Below are positions 1 through 64,000 of a stretch of 64,000 nucleotides of DNA, one piece after another (position 1 is the first letter of the stretch; each line of letters starts with the position of its first letter). A program made the position numbers and the translations under genes. The notes beneath the pieces were generated by a model. It had not been told where the DNA came from. It saw nothing but the letters and a program-made list of their open reading frames with translations, and made no database searches. Source of the stretch: Adineta vaga (lineage: Eukaryota; Animalia; Rotifera); assembly GCA_021613535.1 (NCBI GenBank), contig CP075497.1, forward strand, positions 9,238,001-9,302,000, given 5' to 3'.

Positions 1-3000
1 GTTGCAACATCACATTGATCGGTATATTGTTTGTCTGTGAGAATATTTAGTAAACATGCTAAACCACCAGCATTTAAAAAACGAACATGTAAACCTTCAA
101 CATGATTACTATTTTGTAAACATATTTGATGAATTTGTGCTGGTAAGAAATTGATTAATGTCGTCTTTAAATTATAAAGCATTTGTGATGGTGAAGCATG
201 AAAATAGAAATGATTTAAACGTATTAGACATTCTTCAGCTGTTGGTTGTTCATTATTTGCAGATAGAAGAGTAAAACAACTGTTTAACGTTTTTGTTGCA
301 TGAGAATCAATTGGAATTAGATCAAGAATATGTCGAGAAGTATCACGAAGACGTGTATTACCTTCTTTACAAGCTAAATCAGCGATATCAATAAGAAATT
401 GATAGTATTCATGTTTTTGAGAAAATATCTAAATAGCAAACGTTTTGTAGATGATTTTACTTTTGAAATAGACATTTTCTTCTTACCACAGATGGTAACG
501 AAGATTCAGCATTGATATCAATAAAATCTGAACTACGATTATGATGTGATGTTGCTGTTAAAGAATTATTATTATTATTATTGATTTCAGATTCCGACGA
601 ACTACTTTCTCCGCTTGAACCACCATGACTTTGATGTTGAACCCAACGTGCAGTAACCGTCTAAATCAAATCAAAATGAATACATAATTATTTCTTTGTT
701 TTGTCTTTGAAAAAGAAAAATATCGTCATACAATTCGATCACGATCATCAGTTTGTCCTAATGTTTTGTTATCATCAGTTGAATAGATAATTTCATTATT
801 ACGATATAATTCAATGATACCATAAGCAGATTTGTATCTAAATCGAATTAATTTTCTTTTAGAATTTTCAACAAAAGATAGAAATCATACCGATTATGAA
901 TAAATCTTCGAATATGTCCCCATGTATCGTTCGAATGAAAACCATGTTCGAAATCATCAGTTCGATTTTGTCCTGTATTTACACGAATAATTAATGTCAT
1001 TGGTCGTCCACGAAATGCTCTGAATATCAAACATAGATTTCTTTCTTTCTTTCATTCCTATTTTCTTTCTCCTTACCTTGACATGGGTAATATCGAACGT
1101 TCTTTATGATATGAATTATCACATTCCGCTAAATATTCTCTTAATACAATTAATATTCGTATTAATGCATTCAATTTATGTTGATATTCTTGTTTGGAAT
1201 CTTGTTGTGTGTACATTAATTTAACACTATCATAAACTGGACGTAGACGTTCAAAACAATCACTAATAAATGATTCATGAATACGTTTAACATCCGTTTT
1301 TAATTGTGGACTTATATTTGTATAAATTTCACGCATTAATTGAATACCACGATCAGCAACTTCATCTGAACCGTTCAAGATTAATTTCCATAAATATTCA
1401 ATTCCAACAAGATCTTCATCATTCATTAAACGAATCGAACGACGTTTTTGTTGTAATTTATTTAATTGAGCATTGACAGATTTAAAAAATCGATCGAAAC
1501 AACTGCAAAAACAAACGATATCAAGATGATTTCGAAAATTAATAAACAGTATGTGTTTCACTTACTTCATGCCGAGATCAGTTAATAAATGTGGTTCAAG
1601 TTTCATTAAATGATTTTGAAAGAAATCTTTTGCTGCTTTAGGTTCAAAATCATCTTCGTCAATAATCTAAATTATTTTTTTTTATATAAGTAAAAATTAA
1701 AGTGAAACTTGATCGTTTTCTTACTTCAGCAAACCAACGAAAACATTGTTCACGATCATTTGGATAAATAGCTTGTTCAGCTAAACAAGTCCAAATCATT
1801 TTCGAATGTTCAGCTGATAGATACAATCGTCCTTCTTTCAATGTGAACCTTCAAAAACAAATCAAATTTTCAATGTTTATATTTGAGAACAAAAAGAAAC
1901 GCGAAAATGTTTTTACTTGAGAAAATTCAATCGTTCATGTATTTGTTGATTATGATTAAATCTTCCATCAGCATAGTAATCTTCAGGTACGGAATTGATT
2001 TTTCCGTCATTTAGTTTATATTTTCTTGCTATTTCCATATATTGACAAAGATTTTCTGTAACAACACGAGTTAATTCATATTTCTTTTCTAATATATCAA
2101 TAACACCCGTTCGATTCTGTGGTCCAGGCATTCGTGCGATATTTTGCGCAAAAACTCCTTCATGAAATTGCATACAAATTTCTCTTAATTGTTTCAATGA
2201 AATCATTACATGACCACGATCATGTTTAACTTCATCCATGAATTTATCAAGCCAGATTAATTTCGTTTTCTCTTTTTCTTGTAAACAACTATAATCAAGA
2301 ATTTTCAAATGTGCAGTTAAGGCTTGATCGATAATTTCATTCGGTAAGTTTTGATCATGAGCAATATTCCATAGTAATTCTAAGACTTTATTTGCCATTA
2401 AACCTTCTTTATCATCTTCAGCTAATCGACGAATCAATTCCAGTAATTTTTCACGTTGCTTTTTACTTGCTTTTGTCCAACTCTCACGAAAACAATCGAA
2501 TAGATGTTCAAGTTGTTCAGGTGAAAAATCCCATGCTAATTTTGCCAGTAAATCATGAACATTTTTTTCAATTGCTTCATGTTTTCCGCAAGATGAATTC
2601 CAAATCTTATCTAAATCACTTCGACTTAATGCTTGTTCTTTAATAATAAATCGAAGAATCTTTTCTAATTTTTCTACATATTGTGGTTGATGTAAGCAAT
2701 CACGAAGAACAATATCAAGAACTTGATTCTCTTGAATCCATTGGATTAATTTTTCAGCTGTTAAACTTTCGGGTTCTTCAGAACGATTTAATGTTGAACG
2801 TTGAATTGTATTAAGACTCATGATTAGTTTATTCACTTCATTGAGTGCATTCATTTTACCACTGAATGAATTTGTTTGGAGAATTCTAAATAAAAAATGA
2901 ATAATTTTGATTTTGAAAATAGAGATTCTATTTGAATTACCTTAAGATCATTTTCAGTCTAAGTGCATCTAAATTTCGACATTCTTTTTCATTATCTGGT

Positions 3001-4290
3001 ATTCGTGAAGCGAGATATCGTAACCATCTAATCACTGCTGATAATGTGTCACTTTTTGGTTCAGTTTTTGTTTCAATTTTCAAATCATTTTCAGTTAATT
3101 GATCAAGAAATTGTGGAACGAAATTCTACAAATCATTTTCAATGCATCGTGTTTTTTTTTGCTCAAACCATCAGTACTTACAATAATCGGTGCGAAATAT
3201 TTCTTTACAGTTGTATGTGTTAAATATTCGTAACAAAGACCCCAAGGTTTAAGTAATGCAACGACAACAGAGATTGTTAATTTATTTTCAGAGGATAAAA
3301 ATCGAGCTAAAATTTTATCAAATCCACCTAAATCTCCAAATCGATTGATAAAATCCAGTAACCAACCCTTGAAGAGAAAAAATGAGGTTCAATTAAAATA
3401 AAAATGAACTATAAATCATACCCGTTGTTGCATACGATATTCATTCGATACAGCAAAGATTTCTTTTTCAGGCACTAATTGTAAATCACTAATTCGACTA
3501 TGATTTGATTGATGAAATCTATTCAATTGAAATCAAATAATAGTAAAGCCGAAAGTGTTCAACTTTAATAAATCTTACCGGCAAGAAGGATTCATAAGTA
3601 AACCAAGTACTTCGAGTAGTGGTAAACAATCGTCTTCTATCTTTAATACACATAATTCAATAAAAACCATACAATTTTGATAAATATATTTCTAAATTTA
3701 AGGAAAAAAAAGACTTGTAAAAAGAAAATTTGATTCTTATTTTCGACTCACAAATATTTCATGTTTCCATGTTTGTACAGCTTCATCACAAAGAACTTTA
3801 GTGAAAGAATTCACAAGACTATCGCGAATAAATCGTTGACAAGAATCACTTTTCGTATCGACTTCTACAAATGAAACGAATAAAAACTCTTGACGTAAAC
3901 TGTTTTCCGAAAGGAAATGTAATTTTCTTTACTTTGTGCAGCAAGACGGACAGCAGCTCGTAAACATTTTATTAATTCTCCATCAGGTAAAACAGGTACA
4001 ACCCATCGAGTTTGATTTAATTGTTCTTCAAGTTTTATTAAATCATTTAATGGAAATTTAATTTGACCATGTTCATCATAAATACTATTATCTTCTATTG
4101 GAGGTGAAGATTGTTCATCATCTTCCTCTTCATCAGATGGTTCATTCTCTTGAATTGTTGAACTTATATAATCTGGTGGTAGTTGTTGTTGTTGTTGTTG
4201 CTGTTGATCAGTTGGATCCAATGATTCAATCGATTGTTGACCATTATCATCGAGTAAAGGTGATCGAATCGAATGATCTTTTGCTGTCAT
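1..4290 (-). CDS. USP9X: Ubiquitin C-terminal hydrolase FAF-X / USP9X (fat facets), N-terminal part; multi-exon, continues past window start
   Basis: Spliced ORFs 3865-4290, 1913-2854, 1659-1841 and 1073-1561 carry USP9-type sequences: [72 protein letters not shown]. Short GT-AG introns lie between them. Confidence 0.93.
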
Positions 4291-6288
4291 TAAAGATATT
4301 TAATTGGAATAAAAATGAAGTATTATTTAGAAAATAGGACGATGCGCTCAAAACAAAGCGCACGTAAGGAATAATCTGTAAGATAGAAATACCATGTGAA
4401 ATCGAACAAAACATTATGAGTCATTTAATGAAGAACATGAGGAGAAAAGAAAACAACAATATTGAAAGAAAAAGAAAAAAGAAATCGACTCAAATCATTT
4501 GGATTACCTCGATGAGAAAAGAAAAGAAATAAACATGGCTATTGAAGAAAAAGAAAGACATTCTCTCAGCTGATTATGAAAATGATGTATATAGGTTTTT
4601 TTCTTAAGAAATGAAATTGAAAATTAGTCTCGAAAAAGTTTAATTATAAGAAAACAACAATAAACAATATTATACAAATCACGTATCTCATTTACAAACA
4701 TCGAATAAATAGAAATAGAAAGAACATCCAGACAGCCATTCGAACCAGACGGAAGTCTCACTATGATGATTCATCGAAAGCATTAAGATAGGATAGGAGG
4801 ATGAATGAATGAGTGCATGTGTGTGTGTGTGTGTATGTATGTGTATATATTTATTGTTTACTATCAACTGGCGACATTTTAGTTTTCCTCGGAAAAATCA
4901 AGATGGCGTCACAAGAGTGACAGGAAATTCACCTCTATACATAAATCGATATAAAAATGGAAATAAAAAGTATATTGATGCATCATTTTCATCATTGTTT
5001 TATTGTAAGAAATAGCGATCAGTTCGATATGTCGCTTTTCTGTCAGAAAAAGAGAAATGATGCTAATACAATATGTTCCATAACTCGATCATAGATGATA
5101 ATTCAATCTCAATGGATTTAATAAGTTATAATAATCTAACAGAAAAGTATACTTCCTCGACATCACATGTACTTTCCGTGTGAACAATGCTTTGATAGAT
5201 ATTTATTTGTGTTTCAATACTTTTATAAACTTTGACGGAATACCAAAAATAGATCCTTCCTTGATGTATATCATCATATAAGATCTATGAGAAATGATTA
5301 GTGTGGAGTAATAAGTAAAAGTTTCGAGCACTTCTTTTAGAATATGATATGAGTATATTACATAGGGAAAAACTGTTCTCATTATCGAACATATCCAATA
5401 TCCTTTTTGTTGATATTATTATATTTAGCACACTGTATAAGCTTTGACATTACTCTGTCCCTTGTTTGTACTGCTATGCACGACGTCAACGTTTATTTGA
5501 CAGCATATAGGTTTTCAATTACTTCACAAATATTCGTCGTCTACTGACGAATACCCTTACTATTCTCGTCATGTATAGACATATCAAAGTTAGCCTTATG
5601 TACTGAGCAATAATGCAAGAAGAGAGAAATATGAAAACGAAAAAGTTTTCTAATTCTTTCGTTCGTCTTAATATTGTTTTCTCTACGTATATACATTGTC
5701 ATGACAAAATATTTATTCATCAATGGATACCGATTATCTTCGTTTATCTGTAAAAGTTTAAGTATATTTCGGTCAACAAGATTTTCAAAAAATGAACCTA
5801 CGCCAAAACAGTACGGCCGTAAACGACCGTGTTCAGAGAGATACGGACTCTATGATCTTTTCAACTTCTTTTTGAATTCAAAATGAAAAAAAAATGATAA
5901 TTCTCCCACAACCATAGGCATTTGGGGTCTAAAAGAAACAAATTTTTTTATTTAATTTAGACAGTCACTCGTATATGAAATTCTTCTTTAAGATTAATTA
6001 ATCGATTAGAAATTTCTTGTACAGACTAATCTGATGACGGTAATATATTTACATTGGAGTATTCAGCTTTATTCATCTATAGATAGTTTTATAATGAATT
6101 GAATAATTGGTTATTTAGAAGATTATATAAAAAATTCATAATTTATGTTATTATTTACTTGCATTTGAGAGATTTATTCTATTCCATTTTTATGAAGATG
6201 AGTATGTCTTTCGAGATAAAACATTTGTGCAATAAATCATACTTTAATAAATATAAAATGTTCAATTGATTTTCATTTTAACAATTAG

Positions 6289-6634
6289 ATTAAATAATCA
6301 TTTCAATACTGATCACTATAATTTAAATGATGAACAAAGTTTTGATTTTTAATCAAATCCAATTGATGAACCTGAACGTAATGAATATAATTTAGATGAA
6401 TCTCGATCTTTAAATGGAACCGACGAAAAATTTTTCGAAAAATATTCAACAGTAATAGAGAAATATTTAAATCGTGATCTTTCTTTTCGATGTATAGATA
6501 GTACATATGCGCATTGGGAGTAAGCTCCTATTTTCTCAAACATAATATTCAATTCTATAATTCGTTTATTAGAACGTGCTGCTAATACTCATATAAAGGA
6601 CGAATGTTGGGGTGCACTTTTTCTCGTTTATTCG
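6289..6634 (+). pseudogene. Decayed coding-like exon of unknown family
   Basis: Runs from a ttag acceptor to a GTGAG donor and reads LNNHFNTDHYNLNDEQSFDF*SNPIDEPERNEYNLDESRSLNGTDEKFFEKYSTVIEKYLNRDLSFRCIDSTYAHWE*APIFSNII...DECWGALFLVYS, with in-frame TAA at 6350 and 6521. Confidence 0.35.
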
Positions 6635-8119
6635 GTGAGTTATTTGTAAAATCTGTTCATTTTAATCTACATTAGTCGTAAGGAATACATCTTTTGGATT
6701 TAAAATTATAAGAGAGACAATTCTAACTATCTGAAAGATGATATTAAACTGTTAAGATACTGATTAGTCACTCAATTCAGAAACACTTCTCTTTCCGTAA
6801 ATTGATCTATTGAAATTTAGTTCCATTTCACTAATCCAGATTTATACAATGGAACATGTGATAAAATTTGTTTCGAATCAAATAATTCTTGTACACGAAG
6901 ATTTTCCATCATTATTTGAATTTTCTGCATCCTCTATTTTATGGAATGGAACAATATCAATTTCAACTTTCAATCTTCTTAGTTATGCAGTAGTGGAAAC
7001 CCAGAGAGAGAAAGATTCAACTGTCAAAAAATCGTGCAAAAATCTAAGAGTTCATTCTCATAGAAGATCCCATGATTACCTCTACTATCTAAATACAATG
7101 ACATATTTCATTCTTTCATTATCAATATTAAAAAAAACCATCACGAATCATGATTAGTGAGCTTAATTTCGTTTGATTTGTTTAATATCTCCATATAATT
7201 CTTCAGTTATTATTAAAAATGAAAACAATTCAATACATGTCATTTTATTCGAATATACAATAAAGAATTCCTAATACTGAGTTCTTCTAAGATAATTAAC
7301 ATATAATTAGAACCAGATTTGAATACAATTCGTAGAGTATCTAAAAAACATATTACAAAAGCTTATTCGAAGTCAAACAAGTTGTTGTAAATTCTCGAAA
7401 CAAAAGATTTACTTGTTGATTAATAGTGATTCCAAAATGTTCTTTATTATATAATATTGTTCGAAATAAAAAAGTTATTAAAGTATGTTAAGTCATGGTC
7501 ATATATGAACAAAAAGATTTTACTGGTTATATAAGTGCTAAACTATTAACAATATTCATCTATTTATTATGAATTTACTTAATTCGTACACAAACGGAGA
7601 GAAGAAAAAGAGATATGTACTATTTGTTACTATTGTTCTTAAAATTACAAAAAATAAAACATACGAGAATTAATAATAATAACAATTCCTTTTTTTTTTT
7701 GATAATTATATATTATGTTCTGAACACTAGACATACCATCAATGATGCATAATTTCTCACAAGAAGGCTTTTCAATATAAGATAAAATAGAAATGAGTAT
7801 AATTCAATTTGAAATATATGTAATAAAAAGCTTCTTTCCGGATGAAACCCACTTGATAGTATATGTATTCCCACGATGACGATAGGTGGCGGTAGGATAC
7901 AAAAAAAAAAGTTGTCTTGAAAACGTTTCTGAAAATGATGAATAAAATTTCTTAATTACAATTTAAATAAATTTCTAAAAACTAAAATAAAATATGAAAA
8001 TGGTAGTTTCCTATTGGTTCAATCATAGTGCTTGATATGTTTATTCATTGATCCTTTCTCCAGTCAGTTCTCCTCATCTGTTGTTGTCTTTTTTTCTCAC
8101 AACGAAAACAATCTAATTA

Positions 8120-10230
8120 ATGTGTGAAGTAACGTCATCAAATTTCTCGGAATTACTTCCATCAATTCTCAAGCAAATTGATGAGTCTTGTTTTCTTTCT
8201 CTTGATACCGAATTCAGTGCGATTGATAATCATTCAACTTGGAAACGGAAAAATCTGAAAGAATTCTACAAACAACGTTCAGATTTCATTAAAGAAATTA
8301 CAATCTTTCAATTTGGTTTAGCTATTTTTTCTAAAACATCAAATCAACATCGATATCATGTTGATGTCTACAATTTTTATCTTCATCCAACATCTATTCA
8401 TTCAATTGATGTCAAATACATCATTCAGTCGTCATCAATCAAATTTTTATCTGAGTATAAATTTGATTTTAATAAATGTTTTTATTCCGGAATACCTTTT
8501 CTCAATCAAACACAAGAACAAATTCTATTCAATGAAAATCAACAAACAACGGAATTATCCTTAAATGAACGACAGTTTTTAAATGTTTTATTTGAACAAA
8601 TTAATCAATGGTTAATTACTGCTCAATTTGGTGATCAAATGAAATATGATTTAACAAAAAATTCCAAAGATATTTTAAATGATTATTTAATTCATAAAGA
8701 AATTCGACGATGTTTTAAAACAATCTGGACAAAAATTGAATCTCATGAAAAGGAAAAAATACTTATCATTGAACATATAACAAAAGAAGTTTATGAAGAA
8801 AAATTACAAGACAAAAATAACGATTTTCAATTATTTATTCAATCATCAATTGGTTTTACTAAACTTATACAATATATTAGACAAAATTATAGAAAACCAA
8901 TTATAGGTTAGTGAAAATTGTTTTCCGAACATTTTCTTCGTACTTGATTTACCGTGAAAAGTAATAACCTGCATGTTGTATCGTAGATCAAGACCTTTGC
9001 TAAGCAGCTGTTATCTTCTATAAACCTAAGGGCGTCTTATCACTTGTTGAAAAGCTAGCAAGGTCGAACAGACGTTTCACTCTATGTTGTTTGATAGCTT
9101 TATATATTATCTATACTTTCAAGTGTTTTCCTTACGAACAACTACTACTACATGTTAAGGAGTAATATCATCTCTCTTTAATTTCTCTAAAATTCTCGTT
9201 TAATTACATATCACCATAGAAAATGATATAGTATTAATCTTGATTCTTAGTGCGATGAGTACAGAAGAAAAAAAATGAGATATTCAGATTGATTTGATAT
9301 TTATTTATTTATTTATTTAAGGACATAATTGTTTTCTTGATTGGTTGATTATTTATGATAAATTTATCGATATTCTTCCATCGAAATTCGAAGATTTTCA
9401 AATGGGAATGAATAAGAATTTTGTTTGTCCAATTTTTGATACGAAATATCTTGCCTCCGAAATGAAAGAATATTTATTTACACGTCAAAATCGGTCAAAT
9501 ATTAGTAATTATGTTGAAAAATTAACAACATCGACATCACTTTCGTCTCTATATGATTTATTAACATCGAAATACTATGAAAATCTCATTTTTCTAAAAC
9601 CAATTATCGAAATGAACGCAACTGATCGTTATCAAAATGAAATTTGTGTAAGAAAATATTCGTTTTTTTTTCTTCTTTTCGAATATTTCTTTTTAGACGC
9701 ATGAAGCTGGTTACGATGCATATATGTCCGGTGTAGTCTTTCTCAAATTAATTTACTTATACAAACAGAAAAAAGTGGTGAATAAAATTGATTTTCATGA
9801 ACATCAATCAATCTTTGATATATGTCTAAATGAAATTAATCGATATAAAAATCGTTTTTATTCAATTTTTCTTCCATATATATCCTTAAATCGTTATGAT
9901 ACATATCAAAATTTCCCAAAGACATTACAACAATGTCTTGTTGTAGTCAAACACAATCATGATCAATTAGATATGTCAGATGTTATCTCACATTTTGACT
10001 CATATTGCCCGATGGAATATGAACTTAGTCGAAATTCGAAGAAAATCTATTTGTTATTTCCATTTGAACATTGTCAACGACGAATATTAAATGATTATCT
10101 CAATCATCCAATATATAAAATTGAAAAATTTCATTGGTTTAAACATTCATTATTTATGCAATATTCATTTTCCGTATCAATAGTAATGACTGGTATTTGT
10201 CTCTTTTTTCTAGCCAAACGACGAATGTGA
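8120..10230 (+). CDS. PNLDC1: CAF1/PARN-family DEDDh 3'-5' exoribonuclease with C-terminal TM helix (PNLDC1/Trimmer-like); exons 8120-8906, 9322-9647, 9697-10230
   Basis: ExoI LDTEFS, IFQFGL, ExoII IIGHNCFLDW (across intron 1), IFDTKYLA, ExoIII THEAGYDAYMSG. Hydrophobic C-terminal tail FSVSIVMTGICLFFLA followed by KRRM. Confidence 0.82.
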
Positions 10231-12198
10231 TCCTTTTGTCTCAAGTAAAAAAACCATTCAGGCCTTTCAGCACTTTTATTTTTTGTTTTATGATTGAAAT
10301 GAAGATGAGAGATATGGGCGGATGAATAGATGTTATTTATGGATGACCGAAGAGAAATATCTTTCCTTTCCTTATTGCCAGTATAGGTTTTATCGATAAG
10401 ACTGATCCTTCCTTTTGCTTCTTCTCTCCCTCTCCCTTCAATGCTTTCTACAATTGTCTATCCTATTATTGAGCATGTACAGGATAAAGAATGCAGAATA
10501 CATACAATGTCCGACATTGTATATATATATATATAAATCGATAGTAATTAAGCGTTTCATTTTTATAAGTGATAAAATAGATACTTTAGCGTAGATATTC
10601 ATTGATTTTTTTAAAGAAGAATGTTAATCGATATAGTTCGATGAAGTTAAATATAATTTCTAATTATGATTCTCGTTTTTTTCTTCTTGATTTCTCTCTC
10701 TCTTTCTCGTTTGCTTCATAGAGAAAAAAGATCATGGATCATCGATAATCTGCTATTGATTTGTCGACTAATTCATTGACGTGTTTCTCTTGATATCCCG
10801 GGTATTTATAATGACATTGCTTCCCGATGTTAATGGTAGTAGTGATAGTACTTATAGAGATGAGAAGATGGTTTTCATTAACTGAACTTTTCATAATACC
10901 TGTCTAGATCAAATGAATAGAAATCTCTCTCTCTCTCTCTTTTCCACTTGCAAATAATGTTAACCGACTTGTTAAGCAGATAATACGTCTTATAGATATT
11001 TTTATATAAAATTCGTGTCGTTTTTCTTCTCGTTTTGGAACGACAATGTTTTGTCTTGTCATTTTCTCATAATTGCCGTTGTTGTTAGATGCTACTCCTA
11101 CTGTTGTTCTTCTTTTTTTTCCTCTTTTTTTTTCTTCTTCCCCTTTTTCTTCTTCATCATCATCATCATCATCATCGATAGGGTGTTTTCACATTAGAGC
11201 AACGAGCGCTATTACTTGTTCTTGTTCATCATTCACATACGATGGATTTTCTTATTTCTTGTTCTTCTTTTTTTTTCCCTTCTCTGCCTTTCCTTCGACT
11301 TCTCAACAACATACACAGCTGAATCTATTCTTTCTTTCCTTCTTTTCTTTTTTTGTTTTCTACTGATTTTAGTGAGCACAACAGCTAAAAAGAAGGATAA
11401 TAGAATGAGAAGACGAAGCCGAAGAAGAAAAAGAAGAAGAAGAAGAGGAAAAAAATCTTAATCACATTTTTACTATTCGCTAACACCATCATCACACAAT
11501 ATCCATTTTCTTCATCACTGTTGTTGATGTCTGTCTTTGTAACATCGAAAACTGATATGACATAGACAAATATCGATACGAGATGTATTCGTCTACTGAT
11601 GTAATGATAAAAAAGTTCGTTCATCTTTTGGCTCCTAGTCGTGCGTCATTCTTCGTCGTTCATTGCCAATCAATCAATAATGGATAGTGTGAAATGGTAG
11701 CAACGTGTGGCATGTTTTCTTCTTTCCCTTGTCTGTCATTCTTCGTCTGGCGACTTTCTGTAATATACATCGAGTAACAGAAATGAATTGTAATTGTTGC
11801 TCACTTAAGTATCGTTTAGAGAATTGAGAGGAGGAGAAGACGAAGAAATCAGAATAAGATGAACTTTAGATCTCTTTTATTCTCTACGTTTATTACAGAT
11901 TGAAGAGAAAGAAAAACGGAATGAAATGTCCAATATTGGTTTCAGGATAGGTTTTTGTTCATTGAATATTTATTCTATTTTCAGATATATATATATTCTT
12001 CTGTTTTTCGCTTATGATCATGATTTTCTTCAATTATCTATCATTAGACATATTTAAGTTGACAATGTATGTTCATATGTTATTAAATTGATTTTCCCAA
12101 ATCTATTTTCTGCTATTATTCAGGTAGCATAAATACATTGGGGATTTACTAACAAATCTTTTGTTTTTGTCGATTGACTCGTACGCTTTTCTTTCAAT

Positions 12199-15100
12199 AT
12201 GTATGCCGATATGATTTGTGATGTTATGCCACCAATACCTGAAGATAGTGGTGGCAATGGTAATCATGCTGAAGGTAATGGATCAGATAATGGAGAAGAA
12301 GCTGAAGCAAATATCGAACAGTTAATGGTATCAATGCTTGAAGAACGTGATAAAGTAATTAATTTAATTAGAAATCAAATTATATATTCATTTTTCTTTG
12401 CTTATTAGTTACAAGAAAGACTACGTGAAACTGAAGATACATTAGGCACATCACAACAGAAATTACTTGAAATTGAAAAAGAACGCGATGTTTTATTTCG
12501 TCAATTATCACAAAATGCACCACAGGTTTGTAATTGATTTATTTTCATGCCGTTTTATTTATCAAATAATTTGAATTGCTCGTGTCAATACGTATATAAT
12601 CTTCGTAAATCACATAAGTTTTACTTCACACTTCGCTACATGTTTCAATCAATCAACATAAAAATTTAACAACTGTTGAAAACACTGTCATCCATTGATG
12701 ACAGATCGATATCTACTTACAATCTTTTCATGTCTTTTTCTTTCCCTTCAATTGACGTAAGCAAAGGTTATTTTTGTCATTTATGTCTTATCAAATCAAA
12801 GTTTCATTTTACGTATTTCATCGAATCTATCGATCGTTTTGATCAAGGTATCGTTTACATTTGTCTATTTATCTCAATTAATAGTAAACGTTGATGTACT
12901 TGATGATAAGTAACATTGATTTTACTTTTTTCACGTCCAATCTTATATCATCGATATATACATATACAAGCACCTGATATAATCAAAAAAGAAATCGTTA
13001 TACAAGATAAAGGCCATGTTGTTTTTGATTAACACTTTTTTTCTCCTTTACCAATTATTCATATGTCATCGAATGACCCTCGAATTACTATTTGGAGAGA
13101 AAATAATGAAAAAAATTGTTGCTTTATATACATGTTCATTTGATGTTTCATCCGTAAATTTCATAGTCGTCGTATCATGATGATCAAACACTAGTGATTA
13201 GATTGTTCATTGTTGTTCTTTACTCCGTTTTCTCTTTCTCTTTCTTCTTCATCCCTTTTTTTCTCAATTCTATTCATCGTTTGATTGTTTGCTAGAATAT
13301 TATATTCATAAGTATCAATGGGAATTGACACACAAACCTATATTCTGATGTAATTTAATATAGTAAATGAAATGTGACGCTTTATATTGAGAGACTTGTT
13401 TTAAGATTAAAAGAAAAAAAAGCGTTTACTCAATAGTCTCATTTACTAGTAACAAACAAACAAACAAACAAACGAACAATTAGAATATATCATACAAGAT
13501 AAATAAATGTTACTCCATATAGAAGATAGTATATTATGATCGATGTCATACTGTCGAATGACATACTGTTTTCATTGTTCCATGTCGACTTAAAACATAA
13601 TTGACATTGTAGAAATACTAGGACGATGACAATAGTCATTTTAACAATAAACAAAAAACCATATATTATTCTTTATTGATGTATGAGATCTATTTTTGGT
13701 TTCGCTGTTTATATGTATGTGCCGTTTGCTTAGTTATTACTCGGTTTTTTGTCGGTTTCGATTGATGACAATACTAAGTGGCATCGCTTGCATGCTTTCA
13801 TCTCGGTACATCAATTGTGATATCGACCTTCATTCCTGTTTTTCGACAGCACTATCAAACTCACATATTGGTACACATATATCTATCTATACATATATAT
13901 TCACCAAACTAACCATTTAATGCAAGGTCATATTAATTGCTGACAACGACCGATTAATGATGACACGATTTCCAACTAGTTGCGTGTCATGTGAATGTTT
14001 GAACCACTTTAATAAACAATTCATCGTGATATTAATTTTCACTTCTATTCATTCTCTTAAGTATGGTAGTAAAAGTAACCTGAAAAGAAAAAAAGCTATA
14101 GAGAAAAAGCGCGCGAGAGAGAGAGGAAGAGGGAGAGAGAAAGATAAATAGAGAAGAGAGCGAGCGAGCGAGAGAGAGAGAGAAAAAGAAAGAAGATCAG
14201 AACAGAGAAACGGCAAGCAATTCGTTGATTATTTAACTCTACTGACGAACGAGCACACATACTTGTATTCACGTATATGTATGTTTGATCAAACCTGAAG
14301 AACCAAATACATATTATATACAAAACTAATAAATCATGGTGAACATTGACTGTCAATCAAGTTCATTTCTCTTTGACAACTCATCAGCTTATCTACCTAA
14401 AATGAATTCATCAACCAATCTTGGCGATTATCTCACAAATAATATCTCATTTCAAACACTTTTAAACCATACTAACACTGAACATGATAACAATAATGAT
14501 GATGATGAAGAAGATGATGATGAGCTTTTAACTCCTACAAGTCCAACAACAATGACAAGTTCAGAAAGTAGTGATAGTGCGATTGTTTCTGATGAAATTG
14601 ATGATATCGATTTACTGACTAGCGAAAAACAATCGCTCTGTCGTAATTCATGGCCTAGAATTCTCGAAAAAAATGATTTGAAATTAGCATCAACATTTAC
14701 TACTCTTTCGCAGTCATTCGATATTTTAAATCAATATGATCAAGAACCTATTTATGATAATTCATCCGATCATGATTTACTACAAAAATATAAACGTCCA
14801 TTACCATGGTTAAATCTAAAATCATCAAATCAGAATAATTCTTCGTCTTCTATATCTTCATCATCGAATAAGGTTTTTTATTCTTTTGTCTGAAAAAAAA
14901 AGAAGATAAGACTGCATGATAAATAATAAATATAAAATTTCTTTTTATAGGATTATGTGACGCTGGTTCGTGAACTTTCACAATTACGTGAACAATTAAC
15001 TGAAAAAGAAGATGAAGTTACTGAACTTAAAGCTGAACGTAATAATACACGTGTAAGATATTTAATAAATTGAATAGATTTTTCTTCAGTATCATTTATT

Positions 15101-18100
15101 TCTTGATGATTTCGTTTAGTTACTTCTTGAACATCTCGAACAACTTGTTGCTCGACATGAAAGATCAATTCGAACAACAGTTATGCGACGACAAGCTCAA
15201 GGTGTTTCATCTGAAGTTGAAGTACTCAAAGCACTGAAATCATTATTTGAACATCATAAAGCCTTAGATGAAAAAGTATATAAACATTGTTCTCTTCCTT
15301 CTCTTTGAAATGTTTGTTTTTTCTTTTAAAGGTTCGTGAACGACTTAAAGTTGAAATTGAAAAAAATACTCAACTTAAAGATGAACTCGAACGAACAAAA
15401 AATGAGGTAAGTTACATCCTTGTTTTCATTTTTCAACTTAAGAAAAACAAAGAACCTTGACTATAACTTCTAACATTGAGTGATTACTAACAAGAAATAT
15501 AGTTGATTTCCTGTAATTTATTATAGTTATACAAAAGAAAAATTGAACTATTTTCTTTTACCTTTAGCTTGCCGGTGTTCGTGAAACCCAACAAGCAAAA
15601 GTAATTGATGTTAATCAATTAAAAGTAAATTCTTTTTTTTTTCTAAAAAAGATTTGTTCATTTTGAATGACTCATCGTTTTTTTCCTCTCTCTGTTAGAC
15701 AATGTCCAATGGTACGATTGATCCAGATTCATTAACTGGTAAATTAATTGAAATGCAAGAATTAATGGATAATCAATGTAATGAATTAATCTCTTGTCGA
15801 GCACGTGTTCATGAATTAACAAATCGTAATAAAGAATTAGAAGAACGTGCATGTCTATTTCAACGTGATCTAACTCATTCACATGAACAAATAAACAAAT
15901 ATCAACGTGATTTAAAAGAATCTCAAGCACAAAAAGAAGATCAAGAAGAAAGAATATCAACATTAGAAAAACGTTATTTGAATATTCAAAAAGAAACGAC
16001 ACATCTAACGGAATTCAATAGTCGACTAGAAAATGAACTAGCAACAAAAGAAACGCAACTTATGCATGTATGTAATCTTGCATTTCTATATAGTTCTTTT
16101 TCTCGATCATCTGCTAATAAAGTTTCGCGATCTCAGAAGTAATCGGATAATGATATAGTCGACGGAGGATATAAACATAAAATAGGGGCACGATTAGTCT
16201 GAGTCGTACCAGATCGAAATGTTTTATACAATGTTAATTAGAATTCTTTTCCTTTCTGATAAAGACAAGGAAATGTTTTGGAAATATTTGTTCGTAATTG
16301 AAATGCATTCTTTTTTTTTCTTTATTTATCTAGTCGGAAGAAAAATATCTAGCTTTACAAGATAAATATGAATTATTAGAGCAAAAACTTCAATCCCAAA
16401 TTGATGTTGATTCATCGAGTAAACAAAATGGTATTACAATTGCAAATAATCTCAATGGATCATCGATTTCTACATATTCCAATAGTCCAAATAACGATGA
16501 TAAATTACATCAATTACAAAATGAATATGATGATCTAAAAATGGAATTAACACGAGTATGTCAATAATGCATAGAGATGAAGTAATGTTGACCTATTTTT
16601 GTTTTTACTTTATTTCAAGGCTCGTCAGCGTGAAAAAGTTACAGATGAACATAATACACGTTTATCAGCGACAGTTGATAAATTATTAGCAGAATCTAAT
16701 GAACGTTTACAAACTCAATTACGTGAACGAATGCAAACGTTAGAAGAGAAAAATCATCTCGTACAAGAAAGTGAAAAAGTTAAAAAACAATTAGAAGAAG
16801 TACAAATGGAACGAGTAAATCGAAATATTTCAATTTTCTTGTTTTTCTATATCGATATTTTTTCATAGACAAAACTGATAGAAGATATTGAAAAATTGAA
16901 GATCGAATTAGAAAATGTTCGCAAAGAATTACAACGTACTCAACAACAGCAGTTACAACTACAACAACAACAACAACAACAACAACAGAAAACGTAAGAA
17001 ATTTGGATTACTATCTGATTTAAATAAAATTTTTCCTTTTTTAAATAGCGATGCCGTTCCAGTATCCAATCCTCCTTCGACAGATTTCATTACTAGTGCA
17101 ACTGATTCATCCAGCAGACGATCACCATTAACACGTAATGTTAAAACTGCACCTTTAGTGCCCGATCATATCTTCAAGGTAGGTTTTTTTTTAATATGAT
17201 AATTTCATTGAAAGTTCATTTGGTATTTTATTTCATAGACATCTGAAGCCGATTGGGATACGATAGATCAAGCACAAGTCATCAATGATGTTCGTCTAGC
17301 CTTTGAATCGTCTGATGTTGAATTAACAACTGATGATGAAGATTCTCTCTATCAACATCATCATCCGGTGACATTGAATAATGGAACAATTCCTCATGAA
17401 TCAACACATAATGATGCTCAAACACTAGCGCTTGTCTTACAAGAACAACTCGACGCTATTAACAATGAAATTCGAATGATACAAGCTGAAAAAGTTGATG
17501 CAGAATTACGTGCTGAAGAATTAGAATCACGTGTAGTTGGAAATTCTGTCTATCATTTAGCAGATGATGATGAAGAAGGACAAGAAGATGATGATGAATT
17601 AAACCATCATCATCATCATCATCGACATCCAACATCTGCTATACCAAATGGATCTATGGGACATTATCATTCTCATTTATCTCAGCGTTATTTAAGAAAT
17701 TCACCGCCAACTACAGGAAATTCACATAGCAACTATTCAGGACGATTACCACCTTCATCGTCACATACAACAAGTGCTAAATCATATAAATTCAATACTG
17801 TAAGACAATCCGAGTATATATATATTTCTAAGATTTACATTGTTGATGTATATTGTAGGCACCACCAGGGATGTCAGCTTCACATATGTATGCATTTAAT
17901 GCTGTGGCTGAACCAAACAATGTTAATGTAAGTTGATTTCTACAAGATAGAAAAAGACTGTATCTAATCTTGAATTTTCTAGGAATATGATCATGCTTTA
18001 CATCATCAATCACCACTTTCATTTCGAAATGATTATGGTACACCTACACGATATTTGAAATGCGAATCAAGTCCACCAATAACTCCACCACGTGTAACAA

Positions 18101-20274
18101 CTAATATTCGAACAGCGACACCTCATCATAATTATCATTCATCATCCAGTATACAAAATCAATATAGAATGAATACAAATCCATCAAGATCACATTCACA
18201 ACATATTGATGATAATACTAGGCATTATTAGTAAGTGAAAACATACGGCTCTATAAACTACATAGCACTTAATTTATTCCTTATCTTGGAAAGACTTTCA
18301 AATTGGACTAGTTCTTATTCATATAATTCTATTTAATTCTTTTTCAGTCCAAATCCGTCCATGATTCAACCAACATCCTTATCATCAATTACTCATCAAG
18401 ATTCTCCAAGTCCAATAAGTTCCCAAAATTCGACTTCTGGTGATGATAATAGTATTTATGCAAGAAATCAACAACAACAGAAAAAGAAAGGTATTCGAAA
18501 TTCTCTCGGACGTTTATTCACACGCAAACCTGGTTTAATGGATAATAAACCAATGCATGAAAGTATTCATCAACCAGTTTCATCTTATCAACAACATTAT
18601 CCATCGCCTTACATTGCTCGTGGTATGTTTAACTAGAAGAAGAAAGTGAAGGATTCGAAATTTTTCTATTAATTTTAGCCTCATCCGTACCTGCAGATAG
18701 TCCTGGACATAATGAAATGAATGAATCCACAACCGGTACATTACTAAGTTTAGGAAAAACCGAATTTGATCGTCGTATAAAAAAGAAGTACGTCGAAGAG
18801 AAGAATAATAAATCCGCAAGAAAAATCTTGATTATCTTATTTTAGACAAGAATTACTTGAAGATGCTATTCAAAATAATCGTCCATTTCCAACATGGGAT
18901 GGAGCCACAGTTGTTGCTTGGCTTGAGGTATGTTTTGAGGGGAAAAAAAGAATTTGATTTCTGAATTAACTTGTGTGTTTTTCTTGAATAGTTATGGGTA
19001 AAAATGCCAGCATGGTATGTTGCAGCATGTCGTGCTAATGTTAAATCAGGTGCAATTATGTCTGAATTAAATGAAGAAGAAATTCAACGTCAAATTGGTA
19101 TTAGTAATCCATTACATCGACTTAAACTTCGATTAGCTATACAAGAAATTTTAAATTTAACATCACCAGATGGACCACGAACTTCTGTTACTGTAAATGT
19201 TAAAAAATTGATTGAAAACTCATAATTTATTTTCTTCGTTTTTAAAGTCATTAGCATTTGGTGAAATGGATCATGAATGGATTGGAAATGAATGGTTACC
19301 AAGTCTTGGTTTACCACAATATCGATCTTATTTTATGGAATGTCTTGTTGATGCACGTATGCTTGAACATTTAAATAAAAAAGATTTAAGTAAACAATTG
19401 AAAATGGTTGATAGTTTTCATCGGTAAGTGAATAAATCATTTGAGAAGAAGTATTAAATATTGTATTTTGATTTAGAACAAGTTTTCATTATGGTATCAT
19501 GGTATTAAAACGAATTAATTATGATAAGAAAGACTTAGATAGAAGACGTGAAGAATCTTTAAATGAAAACCAAGATGTACTTATGTGGAGTAATGAACGA
19601 ATTGTTTTCTGGTTATCAACTATTAATGGTTTAAAAGAATATGCAAATAATTTAGCTGAAACTGGTATTCATGGTGGTTTAATTGCACTTGATGAAACAT
19701 TTGATTATAATACATTAGCATTAGCATTACAAATACCCAGTCAACAAACAATGGTAAGAGTAGCGATGAATTTAATTTATTCTCAAGTTTTTTATTGATT
19801 ATATTTGTTTGTTTTAGACACGTCAGATTTTAGAGAGGGAATTTCGTCTATTAATTGCTAATGGTACCGAACGAAAAATGGATGATGTAAGTAGAAAACT
19901 TTCCGAATCGAATGAATGATTTTTGAATATTTTCAGCTTGATAGACAGTCGTGATAGAGGGTAAATGAAATAATATTGTGTTTCGTGTTCTATAGTTCTT
20001 TTATTAGTTATTAAAAAGTATTAATATATATGTGTTTAATATTATTAGCTTTTTCCATTCGTAAAAAAGACACTAAATGATTCAATAAAACAATTTCATT
20101 GTATGACAAATCTTTGTTTTTTTTTCTATTTAGAATGATCAATCAAAAATGAAACGTCATCCATCATTATTTTCTCGAAAAATCAAATCTAAAACAACTA
20201 ATGGTGATGGAGTACATCCAAATGGAAATGATTCGCCTCATACAACTTCTACAGATGAAATTCAACAATTATAA
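12199..20274 (+). CDS. PPFIA1: Liprin-alpha (SYD-2/PPFIA): N-terminal coiled coils plus three SAM domains; about 20 exons
   Basis: [87 protein letters not shown] motifs [54 protein letters not shown] and [16 protein letters not shown]. Confidence 0.95.
14336..14872 (+). CDS. Alternative first coding exon of liprin-alpha (acidic, Ser-rich)
   Basis: ATG-initiated ORF inside the ~2.4-kb intron 2. It ends AAG|GT in phase 0, matching the phase-0 acceptor at 14951 that the upstream exon (CCACAG|gt, ~12525) also uses. Confidence 0.65.
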
Positions 20275-21816
20275 ATCAGCATTAAATTAATCGAAGAAAA
20301 ACAAAGTATTTGTTCAGATGCGTGTATTTTTTCTCATGACATCGAAAATCTCGATATTTCTCTTTTCGCTTGTACGTTTCTATTTGTATGTGTGTGTGCG
20401 TGTGCCATCATTTCTTTTCTTTTTTCTTGTGTGTACCCGCGCGATCATTGTCATATATACATATAAATATCTATTTTTTGTTTTCGTTGTTAATGAACGA
20501 CATACACATACATACTCATGCAAAAGGATGAGTTTTGTTGCTTTCGGTTCGTTTTTTTACCCATGTGTGTTTAAAAGAAAGAGAACGTTTCGTTTTTTTT
20601 ATGTCAAGCGGCTATGCAATAAAAAAAATAACAAGTTTATTGTTATTCTTGTTTTCGTAAATCAATGAGTGCCGGCACACAGTAGATATTTAGCAGCAGT
20701 GTTCATTTGTTTGTTTGTTTTTTTTCTTTATTCATTTCGAAATTACAAAGATATTGAGTTAAGTATTTTCCACCGAATACCTCCCTATTGCTCACATATA
20801 TGTCGTGTGTGTGTTTTTTTGTGCAACTGATAGAATCATGAATCATCATTATAAATGTGCAGCGATTCATTTTTTCTTTGTGTATGATATCACTTTTTTT
20901 CTTCTTTCTATATCATTACTCGTTTTCTAAATCCTCTGTCATCTTCTATTTATTACTAAATTGGTTTTTCTCTCCTGTTTTTGTGTCTTTTTCTCTCTGT
21001 CTGTCTCTCTCTCTCTGTTCTTTAGATGCGCTTTGGATTCTTTGTTTTCCTATGCAGATTGATATAAGCCACGCACAAGAATATTCTCTCCCTGTCTTTT
21101 GTACGTTTCAAAAAACTATGTGAAGAAAGCTTTGTTTTCTGGATGGTTGTTGTGTCAATTGTTGTATGCGTGTGTTTTTTTTCTGTGTTGCTCTAATTGT
21201 TTCTTTTTTGAGAGCATAATTTGAGTTGAAATGAAAATTCCCATAATAACAATTTATGAACAATCTTTTTCTTATCTCTATATCTTACATTTCATGGAAT
21301 TAAGAAAGATTAGTTGAGATACAATATGCTGAAATCCAAAGAAGAGTGAATACTGATGATATTCGATCAATTTGAATGGATGAATGTAGTTACTAATAAA
21401 AGTATTGAATATGAATTCAATGTTCAAATAATATAATTGTACTTACTAGTGGAAATATTAATGATAAGAATGGATGTTTGGTACATCAACATGTTTATTA
21501 ATCAGAAATGAATAGTAATGTAGATTTAGGTCACTATACAAGAATGATATATACAAATACAAACAATCGTATGATTAGATGTTTGACAAATGATTTCGAT
21601 TGGTTCTACTCTATAATCCAGGATAGAAAATCATAAAGGTCATCATATATGCATGCCCTCTGTTTTTATATCTCGAAATATTTGCAACTTAAAACATATT
21701 TATTTGTGACTGATCTATTGAATATTATCTAGATGTTTTGTCGGAGTGTTAATAGAAGAATTTAAATTTTAGATTAGAATAGATCTTTATGAATCCGTGA
21801 CACCGTAATACATATC

Positions 21817-23778
21817 ATGCTGAAACGTACGCTCAATAGAACTTTGTCCAATACCGATGAATCCGTAGAGAATATCCCATGGATTAAATATTCGAGAAAT
21901 ATAGCAGATAATTCAAAGTAAGAATCGACTAACTTCATCCTTATTTCCAGAAAAAGAATAAAATGTAATTTTTAGATCAACTTTTGAAAATCTTTGTCCT
22001 GATATCCTTCTTGAAATCTTTCAATACATTCGTCCAACTGATCTTCTCCATTCATTTTTCAATGTTACTTCTCTACTTGATAATCTTCTTGAACCATATA
22101 TGCATACACTTGATATTCGTCTTATCAACAAATCTTACTTTAACTATTTAATTGAATCAATTTTACCATCTTTATCAAAAAAATTACGTGTACTTCGTCT
22201 AAGTAATACTTATACATTCTCTCAAATAAGTGATTTATTCTGCAAATTTGATTGGATTCATATCAATCAACTTGAATCTTTATCATTTGATTCGATTAAA
22301 TCTGATGAATTATCGAAATATTTCCTTACAATTCATCCAAAACTTGAACAACTCTGGCGTTTATCTTTAACCTTCGATGAACAAGATGACTATTGTGAAA
22401 AGTTAATTCTTAATCGTATTCTTTTTTCTCAATCATCATTATTAAAAAACTGTTTTATCAATGGTATTACCTTTGATTTAAGTAAATCAATTCTTCCACA
22501 ATCCAATAAGAATCTTCGAGAATTGACAATTACATTAACATCAATCAAGGATTTACTCATACTCTTTCAAATGATTCCACATTTAGAAATTCTTACTTGT
22601 ACTATCTCTGCTGATACATCCGTTGATAATATTGATCAGATTGCATCATTGAATTCTTTAACAAGTCTAACATTGATTATTAATGAACGAATCGAATTTA
22701 AAACTCTTCAAAATATCTTAATTCCTCATACAAAATTGAGACATTTATCATTAACAGTTATTCTAATCGATAAGGTAGGAAAAAAACTATGAATTTTATT
22801 CGTTTATGTAAAACTTTTCTTCTTCTGTAGAATTCCAATAAGGAAATCAATGGTTTTGAATTTGAAAAATTATTTCGAAGATTTTCACAATTAATCGAAT
22901 TGCATTTCTATTTTCGACATGTACCAACAGATTCTCATCCTACAATAGATTATAAATCTGATTCTGTCTATCTTTCTTCATTTACAACTCATTTTTGGCT
23001 TGATCGATCTATTGAAGTTTGTACGCATTTTATTCCATCATGTAATCAACGTTATGTTTATACAATACCATTTGCTTTCGACAAATTTGATGTCAAGGAT
23101 GATATAGCAGAATTTTTTCTTAATCATCATTTACCACCGTTTTCCAATGTTAAACATTTAGTTCTTTCAGCCAACTCTCATATTTATGAATTTATTTATT
23201 CAAATATAATTTGCAAATTATTTCCAAAACTTCACAAAATTACTTTCTCTTCCAAAGATACGTTGAGTACACTAAAAAAACATCGATGGATTGAACAAAA
23301 GTAATAGGTTTTCCTTAATTAATAAAAATTAAACTAAAACAAACTTTTTATTTGTTATAGAGGAAAATTACATATTTCTTATGTATTTCTTTCCAATAAT
23401 TCAAAATCCAGATGTCGATTTTATCAAAAATTAGATATTCTCAGTGAAGATCAACGCATTTTTGCTAATAATAGTAAACATATTCGAGAATTAACAATCT
23501 ATGAAATGACAAAAGATCAATTAGTTTATGTAAATTATTTTTTCTCACAGATTCATGTTCTCACTCTCTATGTTGATACATGCAAATGGTTTTCTTTATC
23601 AATCGATTGGTTACATCATTTATTGACCAATATGGTTTCATTGTTTAGTCTGACGATTTACTATCCAAAAGATACACCAGTTGGCAATCTACAGAGTTTA
23701 CTTGTTAGTGAACTATTAGCAGTGAAAAAATATTTCTTTGTTAAATGTACCGATGGAATATTGAATATTTGGTTTTAG
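21817..23778 (+). CDS. F-box/LRR-like protein of the type expanded in bdelloids; 4 exons
   Basis: Exon 2 starts STFENLCPDILLEIFQYIRPTDLLHSFFN (F-box). LRR-like units follow (LRVLRLSN, LESLSF, LRELTITL, LEILTCTI), then the YTIPFAFDKF and FSNVKHLVL motifs. Confidence 0.8.
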
Positions 23779-24107
23779 TGTAAACTTTTTACAGATTGTA
23801 AAAATAAAGAACTATATGACTTGAAAAACGTTCCTAATAATGATAAATACAACTGCTAGTTATTTTATGTAACATTCACTTCGACTAATTACTTTGATCT
23901 TTGCTCGAATATTAAATGAACTCTATTATATCATTCTATTCAGTTTCTTATCTTTCCTATAGGTCATTCACATAATTATATTTAGTACAATAATAATAAT
24001 AATAAAGAAATGGTATGTATATTCCTTGGAGGAATTCATTTATTTAAAAAAGCAACAATATCTCTATTGAATTATAACATGATACAGAAAAAAGATAAAG
24101 CAATTGT

Positions 24108-25998
24108 TATACAAGTGATACATCAGGTGAAACACATGATGTACTCAAGCGTTTGAGTACATTATCGGATGATGGTGATATCGTTTGATGAGTTCGAAAT
24201 TCATGTATACGATATTGTTCAACTAATTGATTTGCAGTAAGAATTGTTGTTTCCATTGATAGTGGATTTTCCGAAACATCCGAACTACCTGAATAACCTT
24301 CGTCATCACGAGCTGGACTTGATGCAGTCGATTTTTGTACTAAATATATTGTTGTACTAATTGGTGATGGAGATAATTGATGATCATCGTGTACTTTTAA
24401 TTTTGATAAAGTTGAAATTGCATCATATTCTAAAAGACAAAGAAATACTTATGATGTAATAGAAAAGCTGACAGAAGAAGAGATTATTTCTTTTTCTAGT
24501 TCAATGAATTGAAATGCATTACTTACTATTATGAACATTCTCTTCACTGTTGGAGAAAGATTTCTATAAAAGAATCAAATAAGAATAAGAACGGAAGGAT
24601 TTAAAATGAAGGACTAACTTGTTTCTTATATCGTCGTCTTCTTCTTCTTATGATCATCACTGCGCAAATAATGAATAAAAGAATAGAAAAAATGCTTAGG
24701 ATAATCGGGATAATAATCATCCATTGTGATTCAATTAATAATGAAAAAAATTTATCATTTGAATTTGTTGTTAATTCCAATAGAAATGTATCTTCATAAT
24801 TATATTTCTGATTCAATTGAATAGAAAAAAGATATTTTCCTTCAACAGGCAATGATAATCGTTTCAATGTACAATTTGATAATAATTGAAAATAATTATA
24901 AATTACCGTTTGATAATGACAATATGTTGAATTGAATAAATCAATTGATGAGAAATTTCTTCGATTTATTTTCAATTTCTTTTGTAATAAAAATGGAATA
25001 TGACCATATTCATCAAGAATTCGAATTGTTAATTTAACTTTCATTGTTTTATTATATCGATCGATTGCTTGAAGATTGAATTGATAGATACTTTGTTCTT
25101 CTCGATTGAAAAGTTTTGATGTATAAATATCTCCTGTTTGAGATTGAATAAAGAAATTTTGTGTATCATCAATTGAATAGAAAAGACTTGGACAGAATTG
25201 ATTCGTTAATCGAGATAATATTAATGTTCGATTAGGAAGATTTTCTTTTATATCAATAATATAACTTGTTTGATTAAATTGACAAAGATTTTCATTGGGT
25301 TTTAAATGAAATTTATAGGTACGATTTGTCCATAGTGATGGTAGATCATTATCGCATGAATTCAATGATAAATAATAAAAATCTTGTTCAATTAGTTGAG
25401 CATTATTTCTGGTAGATAAAATATAGATTGATTCAGTAAGTAAACCATTTTTACTTTGACGAACAAATTGAAGTTGAAAATGTTTCGTATCGTTAAGAAT
25501 TAAAGTTAAATTTGTTGTTGATTCATCTAAATCTTTCACATTAATTGTTGCTAATGGTGTTGAATTCATATTGACATCATATTTTATTAAATTTCGTTCG
25601 AAAAAAATCGATGGATAAAACATAACATTAATATCTGGTGGATTATCGTTTGTATTAAGAACTTGAATAGTAATTTCACTAAAAGAAGGAGCAACTGTTG
25701 ATGAAGATGATGATGATCGTGCTTCAATAGTTAGTTTATAAATTGAAATTGTTTCATAATCAAGTGTATTTGATAGAGTTAAAACTCCGGTTGATGAGTT
25801 AAGATCAAATGTATTATTTATATCACCATAAAGTACATACTGAATTGATAATAATGATGATGTTGTAGCTTTAACAACACCAATTGTTCTATTGATCGAT
25901 GCAGATTCCGAAATAAAAAATTGATAGGAATCACGTTCGAAAAAAATAAATGCTGCATGAGTTGTAGAAATAAATAAAAACAAATGTAAGAGAATCAT
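24108..25998 (-). CDS. Short protocadherin-like protein (signal peptide, ~3 cadherin repeats, TM, cytoplasmic tail); 3 coding exons
   Basis: Signal peptide MILLHLFLFISTTHA. Cadherin motifs ISES, LDYETISIYKLTIEA, VLNTNDNPP, IKENLP, FNREEQSIYQFNLQAID. TM WMIIIPIILSIFSILLFIICAVMII followed by RRRRRR. The spliced tail ends SPDVSLV*. Confidence 0.85.
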
Positions 25999-28900
25999 CT
26001 AAAATGAAGTAAATGTCTCGTTTGATATTCGTTTTGTTTTCTCTTCTTTGAACATACAACGTAGGAGGCTTAGTTATTTATTGTGCGATTGATTAGCACC
26101 TTACCCACTTGCTTCAACTTAATGATGAAGTAGACCTTGTTTTTTCTTTACTTATTGAACATATATACATTCACTTAATCTCACTCCGACAACTGTGCAC
26201 TATTGATTAGGAAAAAAACCTTACCTTGATCTGTGCGCTAATCTCATGATGCTATCTGACACAATGCACGCGTAGAGATCATTAAAAGAAGAAGAAGAAG
26301 AAGAAACGATAGATCTTTTACACCATCATTTTCTAGACTGAACATTGAACTCGTTCGAACAATAGCAATTAGTGGACAACATATACACATTTGAACAGAA
26401 GCACACGCATACAATAAAGGAAAGAAAGAGAAAAAGAGGACAGAAGAATTTGTTCTCTGGAAAAATATGAAACAGAGAAAAAGTTCATTTATTCTAACAG
26501 AATGTTGATGATCTGATAAGCAGCGCGACGACACCTGTATATAAGTTTGTCAGGATAATAAATTAGCTTTACCAACGATGTACACACGACAGACGATGAG
26601 CACCGCTCGAAGATACGTGTCTTATTCGCAGCAGGGTGTCGAACTACTCACCATATGTCCGTCAAGGAATAAACGAGTGAACATATTCAGCTGATTCAAT
26701 ATGGATACAAAGTATAGAGAAAGGGAAAAGAAAGAAGACGAAGAAAAATGGAGAAGAAGTTTGACTTTTTTATTTCTTCCTTTTTTGATCTGCTTCGTTG
26801 AATTAGTATAGTAGCCGACGGCATTCAAGTTTATTTTTCTTCCATAATTGATGTTTTTCAATTATATTAGCCGACGTTAAGTTCATGTTGATGATCATTG
26901 CTAGTTCACTGGTCCATATTGAACTGATCGTCCGAGAAGAATCTCTGATGTTATGATAAGGCTATACGGAAGAATCTGGCTACCGAGAGGTGTGACTGAC
27001 ATTATTAGTCAATCATACTTCACTTTCATTCATCCGGTCTAAGATTGAATAGGAAATTGATGTCTCAATTCGATTTTGGATGATCATTTCACGTAATTTC
27101 AATGTCACTTACAGATAATGAACAGACATATAATTATCTCTTGACCATCGACATGAATGTGTTTGTCATTTTCATTGTTGAATAGTACCGCTATACGATG
27201 AAGAAAGAAGAGTTCAAAACGACGCTGTTGGAATGGAGAGCAAAAAGGCGTTATTGTGTCTGCAACTACCACCTACTGTCAATTAGGCACTGCGTGTATA
27301 AAGAGGTGCAGTCGGTCGGCAAAATATTGAAAAGTATAAAATGTATGTATGGCACTATAGACGTGATCCAACGAGTGTAATTTGTCTTGAGTAACTGAAC
27401 GAATGGGATTATGAGTCACTTACTGATATGTTGTGCGTGTAAGTCTATACTGATCGAGACAAAAGACATTGTAATAGTAGTAGTAGCAGCTTGCGTCTTT
27501 TTTTTTCTACTTGTACACTCTGTTCTAAGAACTACTATTAGTGTAATTGCAATAATGCTTGTCGAAAAAAAGAGAATATGCGCACAACAGAGACAGAGAA
27601 AGACAGAAAAAAAGAGTTAGACACAAATGAATTTTGTTCAATTGTACATTAGAAGCTCAAGAGAACAGAGAAAGAGACATTCATAATCGACTACTGATGA
27701 TAATGATGAATGAGTCTTGTAAATGTCTCATAGACGCACCTGCATTATTATTCTTCATCTTCTTTTTCGTTTTATCGGCATCGTCTGAAGATATGAATAT
27801 ACGTACTGTAGTTAGCAAAAATGATATCCTTGCGGCTTCAATCGACTTTGTCGACACGCACTAGTGTCAAAAACAAAAGCGAATATAAAAAAAATATGAA
27901 AGACAAAGAAGAAAGACATTGTTTGTTATATATATAGTTATAAATGAATGTTTATAAAAGAAGTTCAATCGTGTTTTGTTTTGTGATGTTGTTATCCACT
28001 AACCGACTCACTTGGGATATTGAACCCGAAGTAGAAGTATACACACGCCAAGCAGGTCCTTCACACATATACCAAGTGGAAGCAATCATTCTTCACTTTT
28101 ACTTCATGGTCATTCAATGATATGAGAAGAGAGGACAAAAATACTTTGCTTTCTTTCTCTTTTCTCTCTCTCTCCCTTTTCTCTCACTTTAAGACAAATT
28201 AAGTGAACAAGTCCAGATACATTTCTTTCTCTCTTCAATCGTACAACAATGCATAATCAGAAGGACACTTTTGAGATGCTCTCTTCTTGTTTCTACACGA
28301 TCCGTAAAGCTACTAATCGACTGGCAAAATCCATGAAACTAATTATACGGTAGAGATTGTATATAGTAGAGTCAATCGAAAGAAAGAATAAATGATTATT
28401 TTTGCTCTTCAATCAAGGTAATCATAAAAGTAGCAATCATAGTGCTTCGTTCATGACTAAATACTCGTTTTTTTCTCATTTACTGATGATGAGCGTTCAA
28501 TTGACAATGTCTGACTTATTCTGATAGACATACACACAAACACATGTTTCTCTGTTTTTGATAGTGTTCAAAGCAATTATCTTCCAATCGCGACAGTATA
28601 TATATGTGCTTACGTGTTATTCTCATTATTATAGTAAAGAACATTGATAGCAAATTCAAGCTATAATGAACCATTCCAAGCTGTTTCCATTGGATGTGTT
28701 GTATTGTAGGTCAGACAAAGAGAAGAGAATGTAGAGATTTACTTCTTTACATTGTTCTCATTGATGATTATTTTTTATTGAAATCAAAGATGATTGAATC
28801 GAATTGAAGGTTATAATGATCATAATAATAATTATTCATTCTCTCTTCACACACTTGTCAAACGTTGAATTTAACACCTTACACTAAAGCAATGCATAGC

Positions 28901-29371
28901 AAGAAGAAACAGAATTTATCACCTTTCAATCGATCAATTTGTTTTGTCTTTTTTTTTCGTTGAGCACCTGAAATAATAGAAGCAATTATTTTCTTGAGAT
29001 TGTTGATTCATTTTCATGTCGTTTTTCTTCGATGGAATCGTTTCAATGTTGAGAAAAGAAAACAACAGGAAGAAGAAAGTTGATCTGAAAGGGAAGTAAA
29101 TGATATGCTTGATTAAATTTATTCATATAGCTAGTTTTTCTTTGATTGTAGGTGTGTATAGAGAAAATATTTTTGATCATTTTCTTTCTTCCCATTGGTA
29201 AAAGAAATGTTTTCTACCGTGAAATTATATTGTTTTATCATGATGTGTTAGTAATCCTTCTGTCAATAAAAAGAAACAGAGAAACACTTGAAGGCTTTCA
29301 ATAGGTTATTCTTTTCCTTGTGATCCGAAATCGATTGACAAATATGCTGTCAAACAATATATTCAATCAAA

Positions 29372-30107
29372 TTTTTTAAAGATCTTTATTTCAATAACAA
29401 CGGCTTCTACATCACTAAATGTACCAAAATATTTAGACATTTTTTTTACAGATGACCATCTATAGTTGAAAATAGCCTCGGTGATATGATAAAAGATAGT
29501 GATTAGTTTGAACAATTTGATTTACTTGTATTTAGTAATGGAATCTGGAGAAATACACATGGTAATCATATGAAAACAAAAACTATTATTGACAGATTGA
29601 TTGTTGATGGTAAACAAGTATTTGGATATGTTGACCTAGGTGTTACAATACAAAACTTAACTGATACAAAATCAGGTGAAGCTGTAGATAGATGGTTAGC
29701 AATAGGTACTACTATAAGAAGCGATATTTCAATTTCAATTGAAGATTTAGTTGTTTTTTTTTGTTTGTATTGTATGAAAGGGTACATTTTGCGATGATGC
29801 TGGCTTTGATTATGGTGTAACACGAAACCGGCAAGCACATATGATTGAATATTGTCATTCAAAAGGTATGAATGTATGGATTGCTGATGATATTTTCCCT
29901 GGCACTAATGTACAAATCAATTCAAACGATATTTATTCACTTGAGTCATATTTAATTTCTGATGCAGCATATAATTCATTAAATAATTGTAAAAGTAAAG
30001 CTCGAAAACAGTTTGATTATTTTCAAGCAACAGGGATAACACATATGGTTCAACCAGTTACAATGAATCCAAGTTCGAATTATAGAACATTTATTCGTAA
30101 TCAGTAA
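29372..30107 (+). pseudogene. Pseudogene of a prokaryote-like TIM-barrel protein (spherulin-4/GH135- or GH114-like) with one degenerate intron
   Basis: Reads LNVPKYLDIFF/(frameshift)YR*PSIVENSLGDMIKDSD*FEQFDLLVFSNGIWRNTHGNHMKTKTII...VFGYVDLGVTIQNL...VDRWLAIGTT [intron 29714-29780] GTFCDDAGFDYGVTRNRQAHMIEYCHSKGMNVW...YSLESY. FGYV...W...G.F.DD.G.DYG is a barrel-type motif series. Two stops and one frameshift are present. Confidence 0.6.
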
Positions 30108-30614
30108 TTAGAAAGAATTGAATACATATTTTGTTTCTTTTTGATTTTGACTAAGAATATATTTAGTAGAATATTTCTTTTCTACTCAACTAGACTTATA
30201 GACAAGAGTTAATTGAAACAATTATCGTTTGTTATCTAAGGATGGAAACATATCATCATATTTGATTTTATCTATCATCTGATAAACGAACTATCAAAGA
30301 TTTAAGTGAGAAGATATTTCACACTGATATTTATATAAATACATGTGAAAATTACTTTGCATAGTTCAATTACGTACAAACATTTCATATGTAACTTTGA
30401 TAAGAAAAAACTGATTTGATTACACTTTTCATCTGGTTTCATTCTATTGCAGCCTGTCTTTATTAGCACAAAATTGAGAAATGTACAAAAAAATAAGTTA
30501 AACTTCTGTCGTTGATAATAAACTATGTGTACGTCTCTCATTTTTTACGACATTTGATTTTCCAACATTTCTCGTTCTATAATAAATAATATTTTTCAAT
30601 ACAATATAATTCAA

Positions 30615-31671
30615 TCACTTACGTTGATTAGTTGGTTGAATACGAAAACGTCTTGTTTGATTATTATTATTAGCATGAAGTTGATATGTAGCTGATCCTG
30701 GTTGTTGGTGAAAATCTTCTAAAATTACCGAATCTATCGGCGATGTAGCTCGATTTGTATTTATATTCGATTGATTTATTGGTGCTGGATTAATTCGAGG
30801 TGACGCTTTTCGTTTACCTATTTTCAAGTCGTATATATTATCTAATGAACTATCTACAAATATCTCTTCTACATACCACACCACATAAAGATGTAATCGA
30901 ATAAAAGAGTTGAAATAATCATACCAACAGCAGCAATAATTGCTGACCAATAACCTGAATACAAAGCAAGAAATAAGAATCAATGAAATAAAATAAATAA
31001 TTCTATAATTTACTATAATCTTGAAATGAAGTAATAAATTTAAGATTAAAAAGACAATGTAATGTAATTAAAGCTTGTGCAATAAAACAAGAAATTTCGA
31101 ATAGAAATAAAATAATAATTAATAGAAATAAACATCGTTGATAACGATATTCAATATGAAATATATGAATAATAATAATAAATATTGAAATCCATAAAAT
31201 AATCAAAGTTGATAATTGTACAGTAATGATCAAAATAGAAAATAAACGTAGATTTAAATCTAAAGAAAAACTTATCCATTCAAAGAAATATAAATTTTCA
31301 TACATTCAACTTACTACGAAATATAAAAAGAATGATCGATGATACAATAAAAACAACCGATGAAATCCATGTTAAAAATGGCCACCAAAATCCACTTTGA
31401 TCTATAATTAACATAAAGGAACATCATTTATTCGAAATGAAATATATTTACTTCGATGATGATTTAAAATATAACATATTCCACTTGATAAAACAAAAAA
31501 ATGAACAAGATTCACCAAATAAGTTAACCATAATAAAGATTGAGTGCATTTACCATATGGTGCATATGGATTGACTAGATCAGAATCGGTAATATATCCA
31601 ATGGAAACAAAATAATCAAACCAATATAATTTATAATTTTCATTTGTTGAATCTGTACAATTACTACTCAT
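30615..31671 (-). CDS. Uncharacterised multi-pass membrane protein (~5 TM); 5 exons
   Basis: Spliced hydrophobic exons (LLWLTYLVNLVHFFVLSSGICYIL; FWWPFLTWISSVVFIVSSIILFIF; two helices in ORF 31003-31305; YWSAIIAAVGMIISTLLFDYIFMW) followed by a polar C-terminal tail. Confidence 0.7.
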
Positions 31672-32808
31672 TGCTATGAAAAGGTATTTTTTTTTGGGAG
31701 GAACGCAAATGAGAACAAAAAAATATAACAACTCTTTGTTCTTGGAAATGTTTTAATAATGAAAATAAGAATACAAGGAAGTATTTAAGATTAGGCTTTT
31801 TTTCTCTTTCTTTCGATTATAATGAGTTCATTAAACTCTACTACTCAAATCTTTACGTTGAAAGGATTTCTAGGGACACGATATAACGTTAGTAACGAAT
31901 AATGAACTCCACTGCGTGTATGTTTTGTTTTATATAATAGTCATTTTTATAAAATATATCAATTGTTATTCAACCAAACAATAGAGAAATGATTGTCTTT
32001 AATAAAAATAAATTCGGATGAATTTGAGAATATATTTCATTTATCTTCACTAGAGAACTAGTTGAAATACCGATATATTAATCAACTAATATCATCGAAA
32101 TTTATCTGTATAATTATAATTTATTAGATTAATCAAAGTTTTTGGATACTTGAAATATATTTCTTTCTCTACATTTCAAAGAATATATGAAGACTTAGCA
32201 CTCATATTGCACTGAAACAAACAGAAAGAAAGAAAAGAAAGTTCTAGTCTTTTATAGTAATAGTCATTCAAATGATGATGATATTTTCTACATTCTGTCG
32301 TTTTGTCAACTAGCATCATCTATAAATTGAAAGAAATAATTGCCATTCAACATATTTGTCCTTGAGATACCATCTAAATTCTACTTCATCGATTTGTACG
32401 TTTGAATTTTTGATTTTATTATAAACGTAAGTGATGACATTTTTCTATGAGAATAAAGACTATACTTGAGGAAAAAAAGAACGATAAGAAAAAGTGATTG
32501 TGTGTAATAGAAATAAATTTTGTCCCTTAATTGTTTGTATTACAAGATACAAAGAGAGTAAAATTTTCGGCAGTTTTCATTTTTATGGTCTCTGAAAGCA
32601 ACATTTTCGACTGTTTTTCTTTTTCCTGGTACGTTAGATGTTCTGCAATGAAATAACTAAATCATTATGATAAATCAGAAAGAGAGGAAAAAAGACTCTT
32701 TACATCGTCATGCTTCAATTTGATGTGATGTCATCGGTGTTGGTAAATACTTGGTTATTCATTTTTGTTTTTTGTCTCTCATTCCCTTTATGATGGATCT
32801 GCATACCG

Positions 32809-32835
32809 AATATATATATATATATATATATATAT
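32809..32835. repeat. (TA)n microsatellite
   Basis: Pure AT dinucleotide run. Other short (TA)n, (CT)n and (AAAC)n tracts occur near 10520, 10925, 13452, 33377, 35484 and 45566. Confidence 0.9.
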
Positions 32836-35824
32836 CGTTGTATCGTTAATCGAATTATATATGTATATGAGACTTTTATGTTCTTTGTCTACCTCGATCG
32901 TATAAGTTAGAACGATCTGTTGGATAATATGGCGTATGTACGCTTGCGAGATGTTATCATTTCTAGGCGATGTGCAGACTGATGCGATCGGCATCATCCA
33001 CTAGCAGAAAAACGGGGTGATGTTAGTAGTTCGTGTTACACTCACTGATGCTCGTTTTCTTCTTCTTTTCTTCTCCAATTTCTTTTATTCGCTCTAGCCT
33101 ATCTCTCTCATCTGGTTTGTCTTTCAGGTAGAGGGAGTAGAAGAAGAAAACGTCCGTTATGTAGAAAAGAAGAAAAAGAGAACAAATCGTCTCCTAGTCT
33201 CCCATATACACCATCAGCAACAACGCCTACCCAAAAAAAAACTAAAGAAACATTTGACAAATGCAGCAGCAAAAAAAAGATCCCTATTTGTTGCCAACTT
33301 CATCTTTTTTTTTCATCGGTTACTACTTCTTCTCTTCCTATGTGTCGTTGAAGAGAGAACATCACGATTATACAACATATATATATATATATATCGGTTG
33401 GTTAGTATTGATTGAATTCATACTGATGGTTATGCTTGTAGTGTCGTTTACATACATTCCTCACGGATGCCCGTCAAAAGAATGTTAGTAGAAGAATGAA
33501 TAAATAAAAGAAGAAAGAAAAGAAACGAAATCAAAACTTATGAAATAAAGAATCTCAATGTTTAGAAGCACATGCTTTATGTATATCTTAATCTTTTTTC
33601 GCTTTTCATTTATGATAGATGTATTTAGTAAATTTGTATTCTTAAACAAAATGCAAGAAAAGAACGAAAAAAAAAGTTGCAATGACAAATGATTGACAAT
33701 TTTTTTTCTCTTTTTCTTCTTTGACAATTGTATTAATATATTAGTTCTCTAATGTATGAGAAAAAAATCATTGCAGGTATTTTTCTTGACTAGTGATATG
33801 ATCAGATGTATCATTCAAAAGTTTTATGATTCGATAAAAAAATGAAGAAAGAATATTTGACATGCCCACCTACGTAAAGAGTAATGATGAAAAGATAGTT
33901 CCTGTGTATAAAAGTATTGTCATAAGTTATTACATCATTACGTCATCCGCCTGTCTTTCACGTTCTTGTATTTTTCAATTCTGTTTTTTCTTTTTGCCGA
34001 CCAATATGACAAACGTCATTTTAACTAACTGAGAGTAGACCAACACAAGACTAATCGACTGATAACGCTAGTAAAGCAAGTTTTGTTTTGAAACTTTGTT
34101 TTCTTTCGTGTATTTTCCTAAAATTTTGTTCCTCTAGTTTCTCGCTTACCCTTATTTTCTGTACAAATTATACACTTTGAAAAAAATTCATTAGAAATGA
34201 CAAAAATAAGGGCCTTGACCCAAAGCAAGATTCAATAACATATGCAATCAGACGCATAGTGTTTGGCAGATAGGCACTTTGTTTTTTATATGTCAGAAAG
34301 ACACAGATATTGACGTATTCTGGATTTTTTTCTCTTTCCACCTTCTAATAACTGGTTTTGTTTGTCTGTCTCGTCGTCTTCTACTCACTGTTGCTCCCCT
34401 TTCTCTTTCTGTCTTCTTTCATCATGTTATTATTGTTGTTATTGTCGTCAGCGTTGCTACTACTACTATTCATTCGGTTATTTTTTTTTCTCATCGTCTT
34501 AATACTTTAGTTCTAATAATAATAAGAAATGCAAGTACTATTTCTCTACATTCTTTTCTCTATGTCTTTTCTTCTTTCTCTTAGGTCGAATTCAAAACAC
34601 GAGAATAAGTCTTTTAGTTTTAAATAATTAAATCTTCATTTTTCAATAGATTTTTTAAACGGTTAAGAATCTTTTTTTCTGAACTGTAAATAGAGAATCA
34701 TTTGAATTGAATCAAGATAAATATTCCAATGGTAATAGACCTTGAAAACTCTCAAGTAAAAGAAAAAAACTACTTGATATTCGATGTTTGCTCAACGAGC
34801 AACACACATGATAAATCATTGGAGAAAGAAGAAAATTGAAAGTTTTCGAAATAGAAGAGAACTATTACAAGACATTAGGTCTTGTCATATTTTCATTGTC
34901 ATCATTTGATCATTCATCGGTAGAATAGAGAGTTCGCCGCGATTTTCATTAGGTATCTACATTAGATATATGTATATGTACGTTCATATACTCGAATATT
35001 AAGATATCGAGACTTCTTGTGCAAGAGATAAAGGGTCAATCATCGAACTATAGGTCAATATTTTTTTCTCCCACTCAATCATATGTCATATTGAAACTGT
35101 GGCTATGACCTCTCTTTCCCATCTATTCTCACTCCATATAATACCTCAACAAACAACAATAACAGCAACACTGATGAGGACGACCTCATCCTCGTTTTTC
35201 TTTCGTTCTGTTTCTTTCACTGGTCGATGCCCTATCTTTCACCTAACCACTCATATAAGAGTTCAACGAAATACAGATTAAACAAATCAGCGTGTCCGCT
35301 GGAAAGAAAGAGAACGATTGAAATATTTAAAACATAGCTGAAAAAATATCGAATTGATATTTTACATCGATTGATTAATATAACAACGTGAAAAAGCAAG
35401 GTAGTTACTGCAAAATAAGAAAACGGTTGTTATCGATGAAAAAATCAGTTAGATGACTTTCTGCCCGTTTCACTGCTTTATTTCTCTCTCTCTCTCTCTT
35501 CGTTTCACTTTTGAATAGCAAGTAAATGCAAACGGAGGACAAGTATACATCGCCCACAATAACGACCACCATTATTCGATGTGCAACAAGCACAGGAGAA
35601 GAAGAAGAACAAGAAGAGGAATTTTTTCTTTCCTTTCTTCTCGTCATTCGTTGATATAGGCAGACGAAGCAACGCGAAGCTTTTGATAGTTTTGATCGGT
35701 TACATTTCTCTTTCTCTTTTCTTTTGCTCTTGCCTATCGAGAAAAGAAAGAGACCAGTGACAGTGACATGTCGACGCCAAGAGAAAGAGAGAACTACCTA
35801 TCTACAATTCGCGAATCGTCGACG

Positions 35825-35855
<31 letters not shown>

Positions 35856-36190
35856 AGAAGGAAAGGAGGAAACATCTAACATTACCATCAACACAAAAGA
35901 GAAAGACAGATAGAGGTTTGGCTGGTGCAAGTGATTCTTTCTCATTTTTTTCTTCCGTTCGTTTGCTTCTTTGCTGCCTCTGCTTGCTGTACGACGTTTT
36001 GACGTATGTCTTTTTTCTTCTGCTCTCTCTCTCTCTCGCTCTTCGTTACACACAGACACGATTATTACCATTTTAAATGATTTAGTTGATTATTTTTTTT
36101 TCTTCGAAGAATAGAACTGACTACATTGATCGATCCTAAACAGCTAATTTAGTTTCTTCTAGATTTATTTTATTTCATCCAATTATCTCA

Positions 36191-38113
36191 ATGGATGAAT
36201 GGCGAATGCAACAGCAACAACATAGAATGATATCAGGTGGTGTAGGCCCTGTTCACAATTATCATTCAATACGTTCAAGACCATCTCCATATTCTACAAC
36301 ACATCAAATGAGTGAATTAAAACAATCATATCAATATTCATCAAATCCATCCTCAACATCTTCAAATCCTCTTTCACCTACACCTTCAGCAACAACACCA
36401 AATCCTATGGCAAGCACAACACCAATATTAGCTAAAAATGATGGGAATGATACGACATCTTCATCATCCGATGACGTTTCTACAACGACTTCGAACTCCG
36501 TAAGTTTCCGAATCAGCTGTTTTCGTAAATAATATCCTCAATTCATTTTTTCTCTTAAAGGATGTTTATACACCTGTTCCAATGGATCAAATCCAACAAC
36601 AACGATTAATGGCTTCTAAATCATCAATTGGTCCGATGATGAGCTATAACGCTGGTCAACAACAAATGATGGCAGCACGATCACGTTCTATACCATATCC
36701 ATTGCCACCATCTTCTTCAGCTCATCACCATCCACATCCTCATCCACACCCTCATCATCCATCTATGTATTCACATCCAGCAGCTCCAGTTTGTCAATGT
36801 GGTCCTCATATGCATCCACCTAATAGTCACTATCCAATGCATCCATCACAGCATCCCATGTACTATCAACAGCAACAGCAACAGCAACAACAGCAACAAC
36901 AACATGAAGCATGGTATAGATATCAACAGCAAGCTGTTTGGAGACAACATCATATGCAGCAACAGCAACATTTACAAGCTCACTCTCAACCAATACCTAT
37001 TCAACAAAGTTACGATGCAATTTTAGCCGATACAACATCTACAAAACTAAAAGCAACAAAAGCCAAAACCAAAAAGAAACCAAGCAATAATCCATCATTA
37101 AATGATGAACCATTAATGAAGTACCAACCAATGCCACCGACATCAATAAATTTATCATTGCAACAACAACAGCAACAACAAAGAATAGGTATTCCACCAC
37201 AATCCGCAGCATATTATCCATCAATATATTCAACATCCAATTCTTATGTACCAGTTCAACAATTACCACCAACACTACCATCATCATCTTCTTCATCTAT
37301 TCCACAAGAACATCCATTATATGCTCAAACATCTCCATCAACACTTTCGCATCATCAATCTCAAATATTCACAAGTCCATTGAGTAATCCTAGTACACCG
37401 CATCAACTACATAATAATGGGGAATTTAATGGTACTAATGAATTTGGTGTGCCATATCATGGCGCTCCAGGTTCAGTTAATTCACTAACAGATGCACTTT
37501 GTCCTGGTGGTGATTCAACAGATCGACAAATGACACCTGGTCCACCGGTAAATAAACATAAATTTGATATGAAACGTTTTTATTATTGAACTATTGATTT
37601 CTAGAGTGTTGGTACGCCTCGTGTTGCTCCACATCAATACTCATTTCCACATACACCATTGACACCTCAAACAATCAATAATCAATATACAAATCCTCAT
37701 ACCCCTGTTATGATGCCACCAACGCCAAATCCTCTTTCAGCTCCGCCTACACCTCTAACACGTCCACGTTCATTAAGTGAACAAACACAATCAGTAATGA
37801 ATCAATTTCAACAATATGAACAAAACAAATCAGTGACAAATGTGGATGATCTAGCTGCCTATCTCAAAGATCCAACCAATGTTTATTTAACTGATGATGT
37901 ATCATCGGTAAGTTCTTTTGAAAAAGGAAACCTTGTTAATCAAAATTATTTCTTTGAATTCTCTATTATTAGACACTGTTCGATGATATTGATGCATTAG
38001 CTGATACCTATCTTGGACAACAATCGAATGCTGGACAACAATCAAATGTTGATCAAAATTCAGTTGATGATATTCTTCTAAATTTCCTTTGTTCAGATGA
38101 TCTTACCAGCTGA
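36191..38113 (+). CDS. Low-complexity Gln/Pro/His/Ser-rich protein with an acidic-hydrophobic C-terminus (transcriptional co-activator-like); 4 exons
   Basis: ORFs 36191-36532, 36582-37589 and 37659-38000 join through GT-AG introns. PolyQ, HP repeats and TP-rich segments are present. The last exon reads TLFDDIDALADTYL...DDILLNFLCSDDLTS*. Confidence 0.8.
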
Positions 38114-38682
38114 ATTTTTATAAACATAAACACATAAAACTACAACAATACTTTGTACGTCTCTTTGTTTTTAAATTAGTTCTGAAAAAAAATGAAAATT
38201 TCTGTTTTCGGTCTATGTATATGTGCGATTATTTACTTGCTTTCAAAATTTGTTTCGTTTCATAAACAAAAGAATTTTTTCTTGTCTGTACGCTTATGCG
38301 TTTTTCATTGTACAAAATCAATTCGAAGAAGAGTTCTCTCTGTATAGTTCTCTCTCTCTTGAATAACTCGTTTTCTCTCTGTTCTTCTGGTCTTTCTCTT
38401 TCTGACTCTCTTTCTCTCTCTTGATTATTTATTGTGTATGTGCTAGAATTTTCTCTCAAATCATTCTAATTCTAATTATATTATCTATATTATGTTTTCT
38501 TTTGTTTTGTTCTTTTTTTTTGTGAGTATGATGAATTCTTTCTTTATTTCTTCGTTTTTTCTCTTCAAGTTTTTTTCTGTTTAAGAAGAGAGAGATAGGG
38601 AGAGACATCGAGCAGAGCTATTTTCATATTTAATAAAAAATACTGATGGAACATATATAAATGATTCGTTTCTTTGGGATTT

Positions 38683-39152
38683 CTATTGATGATCAGATGG
38701 ACAATAGAACAAGAAAAATATGATGCATGAACAATATCTAAAAGTTATTTCGTAGCTAATATCTTTCATTTTCTTTTTACTTACATTTGTCCATTATTTT
38801 TAATAATTGAAAAGCATTTATCTGTTCGTTGATCAAATTGATATGAAGCGAATACTTTCGATTTATTTTTATCTGATAATTTACCGACGAATGTTTGAAT
38901 AGTTATTTTATAAGACTGATATTTTTCAGCAAGTTCTTGACGAAGATTTTTCGAGATATTCTGTGATACTTGTATTCCTAAATGATGATTATAAACTTTT
39001 TCATTCAGTTCATCAAGAATACATTTCGATGCAAGATTTTCAATGTCATTTTCATTGATTCGATGTTGTTTTTGATAGATTAAAAATTTGTCAAAATCTT
39101 TTTCATTTAATTTCCATAGCTGAGAATCCAACCAGCTCTCAATCATTAACAT
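38683..39152 (-). CDS. Tctex-1 domain (dynein light chain-like) protein, divergent; 2 exons
   Basis: ILDELNEKVYN...NISKNLRQEL...SYKITIQTFVG...FDQRTDKCFSII, then spliced IYCSCIIFFLFY. This follows the Tctex-1 family pattern (YK.IVQ.F.G...WD..TD...F...VF..Y). Confidence 0.7.
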
Positions 39153-39515
39153 CTTACACACGATAAATACGAAATAAAATTTTCAAGCGGGAAATTGTTA
39201 AAGTTTCAATTATTCGTAATCAATTATAGTTAGTAAAACAAAAAAAGTTGTTTTTATTTTTGTTATATGAAAAAAGAAACGAAAAGAATGATATTGACTT
39301 AACATCACGGTATTTATCTTCTATTTCTAAATAAAAGTCTCATCAAGTAATGTTGATAAGTTTAGGCGAGCATTTTTCTTCTACATTTTTTTTTCTCAAG
39401 GCTATGATAATCAATTCTTATCTAACAGATCTCTTATATATAAAGACATGATTATTTCATGAGCAATGAATAGAAATTCATTTTCAACTTATTGTCATTT
39501 ACATTTCAAAACATA

Positions 39516-40221
39516 ATGTTTGCTGTTCTTGTTCTCTGTTTGGTTGCCTTTGCCGCAGCACAACAACCACGTCCATGCACAACGCCACCTCAATGGGAAG
39601 CAAATATTTTTGATTATAACCAACAACAAAAATTCATGGTCCGTGGACGATTAAGTTATGATGCTGTTTATCGTCGTGAACGTATCATTGAAGAAGTTAA
39701 TGTTGGTTCACAGGGTGATGCTTTTGAAGTGATTGCATTATTCGATTCTCAAACTGAATATATCTATGATTTCAAAGCTCGTAATTGCTCACGTCGTCGA
39801 ATTGAACGACCATGGCGTGATTTTGGTATTGCACCAGATGCTCGCTCATTTGGTGAAGCTTACATTGGTTCATCAGCTGCACCAGGTTTAGGCTTATTAG
39901 TTACTCTCTGGTAATATTTTTTTTTCTTCTATATTAGTTATATTTACTTTTTTATTTTAATTGAATAGGGGTGGAAATCATACAACACCATCCAATGATA
40001 CTGTTCGTACCTTTGGAACTTGGACATATCAAGCTTGTCTTCCAGTTCGATTCATTAGTCATAGCACACGATTTGGTCGTACAGAAACATCATTCTTTGA
40101 TATAACTGCTGGTATTAGTGATCCAAATGTATTTATTCCACGAAAAGAATGTCTTACAGAGAAAGAATATGCTATCCGACATGTTCTTTTTGGTAAACCA
40201 TCAAAGAAGATTGAGCAATAA
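39516..40221 (+). CDS. Ependymin-related protein (EPDR/MERP-like), copy 1; exons 39516-39910 and 39969-40221
   Basis: Signal peptide, then QPRPCTTPPQWE, LSYDAVYRRERIIEE, C...PWRDFGI, GEAYIGSS, CLPV, FFDITAGISDPNVFIPRKEC. Confidence 0.93.
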
Positions 40222-41233
40222 TAGACAATTTTTCTTTTTTTTCACCTTTTTTTCTTTTTCATGTAAACGTATTTTTTATTCAATAAAAGAAAAGAAATAT
40301 TTCAAACATATATCTTCTCTACTAAAAAATCTTCATTGCTACAAAGTTGATTTGAAAACAAAGAGCAGAACTTGACATTCCAGTTTTTTGTTCAATTACG
40401 TATCAATATTCATGTTCTATAAATAAATTTCCAAATAATATACGAAAAAGTAACATCTTGCCTCGATTATTGAGTAAAGTGCTATTCGTCATAATAGTCT
40501 TCTTTTGATAATCTTAGTAAATAAATGATTATCCAACATTTTCTTCGTTCTCAAATGCCGCTTCGGAACGTGCTTTGACACTGGTTAGATAACGAATATT
40601 TTTATACCAACATCGTTCTATTTTTATTTTTTATTTTATCTCAAGGTGAAAAGATATGCACTAAAGTTACGGTTTTTAATTGACAAAAAAAAGTTCTTTC
40701 CTTGCAAAGACAACAATGAAGTGTTTGTGGTTCTTTCCTTTCGAATTTGGTTTAGATTGATTGTTTGTGATTTAATGAGTATTTCCTTTGGATTCTCAAC
40801 ACAAAGTAATTACTAAATAGCATTGTGAAAATCGTAATAATAAACTATCTTAAAAATTCTATATATTTAGTACTTCTCGACATATTGATATAATATTACA
40901 CAATTCATTTTCACATTCCAATGATGATATCATTGGATCTCTTTTCTTTTTTTTTGTTTTGTTTGACAAAAAGAGATAATTATGAAACACAAATATTATT
41001 TTATTTATTTCTTTTTTTAGCGACTGTTGCTTTGTTATCTCCGACTATGCTGTAGATGATAACAGTAGCCTGTACTGATATACTTCGCTTTTATTATGTC
41101 AAGGTAAGTGACAACAATGTTGACTAAACTCTTCTCTTAAAATTATATATAAAGAGAGATATTTTTTCACAATCCGCATCACAATCTTTCTCTCTTCTAT
41201 TCAGTTTAACTTCAAGTTCTATTAACAAGACAA

Positions 41234-41936
41234 ATGTTTACAGCTCTTCTCCTCTGTTTGGTCGGTATTGCCGTCGCACAAAGACCACAACCTTGCACAG
41301 CTCCACCACAATGGGAAGGACGTATATATGACATCAATGAAGAACAAAAATTTTCAGTAGAAGGCAAACTTAGCTACGATGCAGTATATCATCGTGAACG
41401 AATTATTGATGAAGTTGATGAAGGTTCAACCTCAGATTATTATGATGTACTTGCTCTTTTTGATTCACGAGTTGAATTTGCTTACAATTTCAAAGCTCGC
41501 AATTGTACACGACGTGAAATTCAACGCCCATGGCGAGATTTTGGCATTCGTCCATCGGATGAATCATATGGTGAAGCTTACATTGGTTCATCTGTCTTTC
41601 CTAGCACAGGTGTATTAGTAACAATCTGGTAAATTATTTCATTATTCAATTCTTCTATTAAATCTTTGTTTTTCTTGAATATTTAGGGGTGGTAACTTCA
41701 CATTACCTTCAAACGATACAATAAATTATATTTCATCATGGACATATCGTGCCTGTCTTCCAGTATCTCGAACAACTTTCAGTGAAAAATATGGTAGTTC
41801 ACATTTATCATTTTATGATATTACAATTGGCATTAGTGATCCAAATGTATTCATTCCACGACGTGAATGTCTCTCAAGTTATGAATGGGAAAATCGATAT
41901 GCTCTTTTTGATGCACCAAATAAGAAAATTCAATAA
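41234..41936 (+). CDS. Ependymin-related protein, copy 2; exons 41234-41628 and 41687-41936
   Basis: Same motifs (PCTAPPQWEGR, SYDAVYHRER, PWRDFGI, FYDITIGISDPNVFIPRREC) and the same intron position, within the Trp codon. Confidence 0.93.
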
Positions 41937-42945
41937 ATTCACTTTTTCTTATTTCATATATGATAAATTTCTTTTTTTTTCATTTTTAAAATAAAAATAA
42001 TTTTGTAATAGCATTTAATATGAATCCATGAATGATTTCTCACTTTGTTCGAATATGAAATGCTTTCTTGAAAATTAGATCATCGAAAGATGACCCATGT
42101 CGAACAGCATATAGTCGAGATAGATATCACTGATATGAAGATGATTTTAGTTTTTTAAGTGCGCAACATGTATTTGCTTTTCGTAATCGTGTCTGTATAA
42201 CTAAATATGTAAAGTTTGATCTGATATCAAAGTGATGCCTTTTCGAAGAATTCTATTCTTGTCGAGTAACGAACTTTTCATGACTTTCGTCAATACCATC
42301 TTTATAAATGCAAGTAGCAAATGATGCCTAAAAAAACTTACAATATCTCATGAAAGTTTATAAGATAACATATCAAAGTGTTTACACCATATGAATTTCA
42401 TCGTGTAGTGATAATTTTACTTCGATCTGCTATGACAAACTACATAAAGATATGCGTCCTTAGGCTTCTTCTCTGAAGTGACAGTTATTTTATTTCAATT
42501 CTACTCCATTCTAAAACTGAATGTGTGCTAAGAGATCAAATAAAAGCATTTTGAATTGACATTTTGGTCACTAATAGCGATATTTTCAACTAGAATGCTA
42601 TTGAAAAGATCTCAGGACTTCATGACTCATGCTTTTATTAGTAGACTGCGAAATCAATCGATGGAGTTGGCTTTTATTTCTCCGTAGAAGAATTTATTGT
42701 AAAAAAGTAATTGCCAAAAAATTTGAAATTTAATCTGGTACTGAATTAGTTTGTGTTATAGAGATCAAGCTTTTGGAAACATAGTTATTTATCTTTAAAT
42801 TTCGTCATAAAAGTAATAAGACGAACGCGCAAGATGGACTCGTCATGTTGTCTTCATTTTTTCATCATAATACATTGAGAAAAATAAATAAATATTTAGT
42901 TTTCGCTCGTCGTTTTCAATTATTGTCTCTAAGATATATCTAAAA

Positions 42946-43383
42946 ATGCCTTCGTTTAATGAAATTGAGATTAATTCCATGCTGAATCAAATCGATAATG
43001 AACTAGCTGATATGTATCAAAGTATCAAAAATATACTGAAGGAAATTTCTATAAATCTAATGGTAATTTTTACTAAACAACAACAGTAGTATAAGGAATG
43101 TGTTCATTTACATGGTCTATTTAATCAACTAATCAAGTCGTTAAGTCATAGCTATTTTCTCTATTACAATGAAAATGCGTCGCAATTGCGTAAAATTTCG
43201 GTCGAGAAATACATCTCCATAAGTTAAATAATCATTATTTACCAAAAAATAAAAACAAAAGTGCTTCATAATGATGATATAGATATTACACAACTGTCAA
43301 GGAAATATGCAGCTATATATGAAGTTCTGAATGATATCGGTACAGGCATTCCATCTTCGATTCGTCAACACTATATTAGTTAG
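42946..43383 (+). pseudogene. Possible decayed intronless ORF of unknown family
   Basis: MPSFNEIEINSMLNQIDNELADMYQSIKNILKEISINL...QQQ*YKECVHLHGLFNQLIKSLS..., then in a downstream segment KVLHNDDIDITQLSRKYAAIYEVLNDIGTGIPSSIRQHYIS*. Protein-like but interrupted by stops. Confidence 0.3.
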
Positions 43384-44254
43384 ACTCAAACATGTCGATA
43401 TTGAATGAACTCAATTGTATATTTTGTGTATTGTTTTTCTTGATAAAATATGTTGTATGCATTTTCAATTGAAATAGCAGATTGATGTATATAGTGATGA
43501 CTGCACAACTGAGTTCAAATAAAGATGAGCATTTGAATATGTTCTCGCGTCAGTAACTAATGACAATTAGTCTCACATATTTCTCGATAGATTCCGACGG
43601 ACAATTACTATTTGACATCACGCGTAGTTGATGAATCGATATTTTCGATGGACTCCACTTGGGCAATCAGGTTTTGTTTTGTGTTTTTCTGTTACTTATT
43701 CGCACTATATTACCGTTTGCTCGTAGATTAAAGATGTTTTGCTAAGTTTTCGCCGGTGAATCATTCCTTTTAATAAATTTCTCTGGATGAATCAACTATT
43801 ACATAAACATTTTGCTTATTCAAAATCATTCGTATTTCTTTGGTTCTATCAAGTTATTTCCGTTGTTTCTATTACTTCGATTACTTTTTTTATTGTTTTT
43901 TTTCCTGTGGTGTACTGGGGTATAGTTACTGATCGTTGTTCCCACAATAATAATAGTACATAGCTGTCATATTGTCCTTTTCTCCTACGCAATGACGTGC
44001 ATTATGGTGATGACATTCCTTGCATGCCTACGCAATTATTGGATATATGTGTGCAGAACGATGACGTATAAATTCTATACATCGAACAATAGTCAATTTA
44101 CATTTCTTGGTAAGATATTTATATACGCGATTAATTGAATTCTATTGTTAAAGAAGGCGTCCTATTAGTATTAAAGCGAGAGTATCAGATCATATATGAC
44201 TTATTATTCAACATTACTAAAAGCTGAATCATCATTAATTTCCCTACAGTTTAT

Positions 44255-45563
44255 ATGACGGCAAGAGTTAGACCATTAACCACTTATTGGAAAAAAGATG
44301 TTATTTTAGGGAATAAATTCAGGACAATTAATATACCAGATATGAATGCTGACTTTATTACGAAATACCATCAACGGCTCAGAAAGGAAACTCGAGATTT
44401 TGCTGAAAGAGAACTTCGTCCACGTATACCTACTATGGAAGCATCACGTTCTGTAGATTATAATCTCTCACGTTTAATTGCTAAACAAGGATGGATTGGT
44501 GTTACAATCGGTCCTGAATATGGTGACATGGGTCTGGGGCATCTAGCAAAAACCATTATCATCAAAGAGTTGTCACGAGTTAGTGCTGCTATGGGAGCAA
44601 TGGTACAAGCATCCCAGTTAGGTGTAGCGAAAATTCTACATTTCGGAAACCAAGAACAAAAGCAGAAATGGCTTCCAGCTGTAGCTTCCGGTCAATGTCT
44701 ACCAACCATAGCTGTTACTGAGGTGGAGAGCGGAGGACACATTCTAGGCATGAATGCTCGAGCTGTACGCGATGGTGATGACTACATTCTTAACGGACGT
44801 AAGGTGTTTGTTGGAAATAGTCATGTTGGTGATTTACATGGTGTTGTTGTTCGTACTGGTCTTGGATCAAAAGGCTTGTCGGCATTTCTTGTAGAAAAAA
44901 ATCGTCCTGGTTTTTCTCTTGCTCCACATCGACCTAGCATGGGACTACATGGATTTAGTTTTGGTGAATTAATTTTTGAAAATTGTCGAATTCCAAAAGC
45001 TAATATACTGGGTCAGGAAGGAGATGGTATGGCTGTAGCATATTCTTCTAGTGTCTTGTATGGACGAGCTAATCTAACAGCAGTAGCTCTGGGCATTCAT
45101 CGAGCGCTACTTGAGGATACCATAGCTCTTTTGTACCAAACGTCAGCGTTATGCTAAGCCACTTTATGACTTGCCTACTATCAAGTTGAAGATAGGTCAG
45201 ATGCAATCCCGTTATATGATTGCCAAACTTGCTGCATATTATGCTGTCCACTTACTGGATCATGGTTTGCCGTGCGATGCAGAATTGATGAATGCGAAAC
45301 TTGTCAACGCTGAATATACATTGGATTCGGCCCGAACTGCTATGGAAGTGCATGCTGCTTGTGGTCTTTATTCTGATCAACCGATCGAACGTTATATGCG
45401 AGATGCATATCATATCTTCTCTCCGGCAGGCACTTCTGATATTCAGTTGCTTCGGTTAAGTGAAGTGGCTTTGGGCCTATCAAAAGGACAGTGGTCACAA
45501 CGACTCAATACGACGCTAGGCTGTGCAAACTCAACGAAATCAACAAATCACATTTCAATGTAA
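44255..45563 (+). CDS. Intronless bacterial-type acyl-CoA dehydrogenase (putative HGT), split by one frameshift near 45128-45133
   Basis: ACAD motifs PEYGDMGLG, ELSRVS, GNQEQKQKWLP, AVTEVESGG, YILNGRKVFV, GLSAFLVEK, ILGQEGDG, IERYMRDA, GTSDIQ. Shifting frame at GCT C TTT TGT restores AFCTKRQRYAKPLYDLPTIKLKIG. No introns; visibly richer in G+C than the flanks. Confidence 0.9.
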
Positions 45564-47112
45564 TTATATATATATATATATATTATTATCCAAAGATAGT
45601 GATGACCGAAACAGATGAATTAGCAATGAAAAAAATACAAACTCATTCTACAGTTGTCACTTTTCTCAGAAATTCGATGTTTAAACATGAGAAATTGGAT
45701 GTATGTGTATGTGATTGCAATCATGCTATATGGAAATATGAATTATCGCATATTACCTATCGATCATATATTGTTCATGTTTTCTTTATTTTTTTCCATC
45801 AGGTAAAAAGCAGAAGATAGCTCTCTTATTTTCTTCTTGTTTTCTTATTTTTCTCGATAAGAGAAAGAAGAGAGATTTATGATGTCTCTTCTTCTCTAAA
45901 AAAGGGTTCTATTTTTTGATAAATAAGGAATACTTTCATAATTTAATTGATTAACGTTAAATTAATGCAAATACGTTTTTCTTGTAAATATATGTGTGAT
46001 ATGTTCTGAGAATTTGAAAATAAAGTATTTCAATAACCAAAAGTAATGTGTCAATACTATTTCTAAAATTGGTGATATCCACGATGAATGAATATCTGGA
46101 AAAGAGTTTCATAGAAAAATATCAAGAACTGATTACGAATCACAAATTATTGAAAAGAGATCATATATGGAAATATTTTAGAATATATTCTCTGCTTCTA
46201 TAAAAGTAATGGTGAAAACCATTAAATATCTTGAATATCTTTTAATATATACAGTACAGCTTCAGTTATCAAAATACAAATCTATAGAAGAAAAACCATA
46301 CCAACTTATTAAACCCGTTGTAAATATAGGTGTACTATTAGTTTATGTTAGATGACATTGAAATAATAATGTAAATTAATTATTTATACCGATCATAAAA
46401 AAATGATTATAATCGAATCGCGATTTTTATTTATAGAACTAACTTTCGATAGAAGAATTTTAATACTATCCCTCCACTCGTAGTTAGTTATAGAATGATT
46501 TCTATTCGAACACTAATAATCATGAATGTTTCGTAACAATACGAAAGAGTTTATTAAAAGTGACTATTAATATCAAGAAAAGTGAGAGGAACCAATTTTC
46601 TTAGGTGATGATTCATCAATATTGTATTATGAAAGTATTAGAGGTTTTGTCACTTATCGTCAGCTAAAATAGCTGGGAGTATCCGTATTACCTTTAGAAG
46701 ATTCTATAAAGTTGATAAAAAGAACTGAATGTTCTGTGAGTTAATGTATGACTTTTTTAATTTAAATTACAGTTTCTTTTGAAAGTAGTTAAATCGTGTT
46801 CAGTATTAAAAATAGAATTGTCGTTGAAATGATTACACAGATCTTGAGAAAAAAGATAAATATTCGTCATGTTATCATTTTTCAATTTACTCTTTTACTG
46901 GTCGTTGATGTGTCATTACGTATTTGGTACTCGCACAAGCATTTTCTTTGTCATTTATATTTATTTTTATTATCTAAAGGTCAATATCTTGTAGATATTG
47001 ATAATCATCATTTTTCTCAGCACATCTGTATATAAAGAGATCTTTACATCTAATAAATTCATTTCAAATCTTAATACTTCTAGTACAACAATTCTAAGAA
47101 GAATACAAAGCA

Positions 47113-47808
47113 ATGCTGACTATTGTTATTCTTTGCCTAATTGGTATAACAGTCGCACAACAACCACGTCCATGTGTCTCACCATCTCAATGGGAAGGTC
47201 GTATATTTGATAGTAATGAAAAACAACATGGATCAGCGAGGAAAGATCAGTTATGATGCTATTTATCGTCGCATTCGAGTTATTGAAGATATTGAACTAA
47301 GCGATGATGAATTTGTTTATGATGTACTAACTCTCTACGATTCTGGACTACAATTTATCTATGATTTAAAATCACATAGTTGTACTCGAACTCCAGTAAC
47401 TTATCCATGGCGTGATTATGCTATACCATCGATGCACATTCGTATGGTGAAGCTTACATTGGTTCATCAGCCCTACCGGATACTGGTGTACTCATTACTA
47501 TATGGTTCGTAGAATATTTTATTCATTCATTCTTAAAAATTCATCATATGCTTATTTAGGGGTGGTAATATAACTATTCCATTTCTAAACGTTACTCTCC
47601 CATATATTGCTACATGGACATATAAGGCATGTCTTCCAATTTCTCGTACCGTTTACAGTGAAAAATTTGGCAACGAAATAACATCCTTTTATGATATCAC
47701 TGCTGGTATCAGTGATCCAAATGTATTTATTCCAAGACGAGAATGTCTTACAGCTCGAGAATATAGTAGCGACAAGTTTTATTTGGCACGCCAAATAAGA
47801 AAAACTAA
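47113..47808 (+). pseudogene. Ependymin-related protein, copy 3, with three frameshifts
   Basis: MLTIVILCLIGITVAQQPRPCVSPSQWEGR... Frameshifts at ~47236 (TCA G CGA GGA), ~47430 (CCA TC GAT GCA) and ~47769 (before RQVLFGTPNKKN*). The intron position is shared with copies 1 and 2. Confidence 0.85.
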
Positions 47809-50166
47809 AAAAGGATTATATTCTTTTTGATTTTTGATTTCTAAAAATAAAATAACTACTATGGTATATAATAATGTAACTCAAAATTCAGTATTATTGC
47901 TCTCATTTTGAAAAGATGTTGATGCGTTATTACCATATGTGAGAGTGTACCAAACAACTAATCTCTTGTACTTTTTTTTCTACATCTTCACTTTATCATG
48001 ATGTTAAATTATGACCTACTCGCTTTCTCGATGTTTTACAGAACTAAATTACGTCATTTCATATTTACAGAGAAATGTTCTTGATAATCACTGCATCCAA
48101 TAAGAAAAACAATATATTTGTCTTTCCCATCAGTTTCTCATCAATGCTATAATAGAAATACCATGGAGAAAATGGCACGTATTGAATAAACGTGTATCAT
48201 CAAAAAAACATTAACAAGTGTATATTGAGAGAAAAAAAAACAATCGTCGATGTAGAAGCGTCATCCGTTTTGTAGATGGCAGATTTGGCACAGCTCATTA
48301 TGCAAAAGGATTCATTCATTTATTATACGACTTAATGGCAAATCTTTATAAGATAATCTCATACTGTCAACGAATGGTAATTTAATGAAAGTGCCATGAA
48401 AAAATACTTTCTTGTTGATATATTCATATCACGAAATCCTAATGCCCTTCGTACTTTACGAACCATTTTTTCACATTCCAATAAGTTTTTAAGAAAAAGA
48501 TGTGTTGTTTTAAGCTGAAATTATCATTCATAGATCTAACCATGCGCACCAAATTCCAGATAGAAGAAATATCATCATTCATGTCTTTGATACAGATGAC
48601 GGTTGGTGTGAATGCATGTAACAGACTGAACTTAGTACACACATCTAGAATAAAATTTCTACAATTAGAATCAGAAGCAAAATCTTATTTCATTATACGA
48701 AATCTATGTCATACATTCTACTTTCTGGACACAATATACAACAGCGTGTATTTCGAGAATGAAAGATACTTTGTTTCTGCTTTATATACATACTATCAGA
48801 AATATTACTTTTAGTTCATGTTTCACATAACCAAAATCAGTGAGTTATAAAAATCTTTGATTTCTATTCAACTCAACTCTTCGAAAGTTTTTCTTATAAA
48901 TATTCTAGTAATAAGAAGAGGTACATATTACTATGTAGACCGTAATTTGTTATAAAACATGTTTTATTTAGAAACATTTCTGCAATAGAAAATTTTATAC
49001 TCTAGAAGAATAAGATGATTAACTAGTTTACATTATCAGAATAGTGATCGATGATTTCTTACAAAAATTGTTCATACAGTAAAGATCTCAATGAAATTGT
49101 CAGGTATCATATTGCCAAAATCATACAACAAAGAACAATTAAGAACAGAAAAAATCATGAAATTCAATCTTGATTGACTCGAATGGGGCAAAAATCAATG
49201 ACAGAATATAGCACTTTTGTATCTCGAATTGTATCTTATCTATCTCTATATCTATCACTATTTTATATTTATTATTTCTTTTCAAGTAAACATACGAACT
49301 ATTGACGTAGAAGACTATTACATCTTACTGTGTAAAATTCGGTGATACACATGAAAATCATTATCGTCATTCTGAATGGAATGAAATTAGATTACTTGAC
49401 ACTGAATTAAAGTATTACGACCATCATAACAACGATCATTCATAGTTCAAGCTCAATTGTTACATGAAAAACGACTGGCGTAATATATAAATGTGTTTCC
49501 CATAGTGATTGGCTGATATTCTTTTCTTTTCTTCTTCTCTTATTCGTAATTATATGGTCTCTTTAGAATGTTTCTTTTAATGGGAGCAATCATGATACAA
49601 GTATATTTGGAGTGAAAATATGGAGAAATATATTTTGTTACTAAACGGTTAGTTTTAAAATATTCATCAGATATCGGATAATAATAATAATAATAATAAA
49701 AAATAGCCCGAAAATTTCAGTATTTTTCACACTTCAAATGCGTTTGAATCGATATATAATTATGGTTGAATATAATAAAGATTAAAATCACCATAAACAG
49801 AATGTCATTAGATCAAATATGTTTTCAGAGAACTTTTGTACTTTTTCTACTTCATCGTTTACATCAGTGAAATATGCATAGTGTAAAATAAACAAGAGGA
49901 CACTCATTTAGATGACTTAGAAGTGAAGACAAATGAACGTAACATGTCAACATGTCTAAAATTGCATTACAAAAAATCTCATATTCGAACAAACACTAAT
50001 CATGATTTTCTTGTAAATCAGTACTTGAAAAAGTGCATGAGTCATACAACACATTTCTTTCTCTTAAACTGAATCTTACAAACTAAACAAATTCCGTCAC
50101 ATAGTGTCTGTTTTTAGGCTATAAAAAAAGAGGTTTATCTGATAACCGAGTAGGAAGAATCAACGG

Positions 50167-53108
50167 ATGAAAATTTCAGCTTCGAACTACGAACAAATGT
50201 TTATCAAAGTAATTATATTCTTGATGCACATTCAATTTAACGGTAAAAATAATCTTTTTTTTTTGGAAAATAATATCTTTTATTTATCTGTTTTCTTTAG
50301 ACATACAAGGATACTTAGGCTGCACGGATCCTTTAGTACCTTGCCTTAATGCAACGGATTGTATCCCTATCAAAGATGTTTGTGTTACCCGACAGAACTG
50401 TATTGATCTTAAGAGTCTTAGATCGGTGTGTAAGTATTAGAATTTTCAAGAAAATATTTTTGAACTAAAACATTTTTTTCTTTAGGTAAAAATAAATACT
50501 GTAAACCGAATTCAGGCAGATCGAAATCGTGCGTAACTGAAGTAAACGATAAATTGAAATACGAGTGTATATCAGAAACCAAACTATGCAATAAAAGATT
50601 TGATTGTATTGATCATAGTGACGAAACGGACCGAGTTTGCCATGGAGAAATTTGTGAAGAAGATGAATTTCGATGTCCAACTGGCGCTTGTATTCTAGAA
50701 AAAGAGGTTAATATAAATTGTTTACATAATATATCTTTTTTGTTAGCAAAATATTCGTTTTTTTTCTTCTCATCAAGATGTGTGATGGTACCCAACAATG
50801 TTCTGATGGATATGATGAAAGAAAAGATTTCTGTCGCAATAAGACAATGTCACGTGAGAGAATTATTATTTTTATTCGACATTTTGTTCTTAACTGTTGA
50901 ATGTTTTCTTTCAATAGAAGTTTCTTCTTTATTTCCTGAAAATAATGATACTAATTCATCATCGAAAACATACGAATGTGCGCCGTCTGCATTTTTTACA
51001 CAATCTATATATTTATTACCTAATCTTGTTTGTGATGGATAGTAAATAACAGAAAAAGTTCGAAAAATCGATCTTATCAGATCATGTTTTATTTTCTAGT
51101 CAAGATTGTCCAATGGGTGATGACGAAAACGACTGTAAAAATGATAAATGTGATTCAAAATCAATTTGTTCAACAAATTCGGATATTATCTGTATTAAAC
51201 ATCCAGTCGTCAAAGAACTGTGTCGATGTAAGAAACCAGGTTATGAAATAGCTGCTAATTTAACATTATGTCAAGGTTGTATTGAAATTTCTTTTGTATT
51301 TTCTTTCTAAGAAATGACTTTGTTTATCTAATCAGATTTTAATGAATGTAACGATTCTGTTCGCGATTATTGTTCATTCGAGTGTACCAATACAGATGGT
51401 AGTTTTGATTGTTCGTGTCCATCCAAATTTAATTATGATCAAAAAACTAAAACATGTCAAAGGAAGAATGGTTTGATAAAATCTCTGTTTTATATTCTTT
51501 TTGAAATATATCTCAACATTATAATATAGATGTGTCCACACCTTATCTATTAGCTGTTCTAAAGGATAATATTAATTTTTATGATATTTCTAATTCAACT
51601 GATCAATATTCAGCAAAATTAATAAGTACGAGTAATATTGATAGCGATCATCATTTCGATTATATACAATATGATCCTGTTCAGATGTTCGTTATCTACT
51701 ATGATCAAATCCAACAAGCTGTCTTATGGTTCGTTTTTCGAATCTTTTTTTTTGTATATTAATAATATAATTTTCATTATTTGGTTTTAGCAAAGCAAAT
51801 GATGCTCCCAAAGCTATTATTCTTCTTTCAAATCTCACTCTTCATGGTTTCGTATATAATGCAAATGAAAAAAGTCTTTTTGTTATCGAAAATCAATCGA
51901 AAACATTACGTATGTATGCTCCAATAGCTTGTGATGTTTCAATTAATATTAAAATGCATTCATGGACCATGAATGATCTTTCCAACTCAATTCATAGTAT
52001 GGAAATTGATATTTATCGTAGACAATTAATCTTCGCTTCAAAAACTCAATTCATGATATCAAGTATGTCTGAACCGAATTCAACAAAGATTGTTCATAAT
52101 GCACATTCAGAAATAAAACGATTCATTTATGGTAGGCTCAATAACGATTCTGAATTGTTATGAATATCAACTATATTCATATTAGATTCTTTGTTTAAAC
52201 GAATCTTTTGGACAACGAATAGTGCAAGAAATGATGGAAGTTTTCCTGTTCATACTTGCGATGATCAATTTAAACAGTGTCATGACACATACATACCTTT
52301 ACCTCATCCATGGCCATTTGGATTTTTTAACGTAGATAAGTTCTGTTTTTCCCCTATTCATCAAAAATAATTGATTGTTTAGGATGATTTACTTCATACA
52401 TCATCACACAAGAAACATCTGATTAGTATTCAGCTTTATGGAACTCGACGTTCTTTTGCACAATCTATTACATCAACACAAGACGAAATTCGTTCGTTCC
52501 TATTAATCGATCATCAACAAACCGATCAGTTTCATCTTTGTATGACTGAAGGGAAAGTGCCTTGTCCAAATCAACTTTGTCTTCAAAGCAGTGTAACACA
52601 AATTGAATGTTTATCAGTTGATGCTGTTTATTCTCCTATACAAATTGTTAACGAATCAATACAAGAGAAAACAAAGAATTTCTCAAAAGCAGATCAGGTA
52701 ACGTCAACAAACTATAGTCAAACAAGAACAATCCTTCTTTTTCTTATTATATTTGCCGCTATAATAATTGTGAGTTCGATTCTTCGCTTAAAATTTAGAA
52801 TACTTCTTTTTGAATTAAATAGGTAATATTTTCATTTGTCAAACGATTTGGTTATCATCCAAAGTTAAAAATATTGTATAAGGCACAAAGTCCAAATTCT
52901 CAGTCATATGTATCAGCCAATGAACCAAATTTGGAAGAATTTTCTGTTGCAACAGATGACCGAGTGAGCAGAGACTTTATGGCTTATGCACGAAAAATCC
53001 ATTTCTTTTTCTTTGACATCGTAGAGATTCTCTTTAAAAATCATTTGATTTTTGTTTGTCTTGTAGGATGGTGATCGGCTCCCATTAACGAAATCATTAT
53101 ATATCTAA
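50167..53108 (+). CDS. LDL-receptor-family-like protein (LDLa repeats, EGF/cbEGF, degenerate beta-propeller, TM); many exons
   Basis: LDLa CNKRFDCIDHSDE, CEEDEFRCPTGACI, CDGTQQCSDGYDE, CDG.QDCPMGDDE. EGF DFNECND...CTNTDGSFDCSCP. Propeller-like RIFWT. TM ILLFLIIFAAIII. The tail ends DGDRLPLTKSLYI*. Confidence 0.85.
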
Positions 53109-53592
53109 CGCAGGCCATTAAAATTTCCATACTGATGCATAAACATTTTACGTGGGATAATTGGTATTCATTTTTATTTTTAAGTCCATTTCATTCCAAT
53201 TATAATTTCTCGTTCATGAACAAATATTTGCTTTTCAAATGATTGATAAGTAGTGCAACTTATTTTTTCCAGTAGTATTTCGTGCTCAGTATTTTTATTT
53301 CCCGAGAACCTGTGCTATCTTATCCATGACACTTGTCTATCGATGTCTCTAGACTCTTTCATATACTAATTACCTGTAGTTTTTCGAATAAGAAGCTTTT
53401 AAAAAATCATGTCACATTAATATCTTGATATTCTCTCGAAAGAATATTCGCATTCATTTTTAATTCTTATGCTAATAATCATCATAAATTCCAATAGGCG
53501 ATGGGAGAAAATGTCGATGAAATAGTGTAAATTTTTATTATGAAATCTGTTTTTTCAATCCAACATTCTATCACTATTTCATTTCGTGACGA

Positions 53593-55558
53593 TTAAACAA
53601 GGAATTTGAATGTTGAATTTTTTTGTGAAATTTCTGTTAGACGTTGTTTGACATCACCATCAAGCTGATTTCTTTCAAAATTGAGCAAAGTAAGTGTCTA
53701 AAAATAGAATATGAATATAATTCGATGGAAAAAAAATATTAAATCTCAATTACATTATTTTGATCAAGTGCTCTAATTAAATATTGGGCTCCCTGTGGTC
53801 CAATCTGATTACTTCCCAAATCAAGTGTAGTCAATGTCTAAAGATAAAAGATAGTTCATGGGAAACATTACAAGAAATATGAAGAGACTTTATTTTGTTT
53901 TAAAGCAGTGGCAAGATAACGTGCTCCTAGATTACCAATAAAATTGGATCGAAGTTTGACAGTTCTCAATGTCTAAAATATTTGATTCGAGAATGATGTC
54001 TCAGTAAATATAGACATGATATTTACTGTATTTTCTTGTAAAGCAATTGCAAGATATTCTATTCCTTGTGGTCGAATTTGATTCGAACGAAGATTCAATG
54101 TTGTAAGTGTCTATCATATATTGAAAGAATGAAGAAAAGATACAATGTCAATCTAACTTTATTTTGTGACAAGGCATTGCCAAGATATTGCATTCCTTGA
54201 TCACTTATATCATTGCATTCAAGATTGATATTTCTCAGGGTCTGTAATGTAATGAACAGATATTTAGAGAAGTAACTGATTTAGTAAATAATTTACTGTA
54301 TTTTCTTTCAATACATTAGCAAGATCATGTGCACCCTGTGGTCCAATGAAATTGTGATGTAGATTCAACGTAGTTACTGTCTTTTAAAAAACAATATATG
54401 AACATAATACATTGTAGAGATGAGATATTATCTCTAGAGATTACTTTGTTTTGTTGAAGTTTCTCAGCAAGAATTTTAATTTCTGCATCAGTAATTTGAC
54501 TTCGAGATAGGTCTAAGTTAATCAATTGCTATTAGAAATAGAAGAATAAATTATTAGTTTATTTGTAATAAGTGAAAATATAATTAAGATAATCATTACC
54601 GATCCGGAATTCAAACTTTCGATAATTTCTTTAAATTTAGTATTAATCGATGTTGGCAGTGATCTTCTCGGTTGTATTGTTACAAGTTCGATCGGACGTT
54701 TAAGTGGTCGTTGTGTGATCAATGGTTTCTTTGATAAGATTTTACTCATTCTCCTTTCTGATGTTTGTATTGCAGGTAATATTGTTGCTGAAGTTGGTAC
54801 AATTAATTTCGGTTTTGGATTTAATGGGATAGATGGAAGTAATGGAAGTAATGGAGTGGTATTACTTGATTGATATGTTGACGAAATTTCTTTGATATGA
54901 ACAACAGACAAGCCATTTCCTGAATTGAAACAGCCTAATACTTGATATTGACAACCAAACGGTAATAATACATCATCTCTAGAATAGAATGAATGCTGTC
55001 GAATATTCTTACTAGACCGACAATCAATAATAAATAACGTTCGTGGACCACTGTGTCCTAAAATATGATCTTTATTAAACTCATCAATATTTGTTGTACA
55101 TTTGGTAAAACTCCACCAAATGAATATTTCTTTAGAAGGATATTGTGCGATTAAATTAAGTTTAATAGCACGATAAATAGTAGTATGAGAAACTACTAAT
55201 GGAAGTTTAGCGAATGCAGTCATAATTAATTTCAAATATAGGAACCATGGTTTTAATACATTTGTGTTTGTTGTTTGTAAGGCAGTGTCTAGAAACACAG
55301 CAAAAGATTTATCCTTTGGTTCCCAATATAATGTATATAATGAAATTGAAGCTGATTCGTCATTGGTTAGATCATCTGTTGAGATATTTCGAACTCTTTT
55401 GACAGTCATAACCATTTTTTCCACTTCTGGAACGATGGAAACAAGAGCAGCGGTTGCTTCTTCCAATGAAACAATCGGTACTTTTCGTATTCTCGAATGA
55501 TTGATAGTTTCGAAATACTAGAAAGATCTTTAGACGTGCCATTCTCATTAGTAGCCAT
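53593..55558 (-). CDS. ADP-ribosyltransferase-like (ART) domain plus 7 ribonuclease-inhibitor-type LRRs; apparent 1-nt deletion near 55483
   Basis: Bdelloid-type ART: YEKVPIVSLEEA, LTNDESASISLYT, LKPWFLYLKLIMTA, TIYRAI, WWSFTKCT, GPRTLFIIDC. LRR exons of about 84 nt, e.g. TLTTLNLRSNQIRPQGIEYLAIALQENT and TLTTLDLGSNQIGPQGAQYLIRALDQNN. Confidence 0.85.
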
Positions 55559-56140
55559 CTAAAAATAACATTATAAATACAATGAGTTATCAGCCATACA
55601 TAAATTACACGTTTAATAAAAACCATAGAATGATCTACCTTTCCCCCAATTTCAGTAATCCGTAGAACGATGTATTTCTAGTGTCTACACAATAAGTTTC
55701 ATAATATCAACACGACGAAAGTAAAAAGATAACGGTAAACTTATCTTTAGCAAAGAATAAGTTACTTGTATGATCACATTGTACCTTCGTTATCTCTTAG
55801 AAACTATCAAATTAATGAATGAAACAAAATGAAAGACATGAACAATGCTATCTTCGCGTCTATTAATACAAGTATGTTACATTTTATGAATAATCAAAAT
55901 TTATTTATTTACGATTTTCTTCATCTTGTTTATTTATTTCTAGATATATAGATTTCTTCACATAACAACAACTAGTCATTATCCTGACTAACATGCAAAA
56001 AAAACAATCACCATCAAGATACAATATATACACAAAAAACAAAACAGAATATGTTCACTGTACAACAAAACAATATACAAACAAAAACAAAATAGTACAA
56101 TAAATATATACAAACTAAATAGAATACAAAATCAATCCCA

Positions 56141-56793
56141 TCATTCATATAAATGTGTTTGACCATGATTAATTCGATTTCCCATACACGATTTACATCG
56201 ACAACATCCACTAAATAATGAACGATCAATTGATTGAATAAGCAAATACGATTTTAATAACGATTTTTGTTTCACATGGGCTTGATAAACCTACAAGAAA
56301 TTATAATAACAAAGTAAATCTCAATGAATATCTTTACTTACTTGCATACTACGACCATTGATAATTTTTCCATCCATTGCTTGAATAGCTCGAATTGCAT
56401 CCGATTGTCTGAATTAATCATATTTATATTATATGGTATGAAATAAAAAGATGAACACATACTTTTCAAAAGTAACAAATCCATAACCTCGTGATTGACC
56501 ATTTCGTAATGGAATTTCTACATCGTACACTTGTCCGAACACCTATATGAAATTCAACAGATCAGAATCTATTTAAAAAGAAAAGAGGATGTTGAATACA
56601 TACACCAAAGATTTTTTCCAGTTCAATAGTTGACCAATAATATGGAATATTGGAAATCCAAAGACGCATTGGTGCTGGTTGTGTTTTCTAGAAAATTGAT
56701 TGTAATAAAGAGATTATATCAAGGTAAATTACTTACTTGTAAAGGAAAGCACATGCTTGGTGAAGGTTTAGTTGGTTGTTGAAGGCGAAACAT
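56141..56793 (-). CDS. Single-RRM RNA-binding protein, Fox-1/RBFOX-like RRM; 5 exons
   Basis: PMRLWISNIPY (RNP2), VFGQVYDVEI, SRGYGFVTFE (RNP1), DAIRAIQAMDGKIINGRSMQV. TATAAAA lies at ~56844-56850. Confidence 0.8.
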
Positions 56794-57912
56794 GCTTGTT
56801 CGTAAGAAAAAATGATGGGAAGATAACGAAAAGAACATATTGCTTTTATACACATCATTAACTATCACAGCTCAATAAAGAACAAACGACAACAAAGAAG
56901 TAACCGTTACATGTTTAAATATAACAAAACCGTTACAAAAGATATATAGTCTAATTTTCGAATGCAACGGATAAGCAAATAACTTTATCCGCTTCCATAT
57001 AAGCAACAACGAATCATGTCAATGCTAAACTTGACTAGTCCAGATTGCTTATAATACCTGTACACCATGCTCGGTCAACTTTGTAAGAACAACGATTTCT
57101 TTTGCATTGTATCTGGACTAGTCCATTATGTTCTTCGCAATTTGTATACTATCTAGGAACTGCAATGGCAAAACAGTTCCATAAATTTCTTTCATGTTTA
57201 TTGATAATAAAATAAAAGGAGCTATATGCAAATCATTTGGATCATCACTTGTTTTTCCGTTATACAAAATTTTGCTACTAATATGTAAATATTTCGTTTC
57301 TAATTGATTGAATATTCTCATTTGAAATCAAAGACTAACTAGATTTTATTATCAGAAACAGTATAGAATTTTTCACATGTTCGTGAAAATGATATCGATC
57401 TCTATGAATTAGTTGAAAGCAAAAGATTGATTCAGTGCATATAGACATCGTCTTTTGTTTCTCTATATCGAAGGGCATTTAATATTGATCAGATTGAATG
57501 GTACATATGATCTTTCTCTCTCTCTCTCTTATTTCGAAATATAAAAAGTGCAATAAAACGATTTTCAACTCAAGTTAACATCAAAAGAACTATTCGATAT
57601 TATTTATTATCAGCAACTATATGTCTGAAGAGAAAATCTATCGTTGATATTCAACATCTGAATATGATTTTTAAAATTAATATATTTGCTATGTAAGAAA
57701 ACAGAAAGGTAAAAATGATATTTAATTCAAGTCCGCCTCTCCGCCAAATGATCTTGAAATTCAGCTTTGAATCGTTTCGACAACAAGTCGATTTTCAAGT
57801 CAAAGATTTTATTTCAAAATAAATATCCTACACTCAAGTTTTTTCGTCATCGAAATAAATGAAATCAGATTTTTGATCATTTGAAAATTTTCAAGAAAAG
57901 GATAATCATCTC

Positions 57913-58601
57913 ATGACTACGCTTCATAACTATACAACAAGACAGGCCGTAAATTTTTCATCAAATGTTTCAAATATTATTTTGAACAGAAGATTCTTAC
58001 TTTTAGGCATCAATTGGTCTTCAACCAGGTAATCTAATTGGTGAAGCACATTACATTACTGAGACTCAAATAACTCCACCAGTAAAACAACGAGTTCGAA
58101 GTAGAAAACTCCTAAGCGTAAGAATTCATATTTAATGAAAACAATCTTTCGATAAAAAATTTGTTTTATAATTAGACAAATATAAGCCGATGTCAATGTT
58201 GTTGTCCACCAATTGCTTCTCCTTTATGTCGTTCATGTTTATGTCCATGTTGGGCGTATTTACTTATTGGTCTTCTTCTCACTTTACTTCTAGCAGCGTT
58301 AGCTGTTGAAATTGGTTTTTTGACTAGTAAGATCTTTCAATCGATTTTTTTATTCTTCAAATTCATTTATTTTACAGGAGAGAAAATCCTTTATCGAAGA
58401 ACAGTTTGTAACAATGTGTATAATTCAAGTTATGTTTTGGATCCTGCTAATAATGGCACATGGGTTGTCTCTACTTCAACAAGTGAACCATGTGGAGGTC
58501 TACCTGATGGAACAATAATTGGATCGGGATCATCTATTTGGTCATCTTTTACATATATATTTCTTCTCATCAACATTATCATCTACCTTATTAACTATTA
58601 G
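57913..58601 (+). CDS. Small membrane protein: Cys-rich juxtamembrane N-terminus, TM helix, short ectodomain, hydrophobic C-terminus; 4 exons
   Basis: Spliced: MTTLHNYTTRQA...RCQCCCPPIASPLCRSCLCPCWAYLLIGLLLTLLLAALAVEIGFLT-REKILYRRTVCNNVYNSS...EPCGGLPDGTIIGSGSSIWSSFTYIFLLINIIIYLINY*. Confidence 0.7.
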
Positions 58602-58837
58602 AGGAACTTCTTTAGAACTAAATAATATGAACATTGATAAACCTTATTCTAATTTTCTTTTCTTTTTTCATCTATAAATAAAAAAAATTGATTCATAAGA
58701 GAGGGCGCTAGTTTAATGATAAAATATTAAAAAATGATTTCAAATTTCTATCAGAAACTACGAAACTTATCATCTGAAACTTTCATATGCGTTCAAAAGT
58801 TACTTTTACGACATAGTAAAATCTTAATGATTTGTTG

Positions 58838-58850
58838 GTTGCTTAGCAAC
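58838..58850. promoter_or_regulatory. RFX X-box (perfect palindrome GTTGCT-T-AGCAAC)
   Basis: Matches the RFX consensus GTTRCY-N(0-3)-RGYAAC, 78 nt upstream of the ATG of a ciliary gene. Confidence 0.85.
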
Positions 58851-58927
58851 AAGAAACAAAATTTTTCTACGCATAATGTCGTTCCGTTGTTGTTGTATTT
58901 ATCCATTCCTATAACAATTCTATTAAC

Positions 58928-59551
58928 ATGCTTCAAACAAGCGCACTTCGTCGACCATTTGGTCATCAAACGTTAATTTATAATTGGGAAGAAGATCGCG
59001 CTGATATTAAAAATCAACGAGTTCAAAAACCGCTTCCTTCTCAGGTTCATTTTTTTCTGATTTTTCAACAAATTGATATTTATCGTTTTCAAATTCTAGC
59101 ATGATCATTATTTTAATACCACATATGAAAGTTCATTTGGTACCATAAGAGGTGGACCACCTCGACCTGAAGTTCGTCATCTTGAACGTAAGTTGCATCT
59201 CTACATATTCTCAACAAAAGAAAATTTTAATTCTTCTTAGTTCCTCGTGCATTTGCTTTTCCCGGTCATCAACCTGAATTTGATTTTCCTGAAATGAAAG
59301 CATCAGTTAACACCTATTTAAGTGAATATCGAGCTGCTTATTGTCGTAGTTGTAATCGTGTATTAGAACCTGATGATCCTGCTTGGTCATCATCGACAAA
59401 AGTTTGTTTACATTGTAAAGATCGTACATATACTATTGATCCTAAACCTGAACCATATACAGTTACTGTTGATTATCCACAGAATCCTGCAGCAAAAGAT
59501 CGTTGTCTTGCCTGCTTAGAAATTAATACTGGTGTTAAAATAATAAAATAA
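58928..59551 (+). CDS. CFAP68: Cilia- and flagella-associated protein 68 (C11orf1 family) with a Cys-rich C-terminal extension; 3 exons
   Basis: TLIYNWEEDR, KPLPSQ|HDHYFNTTYESSF and AFPGHQPEFD match the C11orf1 motifs PLPSQFGHYFETTY and FPGHQPELD. Confidence 0.8.
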
Positions 59552-59624
59552 ACAGCGAACGAAAGATTTTATTTTTTTGATACTTTATTTTGAAATAAAC
59601 TTCACATTATATTTCAGATTAATA

Positions 59625-61471
59625 ATGACTATGGAAGCAACTGAACAAGATCTTCTCGCAACACAGAAAGCCCTCGAAGAAGAGGTGCAAAACAAGGTGA
59701 AACAAGCAGTTGTAGATAATTTTCTTCGAGTAAGTTTTGTTTTATTTCATTTCAATAAATAACAATTGCAAATTTCTTTCAAGGAAAAATTAAGTCGAGA
59801 AGAAAAATTTACAGAACGAAATTCCTATAAATTAAATACGCAATGGTTGCCTGTAATGCGAGCAGCCAAATCGAAAGAATTAAAGAAAGAAATTGAAATT
59901 TTATCTCAAACATTTGGTCGAATTATTGATCGAAAAGATACGGTAATCAAATCATCCTTAGTCGATATTGATGAAGCTGAAGAACAATATAGTATGGCTT
60001 TAAGAAGTTTCTTGGAAGCAATTGAAAAGATGATCAGTAAGAGAAAAATATCTTTCAAAAAAAAAGAAACTCTTTGATTAATTGATTATTATTAGGAATG
60101 CATACATTAACAATTGATAAATTACTCGATCAATATGAAAAAGATGCTGAACAAGTTAAATTTGAATTTCTTGATGAACGTGAAAAGATTATTCGAGATC
60201 ATACAGCATCGAAAACTGAATTGCAAGATATTATTTATAATATGGAGAAAACCTTTCTTGATACAGAAACAACAGCTGAACAAAATTTTCAAGCTAATAT
60301 GGAAGAATTACGTGATCGAGTTAGTAGACGAGAAGATTTTTATATAGAGAACTATTCTCTCGGTTTGTTTTAGTATCGAGAAGATATGCAATACTATCAA
60401 GGAGAAGTTGAAAAACGTATGGAAAAGTTACAAAATGAAATGGCATCAATAACAGCAACATATAAGGAACGAACGAGAGATAGTAAAGCACAATATCAAG
60501 AATATAAAATGAGGGATGAAAAAAATTCGAAAGAAATTCGTGAAGCAACTATTTACATTAATCGAATGATGGTAAATCAAAACTTTCTTTTCATCATCAT
60601 CAATCAATTAATACAATTGTATTTTTCAGGAAAAAATCAATAATATCAAAGCACAAATTGCATCATTAGAAGCTAATCATCAAGGACGCATGCAAAAAGT
60701 TCAACAGGTAAGTTTCATTTCAGAAAAAGACATCAGATTAGAATTGTTATTCTAGGAAAAAGATAGTATGAAACAATATCTTCGTGATTTAAAATTTCAA
60801 TTATCAGAAATGCAAGAAGAATTACATCGACGATTAGTTAAACTTGCATTAACATGTGATGGAACACAAAAACAATTGGAAAAACGTGTTAAAACTGCGG
60901 AAACAATTCTCACTTTATCTGAAATGTGTCGTAAATTAGAAGCTGAAGAAGAAAAAATTCTTCCATTTTATACATCAACATTAACTGAAGAAGAACGAGC
61001 GGAAGTTGATGCTGCTTTCTATGAACAACCATTTGAAGATTTAGCAAAAGTATGATGTTCTTGACTTATGTTTCTTTTTTTTTGTGAATATGTCTTTTCT
61101 AATTGAAGGATATGTATACATATGATTTATTAGAAACGTTTTGGAAACGATTTGGTAAAGTATCGTTAGATAAATTAGCTTTGGAAAAAGAACGAAGTAT
61201 TTTACAATCAGAAAATATGCAACTAAAAATGTTATTGAAACAATATCTTGATGGAATATCAGTCAATGATGAAATTATGAGTCAAACTAATCCATTGATG
61301 ATTTATTCATCAAGACGTGTACTTGAGTATGTAGTTTCAAAACGATTTCATTGATATAGTTCTTCGTTTTCTTTTCTTTTCAATAGAAGTCAATCTGCTA
61401 CAAAACAGTTACCAACTTCTCGACCGATAAAAGTTGTCATTGAAGCTCAACATGTGAAAAGCGCCTTTTGA
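59625..61471 (+). CDS. CCDC65: Dynein regulatory complex subunit 2 (CCDC65/DRC2); multi-exon
   Basis: FLREKLSREEK...KLNTQW...KELKKEIEILSQTFGRIIDRKDTVIKS...EAEEQY, AETILTLSEMCRKLEAEEEKILPFY, FWKRFGKVSLDKLAL...ENMQLKMLLKQYLDGISVNDEIM...NPL. Confidence 0.92.
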
Positions 61472-61635
61472 TATGTTTATTTGCTCTTGTATACGTCTTT
61501 TGTTTTCCATAATATATTTTGTGTAGTCTGTCTTTTCATATTTTCTACTATAAACATCAAATAATTGATATATTGAATTTTTTTTAAAAACTTATTTATT
61601 GAAACAAAAGAAAATATAAATGAGTGAGATTTGAT

Positions 61636-64000
61636 TTAAACTTTCTCTTGCAAATGTTTTCTATAATCTTTATAAAATCGAATTTCATCATGATTTTCAT
61701 CTCGTGTTAAAAGTAAACGTTGAATGGCTTTGTCCATGGTTTCTATCGCTTCATTCAATCGTCCTAAACCTTCTAAAACTGTTGACATATTATAATAAGT
61801 TACTGCAATAGTTGGATGATCTTCTACATGTAATTTAAGTTCAATCGCTAGACATTTTTGATAATTTTCTAATGCTTTACTATATTGATTTATATGAGAT
61901 TGAGCTCCAGCAAGATTATGATATTTCGTAGAAAGTTCGAGATCATCTTCATATGGATACAATCGTTGTTGGATTTGTAAATCACGTTGAAGATAAGGTA
62001 TTGCTTCTTCATATTTACCTTGTTTTATAAGTACAGATGCAATATTACCAGCATAAGCAGCAATAGAATCTAAATCCGGACTAGATGATAAGATCTGTAT
62101 ATCATATGCTTTTCGATGAAAATAAAGTGCTTTTGCATCAAGCTCTTGTTTATGATAAATACTTCCCATATTATTATATGTTGGAGTTAATTTTATGTCA
62201 TCGGATGGTAAGACACGTAAATAGATTTGTAGAGATTTTTGTAACTGTTTAAGTGCACGATCGTATTGTTTTTGTTCATAATAATAACAGCAAAGCATAT
62301 GAAATAAACCAGCGACTATTAAATTGGCTGTTTGATCTTGTTCAGTTAATGGATGATTGATTAAAATATTGCAAAAATATTCGATGTTTGGAAAATCTTT
62401 CATTTGTTTCATTAATTTAGCTATTCGAAGTAAGGGAAAAGATTGATGAATAATTTCTTGAAAATTTTTGTTAATTTGTTGGACAATATTTAATGTATCA
62501 TTGTTAATTGATAGTTTTATTATAGGCATATTTTTATCTTTACCTTTAATATTTGAAATTTGAAATACACTGGCGGCTGAAAGAAGTAATTCGTCAGTAT
62601 TCGGTTCGATTTCCATCATTAATATCGGTACTTCTATTTCCATTTGAAATAGAACAAATATAACATCCAAATTTATACATGATAGTTCCGTTTTCTGTTG
62701 TTGTGATGTAACTTTTGTTCTTTGTGTCAGAAGGAATGAATTAAAAGTAATGTAACCACCTTTATTCTTCGAGAATGAATCAAACATCGTTTTAGAAACA
62801 TATTGAGTTCGATAAACAGTTATTGGTATTGATGAATTATTTAATTTCAACTGTCGTTGAAGATGTTGAACGAAAAAACGAAGTTTATATAGAATATATG
62901 GATCTGGTAAACGGAATGCTCGTGTTAACATTTTGAATAAAAAAATTTCTTGACGTATATACCATTTAACAGCTTCTTCGGGTCGGAAATAACGTTCAAA
63001 TTCATTAATAAATTTCAATTGTATTTCATTTTCAGCATATTGTTGACGACAAAAATCTAGCATTTCCTTTTGTAAATCAGTTTGTTCATCATTTTCCAAG
63101 ATAATATCTTTTAATATTTGCAAATATACAAAACTATTATTACTCGTATCATTCGCAGAGATTGATAAAATCATCATGAAATCTGATGTTAATGATATTA
63201 GATCTTTTTCTAATCGATGACATACTCTACTTAAACTAGTATAAATACCTTGAATTTTAATAGAATCATATGATTCTTCGTTATTATGATCAACGACATA
63301 GATATAACGAACTTGTGATAAATCATGAATATATTTTTGTAAATTTTCTAGATTTGTTTTCGATAAAATCATAATAATTTGTTCTTGAATGGTATCAGTA
63401 ACATATTCGATACAGACTTTGTCATTAATATCATTTATTATTAGACCAGAATTAATAAGTCCACGTAATCTTATCTTATCATTGTCGGACATTTCAATAG
63501 TACCATCCAAAATATAGATAAAACTTTCTACATTCTTCTCGATAGGTGATGAATTACTCGAGAGATAATTGTGAGAGTGATCGGACTTCTGAAACGCAAG
63601 AGAAGACTGTGAATATATGAATAGAAATTATTTGAGAGAAAAGAGCAAACCTTCAGGAGGATTCGATGTGAATTTTGCATGAGGATTTTCTACATTAGCT
63701 GAACTATTACTATCCATTGATTTATGAGTATTCAATGAACTGCTGTCTGTTTGATTCACCCAATCTTGAACGTTTTGACTTTGTTCAGAACATGTTAATG
63801 ATGTTCGCTCTTCTATAAAAGAAAATTCTATCAAAGAACTTTTATAAATTTTCTATTTTACGAATGGATTCTGTATTTCGTGTAATAGTGTTATCATCGC
63901 TAATTGATGAACGAATCGAATCTGTTGGTGTTTGCCGTGTAGATAGTTTTGTATCATCGTTTAGTGCCAATTCCAACAGACGAAAATCAACAGATTGTGA
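61636..64000 (-). CDS. TPR-repeat protein with a degenerate ART-like domain (bdelloid-expanded type); 5' end lies beyond the window
   Basis: CRQQYAENEIQLKFINEFERYF.PEEAVKWY, ITVYRTQ, YITFNSFLLT, DELL...SVFQI, then about 5 TPRs (YNNMGSIY, AGNIASVLIKQGKYEEAIPYLQRDL, HPTIAVTYYNMSTVLEGLGRLNEA). Upstream Ser-rich exons run to the window end. Confidence 0.85.

What the first reader, a model, noticed from the sequence alone, without database searches (positions are those of the whole stretch)
58838..61471. Candidate SL-trans-spliced ciliary operon: one X-box driving CFAP68 and CCDC65/DRC2 only 73 nt apart
Seen in the sequence: a perfect X-box (58838-58850) precedes CFAP68, whose stop (59551) is only 73 nt before the CCDC65 ATG (59625) on the same strand. 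AATAAA sits at 59542 and 59547 (over the stop) and at 59594, a T-rich tract at ~59567-59591, and a tttcAG acceptor at 59616-59617, 7 nt before the ATG. The nearby GT dinucleotides (59533, 59535) give the wrong phase for an in-frame fusion, and CCDC65 looks N-terminally complete. Established: both genes encode motile-cilium axonemal proteins, RFX controls ciliary genes, bdelloids use spliced-leader trans-splicing, and nematode operons have a similar polyA/U-rich/acceptor spacer of about 100 nt. Inference: a functionally coherent dicistronic unit in a rotifer.
Basis: partly seen in the sequence, partly recalled or inferred. Interest (0 to 1): 0.8.

Follow-up and report, generated by a model that had tools for sequence, protein, structure and literature searches.

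The report
Conserved ciliary two-gene operon candidate, rotifer
Two cilium genes of a bdelloid rotifer (CFAP68 and DRC2/CCDC65) lie 73 bases apart behind one conserved RFX-type X-box, and RNA data fit, but do not prove, that they are transcribed together and separated by spliced-leader trans-splicing, a gene layout the papers I searched do not report for rotifers.

Summary
The window comes from a 100.8-Mb, 6-contig bdelloid genome, which earlier scan notes call Adineta vaga. Gene 1 is CFAP68 and gene 2 is DRC2/CCDC65 (Pfam, PDB).

A 13-nt palindromic X-box lies 90 nt before the CFAP68 ATG. It is the only one in the 64 kb. An X-box is kept at -75 to -99 in all 16 bdelloid loci examined.

CFAP68 is followed directly by DRC2 in all 11 loci that hold the complete spacer. 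The spacer is 73-124 nt and holds a poly(A) hexamer, a T-rich tract and a YAG|AT acceptor 4-26 nt before the ATG.

RNA contigs from four studies splice all nine introns. One contig runs unbroken from CFAP68 through the spacer into DRC2, while the true intergenic stretch upstream is silent. In two other runs the DRC2 contig starts exactly at the acceptor AG (59616), and one of them carries 7 non-genomic letters in front. The genome has 42 SL RNA genes whose exon ends in AG.

A co-transcribed, trans-spliced ciliary pair is the best reading (about 0.55). The leader letters themselves and a single promoter were not shown. The scan has noted many operon candidates elsewhere in this genome.

The parts
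58838..58850 (.). X-box, a 13-nt palindrome GTTGCTTAGCAAC, 90 nt before the CFAP68 ATG
   Evidence: It is the only match in the window and one of 9 exact copies in the genome against 1 in the control. GTT.C...G..AC is invariant in 9 lineages. An X-box lies at -75 to -99 in 16 of 16 loci. Both CFAP20 paralogues carry one at -90 and -95. The genome has RFX DNA-binding domain genes.
58851..58927 (+). Conserved core promoter and 5' UTR block between the X-box and the ATG. It holds no pyrimidine-rich AG acceptor, so CFAP68 mRNA probably starts at a cap
   Evidence: Alignment A1 shows 65% mean column identity. The sequence was read. No RNA contig covers it in any of the four runs, so the transcription start is not mapped.
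58928..59551 (+). CFAP68 gene, 3 exons (58928-59044, 59100-59187, 59241-59551), 171 codons
   Evidence: Exons hit Pfam PF06608. The A. ricciae orthologue matches CFAP68 chains 8snb, 7ung, 8iyj and 8otz. Both introns are spliced in RNA contigs.
59542..59552 (+). Two overlapping AATAAA hexamers over the CFAP68 stop codon (proximal poly(A) signal)
   Evidence: Read. A hexamer at or beside the stop is present in 7 of 10 spacers, the three named Adineta among them. CFAP68 contigs of two runs end at 59562.
59552..59624 (+). 73-nt spacer, T-rich, transcribed in one run
   Evidence: The X1 contig is unbroken from 59241 to 59729, while 58658-58927 has depth 0 in all runs. The spacer is 73-124 nt in the 11 loci that hold it complete (a 12th contig, known only from gene coordinates, shows a 78-nt gap).
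59594..59599 (+). Mid-spacer AATAAA, 18 nt before the acceptor AG (distal poly(A) signal)
   Evidence: GAAATAAA or TAAATAAA lies in mid-spacer in 8 of the 10 complete spacers and in L061 and L020; Rotaria Silwood1 has AATAAG there and L025 has none.
59610..59617 (+). 3' splice acceptor tatttcAG, the proposed spliced-leader acceptor. The mRNA body would start at 59618
   Evidence: A pyrimidine-rich AG followed by AT lies 4-26 nt before ATG2 in all 11 complete spacers. DRC2 contigs of X15 and X18 start at 59616, and X18 has 7 further letters that do not fit the genome. No cis joint enters it. The SL exon ends in AG.
59625..61471 (+). DRC2/CCDC65 gene, 8 exons, 484 codons
   Evidence: Pfam NYD-SP28 at 2e-21 and NYD-SP28_assoc. 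PDB chains named dynein regulatory complex subunit 2, with 8j07_2 at 1.4e-20. All 7 introns are spliced in RNA contigs.

Best explanation
This is a two-gene transcription unit for motile-cilium proteins, conserved across bdelloid rotifers.

Proposed mechanism:
1. An RFX-type factor binds the X-box 90 nt before the CFAP68 ATG and drives transcription from a capped start between the X-box and the ATG. This step is inferred.
2. Polymerase continues through the 73-nt spacer into DRC2. RNA over the spacer is shown in one run. A single molecule carrying both genes is inferred.
3. The CFAP68 message is ended by the AATAAA signals at its stop codon and/or in mid-spacer. The signals are shown. The cleavage site is only bounded to about 59563-59640.
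4. The DRC2 message gets its 5' end by trans-splicing of the 23-nt rotifer spliced leader to the acceptor AG at 59616-17. A boundary at exactly this place is shown. The leader letters were not seen.
For: - Gene identities are established.
- The X-box is unique in the window and conserved in position in 16 of 16 loci. The same -90 architecture occurs at both CFAP20 genes. RFX genes are present.
- No X-box, even with one mismatch, lies in the 787 nt between that site and the DRC2 ATG.
- The spacer is 73-124 nt in all 11 loci that hold it complete, and its only conserved parts are a poly(A) hexamer and the acceptor.
- The CFAP68 coding end shows no rise in synonymous conservation that would hint at an embedded promoter: 0.60-0.76 along the exon, 0.62-0.65 at its end.
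- No acceptor precedes ATG1, whereas a conserved one precedes ATG2.
- RNA: all nine introns are spliced. The X1 contig of 1950 nt runs from 58973 to 61422 without a break at the spacer. The silent control 58658-58927 has depth 0 in all four runs, so the spacer signal is RNA and not contaminating DNA.
- X15 and X18 DRC2 contigs begin at 59616. A word-graph assembly should break exactly there if two upstream continuations share only the AG: the leader ends ...GAG and the genome reads ...CAG. X18 keeps 7 more letters that do not fit the genome.
- No cis joint into 59618 appears in any run.
- There are 42 SL RNA genes with ...CCAAGAG|GT, against 0 in the control.
- More than half of bdelloid mRNAs carry this leader (PMC1925144).
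Against: - The leader letters were never seen. The loose-ends table was empty, and the 7 letters in X18 are known only from length arithmetic.
- A contig across two genes does not prove one molecule, as the tool itself warns. Three of four runs do not bridge the spacer.
- TCAGATT at 59613-59619 also fits an initiator consensus (YYANWYY, from my own knowledge) with its A at 59616. AAATAAA lies 17-23 nt upstream. A plain transcription start there would therefore also give contigs beginning at 59616.
- CFAP68 contigs begin at one identical place (58973) in three runs for a reason that is not trans-splicing. Identical contig ends can therefore have other causes, such as a heterozygous site.
- The whole neighbourhood is collinear between genera, and other gaps are also stable (about 325 nt upstream, 146-176 nt downstream). 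Conserved spacing is thus not special to this pair.
- The three RIB43A genes in this genome have no canonical X-box within 1 kb. Lack of its own X-box therefore does not prove that DRC2 depends on the CFAP68 promoter.
Confidence: 0.55

Rival explanations
1. These are two closely packed but separate transcription units. DRC2 has its own unrecognised promoter in the spacer or in the 3' part of CFAP68, makes a short outron and is then trans-spliced. The bridging contig reflects that outron overlapping the CFAP68 3' UTR.
For: - The X1 contig needs only overlapping RNAs, not one molecule.
- Three of four runs leave 59563-59615 uncovered.
- Bdelloid intergenic gaps are short in general at this locus: 146-176 nt between convergent stops and about 325 nt upstream.
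- SL trans-splicing is common on single bdelloid genes (PMC1925144).
Against: - After a poly(A) signal and an acceptor with its pyrimidine tract, a 73-nt spacer leaves little room for a promoter.
- Apart from those two elements no block is conserved in the spacer.
- Synonymous conservation does not rise in the CFAP68 3' coding end.
- No X-box for DRC2 appears in any lineage.
Confidence: 0.28
2. DRC2 is not trans-spliced. Its mRNA starts at a cap at about 59616, at the initiator-like TCAGATT, with the mid-spacer AAATAAA acting as a TATA-like element. The apparent acceptor is a look-alike.
For: - TCAGATT fits YYANWYY with its A at 59616, the place where the X15 and X18 contigs begin.
- The AT after the AG is invariant in all 11 complete spacers, which a splice acceptor does not require.
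- The leader letters were not seen.
Against: - The X18 contig has 7 extra letters that do not fit the genome in front of 59616.
- RNA-seq contigs rarely reach a true capped end to the base in two independent studies.
- The initiator fit fails in Rotaria Silwood1 and is only 6 of 7 in five lineages, while the pyrimidine tract plus AG is kept in all.
- The hexamer lies 13-45 nt from the AG, too variable for a TATA box.
- The X1 contig reads through the site.
Confidence: 0.1
3. The acceptor at 59617 is used in cis. It takes a 5' exon from elsewhere upstream, for example an untranslated exon or a CFAP68 exon, so the two genes share exons rather than form an operon.
For: The 7 unplaced letters in X18 could be the end of any upstream exon.
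Against: - No joint ending at 59618 appears in four runs, although all nine real introns are seen.
- The only nearby GT donors (59532, 59534) are unused.
Confidence: 0.04

Closest known systems
Nematode (C. elegans) operons resolved by SL2 trans-splicing
   Same: Same-strand genes lie about 100 nt apart. A poly(A) signal for the upstream gene is followed by a U-rich spacer and a trans-splice acceptor just before the downstream start. The promoter lies only upstream of gene 1. If the proximal signal at the stop codon is used, about 50 nt lie between cleavage and acceptor, as in nematodes.
   Different: Rotifers have one known leader and no operon-specific SL2 (PMC3795323), so leader type cannot mark operon genes. 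From my own knowledge, nematode operons are enriched in housekeeping and germline genes and poor in cell-type-specific ones. Here both genes are axonemal and sit behind a cell-type-specific X-box.
Tunicate (Ciona, Oikopleura) and C. elegans SL1-type operons with no intercistronic region
   Same: If the mid-spacer AATAAA (59594) is the signal in use, cleavage would fall at or beside the acceptor AG 18 nt downstream. That is the layout in these operons. Unchecked earlier notes of this scan report the same layout for other A. vaga loci.
   Different: The cleavage site was not mapped here. Contig ends only bound it to about 59563-59640.
X-box/RFX ciliary promoters (C. elegans DAF-19, Drosophila Rfx, vertebrate RFX2/3)
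   Same: A single palindromic X-box lies within about 100 nt of the ATG of a cilium gene and is conserved in orthologous promoters. It fits GYTRYYN(1-3)RRHRAC (PMC3414849).
   Different: The half-sites are 1 nt apart rather than the 2 nt of the usual 14-mer, and the sixth base is T instead of C. The conserved A-rich block just after it does not fit the Fox motif RYMAAYA. Binding was not tested.
Chaetognath operons (Paraspadella gotoi)
   Same: Chaetognaths are gnathiferan relatives with widespread SL trans-splicing. Operons there were called from gaps under 250 bp plus leader reads (PMC12460157).
   Different: Operon genes there are housekeeping-biased and depleted in finely regulated genes. 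This pair is a cell-type-specific module.

Membership tests
SL-resolved eukaryotic operon | Two or more same-strand genes with a very short gap | tested here: met
   The gap from stop to ATG is 73 nt and 73-124 nt in the 11 loci that hold the complete spacer.
SL-resolved eukaryotic operon | The organism has spliced-leader RNA genes | tested here: met
   There are 42 copies of ...GCTTATTACAACTTACCAAGAG|GT against 0 in the reversed control. The leader sequence comes from PMC3795323.
SL-resolved eukaryotic operon | The downstream mRNA begins with the leader joined at the acceptor | tested here: inconclusive
   DRC2 contigs start at 59616 in two runs, and one has 7 non-genomic letters. No loose end was listed, so the letters are unknown. 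The pattern of leader plus DRC2 start was not found in JGI contigs.
SL-resolved eukaryotic operon | A polycistronic precursor RNA exists | tested here: inconclusive
   One spliced contig (X1) spans both genes and the spacer, and the upstream intergenic control is silent. A contig is not a molecule.
SL-resolved eukaryotic operon | There is no promoter or capped start between the genes | not testable with these tools
   The evidence is indirect. The spacer holds no conserved block apart from the hexamer and the acceptor. Synonymous conservation at the CFAP68 3' end is flat. DRC2 has no X-box of its own.
SL-resolved eukaryotic operon | The upstream gene's 3' end forms inside the spacer | tested here: inconclusive
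   AATAAA lies at the stop and in mid-spacer. CFAP68 contigs end at 59562 in two runs, but no poly(A) tail was seen.
X-box / RFX-regulated cilium gene promoter | The motif fits the X-box consensus | tested here: met
   It fits GYTRYYN(1-3)RRHRAC fully and GTNRCCN(0-3)RGYAAC with one departure.
X-box / RFX-regulated cilium gene promoter | It lies close upstream of a cilium gene and is conserved in orthologous promoters | tested here: met
   It lies at -90 in the window and at -75 to -99 in 16 of 16 loci. The gene is CFAP68.
X-box / RFX-regulated cilium gene promoter | An RFX factor is encoded, binds the site and is needed for expression | tested here: inconclusive
   Two loci carry an RFX_DNA_binding domain. 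Binding and dependence cannot be tested with these tools.
DRC2 / CCDC65 (nexin-dynein regulatory complex subunit 2) | NYD-SP28 and NYD-SP28_assoc domains, about 480-500 residues, nearest solved chains named DRC2 | tested here: met
   Pfam gives 2.3e-21 and 3.4e-7. All six PDB matches are DRC2-type chains (five named DRC2, one a Tetrahymena 'coiled-coil protein, putative'), best at 1.4e-20. The spliced exons give 484 codons.
CFAP68 (C11orf1, doublet-microtubule inner protein) | Pfam PF06608 and similarity to CFAP68 chains of axoneme structures | tested here: met
   Exon hits score 20.5 and 16.1 bits, each below the 24-bit cut-off on its own. Full-length orthologues carry PF06608. The orthologue P0001 matches 8snb, 7ung, 8iyj and 8otz at 1.7e-19 to 3.3e-14.

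The most novel reading that the evidence does not exclude
Bdelloid rotifers have true spliced-leader operons, and this one is a cell-type-specific, functionally coherent module. A microtubule inner protein and a dynein-regulatory-complex subunit would be made from one RFX-driven transcript, conserved across bdelloid families. That would show that animal operons are not confined to housekeeping or germline genes and can serve stoichiometric co-expression of one organelle's parts.
Probability: 0.45. Interest if true: 0.7.

Novelty: new member of a known kind. Interest (0 to 1): 0.55.

Why it matters
SL-resolved operons are documented in nematodes, tunicates, flatworms and chaetognaths. [quoted passage not shown]

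A rotifer operon would add a phylum. This one would also be unusual in kind. Both products build the motile axoneme and sit behind a ciliary X-box, whereas known animal operons mostly hold unrelated housekeeping genes.

It would also be a compact test bed: one short promoter and one 73-nt spacer. With it one could ask how poly(A) site choice and trans-splicing are coupled, and whether co-transcription serves co-regulation.

The scan has already noted many operon candidates in this same genome, so the general point does not rest on this locus. Its added value is the functional coherence and the conserved promoter element.

Tried and rejected
- A pattern of leader end plus the conserved DRC2 start in JGI metagenome contigs found nothing.
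- I tried to reach RNA contigs through protein look-ups. Every Logan, ENA or JGI contig found for CFAP68 or DRC2 fragments was genomic, with introns retained or read through. Records of the window's own genome appear to be left out.
- A second copy (ohnologue) in the genome: none for either gene.
- Monogonont or other non-bdelloid synteny: the word search returned bdelloids only, so the age of the pair beyond Bdelloidea is unknown.
- The argument that every axonemal gene has its own X-box except DRC2 was rejected. Both CFAP20 genes have one at -90 and -95, but three RIB43A genes have none within 1 kb. The DRC1-like and GAS8 starts were not located.
- Contig ends as poly(A) or start sites: rejected as exact markers. 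Ends at 58973 and 59562 are better explained by heterozygous sites near transcript ends. 58972 is a synonymous third base, and the runs show a mosaic of 14 variant sites.
- Gene context of the other 8 exact palindrome copies was mixed: CCDC92, RIIa and LRR_9 genes nearby, one copy inside a coding exon, others unclear. This is suggestive only.
All protein work was done exon by exon by reference or with database orthologues.
- The large representative protein search was not used because the proteins were not left open.
Full report
**1. What is in the sequence**

- The palindrome GTTGCTTAGCAAC lies at 58838-58850.
- An ATG lies at 58928 and a TAA at 59549-59551.
- AATAAA occurs at 59542 and 59547, over the stop, and again at 59594.
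- A T-rich tract spans 59566-59591, and tatttcAG ends at 59617.
- An ATG lies at 59625, with a second at 59631 that aligns with the start used by other lineages.

**2. Source genome**

The window is C6:9238001-9302000 of a 100.8-Mb genome in 6 contigs. Earlier notes of this scan call it Adineta vaga. The nearest named proteins are from Adineta ricciae, at 93% identity over exon 3.

**3. The genes**

- Exon translations of gene 1 hit Pfam CFAP68 (PF06608), at 20.5 and 16.1 bits for exons 1 and 3.
- The full-length A. ricciae orthologue matches the CFAP68 chains of sea-urchin, human, mouse and bovine axoneme structures, at 1.7e-19 to 3.3e-14.
- Exon 2 of gene 2 hits NYD-SP28 at 2.3e-21, and a later exon hits NYD-SP28_assoc.
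- All six PDB matches are DRC2-type chains (five named dynein regulatory complex subunit 2); the human chain 8j07_2 aligns from its residue 46. With the 35-codon first exon, this fits a complete N-terminus.
- RNA contigs splice both CFAP68 introns and all seven DRC2 introns at GT..AG. This gives 171 and 484 codons.
- Both genes are single-copy in this assembly.
- I did not build or search a joined protein. Work was done exon by exon or with database orthologues.

**4. The X-box**

- It is the only match in 64 kb. The relaxed consensus is expected 0.24 times and the palindrome 0.01 times.
- The exact palindrome has 9 sites in the genome against 1 for a reversed control.
- It fits the Drosophila consensus GYTRYYN(1-3)RRHRAC fully and the human RFX1 consensus GTNRCCN(0-3)RGYAAC with one departure. 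Both are quoted in PMC3414849.
- In an alignment of nine bdelloid lineages it is the best-kept block upstream of the ATG.
- An X-box stands at -75 to -99 in all 16 loci examined.
- Both CFAP20 paralogues of this genome carry a zero-mismatch X-box at -90 and -95. The background is 0.23 such sites per kb.
- The genome encodes two RFX DNA-binding domains.

I regard the X-box as a real promoter element. RFX binding is inferred.

**5. Conservation of the pair**

CFAP68 is followed directly by DRC2 on the same strand in every locus that holds the complete spacer. The gaps in nt are:

| Lineage or contig | Gap (nt) |
|---|---|
| A. vaga | 73 |
| A. ricciae | 78 |
| A. steineri | 95 |
| Rotaria sp. 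Silwood1 | 93 |
| R. socialis | 124 |
| Six unnamed Logan or metagenome contigs | 73-116 |

One further contig, for which no DNA was served, shows a 78-nt gap in its gene table.

Each spacer has three features.
- An AATAAA at the stop, in mid-spacer, or both.
- A T-rich tract.
- A pyrimidine-rich AG followed by AT, 4-26 nt before the DRC2 ATG.

Nothing else in the spacer is conserved (50% mean identity). No comparable acceptor precedes the CFAP68 ATG.

One caveat applies. The whole neighbourhood is collinear between Adineta and Rotaria: an RRM gene, a 170-173-residue gene, CFAP68, DRC2 and a convergent TPR gene. The other gaps are stable too. Adjacency alone is therefore weak evidence.

**6. 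RNA**

Four runs from four studies were laid on 57800-62000. All are Logan contigs, and the spliced introns show they are RNA.

- *Spacer coverage.* In X1 one contig of 1950 nt runs from 58973 to 61422. It covers 59241-59729 in one piece, which is CFAP68 exon 3, the spacer and DRC2 exon 1. The true intergenic stretch 58658-58927 has depth 0 in all four runs. The spacer signal in X1 is therefore transcribed RNA, not contaminating DNA.
- *DRC2 contig starts.* In X15 and X18 the DRC2 contig begins exactly at 59616. By length arithmetic the X18 contig has 7 further letters that do not lie on the genome (1528 letters, of which 1521 are placed).
- *Fit to the leader.* The 42 SL RNA genes read ...CCAAGAG|GT, so the leader exon ends in AG. 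A leader-joined message and the unspliced genome (...CAG) share only the AG at 59616-17. A word-graph assembly should break exactly at 59616. It would drop the short leader branch as a tip when both forms are present (X15, X1) and keep a few leader letters when only the spliced form is present (X18).
- *No cis joint.* No cis joint into 59618 is seen in any run.
- *Depths.* Contig depths of the two genes are similar in three runs (21.7 and 15.4, 23.8 and 21.5, 57 and 50.8). The tool warns that such depths are poor measures.

**7. Limits of the RNA evidence**

- The leader letters were not displayed, and I could not repeat the call.
- A contig spanning two genes does not prove a single molecule.
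- CFAP68 contigs start at 58973 in three runs, 45 nt after the ATG. This cannot be a trans-splice site. Position 58972 is a synonymous third base, and the runs show a mosaic of 14 variant sites. A heterozygous site close to the transcript end, followed by tip removal, is the likely cause.
- The same reasoning applies to the CFAP68 contig ends at 59562 in X5 and X15. They bound the 3' end to about 59563-59640 but do not place it.
- Identical contig ends can therefore arise without splicing. This lowers the weight of the 59616 starts. The 7 non-genomic letters are what favour a junction there.
- TCAGATT around 59616 also fits an initiator consensus (own knowledge), so a plain start there remains a rival. 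It fits poorly in several lineages, while the acceptor is kept in all.

**8. One promoter or two**

- No X-box, even with one mismatch, lies between the -90 site and the DRC2 ATG.
- The spacer holds no conserved block besides the hexamer and the acceptor.
- Synonymous conservation along the last CFAP68 exon is flat, at 0.60-0.76 overall and 0.62-0.65 at the 3' end. No embedded conserved promoter is visible.
- These are absences, not proof. Three RIB43A genes also lack a canonical X-box, so lacking one does not prove that DRC2 depends on the CFAP68 promoter.

**9. Literature and earlier notes**

- The 23-nt rotifer leader is given in PMC3795323.
- More than half of bdelloid transcripts carry it (PMC1925144).
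- Operons and polycistronic mRNAs had not been reported for rotifers as of PMC7986045.
- Searches for rotifer or Adineta with operon or polycistronic found no such report.
- PMC12460157 lists rotifers among lineages with trans-splicing and operonic transcription only in passing.
- This scan holds at least 14 notes of operon candidates in the same genome. Some state that leader joints, and poly(A) tails starting at the next acceptor, were seen. One unfollowed note describes another X-box-led ciliary pair. I used these as leads only.

**10. Verdict**

Trans-splicing at 59618 is likely, at about 0.75 by my estimate.
- Co-transcription from the X-box promoter is the best single reading, at about 0.55.
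- The main rival is a separate, unrecognised promoter in or near the spacer, at about 0.28.
- This would be a new member of a known kind of system, in a phylum without published operons. Its unusual trait is that it holds two parts of one organelle under a cell-type-specific element.

Noticed in passing
window 58700-58711: A GC-rich motif AGAGGGCGCTAG lies about 20 nt after the upstream gene's AATAAA and 138 nt before the X-box. A close variant is kept at the same place in A. ricciae, A. steineri, both Rotaria and L021. It occurs once in the window against 0.02 expected and 13 times in the genome against 0 for the control. Its position between two same-strand genes and its likeness to a CTCF-type core (from memory, not tested) suggest a boundary or promoter element.
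   Followed up: partly
window 58973: CFAP68 RNA contigs of three independent runs all begin at 58973, 45 nt after the ATG. No run covers 58787-58972. Position 58972 is a synonymous third base, so a heterozygous site near the transcript end plus tip removal is my guess. The transcription start is unmapped.
   Followed up: partly
L056 (G000:C1:7924554-7927766) and L059 (G000:C4:4759398-4762595): Both CFAP20 paralogues have a zero-mismatch X-box (GTTTCC..GTGAC type) 90-95 nt before the first coding match. A shared CTATGACG block follows about 15 nt downstream. Rotaria and L019 CFAP68 promoters carry TATGACATC at the matching place. This may be a second ciliary promoter motif.
   Followed up: partly
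window 59330-59548 (CFAP68 exon 3): Bdelloid CFAP68 has a C-terminal extension with three conserved CxxC pairs. It gives a weak double zinc ribbon hit (E 0.31), and many of its columns are invariant. The PDB CFAP68 chains align only to residues 9-103.
   Followed up: no
G000, eight other exact copies of GTTGCTWAGCAAC (L036-L043): Genes beside them include a CCDC92-domain gene, an RIIa-domain gene and an LRR_9 gene, all families linked to centrioles or flagella. They also include a BTB gene and a BAT2_N gene. One copy lies inside a coding exon.
   Followed up: partly
window 57948-58657, + strand: The upstream same-strand gene has 170-173 residues in relatives and no Pfam family. It ends about 270 nt before the CFAP68 ATG, and its position is conserved in Adineta and Rotaria. 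Its contig depth is lower than that of the ciliary pair, and no contig links it to CFAP68.
   Followed up: no
L025 5721-7261 (- strand), counterpart of window 61636-63510: The convergent TPR gene downstream of DRC2 carries DUF4590 in Adineta and Rotaria. In the L025 lineage it has ART/ADPrib_exo_Tox (ADP-ribosyltransferase) hits in front of the TPRs.
   Followed up: no
window 59144-61525: Fourteen single-base differences appear in different combinations in the contigs of the four runs (table 3). This is as expected if each assembly picks one of two expressed alleles at each site.
   Followed up: no
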